Shown here: positions 1 through 64,000 of the stretch, piece by piece
Layout of the letters: every line of letters begins with the position of its first letter
How positions within the stretch are numbered: position 1 is the stretch's first letter
Assembly: GCA_009784895.1 (NCBI GenBank)
Contig: WQXJ01000001.1
Coordinates: 12,479-76,478 of the forward strand
Direction of reading: 5' to 3'
DNA from: Micrococcales bacterium
GTDB taxonomy: Bacteria; Actinomycetota; Actinomycetes; Actinomycetales; WQXJ01
Length of the DNA: 64,000 bases
Program-made: the position numbers and the translations under genes
Notes under the pieces: generated by a model
What the model saw: the letters and a program-made list of their open reading frames with translations, nothing else
What the model was told of the DNA's origin: nothing
The model's database searches: none

Positions 1-1446
1 GACCCGGACCTCGAAGTGCAAATGTGGGCCGGTTGAGTTGCCAGAGTTACCAATATTGGCGACGTGTTGGCCGGCCACCACGGTGTCGCCTTTGGCCACC
101 AGGACGTTGTTCATGCCGTCCCAGTGCAGGTAGCGAGTGGTTATGCCATCGCCGTGGTCAATTATCAAGGTCCAGTTGCCACCGGAGTCGCAGCGGACTT
201 CTTCAACCACGCCATCGTGGGCGGCGTAAATCGGATCGCCCCGGCCGCCGCCCAGTAGGTCGACGCCTTCATGTTGCCGGTAGCCGCCAAAGATCGGGTG
301 ATTGCGGCCACCAAAGCGAGAACTGAGTTTGCCGGCGGCCGGCTGGGTCCAGCCGGAGGCGGAGACGGTGTAGGGCGAATCGCCACCGTGAAGAGACTCG
401 CCATGCTCAGCTGAAGACCAGACGACGGCGCCATTTTGGACCAGTTGGAGCTCTCCGGCGTCGCTTAGCGTCAGTCTGGCACCGGCAGCGTCGGTGTTGG
501 ATTGCCACACTGCCCCTTCAGGGCCGTTGACTGCCAATTCGCCATCGACACCCATGACGACCTCGGCTTGGCTAACCGGATCGGCTCCTAGGGACCAGAT
601 CTTCTGGTTCCGGTTATTGAACAAGACCGCCAGGCCTTCATCAGTAACGGTGAAGAAGTAGGCATTGTCCGGGCTGACCAGCCGTTCACCGGTGATTAGG
701 GAAGTGCCGGGCTGAAGCTCTGTTGGGTACAGGCTGGTGGTGGCTACCAGGCGACCAACGACCTCAGGTTTGGCGTCAGGACGGTGCAAGAAGGCGGTGT
801 AGGAGTAGGTCGTGTCCGGGCTGAGGCCCTCATCGACCACCTGATTGGTGCCCTCAGCTAGCTCGACCTCGACTCCTTCGACCGGGGTGGCCGGCGGCTG
901 GTCGCCAGCAGACCGGCGGATGGTGATGGATTCTTCGGCGGCTAGTTCGGGCAAATCGAGCGCCAGCACCAGAGCGGCGTTTGAGGCCTGGGTCTCATTG
1001 ATAGAAGCCTCGACCGGTTCACTTTCCAGGCGGGCCGTCATAGAACGCGATGACACCTGGGCCACATTGCGACGCGATACCAGCTCGGCCGTCTGGCGCA
1101 GTGGCACCAGCGCATCGATGCTGTCAGAACCGGTCGCCTGGGTTGTCTCACCGGCCACGAAACCGCTGCCCACCACCATGATGGCGGCGGCCGCGGCGGC
1201 CAGGGCCCAGGTGTTGTCACGGACCAACTTGGTCCATTTGGCGACAGGCTGGGGGCGGTCGGCCTGGCGTTCTTGACGAAGGGCTGACCTGGTCAAAGGC
1301 TGGTCGTGACTGGTTTTGCTGGGCAGCTTGGCAGAGGTGGAAGGGCCCGGCAAAACGGAATCACTCAGCCCCGGGGCCGGGTCTTGCCGGGCCTCTCGGA
1401 GCTGCCTTCTTGTTATGGGCGTTGGCGACGTGGCGGTATCAAGCAT
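1..1446 (-). CDS. M23 family metallopeptidase (membrane-anchored or secreted cell-wall hydrolase); C-terminus runs off the left edge
   Basis: Absent from the ORF track because no stop lies in the window. Reverse complement of 1-63 reads VANIGNSGNSTGPHLHFEVRV, and 121-168 reads LIIDHGDGITTRYLHW (M23 HxxxD and HxH motifs). The frame stays open up to ATG 1446, with an upstream stop at 1456-1458. The N-terminus reads ITRRQLREARQ followed by a hydrophobic AAAAAAIMVVG anchor. Confidence 0.85.
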   Translation of the reverse strand, partial: MLDTATSPTPITRRQLREARQDPAPGLSDSVLPGPSTSAKLPSKTSHDQPLTRSALRQERQADRPQPVAKWTKLVRDNTWALAAAAAAIMVVGSGFVAGETTQATGSDSIDALVPLRQTAELVSRRNVAQVSSRSMTARLESEPVEASINETQASNAALVLALDLPELAAEESITIRRSAGDQPPATPVEGVEVELAEGTNQVVDEGLSPDTTYSYTAFLHRPDAKPEVVGRLVATTSLYPTELQPGTSLITGERLVSPDNAYFFTVTDEGLAVLFNNRNQKIWSLGADPVSQAEVVMGVDGELAVNGPEGAVWQSNTDAAGARLTLSDAGELQLVQNGAVVWSSAEHGESLHGGDSPYTVSASGWTQPAAGKLSSRFGGRNHPIFGGYRQHEGVDLLGGGRGDPIYAAHDGVVEEVRCDSGGNWTLIIDHGDGITTRYLHWDGMNNVLVAKGDTVVAGQHVANIGNSGNSTGPHLHFEVRV

Positions 1447-1647
1447 TGCCTTGCGCTAACGGTGCCTTTCGGTTCTGCGTTGTGCGGCCGTCGAGCTCAG
1501 GGGTCCGCCCTAGGCCGGTTATCAAGCGACGATTCTGGCAGATTAGAGGCGTCTATGCAAAGCGAAACTACGCAGATGTCTGGGGTTGTGGCACAGGTCA
1601 CATTGGCTGCCCGGCGGTGAAGTGCCTGCCCGGGCTATCTTTGACCA

Positions 1648-2898
1648 GTGAGTCGATACGGCGCGTACGATACGGCCCGTTGGGCGCCTGAAGCCGCCAA
1701 GACCTCGAGCCGGACCGACTTTGCTCGCGACCGGGCCCGTCTGCTGCATTCGGCCGCGCTGCGTCGCCTTGGCGCCAAAACCCAGGTTCGCACGCCCTGG
1801 CGGCGAGCCGATCACCCGATTGGCGACGACTTCATCCGCACCCGGTTGACCCATTCTCTGGAAGTGGCCCAGGTTGGCCGTGAGCTCGGTCAGGCGCTGG
1901 GTTGCGACCCGGATGTGGTCGAAACGGCCTGCCTGGCCCACGATCTAGGCCACCCGCCATTTGGCCACAATGGCGAGCGGGCGCTCAACGCTGCGGCAGC
2001 CGGCATCGGCGGCTTCGAAGGCAACGCCCAAACGCTGAGGCTGCTTACCCGGCTGGAGGCTAAGGTCTACTGGCGCGGGCGTTCGGTTGGACTGAACCTG
2101 ACCCGGGCCAGCCTTGACGCTGCGGTCAAATACCCTTGGGCGGCTGGCCAGGTGCCCTGTGGCGCCGCGGCAGGCAAGTTTGGCCATTACCAAACCGATG
2201 CGGAGGTCTTCGAGTGGCTGCGCCTGGGCGCGCCAGCAGGCCAGCGCTGCGTCGAGGCCCAGGTCATGGACCTGTCAGACGATATTGCCTATTGCGTTCA
2301 CGACGTCGAAGACGGCGTGGTGGGTGGTTCGATCGAACCGTTGGGCCTGGCAGGGGGCGAATTGCGCCAGGCGGTGGTTGAACTGGCGCTGGCCCAATAT
2401 GCCCCGGAGGCTGCCGCCGAAACGCTCGAACAGGCTGCCCTGAGGCTTATTGAGCTGCCGTTTTGGGTCAGCCGTTGGGACGGTACCCGCCGCGACCTGG
2501 CCAGTTTGAAGGATATGACGAGCGGCTTAATTGGCCGGTTCTGCCTGGCCACAGTGGCGGCCACCAGGCGCCGATTCGGCCAAGGGCCTTTGACCCGCTA
2601 CGCCGCTCAGGTCATAGTGCCACCAAAAACGCTGGCGGAGATCGCCGTGCTCAAAGCCCTGGCCGCCCACCAGGTCATGCAACCGCGCCTGGCAGACCCG
2701 GTTTACGTCGAACAACGCGCCGTCATCGAAGCCCTTTACCAGGGCCTGGCGGCCCAAGCGGACCGTCTTGAGCCGGAATTCCTGGCAGATTTCGAACTAG
2801 CCAGTACTGACCGGGAGCGAGGCAGGGTAGTAGTTGACCAGATCGCCTCGCTGACCGACGCCTCAGCTTCGTTGATGCTTGACCGCCTGGCCAGCTAG
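1648..2898 (+). CDS. dgt: dGTP triphosphohydrolase-like HD-domain protein
   Basis: Motifs RDRARLLHSAALRRLGAKTQV, HSLEVAQVGRELG and CLAHDLGHPPFGHNGE. Sits immediately upstream of dnaG, as in other Actinobacteria. Confidence 0.9.
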   Translation: MSRYGAYDTARWAPEAAKTSSRTDFARDRARLLHSAALRRLGAKTQVRTPWRRADHPIGDDFIRTRLTHSLEVAQVGRELGQALGCDPDVVETACLAHDLGHPPFGHNGERALNAAAAGIGGFEGNAQTLRLLTRLEAKVYWRGRSVGLNLTRASLDAAVKYPWAAGQVPCGAAAGKFGHYQTDAEVFEWLRLGAPAGQRCVEAQVMDLSDDIAYCVHDVEDGVVGGSIEPLGLAGGELRQAVVELALAQYAPEAAAETLEQAALRLIELPFWVSRWDGTRRDLASLKDMTSGLIGRFCLATVAATRRRFGQGPLTRYAAQVIVPPKTLAEIAVLKALAAHQVMQPRLADPVYVEQRAVIEALYQGLAAQADRLEPEFLADFELASTDRERGRVVVDQIASLTDASASLMLDRLAS

Positions 2899-2981
2899 CA
2901 GCCATGCCCCACTGGCTGTGTCGTCCACAGGCGCCGACCGGTTGGTCTCTCCGCCAAGGCGGTCACCCTTAGACTGAGGGC

Positions 2982-5021
2982 GTGGCCCGGCGCATCCGCA
3001 GCGAAGACATCGAGGAAGTGCGCAGCTCTGCCCGCATCGAGGTGATAGTGGGGGAGAGGGTCTCCCTGAAGCCCGCTGGCGTCGGCTCACTCAAGGGTCT
3101 TTGCCCCTTCCACGACGAGCGCACGGCCTCATTTCACGTCCGCCCGGCTGTGGGGCTATGGCACTGCTTCGGTTGCAGTGAGGGCGGCGACACCATCAAC
3201 TTCGTCATGCGCTCGGACATGCTGGGTTTCGTTGAGGCCGTCGAATACCTGGCTTTGCGCTTTGGCGTGCAGCTGCGCTATGAAACGACCGGGCCCGATG
3301 CCGGCGCCGGGCCGGCCAGCGAATCGACCGCCCCGAGCCGTTCCCGGCTGTTCGAGGCCAACCGGCTGGCAGCCAAATACTACGCCTCACAACTCGACAG
3401 CCCGGCGGCTGTGCTCGGACGCAACTTCCTGCGCGGGCGTGGTTTCGGCAAAGATGACGCCGAAACCTTTGGTCTGGGCTACTCACCGGAAGGCTGGGAT
3501 TCGCTGCTGCGGCATCTGACCAATAACAGCTTTACTCATGCCGAGCTGCTGGCAGCCGGCCTGGTCACCCAGGGACAGCGTGGCGTTTACGACCGCTTTA
3601 GGGGGCGGCTGATGTGGCCCATCCGCGACGTCACCAATCAGGTTGTTGGCTTTGGCGCCCGGCGGCTGGCCGAGGATGACCAGGGCCCCAAATACCTCAA
3701 CACCCCTGAGACCCCGCTATACAAGAAATCCCAGATCCTCTACGGGGTCAACCTGGCCAAACAGGATATTTCAGCTAAGCGGCAAGTCGTGGTGGTGGAG
3801 GGTTACACCGACGTCATGGCCGCCTACCTGGCCGGTGTGCGTGAGGCCGTGGCGACCTGCGGTACGGCCTTTGGCCAAGACCACATCAGGGTGGTTAGGC
3901 GGCTGCTAGGCGACTTTGGCGATCCATCTAGCGGGGTCATTACGGCCGATGGCGGAGCTCGGGGCGGGCGAGTTGTCTTCACCTTTGACGGCGACGCGGC
4001 CGGGCAAAAGGCCGCTCTGCGGGCTTTTCAGGGTGACCAAAGCTTCTACGCCCAGACCTTTGTGGCGATTGTGCCCGGCGGCATGGACCCATGCGATCTC
4101 TGGTACGACCAAGGCGATGATGCGCTAAAAGACCTGGTGGCCACGGCTCAGCCGATGTTCAAGTTCGCTATCCGAGTGGCCCTTGATGCCCTCGATCTGG
4201 ACACGGCAGAAGGCCGGGCGGCTGGCCTGAGAGCCGGGGCGCCAATTGTGGCCGGTATCCGCGACGATGTTATCCGGATGGACTACACCCGGCAGTTGGC
4301 CGGCTGGGTTGGCGCCGACTACTCCCTGGTAATGCGGGAGGTCAAGGCGGCCCGAGGTCGCCCGCAGCGGCTTTCAGAAGCGGGGGAGACGGCATCAGGC
4401 CCTGGGCGGGGGGTCATCCCAGCCGATCCGGTGATCCGAGCCGAGCACTTCGCCATCGCCGCGGCGCTGCAGCACCCTAACCTGGTACCGCCCAGTTTTG
4501 ACCAACTGAGCGGCTCAGACCTAAAAACGCCAACCCTGGCCGCCATCTTGGACGCCATCCAGGCGGCCAGGGGAGTAGCCGTGGCCAGATCTGAGGCCGA
4601 AGCCGCGGCCAAAGCCGCTGTTGAAACCAAGATCAAGGCCGCGGCCGAGGCCGGGGCCAAAACCCCGTCTGAAGCTGAGCTCAAGGCAGAGGCCCAGGCA
4701 GCGGTCGATGCCGTTGCCAAAGCCTGGCTGGCCCGTGTCAGCGACCAAGCGGCCCAAGCAGTGCGCCCGGCTATCACCCAGCTGGCGGTCGAACCGTTGC
4801 CAACCACCGAGGCCGGCCTGGAAGCCTACGTGATTGGGGCGACAGACTCGCTGGTTGAGATGGGGCTGACCCACCAGATAGCAGATCTTGACCGGCGGCT
4901 GCGCCAGGCCGATGGCAGCACCGGTCAGGCTGGCCAAGCCGGTTCTGAGGCCATGCTGCGGCAATTGGCTGAACTGCGGCGCCAACGCGACAGCTTGCGC
5001 CTGGAACAAGGCGACTACTAG
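2982..5021 (+). CDS. dnaG: DNA primase
   Basis: Zinc-ribbon motif CPFHDERTASFHVRP..WHCFGCSEGGD and Toprim segment VVVVEGYTDVMA. GTG start gives MARRIRSEDIEEV. Confidence 0.95.
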   Translation: MARRIRSEDIEEVRSSARIEVIVGERVSLKPAGVGSLKGLCPFHDERTASFHVRPAVGLWHCFGCSEGGDTINFVMRSDMLGFVEAVEYLALRFGVQLRYETTGPDAGAGPASESTAPSRSRLFEANRLAAKYYASQLDSPAAVLGRNFLRGRGFGKDDAETFGLGYSPEGWDSLLRHLTNNSFTHAELLAAGLVTQGQRGVYDRFRGRLMWPIRDVTNQVVGFGARRLAEDDQGPKYLNTPETPLYKKSQILYGVNLAKQDISAKRQVVVVEGYTDVMAAYLAGVREAVATCGTAFGQDHIRVVRRLLGDFGDPSSGVITADGGARGGRVVFTFDGDAAGQKAALRAFQGDQSFYAQTFVAIVPGGMDPCDLWYDQGDDALKDLVATAQPMFKFAIRVALDALDLDTAEGRAAGLRAGAPIVAGIRDDVIRMDYTRQLAGWVGADYSLVMREVKAARGRPQRLSEAGETASGPGRGVIPADPVIRAEHFAIAAALQHPNLVPPSFDQLSGSDLKTPTLAAILDAIQAARGVAVARSEAEAAAKAAVETKIKAAAEAGAKTPSEAELKAEAQAAVDAVAKAWLARVSDQAAQAVRPAITQLAVEPLPTTEAGLEAYVIGATDSLVEMGLTHQIADLDRRLRQADGSTGQAGQAGSEAMLRQLAELRRQRDSLRLEQGDY

Positions 5022-5061
5022 CCGGATTGGCCAGGTTGCTAGGAGAAAGAAAGGCCCAGTT

Positions 5062-5427
5062 TTGACAGACGCATCGAACCTGATATTTGCCCTTGGACTA
5101 GCCCTGCTTTTGGCTCACGAAATGGATGCCATCCGCCGTCGCGAATGGCTTATGTTTGCCGGGTTGAAGTCCATGGCGGACGAAGTGGCCTATCGGGTCT
5201 TCATGTTGGCCCATATTCCGCTTTATGCGGTGGTCGTGGCTCTGCTGCTGTCAAGCCACGTGCGGACCTTGAGCTACGTCATCGACGTTTTCTTGGTAGC
5301 TCACCTTGTTGTGCATCTTGGGTTCCGTAGGCATCCGGCCAATGCCTTCAACAACGCTGTCTCATTTGGCCTGATCTTGGCTGGCGGGTTGGCTGGCGCG
5401 GTTCATCTCACCCTTCTCCTTACCTAA
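5062..5427 (+). CDS. small integral membrane protein, function unknown
   Basis: TTG at 5062 follows the dnaG stop and AGGAG at 5041. The track start at 4888 overlaps dnaG and is rejected. Hydrophobic segments LIFALGLALLLA, IPLYAVVVALLL and FGLILAGGLAGAV. Confidence 0.5.
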   Translation: MTDASNLIFALGLALLLAHEMDAIRRREWLMFAGLKSMADEVAYRVFMLAHIPLYAVVVALLLSSHVRTLSYVIDVFLVAHLVVHLGFRRHPANAFNNAVSFGLILAGGLAGAVHLTLLLT

Positions 5428-5477
5428 CCGGCGAGGTTGTAGGGTTGGGGGCCGGGGATTTGTTTACCAGCTCCCTA

Positions 5478-5551
5478 GGGCCAGTAGCTCAGCCGGTCAG
5501 AGCAACGGACTCATAATCCGTCGGTCGTGGGTTCAAGCCCCACCTGGCCCA
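5478..5551 (+). tRNA. tRNA with CAU anticodon (elongator Met or lysidine-modified Ile2; not initiator)
   Basis: Hand-folded cloverleaf: acceptor GGGCCAG/CTGGCCC, anticodon arm ACGGA-CTCATAA-TCCGT, T arm GTGGG-TTCAAGC-CCCAC. G1-C72 is paired and the anticodon stem lacks the GGG/CCC run, which argues against an initiator. CCA is not encoded. Confidence 0.85.
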
Positions 5552-5552
5552 C

Positions 5553-6116
5553 GTGGTGCAGCTTAGGCCGTCCGTGCCCCCAGGAAAGGTCCTGGCGGCG
5601 TTGGGGCTGCCGGCCGGGGCCAAGGTTATGTGCGCCTGCCCGGTTTGCCTGGAAGTGGCCGATGGCGCGGAGGGCTGGCTGGTGGTGACATCGCGCGGGC
5701 TGGCCCTGAGCGGACCAGATTGCCGGGCGCGGTTGGCTCACATCAATTGGTTGGAAATTGAGCGGGTAGCGGTGCGGCGCCAGCGGGGCGAAAAAGGCCG
5801 GCGCGTCGGCACCGAGCTGGTGGTTCACAGAATCGACCAGTCGGAGCCAACTAGAGCTTTCTTACCGAAAGCGGACCATCACCTGGTCGAGGTTCTGACC
5901 GAGAGGCTCTGGGCCTCGGTCGTTATGACCGAACACGTCAAGGTTCCCGGTGGTCAGATCCGTGGTGCCCTGCGCCGCGCTCACGACGACGAGTTGGAGA
6001 TTCAGATAATCGTGCCGCCCGAGCTTGACGCCGAAGCCCCGGAGGTCAAACAAGCGGTGGCAGAACTGGGTCAGCGTCTGGGCGAGCGAGTCGGGCTGAC
6101 ACCTCAGACCTGGTAG
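5553..6116 (+). CDS. hypothetical protein lying between two tRNA genes; start uncertain
   Basis: 187-codon ORF fills the whole gap between the tRNAs. GC3-rich codons and a balanced composition (..GWLVVTSRGLALSG..INWLEIERVAV..ELEIQIIVPPELDAEAPEVKQAVAELGQRLG). No motif recognised. Confidence 0.5.
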   Translation: MVQLRPSVPPGKVLAALGLPAGAKVMCACPVCLEVADGAEGWLVVTSRGLALSGPDCRARLAHINWLEIERVAVRRQRGEKGRRVGTELVVHRIDQSEPTRAFLPKADHHLVEVLTERLWASVVMTEHVKVPGGQIRGALRRAHDDELEIQIIVPPELDAEAPEVKQAVAELGQRLGERVGLTPQTW

Positions 6117-6142
6117 CCTACTGTGCTTGGCAGCCCCGCCGG

Positions 6143-6218
6143 TCCCGCGTAGCTCAATCGGCAGAGCATCTGACTGTTAATCAGAGGGTTACTGGTTCGA
6201 GTCCAGTCGCGGGAGCCA
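6143..6218 (+). tRNA. tRNA-Asn (GUU), CCA encoded
   Basis: Acceptor TCCCGCG/CGCGGGA, anticodon arm TCTGA-CTGTTAA-TCAGA, T arm ACTGG-TTCGAGT-CCAGT, discriminator G, then CCA at 6216-6218. Confidence 0.9.
6191..6216 (+). repeat. attL-like core (3' part of tRNA-Asn)
   Basis: actggttcgagtccagtcgcgggagc. Confidence 0.65.
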
Positions 6219-6455
6219 TGCCGTAATAGCTCTGACCAGCACTGACACCCCGAATCGCGTTGCAACACGGGATTCTGTGGGACATTTGTGGGAGACACGC
6301 TCGAGTTTGGGCACTTGTTACCTGCGACGGTAGGCGGGCCACGGTCAGGGCGGCTTGCGAGCTAATCAAGGTGGCCCGCTCTAGCGGTAGAACCATGTAG
6401 AGGCGACCAAAGCCAGGGTGGCTGTCACTCTTCGACCGTGGGGCACAATAGGATC

Positions 6456-6656
6456 ATGAGTAATCAAGGGCCACAGGATCAGGCTATCAGTGGCTACCGT
6501 GATGGGTACCAGTATGGAGAAGCATTCCAGCCGCGCAAAGGCAAGTTGCTGGCGCCCGACTATCACAAGGGCTTGGCTGAGGGTCAGGCGGCGCGTCTGG
6601 CCGCTATCCAAGCTGGACTACTACCTGCTTACCTAATGACACCAGCGGGCCGCTAG
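6456..6656 (+). CDS. small hypothetical protein inside the island
   Basis: ATG at 6456 in the lower-GC stretch gives MSNQGPQDQAISGYRDGYQYGEAFQPRKGKLLAPDYHKGLAEGQAARLAAIQ. A short GC hairpin overlaps the stop. Confidence 0.3.
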   Translation: MSNQGPQDQAISGYRDGYQYGEAFQPRKGKLLAPDYHKGLAEGQAARLAAIQAGLLPAYLMTPAGR

Positions 6657-7564
6657 AGCGGCCCGGCTAATGTGAGAGTGGGGGCGTTTCCGCTGGAGCG
6701 GGCGCACAGAGCGCCGGGTTCAAGCGGCAGAAGGCAACGACACGTATCGTATCGTCAGGCCATTGATCTAGTGGTTGGCCGGATCCACGACGAAAACGCC
6801 CCCCGCGTCCACCCGCCGCGGCGTTGTGGCTCTGGTCACCGCACCAGTAGGCAAACAGCCTGGCGAAACAGGTCTCAGCGACAGGCGCCAGCAACGAGCT
6901 GGCCCACGAATGCGGCCACCGGGAGCACGGCCACGACTGGCGCAACCGCACCGACCGTTGTCGTGGCGAAACACAGGCCGACCTGTACTCGGCCAAGCTA
7001 CTGATCGACCCAGACCACTACCAAGATGCGGGCGTGCCTGCGGGCCCCACCCTGGCGGGATTGCCAAACAACTCGACGTGACAGCCCGGCTGGTCACCCT
7101 GTGGCGAGACTGGGCGATGAGGCATCTTGTTCGGGTCTAGCCTCGGCGCATGAGCGAGACCCCCGGCGCGAGCAATTCCCCCGACCGCCCAAAAAGACAG
7201 CGACGCAGGCGCCCCACAACCGCCTTGTGCGCCATGTGGGAATGGGCGACGAGGGTGGCGCAGTTGCCGGCCCACATACACCGCGGAAGAACCTGGGCCA
7301 ACGGTTCAGCACGTCAGCCTGGGTAGCCGTGGTCTTTGGCGCGATCGCTGGGTTTTGCGCGCCGGCGTCTAAACGGACGACCCTTCGCTCCGGCTATGCC
7401 TCAACCTCGATGGTGCAAGAACCCACCCCATTCTTAGCGATCACGCTCATTGCCGGCGTCATCGCCATTATCGGGCTCGGCTTCCTGATCGGCACGATCA
7501 GAGACCTCATCCGGCTGGCGGAATCAAGCCGAACTTGACTCGCCGTCGAGACAAGGCTTACCCC

Positions 7565-8032
7565 ATGAGGCGAACCCCCGTCGTTTTGATCGCTCTTGGC
7601 ATTTCCCTGGCAATCACTGGATGCACGCTCAACGTCACGACCCAGCCCCAGAAAGGCGCGGACAGCACCACAGACACTGGAAAACCCGCCGCAACGCAAG
7701 AATAGGTGACGCTGACCACCCTGGAAGGCACCTTCGGCGACAACGCAAAGGTCGCCCAAAGCGACGTATTCGAGATCACCGCCGACAAGGTCACAGTGAC
7801 CTATGACATTTCCACAACGTCCGCGGGTGGCAACGGATGGCTTTACATCCTGCCTGAAGACGAAACTCTCACCCAAGACGCCGACGGCAATCACAGGGTG
7901 CCCTCCGTCGACGTCGAATCCTTCGGAGGCCAAGGCAAAGAGATCGCCAAAGAGGAACCCGGCCGGTACTACATCTACTTCAATACGTCGGGCGTTGGTG
8001 GGTACAGCATCAGCGTCGAAGAGAAGCGGTAG
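7565..8032 (+). pseudogene. lipoprotein gene interrupted by an in-frame TAG at 7703-7705
   Basis: ATG 7565 gives MRRTPVVLIALGISLAITGC (signal peptide plus lipobox) ..KPAATQE, then TAG, then in the same frame VTLTTLEGTFGDN.. running to the stop at 8032. Confidence 0.6.
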
Positions 8033-8043
8033 CCCATCTAGTG

Positions 8044-8060
8044 GGGGAGTGGCGCTCCCC
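8044..8060. terminator. short GC hairpin between convergent genes
   Basis: ggggag-tggcg-ctcccc. No clear U-tract. Confidence 0.3.
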
Positions 8061-9008
8061 TAGCCCGTTTCGACACTGGCGAGCGCACTAGCCATCCGCT
8101 CTGCCGCCTCTGACCGCGAAGATCTCACATCCTCAACGTACAGACGGACCATGCCCAGATCGACCTGGTCGGGGGTCCCCATCACCTGCCGGTCACTGGC
8201 GCCACCGTGAACGTGGAGCATGGTCGCACAATCACGCCTCAGCGTGCGAGGGGTCACGCCAGGATCGTCCGGGCTTCGCTGCCCAGGGCCGATACCAGAC
8301 TTGCGGCGGGCCCGGTCTCAATGGCCCCTGAACGTGGTCTCCGAGACGGGCAGTCCACCTTGGCCGGGAAGCAGCCAAGCACCATCGGTAGGGCCGACGG
8401 GTTCGTCCTAGTGCCCCCGGATCGGTCCGAGGAGGTTCGATGGAATCGGCACCCGCCGTTGCCCGGTCCTGGTCGTAGGTGACCCGATATGCCGGCCGCC
8501 CTTGACCTAGGTGACGTTGCGGCGGACTAGCAGACCGGGATTCTCCCCGGAGAGCATAGGGTCGCCGCGCTGTAAAGCTCCCACTTCGCCGTTGCGTGGC
8601 CCAACCCAAAGCAAGAGTTGGATCGCAAGCCTCAGCCGTTCGGGCATGGCCTCGATGATTAGCTCGCCCTCACCCGGTTCTGGCAGCCAGACACACCCGT
8701 GGCATGTCAGCTTTGGCTTCGATTCGCCAGGCGTTGGCGTCTTCGCGGCTCGTGAAGGTTCGGTCGGCGGTGTAGGCCTGCCCCGCGGGCGCGGGCAGGG
8801 TCTCTTGGTTGAGTGTGTGGGTTAGGTTGGGGGCACGGTGCGGCGTGCGCGCAACCGTCCGCTGGAGAGCGTGTCGATTCGACCCCAGGAGCTTCTTTGA
8901 CGGCAAGTCTCTTTGGACCAATTGGCCACGAGCGGCACCTACTGCCCTGCAAATGCTAGCCAGTCTCGAGGGAGATACGTGGCTGATCGGTGGGGCACCC
9001 AAGGGCAC
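8060..9008 (-). pseudogene. tyrosine recombinase (phage-type integrase), inactivated
   Basis: N-terminal arm-like segment GQAYTADRTFTSREDANAWRIEAKADM, with a frameshift near 8700 (..RGVWLPEP). Then MPERLRLAIQLLLWVGPRNGEVGALQRGD, TRTGQRRVPIPSNLL, and C-terminal TPRTLRRDCATMLH..LGMVRLYV. In-frame stops at 8507-8509 (TAG), 8408-8410 (TAG) and 8318-8320 (TGA). Confidence 0.8.
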
Positions 9009-9090
9009 TCAAGGGCACATGTGGTAGGCTCCAATCCTGCATACATGCAGGTCACTCGCCTGTCTCCGCTGGCAGGGACGTTGGGCCTAC

Positions 9091-9116
9091 ACTGGTTCGG
9101 GTCAAGTCGCGGGAGC
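9091..9116 (+). repeat. attR-like core (partial copy of the tRNA-Asn 3' end)
   Basis: actggttcgggtcaagtcgcgggagc has 2 mismatches against 6191-6216. Confidence 0.65.
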
Positions 9117-9150
9117 GGGGGAGTTGGTAGTCGCTGACAAGGGGAGCCTC

Positions 9151-9420
9151 GTGCCCGAACAACGAATTCAGATCAAGCTTCCAACCGAATTGGCTGGTGG
9201 TGTCTTCGCCGACTTTGTCAGGGCCTGGCATACCTCGGACGCGTTTGTGCTCGACTTTTCGACTCTAACCGAACCGCCGCGAAACGAGGATGACGCCCTG
9301 GTGCTTGACGCCACTGTGGTCTCGCGCGTGCGCATACCGCCGCCGCAGGTCTTTGAGCTAATGAAGGCGCTAGAACAGCAGCTTTCCGCTTGGGAAAAAG
9401 AAGCCAACAAGAAGAAGTAG
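9151..9420 (+). CDS. DUF3467-like conserved actinobacterial protein
   Basis: GTG at 9151 preceded by AAGGGGA. Sequence IQIKLPTELAGGVFADFVRAWHTSDAFVLDFS..VVSRVRIPPPQVFELMKALEQQL matches my memory of the DUF3467 pattern. Confidence 0.7.
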   Translation: MPEQRIQIKLPTELAGGVFADFVRAWHTSDAFVLDFSTLTEPPRNEDDALVLDATVVSRVRIPPPQVFELMKALEQQLSAWEKEANKKK

Positions 9421-9462
9421 CCAAGCGGTTGGCTTTGCCGGCCAGGTGCTCATCTGGGGTGC

Positions 9463-9900
9463 TTAGTGCACTCGGTCCTGGAAGAACTCCCGCATGACCT
9501 GGTGGTCGATCTGGGCCAGTTTGCGGTTGTTGTGACGGAAGTGGCCCCGAGCCTTGATGAAGGGCCGTTCGTGGTGAGTCATCAGGGATAGTTCACGTCC
9601 GGTTAGGTGACCATAGGTGGCCAAAACCGCACTGATGGTGCGTTTCTCTGGTCCTGTGATCAGATCAGGTTCGCCTGGGATTTGCCCCGGCGGCAGTTGG
9701 AAAAGACCTTGGTGGCAGACCCACAAATCAGGGCAAACCGGGCCGGTGGCCCAGGCTTCAATCGATGAGTCGAAGAGCTCAGCGCCGTCCCAAGCCAGAT
9801 GGTGACCTTGGCAGTAGTAGCAGAGCTTATGCAGCTTGGCGGTTGTCATGGTGCCGTTCTGTTGCAGAATATAGGCCGCCACATCGAGGATCGCTGCCAT
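9463..9900 (-). CDS. Panacea-domain (DUF4065, SocA/PanA-like) antitoxin protein
   Basis: TTAKLHKLCYYCQGHHLAWDGAELFDSSIEAWATGPVCPDLW fits the DUF4065 signature (KLqKLlYy.qg..l....plf...ieAw.yGPV.p.ly). Confidence 0.8.
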   Translation of the reverse strand: MAAILDVAAYILQQNGTMTTAKLHKLCYYCQGHHLAWDGAELFDSSIEAWATGPVCPDLWVCHQGLFQLPPGQIPGEPDLITGPEKRTISAVLATYGHLTGRELSLMTHHERPFIKARGHFRHNNRKLAQIDHQVMREFFQDRVH

Positions 9901-9909
9901 TAGAACCTC

Positions 9910-10203
9910 CTACGCCAGGCGCGCGAATTGGTAGTTACCACCAATCACAACACCGGCCAGGCCCGGCCTATTCCAGCGCGAGCCAGCCTGAACTGCAAAA
10001 TCGGCCCAAGCCGAATCCGCCAGACGCGAAATGGCGCACAGCGCAGGGGAGGGTGGCCATCCGGGCTGTGGTCGCCAGGCGCCTGAGGTGGGTGTAGCCC
10101 CCAATTCCCCCAAACGGACATAATGTCCATTATCGGCGCGAGGTGGTTGGGTGGGTGAATCGGTCAGTATTGGCACGGATCGAGTCGCTGTGAGATTGGT
10201 CAC
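9910..10203 (-). CDS. candidate cognate small ORF (putative toxin), unrecognised; true start may be TTG 10113 or 10104
   Basis: Its TAG stop at 9910-9912 overlaps the GGAGG site 9 nt before the Panacea ATG, suggesting translational coupling. The 3' half has GC3-rich coding-like codons (..PALCAISRLADSAWADFAVQAGSRWNRPGLAGVVIGGNYQFARLA). The 5' half is Pro/Trp-rich and less convincing. Confidence 0.3.
   Translation of the reverse strand: MTNLTATRSVPILTDSPTQPPRADNGHYVRLGELGATPTSGAWRPQPGWPPSPALCAISRLADSAWADFAVQAGSRWNRPGLAGVVIGGNYQFARLA
10116..10133. promoter_or_regulatory. AT-rich overlapping palindromes; candidate operator and -10 region for the small-ORF/Panacea operon
   Basis: GGACA-TAA-TGTCC at 10116-10128 and ATAATG-TC-CATTAT at 10120-10133. 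On the minus strand the region reads GATAATGGACATTAT, with -10-like hexamers. Confidence 0.4.
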
Positions 10204-10431
10204 ACTTTGCTGCCCATATTGCCGTGTCTGTGGCGAGCTGACCTGGAGTTACGGCCCGGCTGCGGCCGGATTCATGGGCCATGGCGGCGAAGCAGTGCCG
10301 ACCGGCGCCCTGGCGGGTTCTGCGCAATGGGATCATTGGACTTTCAATCGGTGACCAGCGGGTCTCGATTGACTGCCGGAGCGTGGCGTTAGGTCTTTCC
10401 ATGGAAAGGCCACGAGAGGAGGCAAAGTCAA

Positions 10432-10782
10432 GTGGCTGAACGTTCGATGCGGGGTGTGGGGCTTGGGTGCCAGTCCTTAGAGAGCAAAGAAGGTGTCAAG
10501 TGGGCCGAGCGTCTCAACTCGACCTATGACTGTCCTGCCGGCCACGTGATCATCTTGCCTCTATTCGTCGAAGCGGTACCACCAGACCACTGGCAATGCC
10601 GCTGTGGCCGGATTGGACACTTGAGGGGCCTGGATAGAACGACCAACCACATAGTCAAGAGGCAACGAACCCATTGGGACATGTTGCTGGAGCGACGGTC
10701 GGTCGAAGAACTCGAGGCGCTGCTAGAAGAGCGCCTCGAGCTTCTGCGCTCAGGGCGTTTGCCCGCCACCACCTGCTACTAG
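10432..10782 (+). CDS. rbpA: RNA polymerase-binding protein RbpA
   Basis: MAERSMRGVGLG..YDCPAGHVI..PDHWQCRCG..RTHWDMLLERRSVEELEALLEERLELLR. GAGAGGAGG lies upstream of the GTG start. Confidence 0.9.
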   Translation: MAERSMRGVGLGCQSLESKEGVKWAERLNSTYDCPAGHVIILPLFVEAVPPDHWQCRCGRIGHLRGLDRTTNHIVKRQRTHWDMLLERRSVEELEALLEERLELLRSGRLPATTCY

Positions 10783-10800
10783 GGGTTACTTCGCCTTGAG

Positions 10801-12516
10801 TCAGCTGGCCTGCCTGGCTGGCTTAGGCGGTCGTGGCGGTGGTGACAGTTGTCGAGAGCGACCATGAACCAAGCCGGTCAGGACTCCGGCTCCGGCCACG
10901 ACCATCAGGGCCCAGCTGATTGGGCCAACAATTCCGCTGGCCGGGGTGCGGCTGGTACGCAGTGGCACAGTGGCGGTGAAGACAGCCGGCTGAAACAGTT
11001 CGGTTTGATGGCTGACTTGGCCACTTGGGCTAATGGCCGCGCTGACTCCAACGGTAGAGGCCTGGATCGTCGCCCGGCCCAGTTCGATGGCTCGCAAGCG
11101 GGACATGGCCAGCTGCTGGGTTGACTCACTGGTCCGGCCGAATGAGGCGTTGTTGGTCTGGACAATGATCAGTTCGGCCCCGCCTTGCACGGTCTGGGCC
11201 ACAAGGGAGTCATAGGCGACCTCGAAGCAGATCACATCACCGACTCGCACGTCGCGTCCAAGGCTCTTGATCGGCACGTCAAACAGGCCAACTGAACTGC
11301 CGGCCAGCATATCGGTGCCGATCAGATCGACCTTGGTGGTGAAGTGGCGAAAGAACGACCGGCCAGGGATGTATTCGGCGAAGGGCGCCGGGTGGCGCTT
11401 GGCGTACTTCGCCACCGGGCCCTGGCCAGGAAGCCAAAGGATGCCCAAGTTGTAGCGATGGGACGTCTCGGTGTACTCCATCGAACCGAGCAGAATCGGC
11501 GCATCGACCAACTGGGCGGCGCTATCGATGGCGGCCCAGGCTTCGGGGTCGGTTTGGGGGTCAATGTCGGTGGCGTTCTCAGGCCAAATAACCAGGTCAA
11601 TCGGCTCGCCGGCCAATTGCTTGGTTCCGGCAACATGGTTGTCTAAGACCTCCCGCTGATGGGCGAAGAGACCTTCATCTGTTACTGCGACGTTGCCTTG
11701 GACCACGCCAAGTCGCAACTGACCCACCTCGGCCGAATCGGTCAAAGGGAACAGAATTGGCGCAGCCACGGCACCAGCAAGTCCAGCGCCAATTACTGCC
11801 ACCAGGCGGAAGCGACGCTGGGCCACAGCCCGGGCCGCAGCGAAAACTAGGGCGCCGGCAAAAGCAACTGACCAGCTGACCCAAGGGCTGCCAGCCAGCC
11901 AGGCCCACCGCCCCATAGGCGAGCCAGCCTGGGAAAAGGCCAACCGGCCCCAGCCGAAGCCGCCAAATGGCACAAAACTGCGCAGAGTATCGACTCCGGC
12001 CACCACGGTGGCGAAAACTGCCGCCGCCAGAATCGGTGCGCCTTTGGCGCCCCGGTCGAATAGGGCCGGGCCTGCCGAGTTGGTCAGTGCCCTAGCCGGC
12101 CTTGGCCCAGATGGACGGCCGGCCGATGGCTTGGCTCTAGCAGTCCTGCCCGGGCGTGGCTGAGCCTCGTTGACAAGCCGGCGGGCCAACGCCCAAGCCG
12201 GCCCCACCAGGGCAAACATCGCGCCGGAGGCTACTGAGAGGGCCAACCAGGGCAGCAGTCCGGCCGCCGCCTGGGCCCACCAAAACAGCGGCAAATAGCA
12301 GGCCGTGGCAAACAACCAAGCAGGCAGGAAGGCCCGTAGCGGCGGCATTCGGTCAAGAGCGGCTACCAACAGGGCGCAGGCCGCTGGAGCCAAGTACCAC
12401 AGGTCGAGAGGAGGAAAAGCAGCAAAACAGGTTACGCCGCCGGCCGCGGCCAGAGACAAGCTGGTCAGCCAGGTCCTGGTGCCGAGCCGATGACTTAGGA
12501 GCTTTGCCACCCGCAC
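10801..12516 (-). CDS. lnt: apolipoprotein N-acyltransferase
   Basis: Multi-TM N-terminal region plus a CN-hydrolase domain (LGVVQGNV, DLVIWPENA, ICFEVAYD). Confidence 0.85.
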   Translation of the reverse strand: MRVAKLLSHRLGTRTWLTSLSLAAAGGVTCFAAFPPLDLWYLAPAACALLVAALDRMPPLRAFLPAWLFATACYLPLFWWAQAAAGLLPWLALSVASGAMFALVGPAWALARRLVNEAQPRPGRTARAKPSAGRPSGPRPARALTNSAGPALFDRGAKGAPILAAAVFATVVAGVDTLRSFVPFGGFGWGRLAFSQAGSPMGRWAWLAGSPWVSWSVAFAGALVFAAARAVAQRRFRLVAVIGAGLAGAVAAPILFPLTDSAEVGQLRLGVVQGNVAVTDEGLFAHQREVLDNHVAGTKQLAGEPIDLVIWPENATDIDPQTDPEAWAAIDSAAQLVDAPILLGSMEYTETSHRYNLGILWLPGQGPVAKYAKRHPAPFAEYIPGRSFFRHFTTKVDLIGTDMLAGSSVGLFDVPIKSLGRDVRVGDVICFEVAYDSLVAQTVQGGAELIIVQTNNASFGRTSESTQQLAMSRLRAIELGRATIQASTVGVSAAISPSGQVSHQTELFQPAVFTATVPLRTSRTPASGIVGPISWALMVVAGAGVLTGLVHGRSRQLSPPPRPPKPARQAS

Positions 12517-12589
12517 AATCTACGGCATCGGCCTATTGCCAAGCCCGCCTAAGCGCCAAAGGTAGCTGCCGGTCGCCAGGTAGAGGACA

Positions 12590-12644
12590 GCCCGCACACC
12601 CTTCGTGCCGACCCAGCGGGTCGTTTTCTACTGGGCGTGCGGGC
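12590..12644. repeat. nested inverted repeats in the helY-lnt spacer (possible RNA structure)
   Basis: gcccgcacaccc (12590-12601) pairs with gggcgtgcgggc (12633-12644) at 11/12 positions. Inside it lies gaccc-agc-gggtc (12610-12622), followed by gttttct. Confidence 0.35.
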
Positions 12645-12752
12645 ACGTCCGAGCGTCCTGTCAGGGAGTTGCTATGACTGGTATAAACCCAATACCGAAA
12701 GCCGAGCCAGGCCGCACCATTCGAATCTACCGATCTGGGCTTGGCCGGACAA

Positions 12753-12768
12753 GACGCTTCGGAGCGTC
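12753..12768 (-). terminator. hairpin just downstream of helY
   Basis: gacgct-tcgg-agcgtc. On the minus strand it is followed by TTGT only, so a weak terminator at best. Confidence 0.3.
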
Positions 12769-12798
12769 ACACGGCGAGTCTCAGTTTTTGGTTGAGGT

Positions 12799-15078
12799 TT
12801 AGGCCGTTGAGGCCGCCACTACGCCCCGGTGTAGGCGGTCGCCGGCGGCCTGACAGCGCCGCGTCAAGTTCATATTCCCGCTGGCCAAGCCGATTTGTTC
12901 AAGGACGTCGATGACCTGTTTGACCAAGCGGACAAAGTCGCCCGGCACCAGGTCGCAGGCCGGCAACACCACGGCCAAATCTCGCCCTGCCGCCCACAGG
13001 GCGACGGCCTGGCAGGCGCCAGGCTGCAGTCCAGGCGTGGCCGGGTGCCGGTTGGCCAGTTCGGCCGCCTCAACTGCCCGCCAAGCCCTTTCGGCCCGTT
13101 TGATGGCCGCGGCCATAACCGGATTGGCCGGGCCTGAAATTGAGGTCGAATCCCCGCGAGGCTCAAAAACCATGGCGGCGACCACCCCGGCCAAGTCTGA
13201 CGGTTTCAAGGAGTCGAAAACGCCGCGGCGAAGGCATTCGGCAATCACCAAATCACGTTCGGAGTAGATCCTGGCCAGAATCTGCCCAGCCTCGGTCACC
13301 TCAAGCAGCTGGTTGGCTGCGTCGGCGCCCTCGGGCCTGGCCAAGTAGCCCAAGGCCAATAGCACCGCTTGGACCTGGTCAAATTGGCGGGCAATGGAAC
13401 CAGTTCGGGTGTCAATCGCCTTCATTAGGCCTTGACGTTTGGCCTGAGCCTTGGCAATTCGATGGGCCCAGCGGGCACCTTGTTGCCCTTGGGCGGCTTG
13501 ATTGTAGCCAGCCAAAGCATGGTCAAGCTGGCGAACTTCGCGAGCCAACTGGGCCACCGATCGGTCAGCCTGGTACTGGGCAAAGGACATCTCCAGCACC
13601 TGCCGGGAGCGTTCGGTGCCCATCATCCGGATCAGATTGACCGCCATGTTGTAGGTCGGTTTGAAGGCGCTGTCCAGGCGGTATGTCCGCTTTGAGGCCA
13701 AGGCCAACAATCGCTGCGGATCGAAACCCCGGTGGGACACCACCACGGCGTGGCCCTGGAAGTCTTGACCCCGGCGGCCGGCCCGCCCGGTCAACTGGGT
13801 GTACTCCCCCGGCGTTAGGTCGGCGTGAGAAGTCCCGTCCCATTTGTCCAACCGGTCCATGACCACGGTTCGGGCCGGCATGTTGATACCCAGGGAGAGG
13901 GTTTCGGTGGCAAATACCACCTTGATTAGCCCCTCCTGAAAGGCCAGTTCAACGGCCTCTTTGAAAATGGGTAGAAGGCCGGCGTGATGAGCCCCAACCC
14001 CTCGGCTGGCGGCCTGAAGCAACTCGGGGTAACCCACCACTGGAAGATCTCCAGGCGGCAAGGTGGCCGCCACCGTCTCGAAAATGCGACGCACCCGTTT
14101 GGCTTCGCCGCTTTGGTTCAGGTCAAGCCCGGACCGCAAACAAGCCGCAACCGCCTGGTCACAGCCAGAGCGGGAAAAGACGAAATAAATGGCCGGAACC
14201 AAGCCAGCCCGGTCCAACACTCGGGCCACTTCGCCTCTGGGCTGGTTGCCGTTGGCGCCACGCCTGGCCCGGGCCGGCCGGCTGCGACCACCTGAGTGGC
14301 CACGGGCCGTGCTTCGTGGCCTGCCACTTGGCCCCGGCCGGCCCGGTTGTCCGCGCAAGGACAACAATTCGGGATTGAGCCTGGCCGGAAGCTCAGCTTT
14401 GGTCGTAGCCACGAACAGGTCCTTTAGCCCACCGGGCGTCATGACGTGCTGGAATAGCGGCACCGGGCGGCGATCTGACACAACCACCTGCATATTGCCG
14501 CGGACCAATTCGAGCCAGCCACCAAACTCCTCGGCGTTGGAGACTGTGGCGCTGAGCGCCACCACCTTCACCGCCGGGGGCAGTTGGATCAAGACTTCCT
14601 CCCAAACCGGGCCGCGGAACCGGTCAGCCAAATAGTGCACCTCATCAACCACCACCAGACCCAGACGGTCGAGCCCGTCGAGGTCGGAGTACATCATGTT
14701 GCGCAGCACTTCGGTGGTCATGACGACTACCTCGGCCTCGGGCCGAATCGACTGGTCACCGGTTAGCAGGCCAACCCGTTTGGCGCCGAAGTAGTCGCAT
14801 AGCTCGCGGTGTTTTTGGTTGGACAGGGCTTTGATCGGCGTGGTGTAGAAACAGCGTTCGCCTCGGCTGACCGCCTGATCCAGTCCAAATAGGGCGACCA
14901 AGGTTTTGCCGGCGCTGGTTGGCGCCGCCACCAGGACTCCCTCATCGCGCAGCAAAGCCCGGCAGGCCTCGAGCTGGAACGGGTCCAGTTCAAGATCCAG
15001 GCTGGCGGCAAAGGCGGCAATCGGCGCCAGGCTTTGACGCTGTCGAAAGGCGGCGTAGGCCCCGGCCGGGTCAGTCAT
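12799..15078 (-). CDS. helY: Ski2-like DEAD/DEAH-box helicase
   Basis: Motifs VAAPTSAGKT, DEVHYLADRFRGPVWEEV, SATVSN and FATETLSLGINMPARTVV. Confidence 0.85.
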   Translation of the reverse strand: MTDPAGAYAAFRQRQSLAPIAAFAASLDLELDPFQLEACRALLRDEGVLVAAPTSAGKTLVALFGLDQAVSRGERCFYTTPIKALSNQKHRELCDYFGAKRVGLLTGDQSIRPEAEVVVMTTEVLRNMMYSDLDGLDRLGLVVVDEVHYLADRFRGPVWEEVLIQLPPAVKVVALSATVSNAEEFGGWLELVRGNMQVVVSDRRPVPLFQHVMTPGGLKDLFVATTKAELPARLNPELLSLRGQPGRPGPSGRPRSTARGHSGGRSRPARARRGANGNQPRGEVARVLDRAGLVPAIYFVFSRSGCDQAVAACLRSGLDLNQSGEAKRVRRIFETVAATLPPGDLPVVGYPELLQAASRGVGAHHAGLLPIFKEAVELAFQEGLIKVVFATETLSLGINMPARTVVMDRLDKWDGTSHADLTPGEYTQLTGRAGRRGQDFQGHAVVVSHRGFDPQRLLALASKRTYRLDSAFKPTYNMAVNLIRMMGTERSRQVLEMSFAQYQADRSVAQLAREVRQLDHALAGYNQAAQGQQGARWAHRIAKAQAKRQGLMKAIDTRTGSIARQFDQVQAVLLALGYLARPEGADAANQLLEVTEAGQILARIYSERDLVIAECLRRGVFDSLKPSDLAGVVAAMVFEPRGDSTSISGPANPVMAAAIKRAERAWRAVEAAELANRHPATPGLQPGACQAVALWAAGRDLAVVLPACDLVPGDFVRLVKQVIDVLEQIGLASGNMNLTRRCQAAGDRLHRGVVAASTA

Positions 15079-15143
15079 GGCCTTGGCCGATGCCGGCCGG
15101 CGACTTTGGCGGCAGGCGGACAGTTGTCGAGGGCCGCCGGTGG

Positions 15144-16094
15144 CTATCGAGGCGCATTTTGCGTCAACCTAACTGGTCGCAGAATCCTGACCGCGCCAGG
15201 TACAACAGTGCAGGTCAGGGGCAGCGGGCCAACTCTCTCACCGTCAGTGTGAGCATCTGGTGGGTTGGCTCCAAGATCGGCTCTCGGCCGGATCGTGACG
15301 CTTTTGCCGGTAAAGAGGTTGACTGCCGGGTGGGACAGATGGGAGCCACCATAGATCCGGGGGAAGACTCGCAGAAGTTGGGCCTTGGTTAGCGGCCCGG
15401 CAACCATCAAGTCAATTAGGCCGTCATCCATCACGGCCTGCGGTGCCAGTTTCATACCGCCGCCAAAGTAGAGTCCGTTGGCCACTGCCACCAGGGCGGC
15501 CGGGCCGGACCAGCACGGCCGCCCATCCAGTTCAACATCAAAGCCGTAGGGCTGGTAGCGGCGCAGCTCGGCAAATAGGGCTCTGACGTAGACAGATTCG
15601 CCGCGCGGCCAGGCCAGGGCGTTGGCCTTGGCGTTGACTGCCGCATCGAAACCGGCCGAAAGTACGCCACAGAACCATTCAGACATTGAATGATGAGGAG
15701 TCGACACTTCAACCGCGTCGACTCGGTAAGGCGGCTGGGCCAAAGCCTGGCAAACGGCATCGGCCCCGGCTTTGGCGCTGCTACGCGGCAAACCGAGCGA
15801 TCGCGCCACGTCGTTGCCGGTGCCCAGCGCGATAATCCCCAACGGTAACGACGTCCCGGCCACCAAGTTGACCCCTAAGTGGACCATACCGTCTCCCCCG
15901 GCCACGACCAGGGCGTCGAGTCCGTCAACGACCGCTTGGCGGGCCGAGGCGGTGGCGCCGGCCAGGTCGGGGGCGGACAGATCGACGACTCGATGGCCCT
16001 GAGCCTCAAAATTGGCCCGCAGGTGGGGCCAACTGCCAGTGGCTTTGCCCTTGCCGGCGGTCGGGTTAAGCACTAACCCTAGGGTTGAGCCCAC
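15144..16094 (-). CDS. diacylglycerol/lipid kinase family protein
   Basis: LVLNPTAGKGKA and GGDGMVHLGVN. The preferred GTG start at 16094 lies 1 nt after the upstream gene's TGA. The track start at 16199 overlaps that gene. Confidence 0.8.
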   Translation of the reverse strand: MGSTLGLVLNPTAGKGKATGSWPHLRANFEAQGHRVVDLSAPDLAGATASARQAVVDGLDALVVAGGDGMVHLGVNLVAGTSLPLGIIALGTGNDVARSLGLPRSSAKAGADAVCQALAQPPYRVDAVEVSTPHHSMSEWFCGVLSAGFDAAVNAKANALAWPRGESVYVRALFAELRRYQPYGFDVELDGRPCWSGPAALVAVANGLYFGGGMKLAPQAVMDDGLIDLMVAGPLTKAQLLRVFPRIYGGSHLSHPAVNLFTGKSVTIRPRADLGANPPDAHTDGERVGPLPLTCTVVPGAVRILRPVRLTQNAPR

Positions 16095-16095
16095 C

Positions 16096-16419
16096 TCACT
16101 CGTCCCGCCAACCGGCCAGGACAGCCCATTGGCGGTAGGTGGATTGGTGGGCGGCCTGGCGCCGCTGGCGCCGCCTGGCCCGGCGATTACGCAGGTCACG
16201 CCGAACCTGGTCGAGTTGGGTTGGGTCTAAGTTGATGGCGACTGGCTGGACCTTAGCGGCGGCGAAGTTGCCACCACCATCCAAGCGTTCAAGTGCACTA
16301 CCTAGTTCCTCCAGCGCCGCCATCAGCGCTTTGGCCTGTCGCCAAAGCCAGCGCAGCGACAATGCCACCGCCACCGCCCAACCAAGCAGCAAGCTTGCCC
16401 AGATGACGAACCACAACAC
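16096..16419 (-). CDS. small membrane protein with a basic C-terminal region
   Basis: N-terminal TM segment MLWFVIWASLLLGWAVAVALSL, then RNRRARRRQRRQ. Packed between pafBC and the lipid kinase gene. Confidence 0.55.
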   Translation of the reverse strand: MLWFVIWASLLLGWAVAVALSLRWLWRQAKALMAALEELGSALERLDGGGNFAAAKVQPVAINLDPTQLDQVRRDLRNRRARRRQRRQAAHQSTYRQWAVLAGWRDE

Positions 16420-16430
16420 GATCCATAACC

Positions 16431-18434
16431 CTACTGGTCCAGCCCAAGGCCGGCTCGCTCAGCCACGGCCTGACGCAGCACAGACGGGGTCAGCACCTCG
16501 ACCTGACCACCCAAGGCCAGGGCCAGGCCACTAAGCCAGGCCTCGGAGGCGACGTTGAGGCGAACCAGCAGGGCACCTGCGTCCAGTTCGACATCGCTGC
16601 CGCTGCGTTCAAGGGCTTCGGCTCGCCAACGCACCGGCGAGTCGAAAACGACATCGGCCAAATACTGGCCAGTCCCGGAAAAGCCACCGGCCTGGTTGCC
16701 AGTGCCCGGATCATGCGACCGACTGGCCTTCTTCAGCTGCCGCGCTTTGACAATTCGGTCAAGGCGGAAGTACCGCTCGTCATCGGCCGTCCGGTCCCAG
16801 GCGGCCAAAAGCCAATGGTTTTGGTCGGCGAATAACCTAAGTGGGTCGACCTGGCGATGGCTGGCCCGGCCTTGGCCGTCAACATAATCAATCGCCAGGG
16901 CCCGGCCATCAACAATGGCGGCACGGGCAGTGGCCAAAACGTCGCTGGCGGGCGGCGCCCAGGGCACCTCGACATCGAGCCCCAGGCCGGCGGCTTCGAA
17001 GGCGGCTTCAAGTTTGGCCAGAGCCGATTTGGCGGCCTCGGCTTGAGGCAGGTTCCTAGCCTTCAACCAACCCCTGAGCGTGGCCATAAGCACGGCGGCC
17101 TCGGTTGTTGTCAACCGAACTGGCTGGTCAAGCAGTTGGGCGTCTTGCAGGGCAACTTCCGTTTCATCCTCGTTGAAGTGGAAGTCGACCATGTCACCAC
17201 CAGCCAAACCGGGCCTTCCAGTGCAGGTCCAAAGCAGGTAGAGCCAGGAGCGGATCTCTTCGGGGCTTTGGTCAAAGTGACGCCCAAGCTCATCGAGAGA
17301 AACCTGCCCGCGGTTGGCTAGATAGTTGACCAGGGCGAGCATCTCCCCGACTCGCTGGCTGGTGGAATCCACCCGGCGCGAGCGTGGCGGCTTTGGCGAA
17401 GCAATTGACCGGCTTATCTCTTTTGGTTTGCCTTGATGGCGGTTGAAGGCGGCGCGGCAAAGCTGCTCGACCATCTGGGCCAGCTCGGTTGGGGATTCGA
17501 CCTTGGCAGCCGGGGCTAGGGCGGCTAGTTCACGGCTGGCGGCCACCAAATCATCGACCTGCCAGACTGCTTCTGCCACCAGCCCAGCCCCAGGCGCATC
17601 GCCTGGGTGAGGCGCAGGCTGTTTGAGGGGCCTAATGGCAGCGCCTTTGAGTTTGAGTAGTCTGGCGGCTTCGGCACTGACAAAAACGCGGGCCTGGCTG
17701 GGCGATGCCGGCAAGCCATCCGGCCCGGCCTGGCCCGGAAGATCATCGATGGCGCCGGCCCGGACAGCTGCAAAGCTGCCAGGGGGTCCTTGGGCGGTGA
17801 CGGGACCGGCCAGCCGGTCAAGCTTGAAGGTCCGCCTGGCGCCGGCGCTGCGGTCATAGCCGGTCAAATACCAGCCAGTGGTCCTCCTCATCAGACGCCA
17901 CGGCTCAACCTGACGCCGTTTGATCTGGCCGGTCGAAGCGGTGCGGTAGTCGAAGGCGACCGCCTGTCGGGTCTGGATGGCTTGCCACAACTGGCCGGTG
18001 ACGTGACCGGCGGGGTCAAGATTCAGGTCAACTGAGCCAGAACCGCCTTCAACTCCAAGGGCCCGCAATTTGGTCAAGGCGGCTTGGGCCGTCTCGTCCA
18101 ATCCGCCGCCGCGCCAGGCCCGGGCGGCCAAAGCCAGGATGGCTCCTTCTTCTGCGGTGAAGTCAACCGGTGCCATGTCGTAGCCATCGGGGTCAATCGT
18201 GTAGCGCTCTGAGCCGGCAAAGCCAGCCTCGGGCAGGGTGCGCAAACCGAGTCCCATTTCCCGCAGCAACGTTTTGTCCCGGTCGAACATTTTGTCGCCA
18301 GCTGGGCCAGCGGCGTAACCCTGGATCTTGGCGAAAACTGCCTGCTTGGTCAGGCCATGTTTTGATTCGCGCAGGGCCACCACCAGGTTGATTAGACGGA
18401 CGGCCGGGTCCTGCTCTGCTTGCACGCTCTCCAC
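16431..18434 (-). CDS. pafBC: fused PafB-PafC type HTH/WYL transcriptional regulator
   Basis: Two tandem halves. The N-terminal half has RLINLVVALRESKHGLT..FDRDKTLLREMGLGL and WYLTGYD. The second half has MLALVNYLANRGQVSLDELGRHF..LTTTEAAVLMATLR and WLLAAWD. Confidence 0.75.
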   Translation of the reverse strand: MESVQAEQDPAVRLINLVVALRESKHGLTKQAVFAKIQGYAAGPAGDKMFDRDKTLLREMGLGLRTLPEAGFAGSERYTIDPDGYDMAPVDFTAEEGAILALAARAWRGGGLDETAQAALTKLRALGVEGGSGSVDLNLDPAGHVTGQLWQAIQTRQAVAFDYRTASTGQIKRRQVEPWRLMRRTTGWYLTGYDRSAGARRTFKLDRLAGPVTAQGPPGSFAAVRAGAIDDLPGQAGPDGLPASPSQARVFVSAEAARLLKLKGAAIRPLKQPAPHPGDAPGAGLVAEAVWQVDDLVAASRELAALAPAAKVESPTELAQMVEQLCRAAFNRHQGKPKEISRSIASPKPPRSRRVDSTSQRVGEMLALVNYLANRGQVSLDELGRHFDQSPEEIRSWLYLLWTCTGRPGLAGGDMVDFHFNEDETEVALQDAQLLDQPVRLTTTEAAVLMATLRGWLKARNLPQAEAAKSALAKLEAAFEAAGLGLDVEVPWAPPASDVLATARAAIVDGRALAIDYVDGQGRASHRQVDPLRLFADQNHWLLAAWDRTADDERYFRLDRIVKARQLKKASRSHDPGTGNQAGGFSGTGQYLADVVFDSPVRWRAEALERSGSDVELDAGALLVRLNVASEAWLSGLALALGGQVEVLTPSVLRQAVAERAGLGLDQ

Positions 18435-18446
18435 CGTATACGGTGG
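18431..18446. promoter_or_regulatory. perfect 16-bp palindrome at the pafBC/DUF3866 divergent junction
   Basis: CCACCGTATACGGTGG. It contains both maximal GTG starts (18434 minus, 18443 plus). Confidence 0.4.
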
Positions 18447-19684
18447 TCAGCGTGATCGAGCCGATTCAGTGGACGGAGGGTCGAGTCGTGGGCATCGAGG
18501 CAGAGCGTCCCGGCGTCCAGGAGTTGACCTGCCAAGTTGGTGGCCAACTGGTGCCGGCCTTGGCCTACACCGATCTGGTTGGACAGCTGCGACCTGAAGA
18601 TCAGGTCTACCTCAACTGCCGGGCGTTGGAGCTGGGTCTGGGAACGGGTGGTCAGGCCTTTGTCCTCACCCCCCCACTCCCCCACCTGGGCCCAGCCAAA
18701 ACCAAACCCAGCGACCGGGTAGCAACTCTGCCTGGCCAAACTAAGGCTGAGATGACTGCCGAAGACTCTGGCTATTTGGTCAAGGCCCGCTATACGCCCC
18801 TCCAAGTGGTGGCCAAAGGCGTCGATTCGCCGTTTTCGCCCCATCATGGCGTACTGCAAGTGGCGCAGGGTCTGGACCAGATGCCGGTAGTGACGGCTGA
18901 TCTCCACTCTTCGCTACCGGCAATTTGCGCCGGGCTTTGGGATGGCCACCCGGCGCCACGCATTGCCTATGTCATGACCGATGGCGCCGCCCTACCGCTG
19001 GCCTTGTCCCGGGCTGTTGACCAACTGCGCCACTTTGGGCTCATCGATTCTGTCATTACCGCAGGTCAAGCCTTTGGCGGCGACTACGAGGCGGTTTCTG
19101 TCCACTCCGCCCTACTGGCCGCCCGCCACGTCGTTGAGGCGGATGTGGCGGTAGTTATTCAAGGGCCGGGCAATCTCGGTTCGGACACACCTTGGGGTTT
19201 TTCCGGTTTGGCGGCCGGTGAGGCCATCAACGCGGCCGGCATTCTGGGCGGACGCCCGGTCGGTTGCCTCAGGCTGTCTGGGGCGGACAGGCGTCAACGG
19301 CATCAGGGTTTGTCCCATCACTCGACCACGGCCTACGGGCAGGTCGCCTTGATGCCGGCGGATTTGGTCTTGCCTGAACTGACCGGTGAGCTGGCCCAAT
19401 TGGGTCACTCGGTCGAGGCCGCCCTGGCGGATCTGGTGGCGCCACGAGGCCGTCACCGGATGGTCAGGATTCCTACTGACGGGCTGATGGCCGCTATGCG
19501 CGCCCTGGCCGATGCCGGCATCGGCTTCAACACGATGGGGCGCAGCCTCGACCAAGACCCGGCGGCCTTCCTGGCGGCGGCGGCAGCCGGCCGCTACCTA
19601 GCTGGGCTGTGCCGGCGCCAAGACCTCGCCCAACCACTCGACCCAGCCGAGCGGTGTGGTGGCTCTGCCGGCCTCGACCGCTAG
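18443..19684 (+). CDS. conserved hypothetical protein (DUF3866-like from memory); start could be GTG 18452
   Basis: 413-codon ORF with clean coding character (..YLVKARYTPLQV..IAYVMTDGAALP..VITAGQAFGGD..). The family assignment is from recollection only. Confidence 0.55.
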   Translation: MVSVIEPIQWTEGRVVGIEAERPGVQELTCQVGGQLVPALAYTDLVGQLRPEDQVYLNCRALELGLGTGGQAFVLTPPLPHLGPAKTKPSDRVATLPGQTKAEMTAEDSGYLVKARYTPLQVVAKGVDSPFSPHHGVLQVAQGLDQMPVVTADLHSSLPAICAGLWDGHPAPRIAYVMTDGAALPLALSRAVDQLRHFGLIDSVITAGQAFGGDYEAVSVHSALLAARHVVEADVAVVIQGPGNLGSDTPWGFSGLAAGEAINAAGILGGRPVGCLRLSGADRRQRHQGLSHHSTTAYGQVALMPADLVLPELTGELAQLGHSVEAALADLVAPRGRHRMVRIPTDGLMAAMRALADAGIGFNTMGRSLDQDPAAFLAAAAAGRYLAGLCRRQDLAQPLDPAERCGGSAGLDR

Positions 19685-19694
19685 GCTCTAGCTT

Positions 19695-19958
19695 GTGAAG
19701 ACCTTTGACCAGCTATATCAGCAGTTGCTCGAACGGGAAAAGCTGCGTCCAGCCACCTCTGAGTCAGCCCGGCTGCTGGATGCGGGCGTACATCAAATCG
19801 GCAAAAAGCTGGTTGAAGAGGCTGCTGAGGCCTGGATGGCGGCCGAGTATGAAAGCGACGAACAGGTCGCCCTTGAGGTCTCCCAGCTGCTCTACTACGC
19901 CCAGCTGCTCCTGGTGGCCCGGTCGGTACCGATGACAATGGTCTTTGAGAGGCTCTAA
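19695..19958 (+). CDS. hisE: phosphoribosyl-ATP pyrophosphatase
   Basis: MKTFDQLYQQLLER..IGKKLVEEAAEAWMAAEYES..EVSQLLYYAQLLLV. Abuts hisG. Confidence 0.9.
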   Translation: MKTFDQLYQQLLEREKLRPATSESARLLDAGVHQIGKKLVEEAAEAWMAAEYESDEQVALEVSQLLYYAQLLLVARSVPMTMVFERL

Positions 19959-20807
19959 ATGCTACGACTAGCCATCCCCAACAAGGGCTCACTATCAGAA
20001 CCGGCCGTCGCCATCCTCAAAGCGGCCGGTTACGCCCAACGGCGCGAAAGCCGCGAATTGGTCTTAGTCGACCCGACAGCCGGGGTCGAATTCTTCTATC
20101 TTCGACCTCGCGACGTGGCGGTCTATGTTGGCGCTGGCACAGTCGATGCCGGCATCACCGGCCGGGACCTGCTTATGGATTCTGGGGCGGCCGCCACTGA
20201 GGCGCTGGCCTTGGGCTTTGGCGACTCGACTTTCCGTTTCGCCGCACCGCCGGGCCTAATTGACCAGGTCGAGCAACTCCAAGGCCAGCGGGTGGCCACC
20301 GCCTATCCCGGGTTAGTATCCGGCTATCTGAAGAACCGGCGTATTGACGCCGCCGTAGTTCGCCTCGACGGGGCTGTTGAAAGCGCCATCCAACTGGGTG
20401 TGGCCGATGCCGTGGCAGATGTCGTTTCGACCGGCACAACACTTAGGGCTGCCGGGTTGACGGTCTTTGGCGAATCGATTTTGGATTCCGAGGCCATCCT
20501 GATTAGGCGCCAGGCGGCGCTGAGCCAACCAGACACCTTTGAGGTCCTACTTAGGCGTTTACAGGGTGTGTTGGTGGCCCGCAGATATGTCCTAATGGAC
20601 TATGACGTGCCGATTGACCAGGTCGAACGGGCGGTTTCGATCACACCCGGGCTGGAATCGCCAACCGTCTCGCCGCTGCACGACAAACAGTGGGTGGCGG
20701 TTAGGGCAATGGTTCCGGCCAACGCCACCAATGAGCTGATGGATCGCCTCTATCAGGTTGGCGCCCGGGCCATTCTTATCACCAAGATCTTGGCCTGCCG
20801 CCTGTAG
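19959..20807 (+). CDS. hisG: ATP phosphoribosyltransferase (long form)
   Basis: MLRLAIPNKGSLSEPAVAILKAAGY and DVVSTGTTLRAAGL. Confidence 0.95.
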   Translation: MLRLAIPNKGSLSEPAVAILKAAGYAQRRESRELVLVDPTAGVEFFYLRPRDVAVYVGAGTVDAGITGRDLLMDSGAAATEALALGFGDSTFRFAAPPGLIDQVEQLQGQRVATAYPGLVSGYLKNRRIDAAVVRLDGAVESAIQLGVADAVADVVSTGTTLRAAGLTVFGESILDSEAILIRRQAALSQPDTFEVLLRRLQGVLVARRYVLMDYDVPIDQVERAVSITPGLESPTVSPLHDKQWVAVRAMVPANATNELMDRLYQVGARAILITKILACRL

Positions 20808-20846
20808 GGGGTTCACCGCGTTGCGCCGCCGGCGCTTCCAAACCCC
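20807..20846. terminator. hairpin between convergent hisG and ribH
   Basis: ggggtt...aacccc encloses the palindrome gcgccg-c-cggcgc. Confidence 0.3.
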
Positions 20847-20848
20847 GC

Positions 20849-21331
20849 CTAGCCTGCCAGTTGCCGCAGCACCAGGGCCGTTTGCAAGGCCGCGGTGGCA
20901 GCTTCACCACCTTTGTCTTCGCGTGAATGCGGCAACCCGGCCCGGTCGATGGCCTGTTCGGCATCGTCGACGGTCAGGACGCCAAAACCGACGGCTTTAC
21001 CGGTGGTCAAAGCGACCTGAGTTAGGCCCTCGGTGGCGGCCCGGCAGACGTACTCGAAGTGCGGCGTCTCGCCTTGGATGACCACGCCCAGGGCCACAGC
21101 GGCATCGGCCCCGGCCTGCAACGCCCTTAGCGTCGCCACCGGCAGCTCGAAGGCACCGGGCACCCGGATAACCTCGACCTCGGCTCCGGAGCGGTCGAGC
21201 GCGGCCAGCGCGCCAGCCAGAAGCCCCTCAGCCACCTCAGCGTGCCACTGCGCTGCCACCACCACCAGGCGCAAACCCTGGCCACAGCCGGGTTCAACGG
21301 TAATGCCAGGAACACCCGCCCCACCGCTCAT
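20849..21331 (-). CDS. ribH: 6,7-dimethyl-8-ribityllumazine synthase
   Basis: VVAAQWHAEV, RVPGAFELP and GVVIQGETPHFEYVC. Confidence 0.95.
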   Translation of the reverse strand: MSGGAGVPGITVEPGCGQGLRLVVVAAQWHAEVAEGLLAGALAALDRSGAEVEVIRVPGAFELPVATLRALQAGADAAVALGVVIQGETPHFEYVCRAATEGLTQVALTTGKAVGFGVLTVDDAEQAIDRAGLPHSREDKGGEAATAALQTALVLRQLAG

Positions 21332-22635
21332 GTTGCTGTCATCTCCTTAATTAATTGGGCCGTCAGTCGGTGGCCCATTTGCTTGGCCTTGGTCCGTAGG
21401 TAGTCAACATTGTGGCTGTTGAGGCCAGCCACAATCGGTTCGACAGTCTCAACAACCGTGCCGTGGGCCCGCAGGCCTTCAACTTTGGCTGGGTTGTTGG
21501 TTAGCAGCCGGATCTGATCGAGGCCTAGGTCCTTCAAAATGGCCGCCGCCGCACCGTATTCGCGTCGATCTGCTGGCCAGCCAAGTTCAAGGTTGGCCTG
21601 AACCGTATCGAGCCCGGAGTCTTGCAGGGCGTAGGCGTCGATTTTGGCCCTCAGGCCAATGCCCCGGCCCTCGTGGCCGGTCAAGTAGACCACGGCCCCG
21701 CCTTGTTCAGCCACCATCGCCATGGCCCGGGCCAGCTGTGGGCCGCAGTCGCAGCGCTGCGAGCCGAAAGCATCACCGGTCAGGCATTCTGAGTGGACCC
21801 GGACCAGGTTGCCAGGGCGGTCTGGTGGCACCAGGGCGACATGCTCGGCGCCACTGACTTGGTCGCGGTAGCCAATCAAGTCGAAATCGCCGTGGGCGGT
21901 GGGCAGGGCTGCCTGGTTGGTGCGCACTACGCGGGCTTCGGCGCTCAGACCGCTGCCTGGTGGGTTTTGGCTGAGGCCGATGCCGCCAGGCCGGCTTTGA
22001 TCTGAAAGGTCCGGCGCAAAGTCGCCGTGGGCGCGGCGCCAAGCCACTAGGTCGGCAATGGTAATGACTATCAGGCCCTCTTGGGCGGCCAAACGGGCGG
22101 CCTCGGGTAGGCGCATCATGGCTCCGTCGTCCCGAACCAGCTCGGCAATGGCGGCCACCGGCGGGACTGAGGCCAGGCGGCAAAGATCGACGGCCGCCTC
22201 GGTGTGGCCACCTCGGTGCAAAACGCCACCGGGTACTGCCCTTAGCGGCAGGACGTGGCCCGGACGGATAAGCTCGCCCGGCCCGGCTTTTGGATCAGCC
22301 AAGACCCGCAGCGTGGTGGCCCGGTCGCCGGCCGAAATGCCCGTCGTCACTCCATTGGCGGCGTCCACGGTGACCGTGTAGGCCGTGCGGCGCGGATCTT
22401 GGGAGTTAGGCACCATCAAGGGAAGGGCTAAGGCATCAGCCCTCCCCGCCGTCATCGGGGCGCAAAGATAACCCGAAGAGTGGCGAATGATCCAGGCAAT
22501 CCAGTCTTCGGAAACGTCCTGAGCAGCGATTATGGCGTCGGCCTCGTTTTCGCGATCAGAGGCATCAGCAACTAGGACCGGCCGGCCGGCTTTGATCTCG
22601 TCAAGGGCCTGCTCAATAGTCCCGGTAGTGATCAT
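21328..22635 (-). CDS. ribBA: bifunctional DHBP synthase / GTP cyclohydrolase II
   Basis: DRENEADAI and HSECLTGDAFGSQRCDCGPQL. Has 4-nt overlaps with both neighbours. Confidence 0.95.
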   Translation of the reverse strand: MITTGTIEQALDEIKAGRPVLVADASDRENEADAIIAAQDVSEDWIAWIIRHSSGYLCAPMTAGRADALALPLMVPNSQDPRRTAYTVTVDAANGVTTGISAGDRATTLRVLADPKAGPGELIRPGHVLPLRAVPGGVLHRGGHTEAAVDLCRLASVPPVAAIAELVRDDGAMMRLPEAARLAAQEGLIVITIADLVAWRRAHGDFAPDLSDQSRPGGIGLSQNPPGSGLSAEARVVRTNQAALPTAHGDFDLIGYRDQVSGAEHVALVPPDRPGNLVRVHSECLTGDAFGSQRCDCGPQLARAMAMVAEQGGAVVYLTGHEGRGIGLRAKIDAYALQDSGLDTVQANLELGWPADRREYGAAAAILKDLGLDQIRLLTNNPAKVEGLRAHGTVVETVEPIVAGLNSHNVDYLRTKAKQMGHRLTAQLIKEMTAT

Positions 22636-23237
22636 TGAGTCAGCCGCTCGACGTATTTGGCGATAACGTCCATTTCGAGGTTGACCCGGTCACCTGGCAG
22701 CAAAAGGCCCAGGCTGGTTTGACGCAATGTTGTCGGAATCAGTGAGACTCCAAAACTGCCCCTGTCCTGGCCCGGCCCAGCGTCGACCACGTCGGTAATG
22801 GTCAGCGAGACACCGTCAACGCTGATCGAACCTTTACGAGCGGCGTAGCGCGCCAGCGCCAGCGGCAACTCGAACACGAAATCATCCCAGTCCTTGGCTT
22901 CAGTCCGGCTAGTCAGCTGGCTGGTGCCGTCAACGTGCCCTAGAACAATATGGCCGCCCAGGCGCCCATTGGCCGGTAGTGCCCGCTCCAGGTTGACCCT
23001 TGACCCGGCGCGCATGTCGCCAAGGGTGGTGTGGCGCAGGGTCTCGGCCATGACGTCGGCCGCGAAACGGTCATCCTCCAGCTCCGAGACGGTTAGGCAA
23101 ACCCCGGACACGGCGATCGAATCGCCCAGGCCGGCGCCTTGCAGAACCCCGGGTCCTTGGACCTCGAGCCGGGCGCCAGAGCCAGCCGTGTCAAAGCGCG
23201 TCACAGTGCCCATTTCTTCAACCAGTCCGGTAAACAT
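22632..23237 (-). CDS. ribE: riboflavin synthase
   Basis: MFTGLVEEMG at the internal ATG 23237, plus two repeats of the lumazine-binding pattern. Confidence 0.9.
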   Translation of the reverse strand: MFTGLVEEMGTVTRFDTAGSGARLEVQGPGVLQGAGLGDSIAVSGVCLTVSELEDDRFAADVMAETLRHTTLGDMRAGSRVNLERALPANGRLGGHIVLGHVDGTSQLTSRTEAKDWDDFVFELPLALARYAARKGSISVDGVSLTITDVVDAGPGQDRGSFGVSLIPTTLRQTSLGLLLPGDRVNLEMDVIAKYVERLTQ

Positions 23238-23247
23238 CTTGCCCTTT

Positions 23248-24270
23248 CTAGTCCTCAAGCCTTCTGGCTTCGATCAGGACATCCGAGCCCAGCTGCGTGA
23301 CTTGGTGTGTGGCCAAGCGCCAAGCTTGGCTCAGGCTGGTCACACTGGGTTGTACTACGGCCGGACGCCCATTGCCCAAGACTACCGGCGCCAGATAGGC
23401 CATTACCCGGTCGACCAGCCCGGCCGAAAGCCAGGCTCCAGCCACAGTTGCGCCGCCTTCGATCAGAAGGTGGCGGATCTGTCGCGGCGCTAGCTCCTGC
23501 AAAACGTCGTTTGGGTCATGGCTCGCCACCTGGATGGTCTCACCGCCAGGCCCCAAGATGGCCGCCTCGGGCCAAATTGGTCGATGCCCCATGACCAGAC
23601 GCAGTGGCTGATGGCGCGCCAGCGCACCATCTGGATCCCGAGCGCTTAGAGCCGGGTCGTCTGCCCTCAGCGTGCCACTGCCAATTAGGATGGCACCGAC
23701 CTGGGCCCTGAGGCCATGGCCATGAAGTCGAGCTTGACGACCGGTGATCCACTGCGAGGTGCCATCCGGCGCGGCGATGCGACCGTCCAGGCTGGCCGCG
23801 ATTTTGAGTGTGACAAAAGGTCGCCCGGTGGAAACCGAATGCCACCAGGCCAAATTCAGCTCCCGCGCCCTGGCCTGGGCCGCGATTGGGGCCAGCTCCA
23901 CCGCCACGCCGTGACTGCGCAGATGGTCCGCCCCGCCGGCAGCGTCTGGGTTTGACTCGGCCATGGCCATAACCACCCGCCGGATCCCGGCTTGGACCAA
24001 AGCCGGCGCGCACGGTCCAACCCGGCCCTGGTGGGCGCATGGCTCCAATGTGACGACCAGGGTTGCCCCTTTGGGGCTCAAACCGGCCTGCTTGACGGCA
24101 TCAAGCGCGGCCGTCTCGGCGTGTTGGGTGCCAGCCCCAGCGTGGAAGCCCTGCCCCAGCAACTGCCCGTCATTGGACACGATGACACAGCCAACTAGCG
24201 GATTGGGCCCCTCAGGGCGGCCCTGGGCCGCCAGTTCGAAGGTCCGGTCGAGGGCTTGGTCGAGGTTCAT
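23248..24270 (-). CDS. ribD: bifunctional riboflavin deaminase/reductase
   Basis: HAETAAL and LEPCAHQGRVGPC. The preferred ATG at 24270 (MNLDQALD) lies 4 nt after the rpe stop. The track start at 24360 overlaps rpe. Confidence 0.9.
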   Translation of the reverse strand: MNLDQALDRTFELAAQGRPEGPNPLVGCVIVSNDGQLLGQGFHAGAGTQHAETAALDAVKQAGLSPKGATLVVTLEPCAHQGRVGPCAPALVQAGIRRVVMAMAESNPDAAGGADHLRSHGVAVELAPIAAQARARELNLAWWHSVSTGRPFVTLKIAASLDGRIAAPDGTSQWITGRQARLHGHGLRAQVGAILIGSGTLRADDPALSARDPDGALARHQPLRLVMGHRPIWPEAAILGPGGETIQVASHDPNDVLQELAPRQIRHLLIEGGATVAGAWLSAGLVDRVMAYLAPVVLGNGRPAVVQPSVTSLSQAWRLATHQVTQLGSDVLIEARRLED

Positions 24271-24274
24271 ACCC

Positions 24275-25003
24275 TCACCGAAAGGCCAGGCTCGGCGGCG
24301 GGCCTGGCCTAGGGCCGGGTTTGGGGTGGTTGTTGACTGGTCGGGGTTTGGGACCGTCAACTGCCCTGCGCAAGGCGCTCACCTCACCGGCCGGGTCCTC
24401 GGCCCCGAAGACGGCCGCCCCGGCCACGACTATATCCGCCCCGGCGGCGACTATTCGGGCCATGCGTTGGCGGTTGGCGCCGCCGTCAAGTTCAACCGAA
24501 ACCGGGTGGTTGGCTTGGGCGGCCAAGGCCCGGGCTTGGGTCAGTTTGTCAATTGAGCGTTCGATGAAATCCTGCCCGGCAAAACCAGGTTCAACGCCCA
24601 TCACCAGGATGACGTCGATTTCGTCGATCAAGTCTTCGAGCCAAGCCACTGGTGTACCGGGATTGATGGCCAGACCCACTTTGACACCGGCCTGGTGCAA
24701 ATGGTTGGCCAGGCGAACTGGCCCCGTAGCAGCTTCGAGATGGAAAGTCACCATTTCAACCCCTGGCAGGGCGAAGTCAAGGGCCCAGCGATCCGGTTCG
24801 CTAATCATCAGATGCACATCAAGTGGCAATGGGCTGACCTGTCCCAGCCGCTCGACCACAGGCTGTCCCATGGTCAAGTTGGGCACAAAAACTCCGTCCA
24901 TGACATCAACGTGGATCAGGTCAGCCGTAGCCACCCGGCCCATCTCAGCTGTCAGGTTGGACAGATCCGCGGCCAGGATTGAAGGCGCAATCCGAATCGA
25001 CAT
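24275..25003 (-). CDS. rpe: ribulose-phosphate 3-epimerase
   Basis: MSIRIAPSILAADLSNL and HVDVMDGVFVPN. The track start at 25177 is over-extended into rsmB. Confidence 0.9.
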   Translation of the reverse strand: MSIRIAPSILAADLSNLTAEMGRVATADLIHVDVMDGVFVPNLTMGQPVVERLGQVSPLPLDVHLMISEPDRWALDFALPGVEMVTFHLEAATGPVRLANHLHQAGVKVGLAINPGTPVAWLEDLIDEIDVILVMGVEPGFAGQDFIERSIDKLTQARALAAQANHPVSVELDGGANRQRMARIVAAGADIVVAGAAVFGAEDPAGEVSALRRAVDGPKPRPVNNHPKPGPRPGPPPSLAFR

Positions 25004-25013
25004 ATCAGGTAGC

Positions 25014-26567
25014 CTAGTCGCCCACTTTGCGCAGCAGGGCCAGGAACATGGCGTCGGTGCCGTGCTGGTCGGTCCACAACTGCGCCATTCCATCGCTTTG
25101 AACTGCACCGGTAGCGGCCAGCTGAGGCACCTGAGCCAGGTCAACAACTTCGACGCCCTGGCTTGACTCGAGCACATCGGAGATGACGTGGCGGGTCTCA
25201 GCCAGGTGGGGCGAACAAGTGGCGTAGAGCGTCAATCCGCCCGTTTTGGTGGCGCCGATGCCGGCCCGCAAAAGCTGGCGTTGGAGCGGGCGCAGACTGC
25301 CCAGATCCTGCGGTTGGTGGCGCCAGCGGGCTTCTGGCCGCCGGCTCAAGGCGCCAAGACCGGTACACGGCACATCGACCAACACCCGGTCGTAGGAGCC
25401 TGTCAGGTCGCGGCCATCCAGCTGAGTAACCTGGCAAACGGTCTCGAACTGTCGAAGAGCCTGTTTCACCAGGTCGGCCCGGTGGCCTTGGGGTTCGTTG
25501 GCGGTCAAAAGAGGTGTCAGGCCGGGCTTTTGGCTTTGCGCCAGCAGACCGGCCAGGAAGGCTGCCTTGCCGCCCGGTCCGGCGCAGAGGTCAAGCCACT
25601 GGCCTTGATCGCTGGCCAGGGGGGCTTGAGCCAGGGCCCAGGCGACCAGCTGTGAGCCTTCATCTTGGACAGCGGCCTGTCCGTGTCGAATTGCCGGCAG
25701 GTCACCTGGGGCGCCGCGAGACATGGTCAAGGCGGTTGGCAAATACCGGCCGGGTTGGGCCGCCCGGCCAGTTTTTTGTTCAATCTGCTCTGCTAGTTGT
25801 TCTGGGCTAATCAGAGTTGGCCTGGCCACCAGGGTGGTGGCGGTGTGCTCATTGCCAGCTGCCAGTACTCCCGCCAGATCGCCTGGTTGACGGCCCGAAC
25901 CGATTAGGGCTTGGCGCAGGGCTCTGACCACCCACTCGGGGTAGGACAGGCGCAAGGCTAGATGTTCAACCGAACCATCGTCAGGCGCAATGGCAGCCAA
26001 AACTGCCTCGTAGCCCTGCTCGGTTACGGCCCGGAGAATGGCGTTGACGAAATTGGCCGGACCAATGCCAATGGCCTCACAGGCCACGGCCACAGTGGCC
26101 GCCACGGCGGCATGATCTGGCACGCGCATATTGGCGATCTGGTGAACTCCAAGACGCAGGCAGTCCCTCACTTCAGGGTCAATCCGGGCCCGGCCAGCCA
26201 CTTGATCTATGACGGCGTCATAGGAGCCGCGCAGGCGGGTGGTGCCGTAAGCCAATTCGGTCGCAAAGGCAGCGTCCCGGCCCCAGATGTCCCGCTGTCT
26301 CAGCGTTTTGGGTAGCCAAAGGTTGGCGTAGGCGCCTTGGTCGACTGCCCGCAGCAGGTCAAAGGCGACGCGGCGGGGCGCATCGGCGGCGCGTTGGCGT
26401 TGCGATGGCGCCTGTTTTGACCGGGCCCTAACTTGGTCGCCGCCCCACTGCCGGACCTGCCCGCGGGCGCCAGGTCGTGACTCAAATCGCCGCGACGGGC
26501 CTTGGTGGCGCCGGTTTGATCCCTGGCTGCCCGGCGGCTGGGAGCCAGGCTGGTTTGAGCCGCTCAC
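25014..26567 (-). CDS. rsmB: 16S rRNA m5C methyltransferase RsmB/Fmu
   Basis: NusB-like N-terminal domain plus DLCAGPGGKA and VLVDVPCTGLGALSRRPE. Confidence 0.9.
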   Translation of the reverse strand: MSGSNQPGSQPPGSQGSNRRHQGPSRRFESRPGARGQVRQWGGDQVRARSKQAPSQRQRAADAPRRVAFDLLRAVDQGAYANLWLPKTLRQRDIWGRDAAFATELAYGTTRLRGSYDAVIDQVAGRARIDPEVRDCLRLGVHQIANMRVPDHAAVAATVAVACEAIGIGPANFVNAILRAVTEQGYEAVLAAIAPDDGSVEHLALRLSYPEWVVRALRQALIGSGRQPGDLAGVLAAGNEHTATTLVARPTLISPEQLAEQIEQKTGRAAQPGRYLPTALTMSRGAPGDLPAIRHGQAAVQDEGSQLVAWALAQAPLASDQGQWLDLCAGPGGKAAFLAGLLAQSQKPGLTPLLTANEPQGHRADLVKQALRQFETVCQVTQLDGRDLTGSYDRVLVDVPCTGLGALSRRPEARWRHQPQDLGSLRPLQRQLLRAGIGATKTGGLTLYATCSPHLAETRHVISDVLESSQGVEVVDLAQVPQLAATGAVQSDGMAQLWTDQHGTDAMFLALLRKVGD

Positions 26568-27508
26568 AGCCTGTCTCCGCTGCTAAGACGCTGACCGCGA
26601 GCCCAATCAGCCGCCGGCATGGGCCGCTTTCCGGCCGGTTTGACGCGGTCGAGCTGGACGGCGGCATCGGCCGTGCCAATCCAGACTTCATGTTTGGTGA
26701 CGTCCAATTGGCCTGGTTCAAGCGCCAAGTCGACTCGCTTGGCCAAGCGGTCTCCCAAAGACGCCAGTGGACCCAAGCCCAGTCGTTGTCCCTGGTGCTC
26801 AGACCAAGCTCCTGGGGCCGGCGTGCAGGCCCGAATCTGCCGGTCGAGGGCCTGGGCCGGCCGGTTCCAGTTGACTCGAGCGTCGTCAGGGGTCAGTTTG
26901 TGGGCGTAGCTGACCTCCGCGGCCGCCTGGGCTTGGGGCCGGGCCGAACCATTGGCAACAGCGGCCAAGGTGTCGACCAGCAAGCGAACCCCATCGTGGG
27001 CCAGGGTTTGCAGTACCTCGCCAGCGGTGCCCCTGAGTGGTAGGCGGTAGGTCAGGTGGCCATAGACCGGTCCGGCGTCAAGTTCGTGAACAAGCTGGAA
27101 GGTTGTGGCGCCGCCAATGTCATCGCCACGCTCAATGGCCCGCTGGACCGGCGCCGCCCCACGCCAGGCCGGCAGCAACGAGAAATGCAAATTGATCCAG
27201 CCGTGTCGCGGAATTGTCAGAGCCTGATCGGGAATCATGGCGCCGTAGGCCACCACCGCAATGGCGTCCAGCTGGAGCGCTTTGAGCCGCGCCAGCAGAG
27301 CCGGATCGCTTGGCCTGGCCGGGCGCTGCAGATCCAGCCCCAGTTCAAGAGCCGTTTTTGACACCGGGCTGGGTTCGGTCGCCCGGCCCCGGCCAGTTGG
27401 CGCATCTGGTCGCGAAATCACCACCAGCAACTCCAGGCCAGGCTGGGCCGCCAGTGCCCGAAGCGATGGCACGGCCACTTCTGGGGTGCCGGCAAAGCCA
27501 ATCCTCAC
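26564..27508 (-). CDS. fmt: methionyl-tRNA formyltransferase
   Basis: MRIGFAGTPEVAVPSL and INLHFSLLPAWRGAAPVQ. Confidence 0.95.
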   Translation of the reverse strand: MRIGFAGTPEVAVPSLRALAAQPGLELLVVISRPDAPTGRGRATEPSPVSKTALELGLDLQRPARPSDPALLARLKALQLDAIAVVAYGAMIPDQALTIPRHGWINLHFSLLPAWRGAAPVQRAIERGDDIGGATTFQLVHELDAGPVYGHLTYRLPLRGTAGEVLQTLAHDGVRLLVDTLAAVANGSARPQAQAAAEVSYAHKLTPDDARVNWNRPAQALDRQIRACTPAPGAWSEHQGQRLGLGPLASLGDRLAKRVDLALEPGQLDVTKHEVWIGTADAAVQLDRVKPAGKRPMPAADWARGQRLSSGDRL

Positions 27509-27517
27509 ATGCGAAGG

Positions 27518-29638
27518 CTAGTCGATTTGACCCTCGACCTGGAGTCTGAGCTGGCCTGGTCGGCTTTGGCGCATCTGTCCTAGGCGTTTGTAACTGAGAT
27601 CGATCACCTCCCCGGCGGCTTCAATGGGCGCCAACAGAACCAATCGACCCGGCCGGGCAGCACCCGGTTCCAAAATGCGGACCGAGGCGGGCAGATCCAA
27701 ACCCAACTGGAACGTGGCTAGGGCTGGTTCCGGCCCGGTCACGACCACCGCTTTGGTCGCTGGCGGCAAGCCAAGCTGCTGGCGTTCGCTCAGCTCGCGG
27801 GCGGCGAAGCCGCTGGGATCCCAGCGCACCAGCGCCCCGGCCGGTCCTGGTGCAGGCCAACCCAATAGCAGCACTCGACCGCCTTGGCTGGCTGGACGCA
27901 CCAGGCTGGCCGCCCTGGTCCAGTGCCGCAGGGCCGTGGTGGTGGCATCGAGTTGTGGCCGGCCGGTCAGGGCACCGCCGTCGAGCAGGGCAGCGGCGGC
28001 ATAACCTGAGGCGACCACTGGTTCAGATCCCGGCGTCGCCACGACCAGGGCCGGGGAATCGCTGAGGCTGTCAATCACTCCGCCTGGGGCCTCGGCCGCC
28101 GAAAAGACCAGTGGCACTGCGCCAAAAGCCCGGCCCAGTTCCTGGGCTGTGCGAGCAGCGCCAACTGTCAGATGATGCCAGCTTGAGCCACCGCATTGGC
28201 GACAAAGCAGGCTGGGGGCCGGTGAGGCACAGTTGCGGCACCAGGCTGCTTGATCTGCACCCTCAAAGCTGAGCGGGCCTTGGCAGCTTGGGCAGCGAGC
28301 CACTTGGCGGCATTTGGCGCAGGCCAGCGCCGTAACATAACCCGCTCTTGGCACCTGGACCAGAACCGGTCCATTTGGCAGGGCCTGGCGCAGCAGACTG
28401 AAGGCCACGCCCGGCAACCTGGTGGCGCCGCTGGGCCCCTCGGCCTCGAGCCGGTCTTGGCCGGGCACCTCTACCCGGGCGCTGGCCTGGCGCACCAGCT
28501 CTCTGGGGGCGGCCACGTCAACCAACCAGCCGCTGTCAACCCAGGCTTGGATTTCGACCGAACGACTGGTCGAAGCGTAAATCAACGAGCAGGCCGACTC
28601 GCTGGCCGCCAGGGCAGCGATCTGCCTGACATGGGGATAGGGGGCATGCGGCTCAACCATGGCCGGATCATCTGGCTCGACCACCACAATCAACCCGGGC
28701 CGGGCCATCGGCTGGTAAACCGCTGCCCGCGTGCCAACACCAACTACGGCTTGACCGCGCCGCATCTGGTCGTAGCCGGTCATCCTGGCGGCCGGGCCAT
28801 CGCTGGCTACCAGTCGTGCCACCGGGCCCAGCTCGAAGGCTGCTATGGCCTTGTGCAGACGGCTGGCCTGGCGCTCATTTGGGCAGATCACCAGGGACTG
28901 CCGGCCACCGGCGGCCACCGAGGCGACCGCGGCCACCACCCCGGCCGGCAAGCCGGCGCTGAGGCTCGCCGGGGCGGCCTGGCCCGGTCCACCCGACGCC
29001 GGGGCAAGGTCCACCCAAGGTAGAGCCAGCCAGGCCACTTTGACGGCGCTGCCGCTGGCCAGATGGCGTAGCAAGCTGGCTCCGCCGGTATATGGCGACC
29101 ACGGGGTCTGAAGCTCAGGCCGGGCAGCTATGGCCTCGACGGCCGCTGGGTTAGTTGGGCCACCTGTTGTCGCCGGCTGATTGGTTGACGCCAGGGATGT
29201 CTCGGTGGCCAGGTGGAGCGGTGGAATCGCCAGGCGCAAGACACTGGCCCTGGTGCCGGCATATCGCCGGGCCACCTGACCAACTAGACGCCACAGCCCT
29301 TTGGTCAAAACCGGTAGCGGGCTGACCACCCGTTCCAGTGGCGCCAAAGCGGCTTTGTGGTCACTTATGGCCACCCGCTCCACCAGGTAACCCTTGACCC
29401 GGCGCCCGGCGAAGCGCACACTCACCCGCACCCCCACTTGGGCTTGATCAGACAGCTTGGCCGGCACGGCATAGTCAAAGAGCCGGTCCAGATGGGCCGG
29501 TTCCAGGTCAAGTGCCAGGCGGGCCACCGGCAGCTTGGAGGCCAGCTGTGGGGCTGGTTTGGGCCGGCGGGCAGGGCGGGGTTTGGGCGTTAGCCCGGGA
29601 AAGGAACCCTGCTCACCATGGCTGGCCGTCATGGTCAT
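27518..29638 (-). CDS. priA: primosomal protein N' (actinobacterial PriA)
   Basis: N-terminal VGVRVSVRFAGRRVKGYL and cysteine cluster CAKCRQVARCPSCQGPLS..CRNCAS..CRQCGG. Confidence 0.85.
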   Translation of the reverse strand: MTMTASHGEQGSFPGLTPKPRPARRPKPAPQLASKLPVARLALDLEPAHLDRLFDYAVPAKLSDQAQVGVRVSVRFAGRRVKGYLVERVAISDHKAALAPLERVVSPLPVLTKGLWRLVGQVARRYAGTRASVLRLAIPPLHLATETSLASTNQPATTGGPTNPAAVEAIAARPELQTPWSPYTGGASLLRHLASGSAVKVAWLALPWVDLAPASGGPGQAAPASLSAGLPAGVVAAVASVAAGGRQSLVICPNERQASRLHKAIAAFELGPVARLVASDGPAARMTGYDQMRRGQAVVGVGTRAAVYQPMARPGLIVVVEPDDPAMVEPHAPYPHVRQIAALAASESACSLIYASTSRSVEIQAWVDSGWLVDVAAPRELVRQASARVEVPGQDRLEAEGPSGATRLPGVAFSLLRQALPNGPVLVQVPRAGYVTALACAKCRQVARCPSCQGPLSFEGADQAAWCRNCASPAPSLLCRQCGGSSWHHLTVGAARTAQELGRAFGAVPLVFSAAEAPGGVIDSLSDSPALVVATPGSEPVVASGYAAAALLDGGALTGRPQLDATTTALRHWTRAASLVRPASQGGRVLLLGWPAPGPAGALVRWDPSGFAARELSERQQLGLPPATKAVVVTGPEPALATFQLGLDLPASVRILEPGAARPGRLVLLAPIEAAGEVIDLSYKRLGQMRQSRPGQLRLQVEGQID

Positions 29639-29680
29639 ATTTCATCACTAAGCACGGACAAGCCGCCCTGACCGGCCCGG

Positions 29681-30361
29681 TCATTGCCAGGTGTCGACCG
29701 ATAGGCCACCGTGGATGGCCCGCAACTGCTCGACCCCAAGCTCCTTCAGTGATCCGACACGTGAGAGCCCTGCTTGCAGATCTACTACCACCAGTCCGCG
29801 CGCCACCACAGTGGCCATACCGGCGGCCAAGGCGCTGGTGACGCCGGTTGGCGAGTCCTCGATAACCAGACATTCAGCCGGCTCTAAACCCAAGGCGCGG
29901 GCCGCTGCCAGGTAGGGTTCGGCATCGGGCTTGCCGCGCAAGACCTCATCGCCGCAGACCACTGCGTCAAAGCCGCCTGGCACCATTTCCTCCACCAGGT
30001 TGGCGAACCGCCGGTAAGACATAGTCACTAGAGCCTGGGCCAACCCGGCGGCCCGGCAGCCGGCTACAAGCTTGAGTGATCCAGGCGTGAACGGCCGGGT
30101 CTGCCGGACGTTTTCGATGACCTGGTCGAGCAACCCTTCAATGATTTGCTCACCGGGCAAATCGACGCCTTTAGCCCGCAGGGCAATGGCGGTATCGGGT
30201 AGGTGGGAGCCAACCAGAGGGGCGTGGTCAGCTGCCGTCCAGCGGCCACCAAAGGATTCGATCATGGCGCTCTGCGCTTCGAACCAGGCCGGCTCGGTGT
30301 CAAGCAGGGTGCCGTCTAGATCCCACAAGACGGCCTTCAGGCCAGGGTTTTCACTGCCCAC
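29681..30361 (-). CDS. HAD-IA family hydrolase (beta-phosphoglucomutase-like)
   Basis: VLWDLDGTLLDTEP and IEDSPTGV. Confidence 0.8.
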   Translation of the reverse strand: MGSENPGLKAVLWDLDGTLLDTEPAWFEAQSAMIESFGGRWTAADHAPLVGSHLPDTAIALRAKGVDLPGEQIIEGLLDQVIENVRQTRPFTPGSLKLVAGCRAAGLAQALVTMSYRRFANLVEEMVPGGFDAVVCGDEVLRGKPDAEPYLAAARALGLEPAECLVIEDSPTGVTSALAAGMATVVARGLVVVDLQAGLSRVGSLKELGVEQLRAIHGGLSVDTWQ

Positions 30362-33300
30362 CTAAGCCTCCTTCGTTGGCCTGACAGAAAAGTAGCTGGC
30401 TTCTCGGTGGTGTACCACCATGGCTTCGGTAGCATGTGCCGGGTCGAGCTGATAACCGCAGGTCAACTTGAGGCCAATGCGCGACACGCCGAGGATCTGG
30501 CACAGCAGTAAGCGTCCGGAAACGTCAGGACAAGCCGGGTAACCCAACGAGTAGCGGGCGCCTTGGTTCTCTTCCAGGCCAAGTTCGAGGCGAATTCGGT
30601 CGTGCCAGTAGGCGGCCAGCGCTTCGGTTAGCTCGGCCGCCAGACCGTTTAGTTCGGCGTAGTCGCGGTAGCGTCCCTTTGCCCGCCAGTCTTGGCCAAG
30701 CTTGGTGAAACCCGCCCCGACCGTGACGGCTTGCAGAGCTAGGACATCAAGCCGGTCGCGGGCGAAGTAGTCGGTCAGGCAAAGATGCCGGCGGTTGGCC
30801 TGTCGGGGAAAGGTCAAACGGCCAAGTTCGCTGTCGTGATCGGTCGGTTCAAACAGAATCAGCGTCTCGGCTTCGGCCCGCACCGGGAAGTAGCCATGGA
30901 TGACCCCGGCCTGGGCCACGGCCTTGGCTCTGACCTCATCTATCAGCGCCCGGTAGCGCGGCCAGCCTTCGGTTTCGATCAGCTCTTCAACGCTGCGTTC
31001 TCCGGCACCGGCTTTTAGCCCCCATTGGCGAACAAACAGCGACCTGGGGTCAATCCGGTCGACGTAGGCGGCCAAAGCGATGCCTTTGGTCACCTTGGTT
31101 CCCCAGAACGGCGGCGTTGGCACCGCGGCCGGGCCCACTCTCCCGCCCTTGCCGCCTAAGGGAGCTTTGGCAGACTCAGCAGACTCGTCAGTCCCCGCCG
31201 CCACCTCGTCGCGAGTTAGAGGTTTGGCATGACGGGGCTGCCCAGCCACCGTCTGCCCGCCAGAGGCAGCTTTGGCAGGCTCAGCAGACCCGTCAGTCCC
31301 CGCCGCCACACGGCCGGCGAACTGGTTGAAGTAGTCAAGGGTGGTGAAGGCATCTTTGGCGTAGTAGACCTCACCCTCGAACACCTGCCTAAGCTCGGTC
31401 TCGACGAAGGATCGGGTCAGGGCAGCCCCGCCCAAAACTACCGGCCACCGCCCAGCTACCCCGCGCAGGTTCATTTCTTCAAGATTGGCTTTCATCACCT
31501 GAGTCGACTTGACCAGCAGGCCGGACAGGCCAATCGCCAATGCGCCGGATTCTTCCGCCGCGGCCAGGATCCGCCCAATTGGCTGTTTGACCCCCAGGTT
31601 GACCACTTTGAAGCCGTTGTTGGAGACGATTATGTCGACCAAGTTCTTGCCAATGTCGTGGACATCACCGGCTACTGTCGCTAGCACCACCGTGCCTTTC
31701 GAGCCCACTGACGAAGCCTCGATTCGACCCTCCAAATAGGCCACGGCCTGCTTCATCACCTCGGCGCTGCGCAAGACAAACGGCAATTGCATCCGGCCCT
31801 CGCCAAATAGCACTCCGACCTGGGCCATGGCTCCAAGCAACAGCTCGTTGATCAAGTCCAGCGGCGCCTGACCGGCCGCCAGAGCCTCAGCCAGATCCGC
31901 TTCCAGCCCGTCGGCAGCGCCATCAATAATGCGTTGGGCGATGCGCTCGGCCAAGGGCAAGGTTTCCAGGACCGGTCCGCTTGGGCTTAGGTCCAAATCT
32001 TGACAGCGCTCGAGCAGCTCGAGCAGCGGGTCATAGCCAGGCCGGCGCCGGTCGTAGAGCAGGTCAAGGGCCAGCTCAACCAGCTCCGGCTCCAGGCGGG
32101 CCAGCGGTTTGATACCGCCGGGCCTAACTATGGCCGCATCCAGGCCGGCTTTGACCGCCTGGTCCAAGAAGACGGAGTTGAGTACCACTCGGGCTTGAGG
32201 TGACAGACCAAAGGAAACATTCGATACGCCCAACATCAAACCCACCTTGGGACTGGCCGCCCTGATGGCTTTGACGGCCTCAAGCGTGGCCAGGCCATCG
32301 CGACGCGTTTCGTCCTGGCCGGTGCCAATCGGAAAGGTCAAAGGGTCGATCAAAATATCGCTCGGGGCCAGCCCATACTCGCCGGAGAGTTGGTCGACCA
32401 GCCGTTGGGCCACAGCCAGTTTGCGCTCAGCGGTACGGGCTTGGCCTTGTTCGTCAATAGCCAGTCCAACCACAGCCGCACCATGCGCCTTGACCAAAGC
32501 CATGGTTTGCCTAAAGCGGGAGTCAGCCCCGTCACCAGATTCGTAGTTGACCGAGTTGACCACGGCCCGCCCGCCGTAGTTGTCTAAGGCGGCTTTGACC
32601 ACGGCCGGTTCGGTCGTATCAATCATCAGCGGCAGCGTCGAGGTCGTGGCCAAGGCCCTGACCAGCCTGGCCATATCGGCTGGGCCGTCGCGGCCAACAT
32701 AGTCGACCGACAGGTCGAGGATATGCGCCCCGGCCACGGCCTGGTCCCGGGCAATCGCCAGGCAGGTGTCAGTGTCCCCGGCCACCATGGCTTGGCGGAA
32801 GCGTTTCGACCCATTGGCGTTGGTCCGCTCCCCTACCACCAGGTAGCTGGTGTCCTGTTTCAGGTCGACTGCCTGGAACAGGGACGAAATCCGGCCAGCC
32901 GGTTCGCGCTCGGTCACCAGGCGGCCGGCAGTAGGCCAAACCTCCCTCTCGGCAGAAAGGTGGGGGCTGGGACTGGCGCGGCCGATGCCGCTGGCCCTAG
33001 ACGGGCCGGCACCGTCGCCCCCAGCTGGGCGCCTGGCCCGTGCGGCCAAGCGTGTGACCACTGCCGCCAGATGCTCAGGCGTGGTACCACAACACCCGCC
33101 CACCATGGCCAGGCCAAATTGGTCAACGAACCGGTCAAGCCAGGTGGCTAACTGCTGAGGGGTCAAGTCATAGACGGCCTGACCGTCGGGTCCAATGACG
33201 GGCAGCCCGGCGTTGGGCATGGCACTAATCGGCAAGGCAGTGTTCTGCGCCAGGGTGCGCAGATGCTCAGACATTTCTTCCGGCCCGGTGGCGCAATTCA

Positions 33301-33940
33301 AACCAATCCCGTCAACGCCCAAGGCTTCGAGTGTGGTCAGGGCCGCCAGGGTCTCCGTGCCCATCAGCATGGTGCCAGTGGTCTCTATGGTGAGGTGAAC
33401 GGTCAGGTGGGCTCCGGGATCGGCCAGGCGGGCCCCCAAGACCGCCGCCTTGGCCTGCAAAGGATCTTGGCAAGTCTCAATCAGTAGCCGGTCGGCGCCG
33501 CCCCCAAGTAGGCCGGCGGCCTGAAGGGCATACCCGTCACGCATTTCGGCGAAGGAGACGTGGCCCAGCGAAGGCAGCTTCGAGCCGGGCCCCATCGAGC
33601 CGAGCACCAAGGCGGCGCTGGAAGGCGAAGCGGCCTGGTCAACCGCCTGACGGGCCAGCTGGGCGGCCAGGCGATTGAGCTGGTCAGTTTGGCCGGCCAA
33701 GCCATGCTCGGCCAGGGTTAGCGGATGGGCCCCGAAAGAGTTGGTCGTCACCGCGTCAACGCCGACCGCCAAATAGGCCCGGTGGATCGACTGGACCAGA
33801 TCTGGCCGGGATAAGTTGATCACTTCCAAGCAGCCGTCGGTGCCGCGGTAGTCGGCCGCGGTCAAGCCGGCCTGTTGCAGCATGGTGCCTAAGGCGCCGT
33901 CGGCAACAAGGACTGGAGTGTCAGTTGGCACGAGGGTCAT
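30362..33940 (-). CDS. metH: cobalamin-dependent methionine synthase
   Basis: Hcy, pterin, B12 (GDVHDIGKN) and AdoMet-activation modules are all recognisable. Preferred ATG at 33940 (MTLVPTDTPVLVADGALGTML). The track start at 34018 overlaps the divergent gene. Confidence 0.95.
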   Translation of the reverse strand: MTLVPTDTPVLVADGALGTMLQQAGLTAADYRGTDGCLEVINLSRPDLVQSIHRAYLAVGVDAVTTNSFGAHPLTLAEHGLAGQTDQLNRLAAQLARQAVDQAASPSSAALVLGSMGPGSKLPSLGHVSFAEMRDGYALQAAGLLGGGADRLLIETCQDPLQAKAAVLGARLADPGAHLTVHLTIETTGTMLMGTETLAALTTLEALGVDGIGLNCATGPEEMSEHLRTLAQNTALPISAMPNAGLPVIGPDGQAVYDLTPQQLATWLDRFVDQFGLAMVGGCCGTTPEHLAAVVTRLAARARRPAGGDGAGPSRASGIGRASPSPHLSAEREVWPTAGRLVTEREPAGRISSLFQAVDLKQDTSYLVVGERTNANGSKRFRQAMVAGDTDTCLAIARDQAVAGAHILDLSVDYVGRDGPADMARLVRALATTSTLPLMIDTTEPAVVKAALDNYGGRAVVNSVNYESGDGADSRFRQTMALVKAHGAAVVGLAIDEQGQARTAERKLAVAQRLVDQLSGEYGLAPSDILIDPLTFPIGTGQDETRRDGLATLEAVKAIRAASPKVGLMLGVSNVSFGLSPQARVVLNSVFLDQAVKAGLDAAIVRPGGIKPLARLEPELVELALDLLYDRRRPGYDPLLELLERCQDLDLSPSGPVLETLPLAERIAQRIIDGAADGLEADLAEALAAGQAPLDLINELLLGAMAQVGVLFGEGRMQLPFVLRSAEVMKQAVAYLEGRIEASSVGSKGTVVLATVAGDVHDIGKNLVDIIVSNNGFKVVNLGVKQPIGRILAAAEESGALAIGLSGLLVKSTQVMKANLEEMNLRGVAGRWPVVLGGAALTRSFVETELRQVFEGEVYYAKDAFTTLDYFNQFAGRVAAGTDGSAEPAKAASGGQTVAGQPRHAKPLTRDEVAAGTDESAESAKAPLGGKGGRVGPAAVPTPPFWGTKVTKGIALAAYVDRIDPRSLFVRQWGLKAGAGERSVEELIETEGWPRYRALIDEVRAKAVAQAGVIHGYFPVRAEAETLILFEPTDHDSELGRLTFPRQANRRHLCLTDYFARDRLDVLALQAVTVGAGFTKLGQDWRAKGRYRDYAELNGLAAELTEALAAYWHDRIRLELGLEENQGARYSLGYPACPDVSGRLLLCQILGVSRIGLKLTCGYQLDPAHATEAMVVHHREASYFSVRPTKEA
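31163..31309. repeat. two 42-bp direct repeats, 105 bp apart, inside the metH linker
   Basis: 31163-31204 and 31268-31309 differ at 2 of 42 positions. They encode VAAGTD(E/G)SAE(S/P)AKA. Confidence 0.8.
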
Positions 33941-33993
33941 TGTAGAGATGACCGGGTGATGTGGATCACCACTTTCATCGGTAGTGTGGGGCC

Positions 33994-34833
33994 GTGGGCA
34001 AATCACGCCGTCAGTCAAAACTGACTATCGCCGTGGCCGCCTTCGCTGGCTGGAACGATGCCGGTGGGGCGGCTACCGATGCGATCACAATGATGGCCGA
34101 GCAGCGAGAAGCCATCAGATTTGGGCTGATTGACCCTGAGGAGTACTGCGACTTTCAGGTCAGCCGGCCGGTGGCCCGTTTCAACGCCGATGGCCTGAGG
34201 GAACTGCGCTGGCCCACCACTGATCTGCTTGAAAGCACTCTCGATGAGCAGAACATGATTTTCATCTGCGGAGTTGAGCCATCCTTCAGGTGGCATGAGT
34301 TTTGCCAGGAAATCCTTGATGTGCTGGTAGAACGCGATGTAGACCAGCTCTTCACCTTGGGCGCACTACTGGCCGATGTCCCCCACACCCGCCCGGTACC
34401 AGTCCAGGCCACTTCATTCAGCACCGCCCTGCGCGACCAGTTGAAATTGGAGGAGTCAAGCTATGAAGGCCCGGCCGGAATCCTGACAGCCTTGGAACTG
34501 GCCGCCTGGTCCGAGCTATCCCTGCCAACGGTGGCCCTGTGGGCGGCCGTGCCGCACTACGTTGGCGGTGCGCCCTCCCCCAAAGCCCAGTTGGCAATGG
34601 TCAAAGAGGTGGCCCGCCTGACCGGTGATAGTTACTTCACAACCGAGCTCGAAGCCGCGGCCGAGGCCTGGCAGAAGGACGTTGACCAGCTGGCGGCCGA
34701 GGAAGACGAGATTGCCCAATACGTCGCCAAGCTGGAGGAGGCCAAGGACACTCTCGACTCGCCGGACGCCTCCGGCGAAGCCATGGCTAAGGAGTTTGAG
34801 CGTTACCTGCGCCGGCACCAGAAGGACATTTAG
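33994..34833 (+). CDS. PAC2 family protein
   Basis: IAVAAFAGWNDAGGAATDA signature. Lies divergent from metH, as in mycobacteria. Confidence 0.7.
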   Translation: MGKSRRQSKLTIAVAAFAGWNDAGGAATDAITMMAEQREAIRFGLIDPEEYCDFQVSRPVARFNADGLRELRWPTTDLLESTLDEQNMIFICGVEPSFRWHEFCQEILDVLVERDVDQLFTLGALLADVPHTRPVPVQATSFSTALRDQLKLEESSYEGPAGILTALELAAWSELSLPTVALWAAVPHYVGGAPSPKAQLAMVKEVARLTGDSYFTTELEAAAEAWQKDVDQLAAEEDEIAQYVAKLEEAKDTLDSPDASGEAMAKEFERYLRRHQKDI

Positions 34834-34892
34834 CCTCTGCCCGATGCCGGCCCGCGCCTGGTGCGGCCATCTGGCTTTTGGTGGCCTGGCGG

Positions 34893-36155
34893 CTAGTAGA
34901 GCTGGATGCCAAGTAGCGCGTCGACGGCGCGGCGCAGGTCAGCGCCGGCATAGGGGTAGCGTTGGGCAGCGTTTGGAGCCGTCGCCACCCACGAATCGAT
35001 GGCGGCGATAGCGCCTGGGGTATCGAGGTCGTTGGCTAAGGCCGCGCGAATCTCGGCGATAGCGCTGGCCGAGGCGCCTTGTTCACGCCCAGACAAAATG
35101 ACTTCGCGCCAACGGGCCAACCGGGCCTCGGCTTGAACCAATTCGTGGCCGGTCCACTCCCAGTCGTCCCGGTAGTGATGGGCCAGTAGAGCCAGGCGGA
35201 TAGCCGCTGGGTTGATGCCCCGCGACAGCAACTCCCGCACAAAAACCAAATTGCCCAGAGACTTAGACATTTTGTGACCGCCATAGGCCACCATGCCCGT
35301 ATGCATAGTCAGGCGGACCGGCTGGTCAGACCCGGTGATGCCACGAACATGGGAGGTCGACATTTCGTGGTGCGGAAAGACCAAGTCGCTGCCGCCGCCT
35401 AGCACATCAACCGGGCAGCCCAATTCGCTCGTCGCGATAACCGAACAGGTGACATGCCAACCAGGCCGCCCTTTGCCCAAGGTACGCCCGTCCCAAACCG
35501 GCTCACCCAGCCGGGCGGCCCGCCAGAGCAGCGGATCGAGCCGGGCCCGTTTGCCCGGCCGGTCCGGGTCGCCGCCGCGTTCTTCAAAGAGGCGGTCCAT
35601 TGTGTGTTCCGGCAGTTGGGCCAGGGCGCCAAAGTCGGCATCAATCGACAAATCGGCGTAGACGTCTCCCAGGGCACCAGGACCGGCGCCCCAAACCGGG
35701 ACGCGGTAGGCCCAACCGCGGTCAAGTAGAGTCTCAACCGCCTGAATCATGGCTGGCATGGACTCAATCACACCGCGGTAGTAGTCCGGTGGGATGACCC
35801 GCAAGGCGGCCATGTCGCGGCGGTAGACGTTGGTTTGGCTGGTGGCGATCTTGTCCCACTCTTGGCCGGTCGACCTGGCCCTTTCCAGCAGTGGATTGTC
35901 AATGTCGGTCACACATTGGGCGTATTGGATGGTCAGGCCGGCGTCACGCCAGGCCCGGACCAGCAGATCGAAAGCCAAATAGGTCGCGGCATGACCCAGG
36001 TGGGTCGAGTCATAGGGTGTGATGCCGCAAACATAGAGCGAGGCTGTGTCTCCGATGGCCGAGGCTTCCAGGGCTCCGGTGACATCGTTGAGGATAAGCG
36101 GGATATCACCTGTGCCTGGAATGACGCTAACCGAAGGCCCAGTCCAAGCATGCAC
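34893..36155 (-). CDS. mshC: L-cysteine:1D-myo-inositol 2-amino-2-deoxy-alpha-D-glucopyranoside ligase (mycothiol synthesis)
   Basis: CGITPYDSTHLGHAATY, HKMSKSLGN and a CysRS-like fold without an anticodon-binding tail. Confidence 0.9.
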   Translation of the reverse strand: MHAWTGPSVSVIPGTGDIPLILNDVTGALEASAIGDTASLYVCGITPYDSTHLGHAATYLAFDLLVRAWRDAGLTIQYAQCVTDIDNPLLERARSTGQEWDKIATSQTNVYRRDMAALRVIPPDYYRGVIESMPAMIQAVETLLDRGWAYRVPVWGAGPGALGDVYADLSIDADFGALAQLPEHTMDRLFEERGGDPDRPGKRARLDPLLWRAARLGEPVWDGRTLGKGRPGWHVTCSVIATSELGCPVDVLGGGSDLVFPHHEMSTSHVRGITGSDQPVRLTMHTGMVAYGGHKMSKSLGNLVFVRELLSRGINPAAIRLALLAHHYRDDWEWTGHELVQAEARLARWREVILSGREQGASASAIAEIRAALANDLDTPGAIAAIDSWVATAPNAAQRYPYAGADLRRAVDALLGIQLY

Positions 36156-36165
36156 GCAGCTAAGC

Positions 36166-37026
36166 CTACTGGGCGGCGAGCACCCCTGCTGCCAGCAATA
36201 TCAACACTAGCGAGCCAATCGCCACCCGGTAGTAGACGAACGGTTTGAAAGAGAAGGTCGAGACTATCTTGAGGAAGGCGATGATGACGAAGTAGCCAAC
36301 CACGAATGACACAATCGTCGCCACCACGGTGCCACCCCAGCCGGGGAAGTTGGCGTCTGTTGGTTCGCCCAAAGACCGGACCAATTCGAGTAGGGCTGAG
36401 CCAAAGACAGCCGGCATGGCTAACAGAAACGAATAGCGGGCCGCGGCCGAGCGGCTGTAGCCCATAAACAGCCCGGCCGAGATTGTGCCGCCGGAACGCG
36501 AAACCCCAGGAATCAGGGCCAAGGACTGGGCCAGCCCAAAGATCAAGCCGTCTCGCCAGCCCAGTTGGCTCAGCTCCTTGCCCGGTCGGTGTCCAAGAAA
36601 ACTATCGGCCAGCCACAAGACCCCGGCGAAGCCCACTAGCATCGCTGCCACCAGCCATAAGGAGCGCAAATGGGTCTCAATTGAGTCTTTGAATAACCAG
36701 CCCAAGATGACTACAGGCAAGGTGCCGACAATTATTAGCCAGCCCATTCTGGCGTGATCATCAACCGGCCGGCCCTTGAACAGCACCACTGACCGGCCCC
36801 AAGACACGGCGATTTTCTTGACCTGCTGCCTGAAGTAGAGCAAAACCGCCGCTTCGGTACCAATTTGGATGATGGCGGTAAAGGCCGCACCTGGGTCGGC
36901 CCAGCCAAACAGCCCACTAAAGATCCGAATGTGGCCGGACGATGAGACAGGCAGGAACTCGGTTAGCCCTTGGATTAGGCCTAGAATCACCGCCTGCCAG
37001 GATTGCACCTGGCGAGTCTCCCACAC
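36166..37026 (-). CDS. uppP: undecaprenyl-diphosphate phosphatase
   Basis: ILGLIQGLTEFLPVSSSGH and PGVSRSGGT. Confidence 0.9.
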   Translation of the reverse strand: MWETRQVQSWQAVILGLIQGLTEFLPVSSSGHIRIFSGLFGWADPGAAFTAIIQIGTEAAVLLYFRQQVKKIAVSWGRSVVLFKGRPVDDHARMGWLIIVGTLPVVILGWLFKDSIETHLRSLWLVAAMLVGFAGVLWLADSFLGHRPGKELSQLGWRDGLIFGLAQSLALIPGVSRSGGTISAGLFMGYSRSAAARYSFLLAMPAVFGSALLELVRSLGEPTDANFPGWGGTVVATIVSFVVGYFVIIAFLKIVSTFSFKPFVYYRVAIGSLVLILLAAGVLAAQ

Positions 37027-37058
37027 CGGCTGGCCTTTTGCTTGTTAGCCTGACCGGC

Positions 37059-38009
37059 GTGGAGTATCGCAAACTCGGCCGCAGCGGCCTGAGGTTGTCC
37101 TCGATTGGTCTTGGCACCATGACCTGGGGCCGTGACACTGAGCAGATGGATGCGGCCGACCAATTGGCCGATTTCCTGGCCGAAGGCGGCAATCTGGTCG
37201 ACACGGCCACCTCCTATGGTGACGGCGCAGCTGAGAGGCTACTGGGTCAGCTGATGGCACCAGGTTCGGTGGCCAGCCGCCAGGACCTAGTCATATGCAC
37301 TAAGTCTGGTACTCGCCTGCGCGGTCAAAGCGCCATAGTTGACGCGTCACGTGGCAACTTACTGGACTGCCTTGACGCTTCACTGAGGCGGCTTGGCACT
37401 GACCACGTTGATCTTTGGCTGGTTCAGAGCCCAGACCCGCAGACCCCGCTGGATGAGACTCTCTCAGCCCTGGAATTTGCCGTGGCCTCGGGCCGGACCC
37501 GTTACGTTGGCCTGTCTAACCATCCGGCCTGGCAGCTGGCCGTGGCCGCGGCCAAACTCGAAGGCGGTATTGGCCTGGCGGCCAGCCAGAATGAATACTC
37601 CTTGTTGGCCCGCCAAATCGAAGCTGAACTGATGCCGGCCACCGGCGCACTCGGCATCGGCCTGCTGGCTTGGTCACCTTTGGGACGCGGGGTTCTAACC
37701 GGCAAGTACCGCCACTCGATCCCGGCTGATTCACGCGCCGCCTCGGCCCATTTGGCTGGTTTTGTCCAGCCCTACCTCAATTCTGCCGCCGCGGCGGTGG
37801 TCGATGCGGTAGTGGCAGCAGCCGAAGGGCTGGCTTTGGCGCCACTCGATGTGGCCTTGGCCTGGGTCCGCGGCCGGCCAGGAGTGGCTAGTGCCATTGT
37901 TGGGGCACGGACCGCTCCTCAACTAAGGGTGGCCCTCAAACAAGCGGATCTGGTCCTGCCGCAGGCCATCAATGAGGCTCTCAGCGAGGTCAGCGGGCCT
38001 GAAGCCTAG
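37059..38009 (+). CDS. aldo/keto reductase
   Basis: GTG at 37059 gives VEYRKLGRSGLRLSSIGLGTMTWG. The track start at 36942 overlaps uppP. Confidence 0.85.
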   Translation: MEYRKLGRSGLRLSSIGLGTMTWGRDTEQMDAADQLADFLAEGGNLVDTATSYGDGAAERLLGQLMAPGSVASRQDLVICTKSGTRLRGQSAIVDASRGNLLDCLDASLRRLGTDHVDLWLVQSPDPQTPLDETLSALEFAVASGRTRYVGLSNHPAWQLAVAAAKLEGGIGLAASQNEYSLLARQIEAELMPATGALGIGLLAWSPLGRGVLTGKYRHSIPADSRAASAHLAGFVQPYLNSAAAAVVDAVVAAAEGLALAPLDVALAWVRGRPGVASAIVGARTAPQLRVALKQADLVLPQAINEALSEVSGPEA

Positions 38010-38038
38010 GCCGCCCCCACCTAAGCCCGGCCAGTCAG

Positions 38039-38329
38039 CTAGTCTTCGTTTTCCTCCTCGTCGAAGTCGAAGTCTTCGTCGTCTTCGTCTTCGTCGTGAC
38101 CGGCCTCGTCGCCACCGTCTTCATCATCTTCGTCGTATACCAAGAAGGGGGTGTCGATTCCGTGGGCCTCGTAGAGCGCTTCGTCGTAGGTCTCGAACGC
38201 ATCAATCAGGGTCTGATAGGCACTGACAAAGGAGGGATCGTCTTCACCTCGGCCACTGGCGGCGGCCGCAAAGTGCTGGTCCAGAGCGGCGATCAGTCGG
38301 TCCAAGGCGGCGCGCGGTTCGACGTTCAT
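38039..38329 (-). CDS. small conserved hypothetical protein with an extremely acidic C-terminal tail
   Basis: MNVEPRAALDRLIAALDQHF.. ending in YDEDDEDGGDEAGHDEDEDDEDFDFDEEENED. Confidence 0.6.
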   Translation of the reverse strand: MNVEPRAALDRLIAALDQHFAAAASGRGEDDPSFVSAYQTLIDAFETYDEALYEAHGIDTPFLVYDEDDEDGGDEAGHDEDEDDEDFDFDEEENED

Positions 38330-38383
38330 GCCATGACGCTACCGCGCCGGGGCCGCTAGAGCCAGAGGTCTAGAGCATCAGTA

Positions 38384-39703
38384 TCAGCACTGCGCCAGGA
38401 AATCGGCTAGCACTTCAGCGCCAAAAGCCAGGGCCTCAACTGGCACACGCTCGTCGACTCCGTGGAACATGGCTGTGAAGTCGAACCCGTCCGGCAGGCG
38501 CAGGGGTGCGAAACCGTAACAGGCTAGTGAAAGGCGGCTGAGAGCTTTGGCGTCAGTTCCGGCTGGCAGCATATATGGCACGATGCCGGCGCTTGGGTCG
38601 GCCCTTTTCAGCGCCGCTTTCATGGCGCTAACCAACGGTCGGTCCAGGGGGGCTTGGACGGCCACGTCGTCGTTGATGGTTTCGACCTTGACCTGCGGCC
38701 CGGCCAGGTCGGTGACGGTTTCGAAGACTAGGTCACGCTGGCCGGGCAGGGGCCTAATGTCGATCATGGCTTGGGCCCGGCCCGGCACCACATTGACCTT
38801 GGACCCAGCGTCAAGCCCAGTGAGGTTGCAGCTGGTGCTAAGCGAAGGTGCCACCCAGCGTCCGGCCGGGCCAAAGGCGGCAATGATCTGGTCAATGGCG
38901 GCTGGGTCGTCCGGTTCAAACCTCAAGCCGGTCAACTCAGATGCACCTTCGAGCAGGGCTGTCATTGTCGGTGTCAACTCTCTTGGCCAGGATACTTGGG
39001 CGATCCGGGACAGGGCATCGACCAGGTGGTTGACAGCGTTGTCGGGGTTTTGGGCAGAACCGTGGCCGGCCGTGCCCTTCGCCACCAGCCGTAGCCAGGC
39101 AATGCCCTTTTCGGCCGTCTGGATCAGGTAGGTCCGCCGCCCGGCCAAGCTGGTCGAAAAGCCGCCCACCTCGCCGACGGCCTCGTTGGCACCTTCGAAA
39201 AACTCCCTTTGGTGGTCAACTAGCCAATGGGCGCCCAGTTTGCCGCCGGATTCCTCATCGGCAAAGAAGCACAACAAGATATCCCGCGGCGGCTTGGTGC
39301 CGGTTAAGGCCCACTGCTTGACCACGGCCAACATCATGGCGTCGACGTTTTTCATGTCGACCGCGCCGCGGCCCCAGAGTATTCCGTCAATGACCTCGGC
39401 TCCGAAGGGGTCGACCTGCCACTCCTGGGCAATTGCCGGCACCACGTCAAGGTGGCCGTGCCAAACCAAGGCCGGCCTACTTCCCTGGCTACCCTCGATC
39501 CGCAGTAGAACCGAAGCCCGTTTCGGTCTTGATTCAACTAGATGCGGTTCATAACCCAAGTCCTGGAGCAAACCAAGGACGTATTCGGCCGCCAGGCGCT
39601 CCCCGACTGAGCCGTCATCGCCGGTATTGGTGGTGTCAATCCGAATCAGGTCGCGGCAGATCGACAGCGTCTGGGCAGCCAAGTCGGTCGAATCGGATTC
39701 CAC
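38384..39703 (-). CDS. M20/M25/M40 family metallo-hydrolase
   Basis: LVWHGHLDVVP, GRGAVDMK, FFADEESGG and the dimerisation-domain layout. Confidence 0.85.
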   Translation of the reverse strand: MESDSTDLAAQTLSICRDLIRIDTTNTGDDGSVGERLAAEYVLGLLQDLGYEPHLVESRPKRASVLLRIEGSQGSRPALVWHGHLDVVPAIAQEWQVDPFGAEVIDGILWGRGAVDMKNVDAMMLAVVKQWALTGTKPPRDILLCFFADEESGGKLGAHWLVDHQREFFEGANEAVGEVGGFSTSLAGRRTYLIQTAEKGIAWLRLVAKGTAGHGSAQNPDNAVNHLVDALSRIAQVSWPRELTPTMTALLEGASELTGLRFEPDDPAAIDQIIAAFGPAGRWVAPSLSTSCNLTGLDAGSKVNVVPGRAQAMIDIRPLPGQRDLVFETVTDLAGPQVKVETINDDVAVQAPLDRPLVSAMKAALKRADPSAGIVPYMLPAGTDAKALSRLSLACYGFAPLRLPDGFDFTAMFHGVDERVPVEALAFGAEVLADFLAQC

Positions 39704-39930
39704 TTGGCCACCCTACCGGCTGGCCAATCGCCACCAGCCGGTACCACTCGGCACGGCCCCGAACCGTCTGACCGCAGCGCCCGGCATCGGCCCCAATCAA
39801 GGCGCTGCCTGCGCGCCGCCCACCTCAGGCCCTTGGCCGCCCAGAGGGGTCAGGCGCGCCGCGATGACCACCGCCCTCGGTGTTAGGCTGGGGCGTCTGG
39901 CCGCGCCGAATAATGCCGTTGGGAGAGTAG

Positions 39931-41205
39931 TTGCGCACCTCAGGAGCCCTGCTCAGAATCGCAATGGCCCTTGGTGGCTTGATACCGGGCCTGGCGCTGG
40001 CTGTGGGCCCTTGGCAGGTGCCGCCACTGCTGGCACTAGCTGCTTTTGGGCTGGCTGTTTGGTGCGCTGCGACCATGCTTGGCTGGGCGGTCGAAGTAGC
40101 TGAATTGGACATTGCCGGAGCACTGGCTTTGGCCCTGGTGGCGATCGTGGCCCTACTGCCGGAATATGTTGTCGATGTGTTACTGGCTTACAAAGCTGGT
40201 GCTGACCCTTCGCGCATACCCGAGGCCTCGGCCAATATGAACGGCGCCACCAGGCTGGTGATTGGACTGGGCCTGCCTCTAGTGGTGCTGCTCGGTCTCA
40301 GGCGGCAACGTCGCCGGGCCCAAAGCCCTCAGGCCAGCGGGTTATCGCCGCTTCAGGCCAAGCCGCCACGTTTCGCCAGCCTGGAGATCCCGGCGGAGCA
40401 GCGCTCGATTCAGGCCTTCGCGGTTTTGGCCAGCTTGGTTGCCATGCTGGGCGTGGCGACCGGGCGGATCCACATCATTCTGGGCCTGGTGCTGATCCTG
40501 GTATTTGCCTTTTTCTTGTGGCATGCCAGCCAAGGTGAGGTTGAAGAACCTGAGCTGGTCGGGGTGGCGGAAGTGATTGGCGCCCTGGCCAAGCGACGGC
40601 GCTGGACCGTCATCACGGCCATGTTTGTGCTGGCCGCCGTGACGATTTTGCTGGTGGCCGACCCGTTTGTCGAATCGTTGCGCAGTGTTGGTGAGCAATT
40701 CGGTTTGCCCAACTACTTGTTGATCCAGTGGCTGGCTCCGTTGGCCAGCGAGGCGCCTGAGTTCATTATCGCCTTGACGCTGGCGGCCCATGGACGCACG
40801 GCGGCAGCGGTCGCCATGTTGACCACGGCTGTTGTCAACCAGTGGTCGGCCTTAGTTGGCTCATTGCCAATCGCCTTCAAGTTGGGTGGCGGCGGTTGGG
40901 CTTTGCCCTTGACCATGGAATCCGGTCGCCAGATGCAGGAGTTCGCCCTGACAGCATCGCTGACCTTGTTGGTAATCGCCTTTCTGGTCTCGCTACGCAT
41001 CCCAAGTTGGGCTTGCTGGTACATCCTGGCTTCGTTTGTGGCCGAGTTCGCCTTGCCGGATCGACATGCCCGGCTGACCGTGGCGGCGGTCAATGGCGCG
41101 GTCGCCCTGGTCATGTTGGTGATCCACGCCCGCCACTTGCCGCAGCTTGTGACCGAGCCACTTCGGGTCTTCCGGAGCCGCCGCAAGGCTGTCAGCGCCA
41201 GCTAG
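39931..41205 (+). CDS. multi-TM cation antiporter-like membrane protein (CaCA-like); start uncertain
   Basis: About 10 hydrophobic segments. LASEAPEFIIAL resembles the alpha-repeat of Ca2+/cation antiporters. Confidence 0.5.
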   Translation: MRTSGALLRIAMALGGLIPGLALAVGPWQVPPLLALAAFGLAVWCAATMLGWAVEVAELDIAGALALALVAIVALLPEYVVDVLLAYKAGADPSRIPEASANMNGATRLVIGLGLPLVVLLGLRRQRRRAQSPQASGLSPLQAKPPRFASLEIPAEQRSIQAFAVLASLVAMLGVATGRIHIILGLVLILVFAFFLWHASQGEVEEPELVGVAEVIGALAKRRRWTVITAMFVLAAVTILLVADPFVESLRSVGEQFGLPNYLLIQWLAPLASEAPEFIIALTLAAHGRTAAAVAMLTTAVVNQWSALVGSLPIAFKLGGGGWALPLTMESGRQMQEFALTASLTLLVIAFLVSLRIPSWACWYILASFVAEFALPDRHARLTVAAVNGAVALVMLVIHARHLPQLVTEPLRVFRSRRKAVSAS

Positions 41206-41269
41206 CGCCCTGCTTCCAGACCGTTCCAGCTGGCTTTGGCGGCGGATCCTACACCTGGGCGGGTACCGA

Positions 41270-41881
41270 TCAGAGCCAGGGGCGCACCAAGTTGTGCTGC
41301 TCCCACAGGTCCGGCATCGACTCGAGGTCAGAAGCCAGGAGCGTGCCAATCCAAATGTCAACGCCCTCGCCCCGGCTAATGCAGTGTGACCGAATTGTGC
41401 CCTCGACTGTGAAGCCGCAACGCACAGCCAGCACCCTGGACGGCCAGTTGCCAACCATGGCTTGCCACAGAACCCGTCGCATGCCAAGACCGTCCGGCTC
41501 GGGTTCAAGCGCGTGGGCCACAACCACTTGGACTGCCGCAGTGCAGATTCCTTGGCCCCTAAACTCCGGCGCTATCAAGTAACCAATCTCGACCGAGCTG
41601 GGGCCGTCTGGTTTTAGCCCAACGCTACCGGCCAGAACCGGCCGACCGCTTTCGTCCGGCACCCGGATACCCCAAACCCGCACAGAGGTCATCGGGTTGT
41701 CCCAGCCTTTAGCGCAGGTGTCGACTGTGAACCTGGCGGCGTCCTCCAGCCGGTAGGGTACTGGCACTTCGGTCCAGCGCTGGATTTCGGGATCCTGGCA
41801 GTATTCGTAAACCCGGTCGGCATCCGCAGGGATGATTGGCGTCAACTCGCACAACCGGGCCGAAAGGCCGTATGGGTTCAC
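41270..41881 (-). CDS. GNAT family N-acetyltransferase (RimJ/RimL-like)
   Basis: IGYLIAPEFRGQGICTAAV..LGMRRVLWQAMVGNWPSRVLAVRCGFTVEG. Confidence 0.8.
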   Translation of the reverse strand: MNPYGLSARLCELTPIIPADADRVYEYCQDPEIQRWTEVPVPYRLEDAARFTVDTCAKGWDNPMTSVRVWGIRVPDESGRPVLAGSVGLKPDGPSSVEIGYLIAPEFRGQGICTAAVQVVVAHALEPEPDGLGMRRVLWQAMVGNWPSRVLAVRCGFTVEGTIRSHCISRGEGVDIWIGTLLASDLESMPDLWEQHNLVRPWL

Positions 41882-41903
41882 GCCTCAAGCCTAAATCACC
41901 AGG

Positions 41904-43337
41904 TCACATTGCGCGGCGCAACGCGCCGGGCGAAATGACTGAGGCCCCGGCGGCCGTGACCTGTGCGATTAGGGCCTTATCGGCAGTGGCCACGACCACC
42001 GGACCGGCGGAATTGGTCGCGTCAGCCAGGGCCAGTTCGGTTTGGCGGACAATTTCCGCGTCGCCTTCGCCTGGGGCGTCGACCACTCTCAGGCCCGGCA
42101 GTTGACCGGCGCCACGGGCCTGGCCTTCGAGTACCAGTACAATCCTGGGCCACCAACCGGCCGGCGCTGTTAACCCCAAAGGTTGCTCCGCCGGCGGCAA
42201 GATGGCTCGATTAGGTGAGAAAGCGGCATCGGACTGCGGCAAACTGGCCGCCGCCAAACCGCGCTGCGCCATCACCGCCAGTTCGTCACGCAGCCTGACT
42301 GCCGCGCCGGCGCGGTCTTTCCACCAGCCATCGGGCTTGGAGCCAACCAGGTTGGCGCCGTCCACAATCAAGCAGGCGCTGGCCCCCAATAGCGGCTGCA
42401 AAGACGGCCAGGCCTGGTCGAAACCGGGGTGAAGCTGGTGGGATGCCAGCTCAGCGGCCTCAAACCAGCGGACCTCGGAGGTCTCCCAGTTACCCGCCTG
42501 GGACTCGAACCGGTTGGAGGCTCGGGCCACCACCGTGGTGTAGGACCAGCCATCATGCTGGGCGATCGACCACGATTCGGCTTGGACCTGGTTTAGGTCG
42601 AACGTGATCTCCTCTCCAGCTTCGCGAAGCGCGGCGGCCAGGGGTTTTTCGCCCTGCTGGCGGGCACCGCCTGGAAGTCCCCAGGTCGAACCGTGATGCG
42701 AGGCCGGCGACCTGAGCTGAAGTAGGACTGAGCCGTCGAAATGGATCAGCAGACCGGCAGCGCCGAATTGGCCCCAGTGGTAGTTGTCGCAATCGGCGCA
42801 AAAGTGCCAGCCGTCGGCCGGGTCGACCGTAACCTGGTTCGACTTGGCTCTGGAAATGAGGTGATTGACCCGGCGCATGACCCCTGGCATGGCTGCTTCG
42901 ATCTGGTCCAGGGCGGCTTCGAAATCATCAGGCCCGCCGTACCAAGGGTCGTCAATGTCGATGGCGGCGCTAGGCACTTGGCCCGGCAGCGACCGGTCAA
43001 ATTGGCGCAGCATGCGCAGACGCGACGGGTCGGCCCCGCGGCGCAGCAGGGCTTGATAATGGTGGTAGGTCATGGCCAAAATAACGTCTGTGGTGGCCAG
43101 TTCGCTGTCGGTGATCCGGTGGGCCTGATGGCCCGCGGGAAGGCTGTAGCCCCTGGCGGCCAAGGCGCGTTTCGCCCTGGGGTCGATTGGGTTGCCGTGT
43201 TCTTCACTGGAGATACCCGACGAGGCCACTGCCACTTGTTCCAAAAGCCCCTGGCGCTCCAGGTTGGCTTGGATGACTACCTCGGCCATAGGCGAACGGC
43301 AAATGTTGCCTGTGCATACCGCCTGTAGCTGGATCAC
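41904..43337 (-). CDS. three-domain fusion: LMW phosphotyrosine phosphatase, Nudix hydrolase, NYN/YacP-like domain
   Basis: VCTGNICRSPMAE with DDPWYG (LMW-PTP). GGARQQGEKPLAAALREAGEEI (Nudix box). CLIVDGANLVGSKPDGWWKDRAGAA (NYN/YacP-like, from memory). Confidence 0.8.
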   Translation of the reverse strand: MIQLQAVCTGNICRSPMAEVVIQANLERQGLLEQVAVASSGISSEEHGNPIDPRAKRALAARGYSLPAGHQAHRITDSELATTDVILAMTYHHYQALLRRGADPSRLRMLRQFDRSLPGQVPSAAIDIDDPWYGGPDDFEAALDQIEAAMPGVMRRVNHLISRAKSNQVTVDPADGWHFCADCDNYHWGQFGAAGLLIHFDGSVLLQLRSPASHHGSTWGLPGGARQQGEKPLAAALREAGEEITFDLNQVQAESWSIAQHDGWSYTTVVARASNRFESQAGNWETSEVRWFEAAELASHQLHPGFDQAWPSLQPLLGASACLIVDGANLVGSKPDGWWKDRAGAAVRLRDELAVMAQRGLAAASLPQSDAAFSPNRAILPPAEQPLGLTAPAGWWPRIVLVLEGQARGAGQLPGLRVVDAPGEGDAEIVRQTELALADATNSAGPVVVATADKALIAQVTAAGASVISPGALRRAM

Positions 43338-43366
43338 CGAATCATTCTTCCACGTGACCTGGGCCC

Positions 43367-44170
43367 CTATCCGGCCAGTTCGGCTTCGCGCTTGACCGTG
43401 GCGGCCACCGCCGCCACTACCGCCGCGGAAAAGCCACGCTCCTCTAACTCGGTCAAACCGGCCACCGTAGTGCCGCCGGGTGAGGAGACCTGGTCAATCA
43501 GCGCCCAGGGGTGAAGTTGGCTGGCGCTGAGCAGTTTGGCTGAGCCGAGCACGGCTTGGGTGGCGACCTCAAGGGCCTGGGCCTTGGACATGCCGGCCGC
43601 CAGGGCACCTCGCGCCAGGGCCTCAACCATGAGGAAAACCCAAGCTGGTGACGACCCGGCCACGGCGGTGAAAGCGCCGAAAAGGCGTTCTTCGATTTGG
43701 ACTGCTTGGCCCATGCCGGCGAACAGCTCAAGTGTGTCCCTGACCTGAGCTGGGTTTACGGCGGCATTAGGCGCCACCGCGGTCATACCGGCGCCCACCT
43801 TGACGTTTAGGTTTGGCATGGCCCTGATGATCGGGACCTTTGGGCTAAGCCAACTCTCCAGCCTGGCCAGCTTGACTCCGGCGGCAATTGAAACGACCAA
43901 GCGGCGCCGGGCCACGATTTGGGTCGCCATTTCGCGCAAGACCTGGTCCATGAAGGCCGGTTTGACCGCCAAGATAACCGTTGGGCTGGCCTCGGCCACT
44001 TCTTGGTTTCCGGCCATGGCCTCAATACCTGTGCTTGAGGCGACTTGCTGCAGGCGACCCTCGTCAAGGTCATAAGCGCAGATTTCGCTGGGCAGGGCAT
44101 AACCGTCGTTGACCAGGGCGCCGATGATGGCCCCAGCCATGGCGCCGGTTCCAATGAATCCGTATCGCAT
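43367..44170 (-). CDS. proC: pyrroline-5-carboxylate reductase
   Basis: MRYGFIGTGAMAGAII and SSPGGTTVAGL. Confidence 0.9.
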   Translation of the reverse strand: MRYGFIGTGAMAGAIIGALVNDGYALPSEICAYDLDEGRLQQVASSTGIEAMAGNQEVAEASPTVILAVKPAFMDQVLREMATQIVARRRLVVSIAAGVKLARLESWLSPKVPIIRAMPNLNVKVGAGMTAVAPNAAVNPAQVRDTLELFAGMGQAVQIEERLFGAFTAVAGSSPAWVFLMVEALARGALAAGMSKAQALEVATQAVLGSAKLLSASQLHPWALIDQVSSPGGTTVAGLTELEERGFSAAVVAAVAATVKREAELAG

Positions 44171-44200
44171 GGCGCCAACTCTACGTTGTGGTGCAATGGT

Positions 44201-44581
44201 GTGGTGGAAAAGGTCAGGCTCGATTCGTGGATGTGGTCGGTGCGGTTGTTTCCGTCCCGCTCGGCTTCAGCTGCGGCTTGCAAAGCCGGTCACGTCCGGG
44301 TCAATGGTGAACGGGCCAAACCGGCTACCGGCGTGGGCTTGGGTGACCAGGTTCATGTTCGCGGTGGGCGGCGCGAGCGGATCGTGGTGGCAAGGCAGTT
44401 ACTGGTGAAACGGGTCGGTGCGGCTCTGGCGGTCGAGGCCTACGATGACCACTCTCCCCCGCCGCCTGGGCGCTCCAGCCGGGAAGGCGCTACCTTCGCC
44501 GTGCGCCAACCCGGCAGCGGCCGGCCCACCAAGGCCCAGCGCCGCCAGCTCGACAAGCTGCGCGGCCGTTCGTCCAATTGA
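44201..44581 (+). CDS. S4-domain RNA-binding protein (Hsp15-like)
   Basis: GTG at 44201 gives VVEKVRLDSWMWSVRLFPSRSASAAACKAGHVRVNGERAK. The track start at 44045 overlaps proC. Confidence 0.75.
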   Translation: MVEKVRLDSWMWSVRLFPSRSASAAACKAGHVRVNGERAKPATGVGLGDQVHVRGGRRERIVVARQLLVKRVGAALAVEAYDDHSPPPPGRSSREGATFAVRQPGSGRPTKAQRRQLDKLRGRSSN

Positions 44582-44617
44582 TCCCCAACTCCACCATGTT
44601 TCGCCTGATCAGAGCGG

Positions 44618-44703
44618 TGTCCGAGGGGGGACTTGAACCCCCATGCCCCGTTTAGGGCACTAGCACCTCAAGCTAGCGCGTCTGCCAATTCCGCCACTCG
44701 GAC
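44618..44703 (-). tRNA. tRNA-Leu (GAG), long variable arm
   Basis: Minus strand reads GTCCGAG-TG-GCGGAATTGGCAGACGC-G-CTAGC-TTGAGGT-GCTAG-TGCCCTAAACGGGGCAT-GGGGG-TTCAAGT-CCCCC-CTCGGAC-A. Confidence 0.9.
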
Positions 44704-44712
44704 TGACCTGCG

Positions 44713-45876
44713 GTGAGCCAGGACAACATACCACGGCGCGCCGCGCCTCCACCCCCGCCGGCGCTGGGGCAAACTGGCTGCGTGACAACTGCGCCACCCA
44801 GCTCTGATGTGCCTAGGGGGCTGCGGCTTTCGGCTGGTTACGCCTGGCGCCTGTTGGTCATCGCGGCGGCCGTCGGCGTGGTGGTTTACGCCGTCTCTAT
44901 GGTCCAGCTTGTGGCGGTGTCGATGTTCTTGGCAGCCGTCATCACCGCCGCCTTGCGGCCCCTGGCCGACCTGCTAGACCGCATCATGCCCAGAGCCTTG
45001 GCCACTGTGCTGGCCTATGTCATCGCCCTGGCCGGCTTAGGTGGGATCGGCATTTTCATTACTATGTCCGTTTCGAACCAATTCCAGCAGTTGTGGAACG
45101 AGCTGCTGTCTGGCCTAGGCGAAATTGATGCCTGGATCCAGCGCCTGCCCTGGCGGGCTGAGGGGTTCGATCTGGCTCAGCTTGGCCAGTCGCTCCAAGA
45201 CTGGGTCGAAAACAACCAGGGCACCATTGTCAGCGCTGTGGTGACCAGGGCCGGAATGGCGGCTGAGATCCTCACCGGTGTGGTCTTGGCGCTGTTTTGT
45301 TCGGTTTTCTTTGTCAACTCTGGGCGCTCGATGTGGCAGTGGTTCCTGGACCAAATACCCAAGTCGGCTCGCGGCCGCTGGCATGCGGGCGGCTCGGCTG
45401 CCTGGCACACCTTTTCCGGCTATGTTCGCGGCATCAGCCTGGTGGCCGCCACCAACGGCCTGTTCTGCGGCATCGCCCTGTCGATTATGGGTATCCCATT
45501 GGCCGCACCAATTGGTCTACTGGTGACTATGGGCACTTTTCTACCCTATGTTGGCTCGGCCATTGCCTTGTCGACGGCCGTCATCGTGGCCTTTGCGGCC
45601 AAGGGGCCTTGGTGGGCCTTGGGCGTGGTGGCGTTGATCGTGGTAATTGGCCAAATTGAGGGCCATTTGCTTCAACCACTGATCATGGCCAAGCAGGTCA
45701 AGCTGCATCCGGTGATGGTGGCAGTGGCGGTCGTGGCCGGCGCCTTGGCTGCCGGCTTGCTTGGTGCCGTCGTGGCCGTGCCACTAGTGGCCGTGGCCTG
45801 GTCGGTTTTCGACCGGCTGCGGGCTTTCGATCCTGATCCAGGTGACCTTGAGGTGGATGTCACTGCACCTTCGTAG
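44713..45876 (+). CDS. AI-2E family (PerM/UPF0118) transporter; start probably downstream of 44713
   Basis: Multi-TM protein with GIPLAAPIGLLVTMGTFLPYVGS and GHLLQPLIMAKQVKLHP. Confidence 0.85.
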   Translation: MSQDNIPRRAAPPPPPALGQTGCVTTAPPSSDVPRGLRLSAGYAWRLLVIAAAVGVVVYAVSMVQLVAVSMFLAAVITAALRPLADLLDRIMPRALATVLAYVIALAGLGGIGIFITMSVSNQFQQLWNELLSGLGEIDAWIQRLPWRAEGFDLAQLGQSLQDWVENNQGTIVSAVVTRAGMAAEILTGVVLALFCSVFFVNSGRSMWQWFLDQIPKSARGRWHAGGSAAWHTFSGYVRGISLVAATNGLFCGIALSIMGIPLAAPIGLLVTMGTFLPYVGSAIALSTAVIVAFAAKGPWWALGVVALIVVIGQIEGHLLQPLIMAKQVKLHPVMVAVAVVAGALAAGLLGAVVAVPLVAVAWSVFDRLRAFDPDPGDLEVDVTAPS

Positions 45877-45915
45877 ATAGGTCAAATCGGCTTTACCTTC
45901 GAGGCCAAACGGTGC

Positions 45916-46557
45916 TTGGATGGTGGCGTGCGTTTAACTCGGGTCGTGGCCACCACGCTGGTCTCACTGCTGCTGGCCGCTTTGGGCCTGAGCCGAATCC
46001 TGGCCCGGTGGGGCGCCACCGCCGCCGAGCGGGCAGCGGACTACCCCGGCGAGGACCTGTTGAGCCAACCGCGGTGGCGAGCCACCAGGGCCATTTCGAT
46101 CGATGCCCCACCGGAAAAGGTCTGGCCCTGGATAGCCCAGATTGGCCACGGCCGCGGCGGTTTTTTGGGCGGTGAACTGCTCAAAGTCCTGGCCACGAGC
46201 ACAACTCCGCCGGCCAGCGAAATCCTGGAGGAGTTCCAGAACCTGGCCGTGGGTGATGTCATCGACGCCACCGACCAGGTTTATTTCACCGTGGTGCAGG
46301 TTGAACCACCGAACAGTTTGGTTTTCATGTCGGATAGGCGCAACTATGTGGCCCAACCGTGGTCCTCGGTTCACTCCATCAACGTCATGCCTGAGGGTGA
46401 AGGCGGCTCACGGGTGGTGCTGCGCGAGAACGCCGATTGGGCCAGCTGGGTCATAGGTCTGAACATCCAAACTACGGACTTTGTCAAAGGCCTGCTTTTC
46501 CGCAACATTATGAAGGCGCTGAAACAGGCCGCCGAGTCAACCCCTGAGGGTTTCTGA
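45916..46557 (+). CDS. SRPBCC-fold protein with an N-terminal anchor
   Basis: ISIDAPPEKVWPWIAQIG is typical of SRPBCC/polyketide-cyclase-like proteins. Confidence 0.55.
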   Translation: MDGGVRLTRVVATTLVSLLLAALGLSRILARWGATAAERAADYPGEDLLSQPRWRATRAISIDAPPEKVWPWIAQIGHGRGGFLGGELLKVLATSTTPPASEILEEFQNLAVGDVIDATDQVYFTVVQVEPPNSLVFMSDRRNYVAQPWSSVHSINVMPEGEGGSRVVLRENADWASWVIGLNIQTTDFVKGLLFRNIMKALKQAAESTPEGF

Positions 46558-46671
46558 CCTTATCTCTTGGCCCACGTTCATTGGCGGTTAGAAACTGCCT
46601 GCCCCCGCCCTGGCCGGCGCCTAGCCATGGGCTCACCGCCGCCTTTTGGTTTTTTGGCCACCTCAGCGGAC

Positions 46672-47571
46672 TTAGCCGGACCGCCGGCGCCAAGCCCGCC
46701 GGCTAGCGTCTGCCCCCAAGATCACCAGGGCTACCCAGACGGCGGCGAAACCGAGCCACCGCCCCAGCGGCATGGCTTCACCCAGAATGATCACGCCAAC
46801 TAAGAACTGCAGCACTGGGCCCAAGAACTGGATTTGGCCCATCGTGGACAGCGGGATGCGTCTCAGCCCGCCGTTACACAGCAACAGTGGCACCACTGTG
46901 ACCACGCCCAAGCCGACTATGGCCAAGGCGTGCCAAGCGCCAAAACCGAGGAACGACTGACGCCCAGTAACGCCAAACCAGATCAACACGCCCACCGCCA
47001 CGGGGGCGACCACCAAGGTTTCGATCCCCAGTGTGGTCAAAGTGGGTAGCGCCTGACCGACCGTTTTTTCGATGAAGGAGTAGACGGCGAAGGTTAATGC
47101 CACGGTCAGCGCGATCCAAGGCAGGTGACCGGTGGCCCACCAAACCAGGCTCATGCCGATGGCGGCCACACCGACCGCCGTCCACTGCACCACTGCTAAA
47201 CGTTCGCCCAGAAAGGTCACGCCCATGGCCACGGCCAGCAGTGGGCTGATGAAATACCCCAAGGCGGCGTCAATGACCTGACCGGACAAAGTGGCGTAGA
47301 TAAAGGTCAGCCAGTTAATGGTGAGGAGTAGGCCGGCCACGGTCAGCAGGCCGAATTGGCGGCGGTTACGCAGTGCCGCCAGAGCCACACGCCTCTGGCC
47401 GGTCAAACCGACTAGTAGGACACAGACCAGCAGCGACCAGACCACTCGTTGGGCGATTAGCTCCAACGATGAGGTTGGTCGCGCCAGCAGCAAGTAGAGA
47501 GGGAAAAAGCCCCACCAGATATACGAGCCAATGGCCAGCGCCAGGCCGTCTCGGTAGCGGCGGGTCGACAC
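46672..47571 (-). CDS. rarD: EamA-family transporter RarD
   Basis: GSYIWWGFFPLY..LELIAQRVVWSL and ten TM segments. Confidence 0.85.
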   Translation of the reverse strand: MSTRRYRDGLALAIGSYIWWGFFPLYLLLARPTSSLELIAQRVVWSLLVCVLLVGLTGQRRVALAALRNRRQFGLLTVAGLLLTINWLTFIYATLSGQVIDAALGYFISPLLAVAMGVTFLGERLAVVQWTAVGVAAIGMSLVWWATGHLPWIALTVALTFAVYSFIEKTVGQALPTLTTLGIETLVVAPVAVGVLIWFGVTGRQSFLGFGAWHALAIVGLGVVTVVPLLLCNGGLRRIPLSTMGQIQFLGPVLQFLVGVIILGEAMPLGRWLGFAAVWVALVILGADASRRAWRRRSG

Positions 47572-47642
47572 GGATTCATCATAGGTGCCTTGGCCTGTGC
47601 CAGGTGCCCGCCTTCTCGGCTGACCACACCGTTGGCAGGGCC

Positions 47643-50600
47643 TTACTGGAAATCGCGGGAGCGGGCCGGCACCGGCAGATAGAGCGGGTGGAGATGACCG
47701 GCTTTGACCCCAACCGCACCATCTTGCTTTTCCAGGCGACCGCTAACCACCAGGGCTGAGGCGCCGCGAGCGATTTTGCGGTACTTATTCCAGACATCGG
47801 CCGTACAGACCACATTGAGCTGGCCGGTTTCGTCTTCAAGCGAGATGAAGGTGACACCCCTGGCGGTGCCGGGACGCTGTCGGTGGGTGACCACACCGGC
47901 TACTTTTAGCCACAGGCCCTCAACCTGGTCTTGGACTTCGATCAGTCGGAAAACCCCGGCGGCGTCCAATTTGTGGCGGACATGAGCTGTCGGGTACTCC
48001 CCCAGTGACACCCCGGTGGACCAGTAGTCGGCGTAGGCCAGTTCCGCCCGGCTCATAGTCGGTAACGCCGGGGCCTCTAAGCCCACCGATGTGCCGGGCA
48101 AAGTGCCGGCCCCGCCCACTGCGCCGGCCGCCCACAAGGCTCGCCGCCTGTCCCCGGCCAAAGTGTCCAAAGCCCCAGCGGTGGCCAGGGTTTCGAGTTG
48201 GGCCGTGGTCAGTTCGGCCCGCCGGGCCAGGTCCTCCAGCGAGCTAAAGGCCGCCTCTTGGCGGGCTGCCACGATGCTTTCCGCCACCGCTGAGCCAATC
48301 CCGCGGACCTCGGCCAGCCCTAGACGCAGGCCAAGGCCCCGGTCGCCGCGTAGCAGCCCGGGGTGCGGTCCAACCCGGTTAGAAGGCGGCGGCGTTGGCT
48401 CCGGCCCGCTTGGCCCAACCGCTTCGACACTGGCCTTGGCGGCGGAGACAGCCACGTTTGGCCCTAACACCACCAGGCCGTGCCGCCGGGCGTCCGCCAC
48501 TAAGGTTTGCGGCGAGTAGAAGCCCATCGGCTGGCTGGCCAGGATTGAGGCGTAGAAGGCGGCCGGATGGAACACCTTAAGCCAGGCGCTGACGTAGACA
48601 ATCAGAGCAAAGGAAAAGGAATGCGATTCGGGGAAACCAAAGTCAGCAAAGGCCCGCAACTGGTCCCAGATTCGTTGGCGCACTTTAGGTGAGTCAATGC
48701 CGTGGGCGGCCATACCGGCCAACAGATCATCTTTGATCGCCGCCATCCGCTCGACTGAACGTTTGGCGCCCATGGCCCGGCGTAGCTGGTCAGCTTGGGA
48801 CGGGCTGAAACCGGCCGCGTCGATGGCGATTCGCATCAGCTGCTCTTGGAACAGTGGCACGCCAAGCGTCTTTTCTAAGGCTGGGCGCAACAATTCGTGG
48901 TCGTAGCTGACAGCCTGGCGCCCGCGGGCTCGTTCGATGTAAGGGTGAACCGATCCGCCCTGGATTGGGCCGGGGCGGATCAGAGCGACTTCGACCACTA
49001 GGTCATAGAACTTCCGTGGCCTAAGCCGCGGCAAAGTCGCCATTTGGGCTCTGGACTCGACTTGGAAAACCCCGACCGTATCCGCAGCGCAAAGCAGGTC
49101 GTAGACCTCTACCACCTCCGGCGGAATGGTGTGCAGCTCCCAGCGTTTGCCCTCGGTCCGTTCAATCTCATCAAAGGCCAGACTGACTGCCCCCAGCATG
49201 CCCAGTCCCAGCAGGTCGAATTTGACTAACCCGGCTTGGGCCACGTCATCCTTGTCCCATTGCAGCACCGAACGGTCCGCCATCCGGCCCCATTGCACCG
49301 GGCAAACGTCGATCACCGGCCCATCGCATAAGACCATGCCGCCGGGGTGTATACCCAGGTGGCGAGGCAAAGATGTCAACTGCTCAGCAAGGTCCAAGAC
49401 ATCTTTGGGGATGCCGCTGAGGTCGTCATCAGCCACTTCCACTTTGGCCCCGGCCTTGCCCCAGGGCCGGTAGTGGATCTGGCCCCGCTTGAGGTCGCCA
49501 TAGCGTTCGATCCGCTTGGACCAAGCGGCCAGCTGCCCCGGGTCATAGCCCAAGGCCCGGCCGGCATCACGCAAGGCCAAACGGGTGCGATAGGAGATCA
49601 CCGCGCCAACTAAGGCCGCCCGTTCCCGGCCGTATTTGGCGTAGACATGTTGAATTACCTCCTCGCGCCGGCCGGATTCGATGTCGAGGTCAATATCGGG
49701 ATAACCCTCACGTTCTGGGGCCAAGAACCGTTCGAACAGCAGCCCGTGGCGGACCGCGTCGACCGCCGTGATGCCAAGGGCGTAGCAAACGGCCGAATTG
49801 GCCGCGCTACCCCGCCCCTGACACAGGATGGATTGGTCACGGCAAAAGTCGACTATCTCCCACATGATCAGGAAGTAGCCGGCCAGGTCGAGCTGGGCGA
49901 TGATGGTCAGTTCGTGTTCAAGCACGGCGTAAGCCTTGTCGTTGCCTGCCCCTGGTGGTCCGTAGCGCCTCTTGGCGCCGGCCAAGGTCAAATGGCGCAG
50001 CCAGCTGTTGTTGTTGTGCCCGGCCGGCACCGCCACTGGCGGCAGCTGAGGTGCTATCAACCGCAGGTCAAAGGCGCATTCGGCACCCAGAGCGGCAGCC
50101 ATAGCGACCGCCTCAGGGTGTGTCCGATGCCGGCGCGCCACGTCGGCAGGGCATCTCAAGTGGGCGGTCGGTGCGGCGGGCAGGTAGCCGTCCATTTGGT
50201 CCAGCGATTGGCGCTGCTTCAACGCGGCCATAGCTGTGGCCAGTGGGAACTGACTTGGGTTGGCGAAGTGAATATTGCCGGTGGCAACTAAAGCCGTCCG
50301 GCCCCGCTGGGCCACCTGGGCCAGGGCGTCACAGCGGGCCGGGTCGAAGGGATCACCGCCCTGGGTGATCTCGACGGCCACATTGTCCCGGCCAAATAGC
50401 GCGGTCAGTTGGTCAAGAGCCCGCCCGGCCGCGTCCAGGTTCCACCCATCGACGCTCTCGATCCCTCTCAAGGGTCCTTGGCGGCAGCCGGTTAGGACCA
50501 GCCATTCGCCGCCACCTTGCTCAGCCAGTTCTTCCAGTTCAAAACTCGGTTGACCTTGCGGCCCTGGGAGATTGCCTAACGCCACTCTCCCAGGGTCCGG

Positions 50601-51017
50601 TGCAGCCTTTTTTGGCCGCGTCTTCGCTGGCAGAAGCTTCGCTTCTGCCGCGTGCGACACGGCGGGGGGTGTTTGGCAACGCCCCCCTAAGCGCAAATAG
50701 CCGCGGGCAATAGTGCGGGATAGCCGGCTGTAACCGGCCGGTCCCCGGGCCAAAACCAGCAGATGGGCGCCGTCACTTAGAGTCAGTTCGGCGCCGTAGA
50801 GCGCGGGCAGGCCAACTGCCCGGGCGGCGGCGGCAAACTGGACTACGCCGTAGAGCCCGTCATGATCAGTCAGGGCCATGGCGGATAGGCCCAATTGGGC
50901 CGCCCGCTCAGCTAAATCGGCCGGTTGACTGACCCCGTCTAGAAAACTGAAAGCGCTGTGGGCGTGCAGCTCGGCATAACGTGGCCCGGGCGCCTCATCC
51001 ACCAACCTCTTAGTCAT
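47643..51017 (-). CDS. dnaE2: error-prone DNA polymerase III alpha homologue
   Basis: YAELHAHSAFSFLDG (PHP domain), palm and fingers motifs, and a C-terminal OB fold. Preferred ATG at 51017 lies 2 nt after the imuB stop. Confidence 0.95.
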   Translation of the reverse strand: MTKRLVDEAPGPRYAELHAHSAFSFLDGVSQPADLAERAAQLGLSAMALTDHDGLYGVVQFAAAARAVGLPALYGAELTLSDGAHLLVLARGPAGYSRLSRTIARGYLRLGGRCQTPPAVSHAAEAKLLPAKTRPKKAAPDPGRVALGNLPGPQGQPSFELEELAEQGGGEWLVLTGCRQGPLRGIESVDGWNLDAAGRALDQLTALFGRDNVAVEITQGGDPFDPARCDALAQVAQRGRTALVATGNIHFANPSQFPLATAMAALKQRQSLDQMDGYLPAAPTAHLRCPADVARRHRTHPEAVAMAAALGAECAFDLRLIAPQLPPVAVPAGHNNNSWLRHLTLAGAKRRYGPPGAGNDKAYAVLEHELTIIAQLDLAGYFLIMWEIVDFCRDQSILCQGRGSAANSAVCYALGITAVDAVRHGLLFERFLAPEREGYPDIDLDIESGRREEVIQHVYAKYGRERAALVGAVISYRTRLALRDAGRALGYDPGQLAAWSKRIERYGDLKRGQIHYRPWGKAGAKVEVADDDLSGIPKDVLDLAEQLTSLPRHLGIHPGGMVLCDGPVIDVCPVQWGRMADRSVLQWDKDDVAQAGLVKFDLLGLGMLGAVSLAFDEIERTEGKRWELHTIPPEVVEVYDLLCAADTVGVFQVESRAQMATLPRLRPRKFYDLVVEVALIRPGPIQGGSVHPYIERARGRQAVSYDHELLRPALEKTLGVPLFQEQLMRIAIDAAGFSPSQADQLRRAMGAKRSVERMAAIKDDLLAGMAAHGIDSPKVRQRIWDQLRAFADFGFPESHSFSFALIVYVSAWLKVFHPAAFYASILASQPMGFYSPQTLVADARRHGLVVLGPNVAVSAAKASVEAVGPSGPEPTPPPSNRVGPHPGLLRGDRGLGLRLGLAEVRGIGSAVAESIVAARQEAAFSSLEDLARRAELTTAQLETLATAGALDTLAGDRRRALWAAGAVGGAGTLPGTSVGLEAPALPTMSRAELAYADYWSTGVSLGEYPTAHVRHKLDAAGVFRLIEVQDQVEGLWLKVAGVVTHRQRPGTARGVTFISLEDETGQLNVVCTADVWNKYRKIARGASALVVSGRLEKQDGAVGVKAGHLHPLYLPVPARSRDFQ
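50611..50662. repeat. palindromic repeat element, copy A (inside dnaE2)
   Basis: tttggccgcgtcttcgctggcagaagcttcgcttctgccgcgtgcgacacgg, with a perfect 9-bp stem ggcagaagc/gcttctgcc at 50629-50649. Confidence 0.85.
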
Positions 51018-52734
51018 AGACCCCCTCAATCTGCCAAACCCCGTTTTGACAGGCCAACAAGGACAAGACGGTGCCATTTGGCCGCGTCTTCGCCGGCAGA
51101 AGCTGCGCCTCTGCCGCGTGCGACACGGGGGTGCCCTCAGGCACCGTCGTGTCAAGGGCGGCGCTATTTGGCCGCGTCTTCGCCGGCAGAAGCTGCGCCT
51201 CTGCCGCGTGCGACACGGGTTGATCCGATTCGACCTGGAGGTAGACCCGGCGCTGTGGTTGTCTGGTCCACCACCGCTCTACTACGGGCCAAGGGCCGGC
51301 CCAACCCTTAACCGGGGCGTTGTCTAGGCGGCTTGGCTCCCCCGACAACTCCAAAGTGGCGCTGACGCGCACCAGGTTGCCACCGGCATCGGACAGATTG
51401 ACCGGCCACGGCTTAGATGGCACCAAAGCTGGTGCTGGGTCAGGTAACTTGCCTGGCCAAGGTTGGTTTAGCGGGCGCAACGGCACGGCCTCATCGCCCC
51501 ATTGGACCAGGCGGATGCGGCTACGGGGGTCACGCCCACCTTGTTCAACTGGCTGGAAGACGGCGCCTTCGCCCAGCATGGCTTGGAGACGATCAGCCCC
51601 GCGGGCGGCCCTGGCCTGGGCTTGGCCTTCGTTGTCCCATAGGCGCGCGGCCGATCCCCCGGCTGGATGAACTTCCTCCGCCTGTAGGCGGATCAGCACT
51701 AGGGCTCCGGTCGGAGCTAGACCACTGCGACCAGTCAGCCAGCCCTCCAACTGCCAACGCAGGCGGTCACGCACCCCGGTCGCGTCAACGCCGTCAAGCC
51801 GCCAGCTGCGGCTGAGGGTTTCGCCGTGTTCGGTGGTGGCTTCGATCCTGAGCCGGTCATAGCTCTGGCCGTGATGGGCCAATTGGCGGTGAAGATCTTC
51901 CGCTAAGCGGCGGCCCAAAAAGGCGGCAGCCTCAATCTGGGTGACAGGCGGGTCGGGTTGGGCTTGCACCACGAACTGAGGCTCTGGTCTCAGAGCCGTC
52001 ACGATCAGGGCGTCTTCTGCCCTGGCCAGGCGCCTAGCCCAAATACCGGTGGTGCCAAAACGCTCGCTGACGGCGCTGGCTGGCAGATTGGCTAGATCCC
52101 CCAAAGTCCGCACGCCTAGGCGGGCTAGCAGGTCGATCAGAGGGTTCAAAACGTCAGCCTGGACCGTGCCTTGCAGAGCCAGTTGGAGCTCTGGTAATGG
52201 CCTAGGTTCAAGGAATTGACTAGAGTGCCCCGTTTGAACGATCCGGTTCTCCCGCGCCGCCAAGATAGCGGCCAACGGGCCATCAGCCACCCCGACCCAA
52301 GCCTCAGAACCAGTCTGAGTGGTGAGCTCATCCAATAGGTGTTCGGCCAGAGCTTGATCAGAGCCGTGGTAACGAGCAGCCCGACCGGCGGGGCATAAGG
52401 CCAAACCGGGTCTAAGCAGCTCGACCCCTGGCACCTGGTCATCCAAGGCTTTAGCCAGCTGCGCAAAGGTTCGAGCGTCGCGGGCTTGGTCGGCTGGCAC
52501 CAGCTGGGCTGCGGGGCAGGCGTCTTGGGCGGTGCGGCGTTTCATACCGCGCCTAGCTCCGGCCTTTCTGGCGGCGGCCGAAAGAGCCTTCACCCGCCCA
52601 GAGCCAAGCACAATGACAGGCTGGTCAGCCGGCGCCTGGCCAGCCATGATGGCGGCTACCACCGGCCAATCCGGTACCCACAAAGCGGCCAGGCGGCGGC
52701 CAGGCGGCGCACTATTCACTAGCCTTCTGGTCAT
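51010..52734 (-). CDS. imuB: Y-family polymerase-like mutasome subunit ImuB
   Basis: LAALWVPDWPV start region and a Y-family-like core. Sits between imuA' and dnaE2. Preferred ATG at 52734 forms an ATGA overlap with the imuA' stop. Confidence 0.85.
   Translation of the reverse strand: MTRRLVNSAPPGRRLAALWVPDWPVVAAIMAGQAPADQPVIVLGSGRVKALSAAARKAGARRGMKRRTAQDACPAAQLVPADQARDARTFAQLAKALDDQVPGVELLRPGLALCPAGRAARYHGSDQALAEHLLDELTTQTGSEAWVGVADGPLAAILAARENRIVQTGHSSQFLEPRPLPELQLALQGTVQADVLNPLIDLLARLGVRTLGDLANLPASAVSERFGTTGIWARRLARAEDALIVTALRPEPQFVVQAQPDPPVTQIEAAAFLGRRLAEDLHRQLAHHGQSYDRLRIEATTEHGETLSRSWRLDGVDATGVRDRLRWQLEGWLTGRSGLAPTGALVLIRLQAEEVHPAGGSAARLWDNEGQAQARAARGADRLQAMLGEGAVFQPVEQGGRDPRSRIRLVQWGDEAVPLRPLNQPWPGKLPDPAPALVPSKPWPVNLSDAGGNLVRVSATLELSGEPSRLDNAPVKGWAGPWPVVERWWTRQPQRRVYLQVESDQPVSHAAEAQLLPAKTRPNSAALDTTVPEGTPVSHAAEAQLLPAKTRPNGTVLSLLACQNGVWQIEGVYD
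51077..51129. repeat. palindromic repeat element, copy B (inside imuB)
   Basis: Identical to copy C and 49/52 identical to copy A by hand alignment. Hairpin at 51095-51115. Confidence 0.85.
51167..51219. repeat. palindromic repeat element, copy C (inside imuB)
   Basis: Exactly 90 bp from copy B. The flanking sequences differ between B and C. Confidence 0.85.
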
Positions 52735-53480
52735 ATCGCTGCCAATCGCTTTGGCTGTTGGTTGGTGGCTAGCGGATCTTGTTGGTGCTGGTGGTCGGGT
52801 GGCTGATGTGGCTGGCCGGCCGCCAAAACCTGCGCTCCGGACCAACGCACATCCAGCCACCCGGCTTCTAGCAGGCCATCGCCTTGCCCTAATGACCGGT
52901 GGCTGATCTGGCTGATTTCGACTTTGAGTTGAGCCCCAGGCCATTGACCACTAGTCACTAAATAGCCTTGATGGTGACGCAAACGGGCCTCTAAGCGCCG
53001 CCGGTCTGCCGCTTGGGAGGCAGTGGCCGTCCAACTATCACCTAATACCACCACGCCAAAGGCGTCGATCAAACTGGCTAGCGCCTTGACCCCACCATCG
53101 CCCAGATCCGGTACCACCACCGCTCGTTCCAAGGCCACCCCGGCCTGGGCCGCAGCCAGGTAACCCAGATCAGGCAGGTGGGCCAAGGCGCCCCAGGTTT
53201 GGGCCTGCCAAACCCCGGCTGCCACCGCCAGCAAGGCGCTAGTTGAACCAGTAACCTGGGCTACCTGCCCTGGTGCCAACAGTGCCGCAGCTGTGGTCTT
53301 GACCTCATCTAAAGTGCACTGGCTGGTCCCGCCGTCTTGTGCGGCCACCAAACGCAACCGCGGCGGGTCCAACGAGCGGTCGAGCCCAGCCTGGCTAACC
53401 GGCCGGGTGCCAGTTGAAACCTCGGCCTGCTTGAGCGCCTGGCTGGCCCTGGCCAGGCGTAGTGCTTGGCTCTCCCCCAC
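52731..53480 (-). CDS. imuA': ImuA'-like mutasome accessory protein
   Basis: First gene of the imuA'-imuB-dnaE2 arrangement. RecA-core-like stretch VAQVTGSTSALLAVAAG..GVALERAVVVPD..FGVVVLGD. Confidence 0.7.
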   Translation of the reverse strand: MGESQALRLARASQALKQAEVSTGTRPVSQAGLDRSLDPPRLRLVAAQDGGTSQCTLDEVKTTAAALLAPGQVAQVTGSTSALLAVAAGVWQAQTWGALAHLPDLGYLAAAQAGVALERAVVVPDLGDGGVKALASLIDAFGVVVLGDSWTATASQAADRRRLEARLRHHQGYLVTSGQWPGAQLKVEISQISHRSLGQGDGLLEAGWLDVRWSGAQVLAAGQPHQPPDHQHQQDPLATNQQPKRLAAI

Positions 53481-53499
53481 GTCTAGTCCCTCAAAGTCA

Positions 53500-53511
53500 A
53501 TACATTTGTTC
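53500..53511. promoter_or_regulatory. Cheo/LexA-box-like site 1
   Basis: ATACATTTGTTC compared with GAAC-N4-GTTC; one half-site is perfect. Confidence 0.4.
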
Positions 53512-53521
53512 TAGACCTATC

Positions 53522-53550
53522 AGTCTAACATTGCTAGAACATTTGTCCAA
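53522..53550 (-). promoter_or_regulatory. candidate promoter of the imuA' operon
   Basis: Minus strand reads TTGGAC-N17-TAGACT, about 40 nt upstream of the GTG at 53480. Confidence 0.4.
53537..53548. promoter_or_regulatory. Cheo/LexA-box-like site 2
   Basis: GAACATTTGTCC has one mismatch to GAAC-N4-GTTC and overlaps the -35 and spacer. Confidence 0.45.
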
Positions 53551-53608
53551 GCCCAATTGGCCTACCCCAGCCCAGCCGAGGCACCGCCCGGCATCTAGTC
53601 TGTCCAAA

Positions 53609-53670
53609 CCGCACTGCCCTGGATCGAGTCTCACCCTGGCCGCACTGCCCTGGATCGAGTCTCACCCTGG
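53609..53670. repeat. 31-bp perfect tandem repeat, 2 copies
   Basis: ccgcactgccctggatcgagtctcaccctgg appears twice, head to tail. Confidence 0.9.
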
Positions 53671-53719
53671 CCGGCCTGGGCTTCCGGCTTGAACTGGGGT
53701 TTTACGGAGAACGGTGTCC

Positions 53720-53812
53720 GGTGCGGGTGAAAGTCGTTCGGCTGGGCCCCGGTGCGGGTGAAAGTCGTTCGGCTGGGCCCCGGTGCGGGTGAAAGTCGAT
53801 TGGCTGGACCAC
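53720..53812. repeat. 31-bp tandem repeat, 3 copies (third diverged)
   Basis: ggtgcgggtgaaagtcgttcggctgggcccc appears twice perfectly, then ggtgcgggtgaaagtcgattggctggaccacc. Confidence 0.9.
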
Positions 53813-53848
53813 CGTGCTATCAGCGCACCATTGAAGTAGCATCCAGTT

Positions 53849-54382
53849 ATGAACCTTGAACGAACCCCGCCGCCCGATCCTTACACCCTGTTACCAGCTG
53901 TCCCAGCCTTCCAATTGACCAGCAATGACCTGGTCGACGGCGGACCGTTGGACAAGCGCCACGTCCTCGAATTCGACAATATCTCCCCCCACCTGGCCTG
54001 GTCTGGTTTCCCCCCTGAGACCAAGAGCTTTGCTGTGACCGACTTTGACCCAGATGCACCAACACCGTCCGGTTGGTGGCACTGGATGCTGGTCGACTTG
54101 CCGCCCAGTGTGACCGAGCTCAAGCGCAACGCCGGCCAGTCCGACCAGACCCTGCCCAGCCCGGCCTACCACATCAAATGCGATAACTCGGTTTGGGCCT
54201 ACGCCGGCTCGGCCCCGCCCCCGGGTGACTACCCGCACACCTACTACTTCGCCGTTCACGCCCTAGACACCGACAAGCTCGAGATTGACAGGGACACCTC
54301 GGCTGCCTGCTCCGGTCTGTATATGACCTTCCACACCATCGCTCGGGCGGTTATGACCTCAACCTGGTCAGCGCCAGCCTAA
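53849..54382 (+). CDS. YbhB/YbcL family (PEBP-like) protein
   Basis: SPHLAWSGFPPETKSFAVTDFDPDAP..WWHW..HTYYFAVHALD. Confidence 0.85.
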   Translation: MNLERTPPPDPYTLLPAVPAFQLTSNDLVDGGPLDKRHVLEFDNISPHLAWSGFPPETKSFAVTDFDPDAPTPSGWWHWMLVDLPPSVTELKRNAGQSDQTLPSPAYHIKCDNSVWAYAGSAPPPGDYPHTYYFAVHALDTDKLEIDRDTSAACSGLYMTFHTIARAVMTSTWSAPA

Positions 54383-54397
54383 GACGGAGTACCCACC

Positions 54398-55333
54398 ATG
54401 CGAACCATTTCTCTGGGCGGCAGCTTCTTAGATGCCCCCGTAATGTCCCTCGGCATGTGGCGAGCCGGAGACATTCCACTGGCCCGGATCAGGGCCATGA
54501 CCGAAGCGGCCCTGGATTGCGGTGTCAACTTCTTCGACCACGCCGACATCTACGGCAAAGACCATCGCTGTGAGCGCCGTTGGGCTGAGGCCATGCAGTG
54601 GACTCCAAGCCAGCGCCAGGACTTGATTATCCAAACCAAGGCTGGGATCAGACAAGATGCTGGTTGGCTCTATGACTTCTCGGCCAAGCACCTAATGAGC
54701 ACCGTTGAGGAGTCACTCAAGTCCCTGCGCACCGACTACATCGACATCTTGTTGTTGCATCGGCCTGACGCCTTGATGGAACCAGAAGAAGTGGCCCAGG
54801 TCTTCGACCAGTTGTGGAACGACGGCAAGGTGCAACACTTCGGCGTCTCAAACTTCACCGCCAGTCAGATCGAACTGCTGACCCGCTACGTCAACCGCCC
54901 CATAGTGGCCAACCAGGTTCAGTTGTCTCTGACTCACTGCCCCATCATTGCCCAGGGCTTGGCCGCCAATATGTCGGCAGTCGACGGATCGGTCGAGCGG
55001 GCCGGTGGCCTGGTGGAGTACTGCATTCTCAACAACATCACCCTCCAGGCCTGGTCGCCAGTCCAAGCCGGGTTCTTGACCGGTACATTCCTGGCCGATC
55101 GAGACAAATACGGGCCGCTCAACGATGTGATTGATCGCTTGGCCGGTGAATACGGGGTCGAACCTGTCGCCATCGCGACCGCTTGGATTTGGCGCCACCC
55201 GGCCAACATTCAGGTAGTGCTGGGCTCATCTAAGCCCGAAAGGATCCGGGCTGCCGCCGCCGGCAGCGACATCCGCCTAACGCGCGAACAGTGGTACGAA
55301 CTGTTTATCGCCGCCGGCCACGAAGTGCCCTAG
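54398..55333 (+). CDS. aldo/keto reductase (YdhF-like)
   Basis: GVNFFDHADIYG, DILLLHRPD and HFGVSNF. Confidence 0.85.
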   Translation: MRTISLGGSFLDAPVMSLGMWRAGDIPLARIRAMTEAALDCGVNFFDHADIYGKDHRCERRWAEAMQWTPSQRQDLIIQTKAGIRQDAGWLYDFSAKHLMSTVEESLKSLRTDYIDILLLHRPDALMEPEEVAQVFDQLWNDGKVQHFGVSNFTASQIELLTRYVNRPIVANQVQLSLTHCPIIAQGLAANMSAVDGSVERAGGLVEYCILNNITLQAWSPVQAGFLTGTFLADRDKYGPLNDVIDRLAGEYGVEPVAIATAWIWRHPANIQVVLGSSKPERIRAAAAGSDIRLTREQWYELFIAAGHEVP

Positions 55334-55401
55334 AAAATGTCCCTACCCCCGCCCAATTGAGGTGCGGCCAATCCAGCTATGGGCCGCGTCCTGGCCTGGC
55401 G

Positions 55402-56211
55402 TCAGCTTTGGGCGCGGATAGCCCAAAAGGCCACGGCCGCGGCCGCAGCGACGTTCAAAGAGTCGACCCCACCGGACATATTGATCCGCACGGACAGGTC
55501 AGCCAGCTCAAGTGCACGGGCCGTTAGCCCATCACCTTCGCTGCCGACCATCAAAGCCAGGCGCTCAGGCAAGTCAGTGGCGAAGTCTGCCAGCGGGACG
55601 GCATCGGGCGTCAGGGCCATGGCCGCCACCACGAAACCGGCCTGCCTTAGGCGAACCAACTCTCCTGGCCAAGGATCAATCCTGGTCCACGGCACCTGGA
55701 AAACCGCGCCCATCGAAACCCTGACAGAGCGGCGGTAAAGCGGGTCGGCGCTGCGTGGGGTCACCAGCACGCCGTCCACGCCCAACCCGGCCGCGCCGCG
55801 AAAAATGGCACCCAAATTGGTGTGGTCAACCAGGTCTTCAACAATGACCAGTCGACGCGCCGGGGCCAAGACCTGGTCGAGCGAAGGCAGCTGGGGCCGG
55901 CGCATAGCCGCAATCACGCCGCGATGCATCCTGAAACCGGTCACCTGCTGCAAAAGCTGCTCCGAACCGACCAACACCGGCACCGACGCTGGCAGACGCG
56001 CCAACATGGGCTCCAAGCGGTCAACCCACTTGGGTGTCATGAGGAGCGAGATCGGCTCGATCCCGGCGTCCAGCGCCCGCCCCAGCACCTCGACGCTTTC
56101 GGCCATGAACAGCCCGCGCTCCGGTTCGATCCGCCGCCTCAGTTGCACATCGGTCAGCCGCAGGTAGGGGTCCAAAGACGGCTCGCCGGCCTCGTCAACC
56201 TCAATGATCAC
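55402..56211 (-). CDS. TrmH/SpoU family RNA 2'-O-methyltransferase
   Basis: VIVEDLVDHTNLGAIFRGAAGLG, LMVGSEGDGL and SLNVAAAAAVAFW. Confidence 0.85.
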   Translation of the reverse strand: MIIEVDEAGEPSLDPYLRLTDVQLRRRIEPERGLFMAESVEVLGRALDAGIEPISLLMTPKWVDRLEPMLARLPASVPVLVGSEQLLQQVTGFRMHRGVIAAMRRPQLPSLDQVLAPARRLVIVEDLVDHTNLGAIFRGAAGLGVDGVLVTPRSADPLYRRSVRVSMGAVFQVPWTRIDPWPGELVRLRQAGFVVAAMALTPDAVPLADFATDLPERLALMVGSEGDGLTARALELADLSVRINMSGGVDSLNVAAAAAVAFWAIRAQS

Positions 56212-56223
56212 TGGCGCGGCCGC

Positions 56224-58410
56224 CTATTCGTGGTGGGCCACAGCCCCGGCAAACTGCGATTGGTAGAGCCGGAAGTAGGCTCCCCTGGCCGCCAGCAGCG
56301 AGGCATGGTTGCCCTGCTCAACAATGTCGCCGTGATCCATCACCAAAATCAGATCGGCGTCACGAATAGTCGAAAGTCGGTGGGCAATCACAAACGAGGT
56401 CCGCCCCTGCCGCAGCTGTTTCATGGCCTTTTGCACCAACACCTCGGTCCGGGTGTCAACCGAGCTGGTGGCCTCGTCCAGGATCAGGATTTCCGGGTCG
56501 GCCACAAAAGCCCGGGCGATTGTCAGCAGCTGCTTCTCGCCAGCCGACAGGTTCGAGGCTTCCTCGTCGATAACCGTTTCGTAACCGTTAGGCAAGGCGT
56601 GGACAAAGCGGTCAACATAGGTCGCCTTGGCCGCCTCGAGCACCATCTCATCGGTTGCATCGGACCGCCCAAACTTGATGTTCTCCCAGATGGTGCCTTT
56701 GAACAGCCAGGTGTCTTGTAGCACCATGCCCATGGTGATACGCAGATCCTCCCGCGCCATAGTGCGCGTGTTCTCGCCGTCAATGGTGATCAGGCCGCCT
56801 TGGATTTCGTAGAACCGCTCCAACAGGTTGACCAGCGTGGTTTTGCCGGCACCGGTAGGACCGACGATGGCGATGTCTTGCCCAGGTTTGGCCGTCAAGT
56901 TGAGGTTTTCGATCAGCGGGGTCGACGGGTCATAGCTGAAGGTGACATCGGCAAAAGCGACCCGGCCTTCGACTTCATAGAGTTCGGTTGGCTCGCAGGG
57001 ATCTTCATCCTGTTCTTCGGCGTCGAGCAGCTCAAAGACTCTCTCGGCACTGGCCACACCTGATTGCAGCAGGTTCATCATTGAAGCGATCTGGCCCACC
57101 GGTTGGGAGAACTGCCGCGAATACTGGATGAAGGCCTGGACATCACCCAGCGACATAGTGCCACTGGCCACGCGCAACCCACCTAACACCGCCACCGCCA
57201 CATAGGCCAGGTTGGAGATGAACATCATGACCGGCTGGATCATCATCGAGATGGCTTGGGCTTTGAAGCTCGATTCGTATAGCTGGCGGTTGCGGTCCTC
57301 GAATTCGCTCTCGGCCTGGGGCTGGTGGCCAAAGACCTTGACCAGGGCGTGGCCGGTGTACATTTCCTCGACGTGGGAGTTGAGCTGACCGGTTGAATCC
57401 CATTGCTTGATGAACTGGGGTTGGGAGCGTTTGGCGATCAGAGCCGTGATCAGGGCGGCCACCGGCACCGACACCAACATCACTAGCGTCAACCAGCCGG
57501 AAATGGTCAGCATCATGATGAAGACGCCAATCAGCGTGAAGACCGCAAAGAGCAGCTGAGTCATGGTCTGCTGCAAGACTTGGCCCATATTGTCGACATC
57601 GTTGGTCACCCGGGACAGGACCTCACCCTTTGGTTGGGAGTCGAAATAGCTCAGCGGCAGGCGGGAGAGTTTCTTCTCCACGTTTTGCCTGATCCGGTAC
57701 AAGGTGTTCTGGATGACGTTGGTCACCAGCAAGCCTTGGATGTAACCGGCCAGGGCCGAGGCCAGGTAGACCACCAGCACGCCCACCAAGATGTGACCCA
57801 CAGCCGTGAAATCGATGCCGGCACCGATCCGGAAGTCCATTGAGCCCATCATGTCCAGCATGTCCGGCGTGACATTTGGCCCATTAGCTTGGGGGTGGGC
57901 CGCGGCCTGCTCCAGCAGCTTCATCGACTGGGCGTGGTCCAGGACGGTGCCAGGTTCGATCACCTTGGCTTTGGCCATCTCCTGACCAATCCGATCGCCC
58001 AGGAAACCTGAAAAGACCAGGTTGGTGGCCCGGCCCAGCAGCTTAGGTCCAACTACGCTCAGCGCCACCGAAATCACTGTTAGCGCCAGCCCCAAGCTCA
58101 GGCGGAAAGCCTCGGGCCGCAGCAGTTTGATAAAACGCAGACCCGAGGCTCGAAAGGCCAGGGCCTTTTGCACCGGCATGCCGCCACCGTGGCCGCCACC
58201 GATACGGCCGCCACCACGCCGCTGAGGCCCACCACTGCGCCCACCTGGCCGGGGCACCGCCACTGAGGCACTTGGCTTAGGAGCGCCCCGGGCGGCATCG
58301 GGCCCCGCCTTACCCGGCTCGGCTGAAGCCTTAGCCGCACCGGCCTGCGCCCCGGCTGAGGCGGCCAGTGAGCCAACTCCCCCGCCTTTGATCCGCCGCC
58401 GCCGGCTCAC
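56224..58410 (-). CDS. ABC exporter, fused permease/ATPase, with a Gly/Arg-rich N-terminal extension
   Basis: Six-TM domain plus GPTGAGKTT, LSAGEKQLL and ILILDEATS. Confidence 0.9.
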   Translation of the reverse strand: MSRRRRIKGGGVGSLAASAGAQAGAAKASAEPGKAGPDAARGAPKPSASVAVPRPGGRSGGPQRRGGGRIGGGHGGGMPVQKALAFRASGLRFIKLLRPEAFRLSLGLALTVISVALSVVGPKLLGRATNLVFSGFLGDRIGQEMAKAKVIEPGTVLDHAQSMKLLEQAAAHPQANGPNVTPDMLDMMGSMDFRIGAGIDFTAVGHILVGVLVVYLASALAGYIQGLLVTNVIQNTLYRIRQNVEKKLSRLPLSYFDSQPKGEVLSRVTNDVDNMGQVLQQTMTQLLFAVFTLIGVFIMMLTISGWLTLVMLVSVPVAALITALIAKRSQPQFIKQWDSTGQLNSHVEEMYTGHALVKVFGHQPQAESEFEDRNRQLYESSFKAQAISMMIQPVMMFISNLAYVAVAVLGGLRVASGTMSLGDVQAFIQYSRQFSQPVGQIASMMNLLQSGVASAERVFELLDAEEQDEDPCEPTELYEVEGRVAFADVTFSYDPSTPLIENLNLTAKPGQDIAIVGPTGAGKTTLVNLLERFYEIQGGLITIDGENTRTMAREDLRITMGMVLQDTWLFKGTIWENIKFGRSDATDEMVLEAAKATYVDRFVHALPNGYETVIDEEASNLSAGEKQLLTIARAFVADPEILILDEATSSVDTRTEVLVQKAMKQLRQGRTSFVIAHRLSTIRDADLILVMDHGDIVEQGNHASLLAARGAYFRLYQSQFAGAVAHHE

Positions 58411-60140
58411 CGGGCTTCCTCCAGCGTCATTTGAGATTCGACAATCTCGCGGTAGGTGGGGCAGGCCTGAAGTAACTCTTGGTGGCGGCCCTGGCCCACG
58501 ATCCGGCCGGCCTCAAGCACCAGGATTTGGTCGGCGTCCATAATGGTGCCGACCCGTTGGGCTACCAACAAGACCGTTGATTCGCGCGTGACCTCACCTA
58601 ACGCTGCCCTGACGCGGGCATCAGTGGCGAAGTCTAGGGCGGAAAAGGAATCGTCGAAGATATACAACTCAGGCCGGCGCACCACCGCCCGGGCGATGGC
58701 CAGGCGTTGACGTTGGCCGCCGGAGACGTTGGTGCCGCCCTGGGCGATCTCCATCTCCAGCCCGTCTTCGTTTTGCCGCACAAATTCCGCCGCCTGGGCG
58801 ATCTCCAGGGCCTGCCAGATCTCTTCGTCGCTGGCTTCGGCTTTGCCGTAGCGGATATTCGAGGCCACCGTGCCGGAAAAGAGGTACGGCTTTTGCGGCA
58901 CCAAGCCAATAGTGCTCCAAAGCTGTTGCAGGTCGAGGTCTTTGACGTCGACGCCGCCAACTTCGACCGTGCCCGAGGTGGCGTCAAATAGGCGCGGCAC
59001 CAGGTTGATCAGCGTGGTCTTGCCTGAACCGGTGGCACCAATTACGGCCGTGGTCTGGCCCACCTTGGCGGTGAAGCTGAGTTCATGCAGCACCGGGCTG
59101 TCGGCGCCGGGATAACGGAACGAGGCCTGGCGCATTTCGATCCGGCCCGCCTTGGGCATTGCCTTCTGGGCGTCGGCTACCTGCACGACCGATGACGAGG
59201 TCCCCAGAACTTCGTTGATGCGCCCGGCGCAAACCTCAGCTCGCGGCACAAAGAAGAACATCATGGCCGCCATCAGCACCGACATGAGGATCTGCATCAG
59301 GTAGGTGATGAAAGCGGTCAGCGATCCAACTTCCATGCCACCTGAGGCGATCCGGTGGCCGCCAAACCAGATCACGGCCACCGAGGTCAGGTTCATCACC
59401 AGCATGATGAAGGGGAAGAACAGCGAAAACATGTAGCCGACTGAGCGCTGCAGTGACGTCAAGGACAGGTTGACCTCATCGAAGCGGTCCTGTTCAGCCG
59501 AGTCGCGGACAAAAGCCCTGATCACCCGGATACCGTCAATTTGCTCTCGCAGCACACCGTTGACCCGGTCAATAGTGGTTTGCATTTTCATGAACAACGG
59601 CCGCATTCGCTTGAGCACAAAACCCAAGAAGACGGTTAGGACCGGGATAACCACCAGCAGCAGGCCGGTTAGTTTGACATCGTGCCGTAGCGCCATGATG
59701 ACGCCGCCAACCATGGTCATGGGCGCCGAGATGATCAGCACCAGCGTCATCAAGACCACCATCTGGACCTGTTGGACGTCGTTAGTGGCCCGGGTGATAA
59801 GCGAGGGAGCACCAAACTTGGCCACCTCCCGGGCTGAGAAGGTCTGGACCCGTTCGAACTCGGCTTGGCGGATGTCGCGGCCCATCGACATGGCTGTGCG
59901 CGCGCCCAGGAAGACCGCTGCCGCGGCGCAGGCCACCTGCCCCAGTGAGGCTGCCAACATGAAGCCACCTAGGCGCAGGATCTGGTTGGTGTCGCCTACG
60001 GCCACGCCTTTGTCGATAATGTCGGCGTTGAGTGATGGCAGGAACAAATTGGCCAGCGCCTGGATGGTTTGTAGAACCAAGATGACGGCGATGGGAACCG
60101 TGTAGGGCTTAAGGAACTGTTTAAGCAGCTTGGTTAGCAT
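58407..60140 (-). CDS. ABC exporter, fused permease/ATPase (heterodimer partner)
   Basis: GATGSGKTT, VSGGQRQRLAIARA and LYIFDDSFSALD. Has a 4-nt overlap with the downstream partner. Confidence 0.9.
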   Translation of the reverse strand: MLTKLLKQFLKPYTVPIAVILVLQTIQALANLFLPSLNADIIDKGVAVGDTNQILRLGGFMLAASLGQVACAAAAVFLGARTAMSMGRDIRQAEFERVQTFSAREVAKFGAPSLITRATNDVQQVQMVVLMTLVLIISAPMTMVGGVIMALRHDVKLTGLLLVVIPVLTVFLGFVLKRMRPLFMKMQTTIDRVNGVLREQIDGIRVIRAFVRDSAEQDRFDEVNLSLTSLQRSVGYMFSLFFPFIMLVMNLTSVAVIWFGGHRIASGGMEVGSLTAFITYLMQILMSVLMAAMMFFFVPRAEVCAGRINEVLGTSSSVVQVADAQKAMPKAGRIEMRQASFRYPGADSPVLHELSFTAKVGQTTAVIGATGSGKTTLINLVPRLFDATSGTVEVGGVDVKDLDLQQLWSTIGLVPQKPYLFSGTVASNIRYGKAEASDEEIWQALEIAQAAEFVRQNEDGLEMEIAQGGTNVSGGQRQRLAIARAVVRRPELYIFDDSFSALDFATDARVRAALGEVTRESTVLLVAQRVGTIMDADQILVLEAGRIVGQGRHQELLQACPTYREIVESQMTLEEAR

Positions 60141-60182
60141 GCCGTTCCTTTCCTAGCCAAATTTGGTGCAGGCGCCAGGGCC

Positions 60183-61364
60183 TCACTCCGGCTCGGTCGG
60201 CTCAGGTACCACCGGCGCTTGGCCGGCCTCAACCGACGGGTCGAAGGGTACACCCGAGCCGGTGCCAGCCCCAGCCGCGTCCGATGTCGCCTGGTCGGCT
60301 GCCCCGCGCGCCCTCAGCAGGGCCTTGGCCGGGTCTTCCAGTTTGACGTCACCAAAGGCCATTGACCGCAGTGCCCGGGCGGCCGGCGAAGCCTTGGGCC
60401 CATCACTACTGCCGACCCCACCAAAGGCCAAGCCCATACCTTCGAGAGCCTGGGTGAACTCGGCCGGCACGATCCAGAGCTTGTTGGCCTGGCCTTGGGC
60501 GATTTGCGGCAGCATCTGCAGGTATTGGTAGGCCAGCAGCTTCGGGTCAGCGTTGCCTTCGTGGATGGCGTCAAAGACCTGCAAAATGGCCCTGGAGTCG
60601 CCTTCGGCCTTGAGAATGGCCGATTGGGCCTCGCCTTCGGCCCTGAGGATTTGGGCCTGCTTGGCGCCCTCAGCAGTCAGGATCTGCGACTGCTTTTCGC
60701 CCTCAGCGGTCAAGATGACGGCCCGGCGGTCACGCTCGGCCCGCATCTGCTTTTCCATGGAGTCTTGGACCGAATGGGGCGGGTCGATGGCTTTGAGCTC
60801 AACCCGGTTGACGCGAATACCCCAGCGGCCGGTGGCCTCATCAAGCACGCCGCGCAGCTGGCCGTTGATCTGATCGCGCGAGGTTAGGGTCTGTTCTAAG
60901 TCCATTGAGCCGATGACATTACGCAGAGTGGTGACGGTCAACTGCTCAATACCGGTGATGTAGTGGGCGATCTCGTAGACCGCCGCCACCGGGTTGGTCA
61001 CCTGGAAGTAGATGACAGTGTCGATGGAAACCACCAGGTTGTCTGAGGTAATCACCGGTTGCGGCGGGAAGGAGACGACTTGCTCGCGTAGGTCGACCGA
61101 GGCCCTGACCCTGTCTAAGAACGGCACCAGCAGGTGAATACCGGCGTCCATAGTGCGCGAATACCGGCCCAGGCGCTCGACCAGCTGGGCCTGGGTCTGC
61201 GGCACAATCCGCACAGCCTTCTTGATTAGCACCACCACAAAAATGACCAGGATGGCCAACAGCAAAACAAGGAAAAAGTTAGCTGGGTGATGGCGGGGAT
61301 CGATGCTTTCCACGTGGCTTACCTTTCTAGACAGTTGGCTCAACCACTGCGGTGGCGCCGTCAA
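60183..61364 (-). CDS. SPFH/band-7 (stomatin-like) protein; alternative GTG start at 61313
   Basis: TM anchor FFLVLLLAILVIFVVVL, then RIVPQTQAQLVERLGRY and an EA-rich coiled region RAERDRRAVILTAEGEKQSQILTAEG. Confidence 0.9.
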   Translation of the reverse strand: MTAPPQWLSQLSRKVSHVESIDPRHHPANFFLVLLLAILVIFVVVLIKKAVRIVPQTQAQLVERLGRYSRTMDAGIHLLVPFLDRVRASVDLREQVVSFPPQPVITSDNLVVSIDTVIYFQVTNPVAAVYEIAHYITGIEQLTVTTLRNVIGSMDLEQTLTSRDQINGQLRGVLDEATGRWGIRVNRVELKAIDPPHSVQDSMEKQMRAERDRRAVILTAEGEKQSQILTAEGAKQAQILRAEGEAQSAILKAEGDSRAILQVFDAIHEGNADPKLLAYQYLQMLPQIAQGQANKLWIVPAEFTQALEGMGLAFGGVGSSDGPKASPAARALRSMAFGDVKLEDPAKALLRARGAADQATSDAAGAGTGSGVPFDPSVEAGQAPVVPEPTEPE

Positions 61365-61764
61365 TGGCTACCACTTTGACACGGCCGCCTTTGGAAATCG
61401 AATCGGCGGCCTCAACCCGGGCGGTCCAAACCTCGCCGTCAATCTTGGCCCTACCCCCGATTGAGTCAATACCGGTGACGGCTTCGCCAATCCGACCGAC
61501 CAGCGCGGCGGTACCAGTAATCGGGTCACCTTCGGCTTTGCGGTGTAGACGATTGATCAACATGGGCCGCAGTGACACCAGCAGCACTAGCGTGACCACG
61601 GCAAAAACAATGGCGCTGCCCCACCAAAGGGCGCCAATTAGCGCCGCAATGCCGGCCGCGATCGAGCCCACAGCCAGCATCAGGAAGGTGAACTCGACTG
61701 TCAGCATTTCGACCGCACCGAGCACTAGCGCGCCGCAAAACCACCAAACCCACTGCCATGACAT
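61327..61764 (-). CDS. NfeD family membrane protein
   Basis: Three N-terminal TM segments plus a C-terminal OB-like GRAKIDGEVWTARVE. Lies upstream of the SPFH gene, the classic pairing. Confidence 0.8.
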   Translation of the reverse strand: MSWQWVWWFCGALVLGAVEMLTVEFTFLMLAVGSIAAGIAALIGALWWGSAIVFAVVTLVLLVSLRPMLINRLHRKAEGDPITGTAALVGRIGEAVTGIDSIGGRAKIDGEVWTARVEAADSISKGGRVKVVAIDGATAVVEPTV

Positions 61765-61954
61765 GTCTCGCTCCTAGTCTCTTGCCGCCGCCAGGGCCCT
61801 GACGCCACTTGCTTCCCGAAGGGTGGGAACAGCACCGCCCGCCACCACGAGCCTAGCCGAGCCAGCGGTTGGCGAGCACCGCCTTAGGAACCGGCCCGCG
61901 CCATCGGCGCGCATTACTCACCAACCCAAAGGCGCCGCGGCACCTGGGCAGACT

Positions 61955-62776
61955 TCAGTTGGCCGTGGCCGAATAACGTTGGCCCCACTTGTGCAAAGAC
62001 AAGTCCAGGCCAAAAGCCTCAGACACTTTGGCCGAGGTCAACACCTGACTGATCGGTCCGGCGTGAATGAACCGTCCATCCCGCATCAGCGCGGCGTGGG
62101 TGAAGCCGGGTGGAATCTCCTCGACGTGGTGGGTCACCAAGATCATGATGGCTGATCCAGCCTGGCTGGCCAGCGAGGACAAAGTTGACAAGAGTTGTTC
62201 TCGCCCCGAAACATCGAGCCCGGCGGTCGGCTCGTCGAGTAACAAGACCTCCGGGTCAGCCATCAGCGCGCGGGCCAACAGAACCCGTTTGGTCTCGCCT
62301 TCAGACAGCGAGGCGAAGTACCTTTCAGTCAAATCGCCAACGCCAAAGTCATCAAGTAGCTCTTGAGCCCGCTCCTGGTCCGGTAGGCCATAGTCCTCAT
62401 GCCAGCGACCGGTGACACCGTAGGCCGCGGTCATGACAGTGTCACGGACCAACTCACCTGGTGGAATCCGCCCGGCCAGCGTGGCCGTGGCCAAACCAAT
62501 CCGGCCGCGCAGGTCGAAGACATCGACCCGGCCGAGCCGTTGGCCCAGCACCCAGACCTGGCCACTGGTGGGATGCAGCCGAGCGGCAGCAATCTGAAGG
62601 GCGGTGGTCTTACCAGCGCCGTTTGGGCCCAGCACTATCCAGTGTTGGCCCTCCCTGACCTGCCAATTGACCTGATCCAGGATGTGTTTCTGGCCCCGCC
62701 GTAACGTGACGTCTGCAAAACGCAGCACCTCAGCCTTCACGGGCCAAAGCCTATTGTGACCACCCCGCCAGCCCAA
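61955..62776 (-). CDS. stand-alone ABC ATPase; start uncertain
   Basis: GPNGAGKTT, LSEGETKRVLLARA and LLLLDEPTAGLD. No permease gene is adjacent. Confidence 0.85.
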   Translation of the reverse strand: MGWRGGHNRLWPVKAEVLRFADVTLRRGQKHILDQVNWQVREGQHWIVLGPNGAGKTTALQIAAARLHPTSGQVWVLGQRLGRVDVFDLRGRIGLATATLAGRIPPGELVRDTVMTAAYGVTGRWHEDYGLPDQERAQELLDDFGVGDLTERYFASLSEGETKRVLLARALMADPEVLLLDEPTAGLDVSGREQLLSTLSSLASQAGSAIMILVTHHVEEIPPGFTHAALMRDGRFIHAGPISQVLTSAKVSEAFGLDLSLHKWGQRYSATAN

Positions 62777-62891
62777 TCCCCCACGCCGCGAATCGCCATT
62801 CCGCCGGGGCGTCTGCCCGGCGGCGGGGCGGCGCCTGCCCGATGCCGGTACTCAGGCGATTGGGCAGCCGCCAGCCACCTGGGTGTTGGGT

Positions 62892-64000
62892 TCAGAGCAG
62901 GGTCTTGTAGATCTCGACCGTCTGGCGGCCAATGGCAGTCCAGGCGAAGTGATCCTCACACCTTTGCCGGGAGGCCACACCGGCCCGGGTCAGCTCGGCC
63001 GGATCAGCCATGGCCTTGTTAATGGCGTTGGCCATGTCACCGATGAAGCCCTCGGGGTCCAAAGGCCTACCGGTGCCGTCGTCAACCTGAGCTAGTGGCA
63101 CTAACCAGCCAGTCGCGCCATTGTCCACCACCTCCGGGATGCCACCGGTGGCAGAGGCCACTACCGGCAAGCCACAGGCCATGGCCTCAAGGTTGACGAT
63201 CCCAAGCGGTTCGTAGATCGACGGACAGATGAACAGCGAGGCGTGCGACAGCACGGCGTTGAGCTGAACCTGCGGCAGCATCTGCTCGATCCAAATGACA
63301 CCCTGACGTTCCTGACGTAGGTCGTCGACCAGGCCACGAACCTCGGCGGCAATCTCCGGCGTATCCGGGGCGCCAGCACAAAGCACCAGCTGAATGGCCG
63401 GATCAAGCTTCCGGGCGGCCTTGAGGAAGTAGGGCAAACCCTTTTGCCGGGTGATGCGGCCAACGAAAACCGCCGTTGGCGCCTCGGGGTCAATGCCCAG
63501 GCCACGCACCGTCTTTTCGGTCTCGTCATTCTGCAACGGCTTCCAAACATCGAGGTCAATGCCGTTGTGGATGACATGGACCTTATCTGGGTCGACAGCC
63601 GGATAGCAGCGCAAAATGTCTTGCCGCATGCCGTGCGATACGGCAATGACGCCGGCGGCAGCTTCGTAGGCAGTTTTCTCCGCCCAAGATGACAAGGCAT
63701 AGCCACCACCAAGCTGCTCGGCCTTCCAGGGCCGCAGCGGTTCGAGTGAGTGGGCACTGAGGATATGGGGCACACCGTGCAGCAGGCTGGCCATGTGGCC
63801 GGCCAGGTTGGCGTACCAGGTATGTGAATGGACAATATCGGCGCCGGCAGCGGCACCGGCCATATGCAAATCGACGGCAAAAGTGGCTAGGGCGGGATTG
63901 CCCAGGTCATCGGCTGAAGGCGCGTCAAAGCCGGTGACACCGGCCTCTTCACGCGGGCCGTCGAAACATTTGACCCGAACTTCAATCTGGGTGCGCAGCA
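62892..64000 (-). CDS. glgA: glycogen synthase-type GT4 glycosyltransferase; N-terminus beyond the right edge
   Basis: DIVHSHTWYANL, FVGRITRQKG and PSIYEPLGIVNLEAMACGLPVVASATGGIPEVV. The frame stays open from 63870 to 64000 (..VRVKCFDGPREEAG..). Confidence 0.9.
   Translation of the reverse strand, partial: LRTQIEVRVKCFDGPREEAGVTGFDAPSADDLGNPALATFAVDLHMAGAAAGADIVHSHTWYANLAGHMASLLHGVPHILSAHSLEPLRPWKAEQLGGGYALSSWAEKTAYEAAAGVIAVSHGMRQDILRCYPAVDPDKVHVIHNGIDLDVWKPLQNDETEKTVRGLGIDPEAPTAVFVGRITRQKGLPYFLKAARKLDPAIQLVLCAGAPDTPEIAAEVRGLVDDLRQERQGVIWIEQMLPQVQLNAVLSHASLFICPSIYEPLGIVNLEAMACGLPVVASATGGIPEVVDNGATGWLVPLAQVDDGTGRPLDPEGFIGDMANAINKAMADPAELTRAGVASRQRCEDHFAWTAIGRQTVEIYKTLL

Follow-up and report, generated by a model that had tools for sequence, protein, structure and literature searches.

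The mutasome operon imuA'-imuB-dnaE2 of an uncultured actinobacterial lineage contains three copies of a palindromic repeat inside the coding sequences of imuB and dnaE2. This raises the question of what kind of element the repeat is, and how it came to lie in frame within two genes of one operon. The locus was analysed within a stretch of DNA of 64 kb (the window), in which the cassette comprises the following genes.

47643-51017, minus strand: dnaE2, error-prone DNA polymerase of 1124 aa, assigned from its open reading frame and Pfam domains; host of copy A
51010-52734, minus strand: imuB, 574 aa as called, PF00817 (IMS); host of copies B and C
52731-53480, minus strand: imuA', Pfam MT3502_N

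An MT3502_N-like imuA' is followed by an IMS-type imuB with an ImuB-C tail and then by a dnaE2 with PHP and Pol3-alpha domains, which is the order of the cassette and was likewise found in five relatives. The stop codon of imuB overlaps the start of dnaE2 (ATGACTAA), and a longer open reading frame of imuB, reaching 52944, is possible. ImuB is the inactive Y-family polymerase of the mutasome, and many of its 1274 homologues are named as such. DnaE2 matched the Pfam families PHP, DNA_pol3_alpha, finger, HHH_6 and OB and carries the NCBI name error-prone DNA polymerase (MCL2802381.1).

Sequence and folding of the three copies

A sequence-only reading of the locus had described three copies of a ~53-bp palindrome in dnaE2 and imuB, all in the same reading frame. 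This was borne out by a search of the window with a 52-mer, which gave three matches, all on the plus strand, at 50611-50662 (three mismatches), 51077-51128 and 51167-51218 (no mismatches), where 100 shuffles led to an expectation of none. The copies are imperfect palindromes of 52-54 nt, one in dnaE2 and two in imuB, with orientation and reading frame common to all.

50611-50663, minus strand: core copy A, imperfect hairpin of 47-49 nt whose arms are GUGUCGCACGCGG / CCAGCGAAGACGCGGC and whose 9-bp apical stem is perfect; translated as AVSHAAEAKLLPAKTRPK
51166-51219, minus strand: core copy C, 54 nt; encodes PVSHAAEAQLLPAKTRPN
51076-51129, minus strand: core copy B, 54 nt, same sequence as C; translated as PVSHAAEAQLLPAKTRPN; lies within a 14-bp hairpin

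Cores B and C match at every one of 54 nt and their starts lie 90 nt apart, whereas A and C share a 52-nt core with three differences and have unrelated flanks; the identity, the mismatch count and the spacing had all been given correctly beforehand. The same holds for the hairpin GGCAGAAGC-N3-GCNTCTGCC, which is present in every copy and perfect in A, for the translation (A/P)VSHAAEA(K/Q)LLPAKTRP, which reads AVSHAAEAKLLPAKTRPK in DnaE2 and PVSHAAEAQLLPAKTRPN two times in ImuB, and for the absence of stop codons from all six frames of the core. The palindrome extends past the central 9-bp stem, and the entire core is predicted to form an imperfect hairpin of ~47 nt. Folding of the mRNA around the copies, which had been proposed as a check, gave stable hairpins of -32 to -36 kcal/mol per core (z -2.6 to -5.2). 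The three differences between A and B/C change a stem A-U into G.U, one loop base and one bulge base, and spare the hairpin. Two of them are synonymous. A covariance model (R1) scored copy A at 77 bits and copies B and C at 74 bits each.

In a hairpin scan of the window no more than 10 strong hairpins came up, and no second repeat family. Further copies of the repeat were absent from the window and from another 7.7 kb of the contig (~72 kb of the host genome in all), which indicates that the three copies cluster locally and were not drawn from a family that is densely dispersed.

In-frame insertions in DnaE2 and ImuB

The sequence-only reading had set a lineage-specific insert against an ancestral feature of the two proteins. 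Comparison with relatives decided for the former, as the peptide was missing from all ImuB relatives and from 5 + 35 relatives of DnaE2. In dnaE2 the inserted stretch is longer than the core.

50556-50678, minus strand: in-frame insertion in the DnaE2 PHP domain, 123 nt, 41 aa, residues 114-154, CQTPPAVSHAAEAKLLPAKTRPKKAAPDPGRVALGNLPGPQ, with boundaries uncertain by ~9 nt
50664-50687, minus strand: first hairpin (H1) of the dnaE2 element, GGGGGGCGUUGCCAAACACCCCCC, immediately 5' of the core; from the fold
50562-50595, minus strand: hairpin H3 of the dnaE2 element, CCCUGGGAGAG...CUCUCCCAGGG, encoding PGRVALGNLPG; from the hairpin scan and the fold

The 41 extra residues occur where 35 homologues hold a fixed segment of 19-20 residues, and the insert was found neither in these nor in five relatives (57-68% identity). 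Folding predicted three consecutive hairpins (-87 kcal/mol, z -7.3). Judged from this fold and from its alignment with intergenic elements (below), the dnaE2 insert is one whole three-hairpin element and more than the 53-mer alone. In the AlphaFold model, for which search-derived homologues were used, residues 110-160 of DnaE2 have a pLDDT of 51-70 and are for the most part coil. One DnaE2 homologue (P0233) has a 25-aa insertion with LPRKTPP at the same site; its DNA has no related palindrome, and it was rejected as a family member.

The insertion in imuB has a different architecture.

51067-51222, minus strand: in-frame insertion in the ImuB-C beta domain, within its last loop, 156 nt, 52 aa, residues 505-556
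51062-51153, minus strand: hairpin H3' of the imuB element, arms 51062-51075 and 51140-51153, 13/14 complementary, split by core B
51070-51075, unstranded: left GGTGCC direct repeat, 6 bp flanking core B, possible target-site duplication
51130-51135, unstranded: right GGTGCC direct repeat, 6 bp flanking core B

In mRNA order it consists of core C, a 12-nt spacer and a hairpin that is interrupted by core B. It was missing from 21 relatives (identity 67% or less), and residues 510-552 were modelled with a pLDDT below 50 between the confident strands 494-503 and 556-563. The same two insertion sites, in ImuB and in DnaE2, hold unrelated insertions in other lineages. When 51076-51135 was removed in silico, the frame was kept and reconstruction and folding restored the 14-bp hairpin. 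With its GGTGCC flanks and this clean excision core B looks like an insertion. Direct repeats flank core B only (1/3 copies). The left flank of B is partly similar to that of C (CGGTGCC vs CGGCGCT), so that the 6-bp duplication could reflect microhomology or target preference.

Homologous elements and known repeat families

Copies beyond the operon, for which the sequence-only reading had recommended a search, were found in a different genome. A pattern scan with the arms only gave four matches on four contigs, all from the metagenome-assembled genome Bifidobacteriaceae bacterium Gsp477_bin37, and all four copies are intergenic, between unrelated housekeeping genes (ABC solute-binding protein and permease; malate synthase and LacI; TrkA_C and ABC-2; greA). 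In these copies the arms are invariant and the apical stem is altered through compensatory changes, with 21 or 22 nt between the arms. In the core alignment 96.6% of the cells were paired, vs 17-52% in slid controls, and five pairs had changed on both sides. The similarity is not confined to the core: the 123-nt dnaE2 insert could be aligned end to end with the ~125-nt elements L024, L025 and L027 at 71% mean column identity, and matched L024 at 75% over 92 nt. Counterparts of H1 and of H3 (the latter as YTRGG...CCYAR), both with compensatory changes, are present in these three elements, and over the full element compensatory changes were found in 15/37 predicted pairs. One relative has a degenerate member of the family upstream of imuA' (L005 5340-5391, E 0.13).

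Patterns for the whole element and for the central hairpin gave no match in genome contigs and none in viral contigs; 17 matches in metagenome contigs were chance palindromes with unrelated flanks. As no true whole-element match was present in the genome and metagenome contig collections, the source genome is evidently absent from both. Plasmid and phage collections gave no meaningful match, and Rfam 15 gave only sub-threshold matches at chance level for the window region and the four Gsp477_bin37 loci. Three further similarities were attributed to chance: that of L002 646-683 to L024, which is native imuA' coding sequence, and the weak covariance-model matches at 4577-4612 of the window and at L028 8120-8145 (E ~0.3), which are without the arms.

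Among known systems the Rickettsia palindromic elements (RPEs) are palindromic repeats of ~100-150 bp that lie in frame in genes, leave the open reading frame intact and place their peptide at a structurally tolerant site (PMC10969869). The inserts of 123 nt (dnaE2) and 156 nt (imuB), both in low-confidence loops, resemble them, and element size (~123-125 nt, homologous in four sequences), in-frame insertion, absence from orthologues and loop site all agree with an RPE-like class. However, a genome with RPEs has them by the dozen, inside many unrelated genes, whereas here three cores were found in one operon (~72 kb scanned), the known relatives are intergenic and the phylum is another. The relation would be one of analogy, and membership in the Rickettsia RPE families is not claimed.

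REP/BIME sequences are similar in being short, G+C-rich imperfect palindromes between genes, including those of ABC-transporter operons, and in forming mosaics of hairpin units with conserved structure. As in these, extragenic repeats occur at unrelated loci (the four Gsp477_bin37 copies and degenerate ones). In contrast to REPs, the 5' GTAG tetranucleotide is at neither end of the core (0/7 copies), the copy number seems low, and the combination of invariant arms with a freely covarying apical stem is atypical, as are intragenic in-frame copies. ERIC, Correia and QMITE1 are small non-autonomous structured repeats with occasional in-frame fusions in genes (PMC10969869, PMC3184786). One copy here, core B, has a flanking 6-bp direct repeat as in a MITE, but convincing inverted repeats at the two ends of the element (terminal inverted repeats) and a parent insertion sequence were not found and direct repeats are present at only 1/3 copies.

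Regulatory and other structured sites were considered as well. By reading, the core does not match a LexA box (GAAC-N4-GTTC type), and such boxes lie upstream of imuA' instead. The PafBC/RecA-NDp-like motif is TGTCGGTG-N8-TANNNT, which in this form does not fit the core either. A CRISPR repeat, an integron attC site and a group II intron domain V were excluded by sequence and architecture.

Origin of the repeats and alternative explanations

On this evidence the element is probably a structured palindromic repeat of a REP/BIME-, MITE- or RPE-like kind that is tolerated in frame in surface loops, and we infer that it is or was mobile. It would belong to a ~125-nt repeat family of an uncultured actinobacterial lineage (records labelled Micrococcales or Bifidobacteriaceae), in which the full element consists of the variable hairpin H1, the core, a spacer and the third hairpin H3. 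The core hairpin is defined by its invariant arms (GUGUCGCACGCGG ... CCAGCGAAGACGCGGC) around an apical stem that is free in sequence yet always paired. Intergenic in the related genome, the full element would here have entered dnaE2, and a core with a hairpin imuB, both landing in segments that encode exposed, length-tolerant loops. Since the insert lengths are multiples of three and the frame is open, dnaE2 and imuB remain uninterrupted, and the element would be read as a flexible peptide, presumably a passenger. The nearly identical cores may have arisen locally afterwards, core B as a nested copy of C with a 6-bp duplication. That A and C share the core and not the flanks suggests core-only copying, or gene conversion between elements ~500 bp apart.

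The proposal of a mobile or recombining palindrome tolerated in frame, comparable to RPEs, had already been made from the sequence. The absence of the peptide from relatives and the intergenic homologues support this reading, in which the mobility itself is presumed. In-frame intragenic palindromic elements as such are established (RPE, ERIC, QMITE1; PMC10969869). Against a mobile family speaks that all three copies lie within 610 bp of one operon, unlike random dispersal, and that neither a transposase nor an empty-site allele was found. Moreover, for independent random insertions a shared frame and orientation in 3/3 copies has a chance of ~1/36, a hint that the peptide is under selection or that the copying took place in a coding context.

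It is unlikely, though worth weighing, that the hairpins have a cis-acting role, in the DNA or in the imuA'-imuB-dnaE2 transcript, and that their accumulation in the operon is adaptive; an RNA hairpin that regulates the operon was also the alternative offered by the sequence-only reading. The hairpins may serve in RNA processing or stability, or as binding sites through which the ImuB:DnaE2 expression ratio, or the timing of expression, is set. The structure is kept through covariation across genomes, the predicted hairpins are highly stable (from -32 to -87 kcal/mol, with z as low as -7.3) and bracket the imuB/dnaE2 junction, and all wobble pairs are G.U on the mRNA-sense strand of these genes and A.C on the opposite strand. 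The degenerate copy upstream of imuA' in a relative points in the same direction, as does the L024 element, which in an ABC operon separates the gene of the solute-binding protein from that of the permease, an intergenic position that in E. coli is the classic site of mRNA-stabilising REPs. Yet L024 is antisense to that operon and L027 is opposite in orientation to the downstream greA, the orientation relative to neighbouring genes being mixed across Gsp477_bin37. In addition, relatives run the same operon without the hairpins, and no Rfam family matches them.

A related and doubtful possibility is that the three-hairpin element as a whole functions as a module of single-stranded RNA or DNA, whose triple presence in an SOS mutasome operon would be adaptive. 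The invariant arms look like a recognition site, next to an apical stem that covaries; such a module could be a post-transcriptional control or processing signal that couples the output of ImuB and DnaE2, or a shared exposed peptide tag.

That the peptide itself is what matters appears improbable. VSHAAEAxLLPAKTRP would then be a functional short linear motif of ImuB and DnaE2, with the palindromic DNA a mere vehicle; the motif may bind a common partner, or the two proteins each other, and selection would hold the frame. All three copies do use the same frame and orientation though six are open, two of the three differences between A and B/C are synonymous, and in ImuB the copies lie within ImuB-C, a domain for which binding of DnaE2 has been proposed (PMC6511836). 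However, the Gsp477_bin37 homologues are intergenic and have apical stems of other sequence and length, so that they cannot encode the same peptide, which is also absent from all relatives and modelled as a low-confidence loop. The only non-synonymous change (K/Q) falls inside the motif. Finally, a search of 1.84 billion cluster representatives returned ImuB itself and unrelated repetitive proteins only, a search with low power for single copies, as it would miss those in proteins with relatives above 50% identity.

Local duplication or template switching at quasi-palindromes alone, with the similarity to the other genome due to shared ancestry or chance, is very unlikely. It would account for the confinement of all host-genome copies to 610 bp and for the identity of B and C, the 6-bp flanking repeat could be template-switch microhomology, and the region is rich in other inverted repeats. 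It is contradicted by the four homologous elements of another genome, which differ in their apical stems and occupy unrelated loci on four contigs, by the homology of the entire three-hairpin dnaE2 insert to Gsp477_bin37 elements, and by orthologous imuB and dnaE2 genes without any precursor sequence. An assembly artefact, conceivable for a MEGAHIT-style metagenome contig, can practically be dismissed, because identical ImuB (MCL2802382.1) and DnaE2 (MCL2802381.1) are encoded on NCBI/JGI 114-kb and ENA 96-kb contigs and the 54-nt repeats fall well below the k-mer length given in the contig name (k141); both open reading frames also remain open.

The repeat family was uncatalogued before, having no match in Rfam and no description in the literature searched, and its structural signature, in which the arms are invariant, the apical stem covaries and three hairpins form a mosaic, is unusually clear. 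The finding extends the phenomenon of intragenic selfish palindromes, known above all from Rickettsia, to a lineage of uncultured actinobacteria. Two mutasome sites at which large insertions are tolerated are identified as well, one in the last loop of ImuB-C and one in a loop of the DnaE2 PHP domain; such sites would be of use in tagging or engineering the two proteins, which are poorly understood. Should the clustering in a single damage-inducible operon be more than an accident, it would suggest a connection between hairpin repeats and the expression or activity of the error-prone polymerase.

Repeat copies in the mutasome cassette

The repeat lies in an imuA'-imuB-dnaE2 cassette, in the 3' portion of imuB and the 5' portion of dnaE2, both minus-strand genes.

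Repeat features in the window (minus strand)
50611-50662, core copy A, in dnaE2
51076-51129, core copy B, in imuB
51166-51219, core copy C, in imuB
50556-50678 (boundaries uncertain by ~9 nt), dnaE2 insert of 123 nt: three consecutive hairpins, -87 kcal/mol, z -7.3
First hairpin of the dnaE2 insert (H1): GGGGGGCGUUGCCAAACACCCCCC
Third hairpin of the dnaE2 insert (H3), with the core between H1 and H3: CCCUGGGAGAG...CUCUCCCAGGG

The 52-mer was found three times in the 64-kb window (50611-50662, 51077-51128 and 51167-51218) and nowhere else in it; by chance, no occurrence would be expected. Copies B and C, whose starts are 90 nt apart, match at every position over 54 nt. Compared with them, A shows three differences, one in the stem (A-U to G.U), one in the loop and one in a bulge; two of these are synonymous. 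The reading frame is the same in all copies and gives (A/P)VSHAAEA(K/Q)LLPAKTRP(K/N), and the core has no stop codon in any of its six frames. Sequence search and translation thus confirmed in every detail what the sequence-only reading had described: three copies, their positions, identity, frame, translation and open frames. The core forms an imperfect hairpin of ~47 nt (-32 to -36 kcal/mol) that extends beyond the 9-bp stem. Scanning of the window and 7.7 kb more of the contig with R1, a covariance model of the core, revealed no copy besides A, B and C; in this range all three copies are clustered in 610 bp of one operon and share frame and orientation. A hairpin scan of the window revealed no second repeat family. 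An exact inverted match of 14 nt between conserved dnaE2 coding sequence (ALFGR, 50389-50402) and the left flank and end of C (51161-51174; BLAST E 0.04), with divergence starting right past its ends, is probably due to chance.

The window comes from a metagenome contig of 96 kb (ENA ERZ27264051). NCBI/JGI also list these ImuB and DnaE2 proteins, on a 114-kb contig of a MAG with the label Micrococcales bacterium. The start of dnaE2 overlaps the stop of imuB (51010-51017, ATGACTAA), which suggests that the two genes may be translationally coupled. The longest imuB ORF begins at 52944, within imuA'; gene caller and homologues support a start at 52734. Two SOS-box-like palindromes directly upstream of the imuA' start (53502-53550, TTGGACAAATGTTCTA and TCTAGAACAAATGTATTG) suggest putative LexA control of the cassette. 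Two 31-bp tandem arrays (53609-53673, 2.1 copies, 100%; 53718-53807, 2.9 copies, 96%) occupy the intergenic region upstream of imuA'.

Inserts in ImuB and DnaE2

The closest ImuB relatives, several of which are recorded as Bifidobacteriaceae MAGs, are only 62-67% identical. In an alignment of 23 ImuB sequences, B and C were located inside a 52-residue insertion that follows the conserved RRVYLQV strand and precedes the C-terminal LLAC..W.EGVYD strand; in relatives this stretch has 5-10 residues. The 41-residue DnaE2 block CQTPPAVSHAAEAKLLPAKTRPKKAAPDPGRVALGNLPGPQ was absent in all five relatives whose loci were fetched, and in 35 further homologues across the phylum the segment is always 19-20 residues long, versus 61 here. 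Since these ImuB and DnaE2 proteins lack the insert, the repeat-encoded peptide is, judged from the alignments, not an ancestral protein feature. The objection that it might be conserved, for which orthologue alignment had been proposed as the test, therefore fails.

In the AlphaFold model of ImuB, residues 510-552 (pLDDT <50) are flanked by two confident beta strands of ImuB-C, which published work presents as a beta domain and probable DnaE2-binding module (PMC6511836). In that of DnaE2, residues 110-160 (pLDDT 51-70) are mostly coil and follow a helix at 93-111; this part could not be aligned to solved structures of Pol III alpha. Both inserts are thus predicted to sit in poorly defined loops. 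The ImuB of a relative (P0004, locus L003, 2887-4659) carries an unrelated Pro/Ala/Gln-rich insertion of 68 residues (~504-571) in the same ImuB-C loop, which is therefore a recurrent permissive site. A distant DnaE2 homologue (P0233, L030, 3001-4134) has a 25-residue insertion with LPRKTPP at the same PHP-domain site; on its contig imuB and dnaE2 are each broken into two ORFs, a sign of pseudogenes or of indel errors in long reads.

Relatives of the repeat in other genomes

Patterns requiring the central hairpin gave no genuine match in genome or metagenome collections, which evidently lack the source genome. An arms-only pattern (GCCGCGTCTTCGC-N18-30-GCGTGCGACAC) gave four, all in the MAG Bifidobacteriaceae bacterium Gsp477_bin37 and on four separate contigs. 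Their arms match those of the window copies exactly, and the apical stem differs from copy to copy with pairing kept. RNAalifold returned 17 pairs, five with changes on both sides; 96.6% of cells were paired, versus 87.7% in shuffles and 17-52% with slid partners. All four lie between ORFs, flanked by unrelated housekeeping genes.

Neighbours of the Gsp477_bin37 copies
ABC solute-binding protein and permease
Malate synthase and LacI regulator
TrkA_C and ABC-2 permease
greA, the copy lying upstream

The search for copies elsewhere, which the sequence-only reading had called for, thus yielded four intergenic ones in another genome. An end-to-end alignment could be made between the dnaE2 insert and the intergenic elements in three of the fetched Gsp477_bin37 loci (L024, L025 and L027; mean column identity 71%), and BLAST against L024 gave 75% identity over 92 nt. 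The consensus structure of these four sequences has 37 pairs, 15 of which are kept by changes on both sides. This end-to-end alignment and the shared covarying structure imply that the dnaE2 insert is a single, full-length copy of a three-hairpin repeat of ~125 nt, which in another genome is extragenic.

Further palindromic units are present in the Gsp477_bin37 loci, namely degenerate copies and units of a second type (e.g. L025 3489-3539 and 3632-3683); among them are a degenerate core variant and a near-perfect palindrome CCCGCGTTTCCG...CGGAAACGCGGG. The L024 core has a 37-nt direct repeat on either side (3502-3538/3625-3661). Together these suggest a BIME-like mosaic of several unit types. 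The R1 scan of the loci of five relatives gave nothing except one weak degenerate match, in the locus L005. This degenerate family member (5340-5391, minus strand; R1 E 0.13; right arm CCAGCGGAAAC) is intergenic, upstream of imuA' in the mutasome cassette. No Rfam family matched, and nothing was found in plasmid and phage collections.

Origin and affiliation of the repeat

The imuB insert consists, in mRNA order, of core C, a 12-nt spacer and a hairpin that is split by core B; the arms of this hairpin (51140-51153 and 51062-51075) are complementary at 13 of 14 positions. B is bordered on both sides by the direct repeat GGTGCC (51070-51075 and 51130-51135); deleting B and one GGTGCC (60 nt, 20 codons) leaves the frame intact and restores the hairpin. 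We estimate the chance of a 6-nt match at exactly those positions at ~4e-4 at local base composition. B has the appearance of a nested insertion accompanied by a target-site duplication, or of a microhomology-mediated copy; as a caveat, its left flank is in part also similar to that of C. The flanks of A and C showed no such direct repeats. These two share the core and differ in their flanks: the core alone may have been copied between imuB and dnaE2, or two independent insertions may have been homogenised by gene conversion over ~500 bp. Local copying explains the three-copy cluster.

In the seven copies all wobble pairs are G.U when read on the GUGUC-sense strand and would be A.C mismatches on the opposite one; they correspond to ~4-5 independent events. 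This modestly supports a constraint on one of the two strands, in the form of RNA or single-stranded DNA. The GUGUC-sense strand is the mRNA sense in the window; in Gsp477_bin37 the orientation to neighbouring genes is mixed, and a DNA-level REP-like element therefore fits better than a dedicated mRNA signal. The frame in use encodes a mildly charged peptide free of cysteine; the products of the other two sense frames would be Arg/Cys-rich or Arg/Gly/Ala-rich. That the copies share a frame may be due to copying within coding sequence, or to selection of the open frame that does least harm; the repeat may also have an adaptive role at the peptide or RNA level.

Rickettsia palindromic elements and other MITE-like repeats occur in-frame within genes (PMC10969869, PMC3184786). 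The window repeat is like both in behaviour, being in-frame and intragenic; its likeness to the Rickettsia elements is drawn from behaviour. The lineage-specific inserts and intergenic homologues support the earlier view of a small mobile or recombining palindromic element, tolerated in-frame as those of Rickettsia are. The extragenic Gsp477_bin37 relatives resemble REP/BIME elements; the window repeat, however, lacks their GTAG signature and, unlike a MITE, has no clear terminal inverted repeats. Because of this it would best be called a family of its own, of an already known type, and placed in no named family. As a structured repeat it is new and well defined, and it provides a clean example, from actinobacteria, of palindromic repeats lying in-frame within genes; its concentration in the mutasome genes is curious.

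Follow-up and report, generated by a model that had tools for sequence, protein, structure and literature searches.

Two blocks of 31-bp tandem repeats stand between imuA' and a PEBP gene in the genome studied here, and their arrangement raises the question of what kind of sequence they are and whether they serve either neighbor. The window, by which we mean the whole 64,000-nt stretch that was analyzed, lies on contig C1 of a 2.36-Mb assembly (G000; 111 contigs, 62% G+C) from an uncultured Micrococcales bacterium. A sequence-only reading had described the blocks as an unusual two-family inverted locus, which could pair as a long hairpin or cruciform or act as opposed protein-binding iterons. 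Our analysis places them in a dispersed family of composite repeat elements. The block in the window is probably a gene-less, partly decayed copy of such an element, whose family has a candidate nuclease partner with AbiEi_4 and DUF559 domains.

The composite element between imuA' and PEBP

The two arrays and their common period of 31 bp were recovered by both TRF and a repeat search of the window. TRF placed the left array at 53609-53673 (2.1 copies, 100% matches) and the right array at 53718-53807 (2.9 copies, 96% matches). In the repeat search, the left unit, R1 (CCGCACTGCCCTGGATCGAGTCTCACCCTGG), was found at 53609 and 53640, both with 100% identity, and the right unit, R2, was found at 53718 and 53749 (100%) and at 53780 (87%). 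The gap between the arrays is 44-49 bp, with the value set by the phase that is chosen. The whole element thus delimited is 209 bp long (53609-53817, plus strand) and has an arm-center-arm composition. The left arm (53609-53670) consists of two perfect units of the family-A type with the core GGATCGAG..CACCC. The right arm (53718-53817) contains three R2 units, two perfect and the outermost 87% identical, which are inverted family-A units (GGTGC-GGGTGAA-N-TCGTT) with small indels. Between them, the 47-bp center (53671-53717) holds a diverged copy, GAACTGGGGTTTTAC (53691-53705), of the family-A center core ACCTGGGGTTTCGCC; its assignment is based on a colinear alignment with ten other family-A elements and on a census of center motifs. 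The units abut and have no spacers, and the locus is therefore not a CRISPR array, as had been noted.

The position of the element between the imuA' promoter and the PEBP gene was also as previously described. The imuA' gene (52731-53480) is on the minus strand, and its promoter region (53502-53549, minus strand) is outside the element, 60 bp to its left. This region contains two LexA-like boxes at 53502-53514 and 53534-53546 (inverted repeat I9) and a promoter-like site on the minus strand (53549-53522), on the imuA' side of the element. LexA and PafBC had been put forward as candidate binders of the repeats, and neither was supported. The PEBP gene (PF01161; 53849-54382, plus strand) starts with an ATG at 53849, and a TAGCAT box resembling a −10 element is located about 6-7 nt before this codon (window 53837-53851). 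The element ends approximately 20 bp upstream of the box. G007, a genome of the same family but another genus, carries TAGAAT at the equivalent place before its PEBP ATG (L014 1352-1369). The presence of a −10-like box near the ATG in both genomes suggests that the PEBP transcript is leaderless, with the TAGCAT box as its putative core promoter. A 17-nt direct repeat with 76% identity brackets the element (53517-53533, CTATCAGTCTAACATTG, and 53817-53833, CTATCAGCGCACCATTG); it could be a decayed target duplication or a chance occurrence.

The number of units at this site appears to vary. Contig k141_1002720 of the ENA assembly ERZ27264051, which represents the same strain, encodes an identical PEBP protein and has exactly one 31-bp R2 unit fewer, in a comparison of two short-read metagenome assemblies. 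Elsewhere, the two sequences differ by 5 SNPs in 2969 bp, and the remaining 3.6 kb are 100% identical. Because the second assembly has exactly one R2 unit fewer, the proposed VNTR-like behavior holds for this locus, but the likeness to MIRUs does not. Element length differs between near-identical strains, and in the window it does so directly upstream of the predicted core promoter.

The same region of G007 provides a candidate empty site. There, imuA' and the PEBP gene are divergent neighbors, both LexA-like boxes are conserved, and no block equivalent to the repeats is present. The distance from the second LexA-like box to the PEBP ATG is approximately 55 bp in G007 and 300 bp in the window, and the whole element falls into an alignment gap of approximately 245 bp. 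Since G007 belongs to a distant genus (~60-70% identity), the absence of the element may reflect a deletion there. The element between imuA' and PEBP probably has little or no function of its own.

A dispersed family of 31-bp elements

When the whole genome was scanned with TRF, a period of 31 bp was found at 47 distinct loci, while periods of 28, 29, 30, and 32 bp were found at 0-7 loci. After merging, the search for further copies gave 63 arrays with the 31-bp period, which occupy 45 intergenic spans. Seventeen pairs of arrays are in inverted orientation, 25-67 bp apart. The locus in the window is thus not a unique "two-family" structure but one copy of a composite element dispersed over approximately 45 sites. 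A purely local VNTR, born in place by slippage, would explain the perfect tandem copies and the one-unit difference between the assemblies; however, it is refuted by the homologous composite elements elsewhere in the genome, and we give it practically no credence. According to a crude in-house gene caller, all 45 spans, 9.7 kb in total, lie between genes. Thirteen of them lie between convergent genes, four between divergent genes, and 15 between genes in tandem, and the other 13 are within 350 bp of a contig end. The elements evidently break short-read assemblies.

By sequence, at least four families of 31-bp arrays can be distinguished: A (with a subtype A'), B, C, and D. The families have a common layout, in which a left arm of 31-mers is followed by a family-specific conserved center of 30-57 bp and an inverted right arm of 31-mers. 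Within each family, the left and right arms are consistently of different subtypes. The center motif CCCCAGGTGG is common to families A and B; family A adds ..CCACCTGGGGTTTCGCC, and family B has GCGTTTCCCCAGGTGG. Even the seemingly unpaired family-B arrays carry a center and a short partner arm. The outermost units of the arms are usually the most diverged in paired elements, and the third R2 unit of the window element has an identity of 87%; across the arms, the inner-to-outer identity gradient is a weak trend only. A 61-bp-period set of TRF rows in the same genome (C33:338-1039), with the common core GGGATCACCCCCGCTCGCGCGGGGAACAC, resembles a CRISPR array made of repeats and spacers.

The window element belongs to family A. 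In a search of its own genome, it matched a copy on C35 with 71% identity over 130 bp (E 2.7e-7), and this match spans an arm, the center, and the start of the other arm. R1 matched arrays on C56 and C65 with 83-85% identity (C56, 85%, E 2e-8). In a collapsed alignment composed of the last left unit, the center, and the first right units, the window element and ten other copies of family A are colinear. The layout common to this alignment is GGATCGAG..TGGCCGG, 17 nt, (A)CCTGGGGTTTCGCC, ~10 nt, and GTCCGGTGCAGGGTGAACTCG. The best match of the window to the family-A unit HMM was R1 (E 0.046), and R2 by itself gave no significant match to this HMM. The two arrays had been thought to be inverted relative to each other, which is correct but becomes clear only through the family, by colinearity with the ten other arm-center-arm copies.

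This inversion had been recognized from a complementarity between R1 and R2 that was seen by hand. The complementarity exists, with 12 of 15 positions matching between GATCGAGTCTCACCC and GAACGACTTTCACCC, but it is not significant on its own: the local alignment of R1 with the reverse complement of R2 has a score of 15 (shuffles, 11.8 ± 2.8), which was matched by 136 of 1000 shuffles. Likewise, the minimum free energy structure of the window copy is a hairpin between the left and right arms, but energetically this hairpin is not superior to dinucleotide shuffles (z = −0.3 for RNA, −0.1 for DNA, and −1.4 in a separate run). The long hairpin or cruciform proposed for the window copy was therefore not borne out. 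All of the other paired elements (15 of 16) fold with z = −2.5 to −9. Therefore, the family is capable of forming foldback structures, and the window copy appears to be worn.

These folding energies, together with the hairpin predicted for the window copy and the 13 elements between convergent genes, would favor an explanation in which the paired arms form a long hairpin that regulates the expression of PEBP or imuA', or that serves as a terminator or insulator elsewhere. However, the complementarity of the arms within one element is 16-21 of 31 positions, which is no higher than that across different elements of the same family, and compensatory changes between the arms of one element are absent. 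Individual elements thus do not maintain the pairing of their arms. The complementarity stems from conserved blocks that are common to both arm types, and the consistent difference in subtype between the left and right arms is also at odds with a selected stem. A terminator scan found no terminator-like site at the window locus, and a search against Rfam 15 gave nothing near the threshold at this locus or at five other element loci. Moreover, the elements are found in all gene contexts and orientations. The hairpin explanation is therefore quite improbable, and oppositely oriented protein sites appear to fit the data better. The earlier suggestion of opposed protein-binding iterons comes close to our preferred reading, in which each unit is a putative binding site.

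Neither target-site duplications nor sharp conserved termini were found in the elements of G000, and their outer ends shift with the number of units. Duplicated flanks accompany several elements. They were observed on C56 (2645-2899 and 3771-4025), C49 (3512-3595 and 4048-4131), C32 (8066-8444 and 10579-10958), and C34 (24973-25367 and 27548-27750), and the duplicated flank on C56 includes the 3' end of a gene for a 784-aa membrane protein. The repeated occurrence of such duplications suggests that the elements promote local segmental duplication.

Nuclease genes bracketed by the elements

Clustering of the open reading frames near all 31-bp arrays revealed a single recurrent real gene. It is present as three paralogues that are 47-54% identical, and each of them has complete elements on either side, which are in direct orientation. 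The paralogue at C78:3401-4504 is flanked by family B, that at C60:3260-4201 by family A, and that at C55:8178-9179 by family D. No partner gene was found for family C. The flanks of the nuclease genes are complete elements, and the genes do not split an element.

The three proteins combine an AbiEi_4 winged-helix domain, detected with a borderline score, with a DUF559/MTES_1575 domain (PF04480, PF18741), and Pfam gave no other domains. The motifs D..ExDG..H..DR, which include the catalytic residues D..ExDG..H, are invariant. An AlphaFold model of the nuclease has a pLDDT of 61 overall and of approximately 76-92 in the C-terminal domain. The modeled C-terminal domain matches I-Bth0305I, a homing endonuclease, and NGO0050, a DUF559 protein (3r3p, 3hrl), with TM scores of 0.74-0.76, which is consistent with a predicted DUF559/Vsr-like PD-(D/E)XK nuclease; the modeled N-terminal part matches AbiEi weakly. 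An exact-protein look-up of the C78 nuclease returned no record, a word-based homologue search gave five distant matches only, and comparisons with the PDB by sequence and with NCBIfam gave nothing useful. Our literature search found no paper linking AbiEi with DUF559, or DUF559 with REPIN-like repeats.

Four more distant DUF559 paralogues are encoded in G000. Another abundant class of repeats in this genome has the core CGCGAGTCCGAGCTTTGGCACCA or CGACACCGAGCTTC and periods of 32-66 bp, and two of the distant paralogues lie just downstream of its arrays (array C2:46826-47061, gene 47365-48189; array C58:3572-3972, gene 4160-4963). This class may therefore have DUF559 partners of its own.

The recurrence of this gene bears on the possibility that the elements are MITEs of a conventional transposon, in which the arms would be sub-terminal transposase-binding repeats served in trans by a transposase encoded elsewhere (for example, an IS481-like enzyme). 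The elements are indeed dispersed, intergenic, grouped into families, and of foldback form. However, no transposase recurs near the arrays, where the DUF559 gene is the only recurrent one, and the outer ends, which differ according to the number of units, have neither conserved termini nor target duplications. We consider a MITE origin very improbable.

The association between nuclease genes and foldback repeats extends to relatives, while the repeat sequences themselves do not. Family-A and family-B DNA was absent from 18 genomes of the same family, and the family-B pattern was absent from 185,579 GTDB species genomes; in JGI metagenomes, this pattern gave six matches, all of which were unrelated 21-bp repeats. 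Nevertheless, foldback elements were found within ~350 bp at 12 of 14 homologue loci in the same-family genomes, and four of them have a 31-bp period. In G015, 31-bp arms, a center (GACCTGGGAGAACGC), and an inverted arm lie 125 bp upstream of the gene. In G017, two plus two units of 31 bp surround CAAAACCCCAGGTCAC and abut the stop codon of the gene, with the element oriented opposite to it. Units of 31 bp also lie beside the gene in G012 and G013, and palindromes lie on both sides of it in G005 and G001. The five elements that were tested are each dispersed in their own genome only, with at least 45 loci in G017, at least 45 in G005, at least 12 in G012, at least 10 in G004, and at least 8 in G015.

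The 31-bp arm-center-arm module of G017 sits in a larger dispersed composite of ~500 bp (L081, L083, L085, L086, L089), which also contains 42-bp G+C-rich repeats in varying number and, on its right, a conserved tail with the end ..GACTTTGCTCAAGGCCCTG. No target-site duplications or sharp termini were found in 12 copies from G017, which are parts of this composite. Among named genomes, which included Cellulomonas, Actinotalea, Flavimobilis, Mycobacterium, and Actinomycetospora, the upstream and downstream flanks matched at 19 of 39 full-length homologues; in mismatched controls, this was the case for 4 of 39. The G000 genes have their nearest named homologues in Cellulomonas, Actinotalea, and Flavimobilis. 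Multi-unit 31-bp arms are not typical beside homologues outside this bacterial family.

A different account of the association is that the arrays are phased sites for a nucleoid protein or another host protein, or merely unstable DNA, and that DUF559 genes lie beside them only because such selfish genes insert in them or duplicate with them. The flank duplications that accompany elements on C56, C49, C32, and C34 agree with this account, as do the missing target duplications and termini and the family C without a partner gene. However, each paralogue has its own repeat family, and each gene in the relatives has its own genome-specific family; furthermore, complete elements flank the genes, and none is split by a gene. 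Co-evolving partners fit this pattern of private repeat families better than chance landing, and we regard the host-factor or hotspot account as unlikely.

The preferred reading, in which the elements and the AbiEi_4-DUF559 nucleases are partners, leads to a possible mechanism. The data show the family membership, the architecture, the dispersal between genes, the change in copy number, and the association of genes with repeats; binding, cleavage, and any mode of mobility are inferred. Each 31-bp unit, which corresponds to approximately three helical turns, would be the place where the winged helix (AbiEi_4) of the cognate nuclease docks. The nuclease would act at or near the center and would thereby maintain or spread the elements, much as REPINs are maintained or spread by RAYT transposases. 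Slippage or unequal exchange would add or remove whole units and so change the length of the arms. For family A, and hence for the window element, the candidate partner is the C60 gene (3260-4201), which is bracketed by family-A elements. The three bracketed nuclease genes and the dozens of gene-less copies make the DUF559-repeat partnership directly testable, and they offer a testable function for actinobacterial proteins of a very large "unknown" family.

Comparison with known repeat systems

The BoxC/PIT/TMECO triplex has the consensus CCCTCNCCC N3-6 GGGNGAGGG N3 GGGNGAGGG (PMC4666352). This three-block consensus is absent from 53609-53817 and from the consensus units of the families.

Several other systems have partial similarities. 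MIRUs of mycobacteria are direct repeats of 40-100 bp in a single orientation. Like MIRUs and other VNTRs, the elements described here lie between genes and consist of tandem units, and near-identical genomes differ in how many units they have; unlike MIRUs, they have 31-bp units, two opposed arms, and a center, and they form a dispersed multi-family population. The BIMEs of E. coli are mosaics of inverted REPs with conserved linker motifs, and they share with our elements the oppositely oriented units around conserved linkers, the intergenic location, and the strain-variable unit number. However, there is no sequence relation, and the 31-bp units follow one another head to tail in strict phase on either side of a single center. 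The Foldback (FB) transposons of Drosophila have inverted arms of variable length that are built from short tandem sub-repeats. The similarity to them is one of architecture only, because FB transposons belong to eukaryotes and share neither sequence nor enzyme with the 31-bp elements.

The closest functional parallel may be the REPIN/RAYT system of Pseudomonas and enterobacteria, in which doublets of REP sequences are reportedly associated with a REP-associated tyrosine transposase. To our knowledge, REPs and REPINs are the only ones among the common small intergenic repeats of bacteria with an identified enzyme partner. Both systems consist of short foldback repeats that are intergenic, genome-specific, and present in tens of copies, and in both, a partner gene of low copy number has copies of its own repeat on its flanks, and several gene/repeat pairs can reside in one genome. 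They differ in the partner, which here combines an AbiEi_4 winged helix with a DUF559/Vsr-like PD-(D/E)XK domain instead of a Y1/HUH (IS200/IS605-like) transposase, and in the arms, which here are phased tandem 31-bp arrays with a separate conserved center. Since the Y1 transposase that defines REPIN/RAYT is absent, the 31-bp elements are not members of that system.

More speculatively, and with less confidence than in the partnership itself, we propose that the AbiEi_4-DUF559 nucleases might constitute another class of "repeat-keeping" enzymes, unrelated to the RAYTs but analogous to them. In this Micrococcales family, their winged helix would read the phased 31-bp units, their action would take place at the conserved CCCCAGGTGG-type center, and three orthogonal, co-evolving pairs would reside in one 2.4-Mb genome. 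If this is true, recognition specificity could be read from the natural pairs of paralogues and repeats, because three orthogonal enzyme/repeat pairs would be available in the same genome. Among partnerships of DUF559 genes with repeats, the phased 31-bp multi-unit arms and the three co-resident gene/repeat pairs are new.
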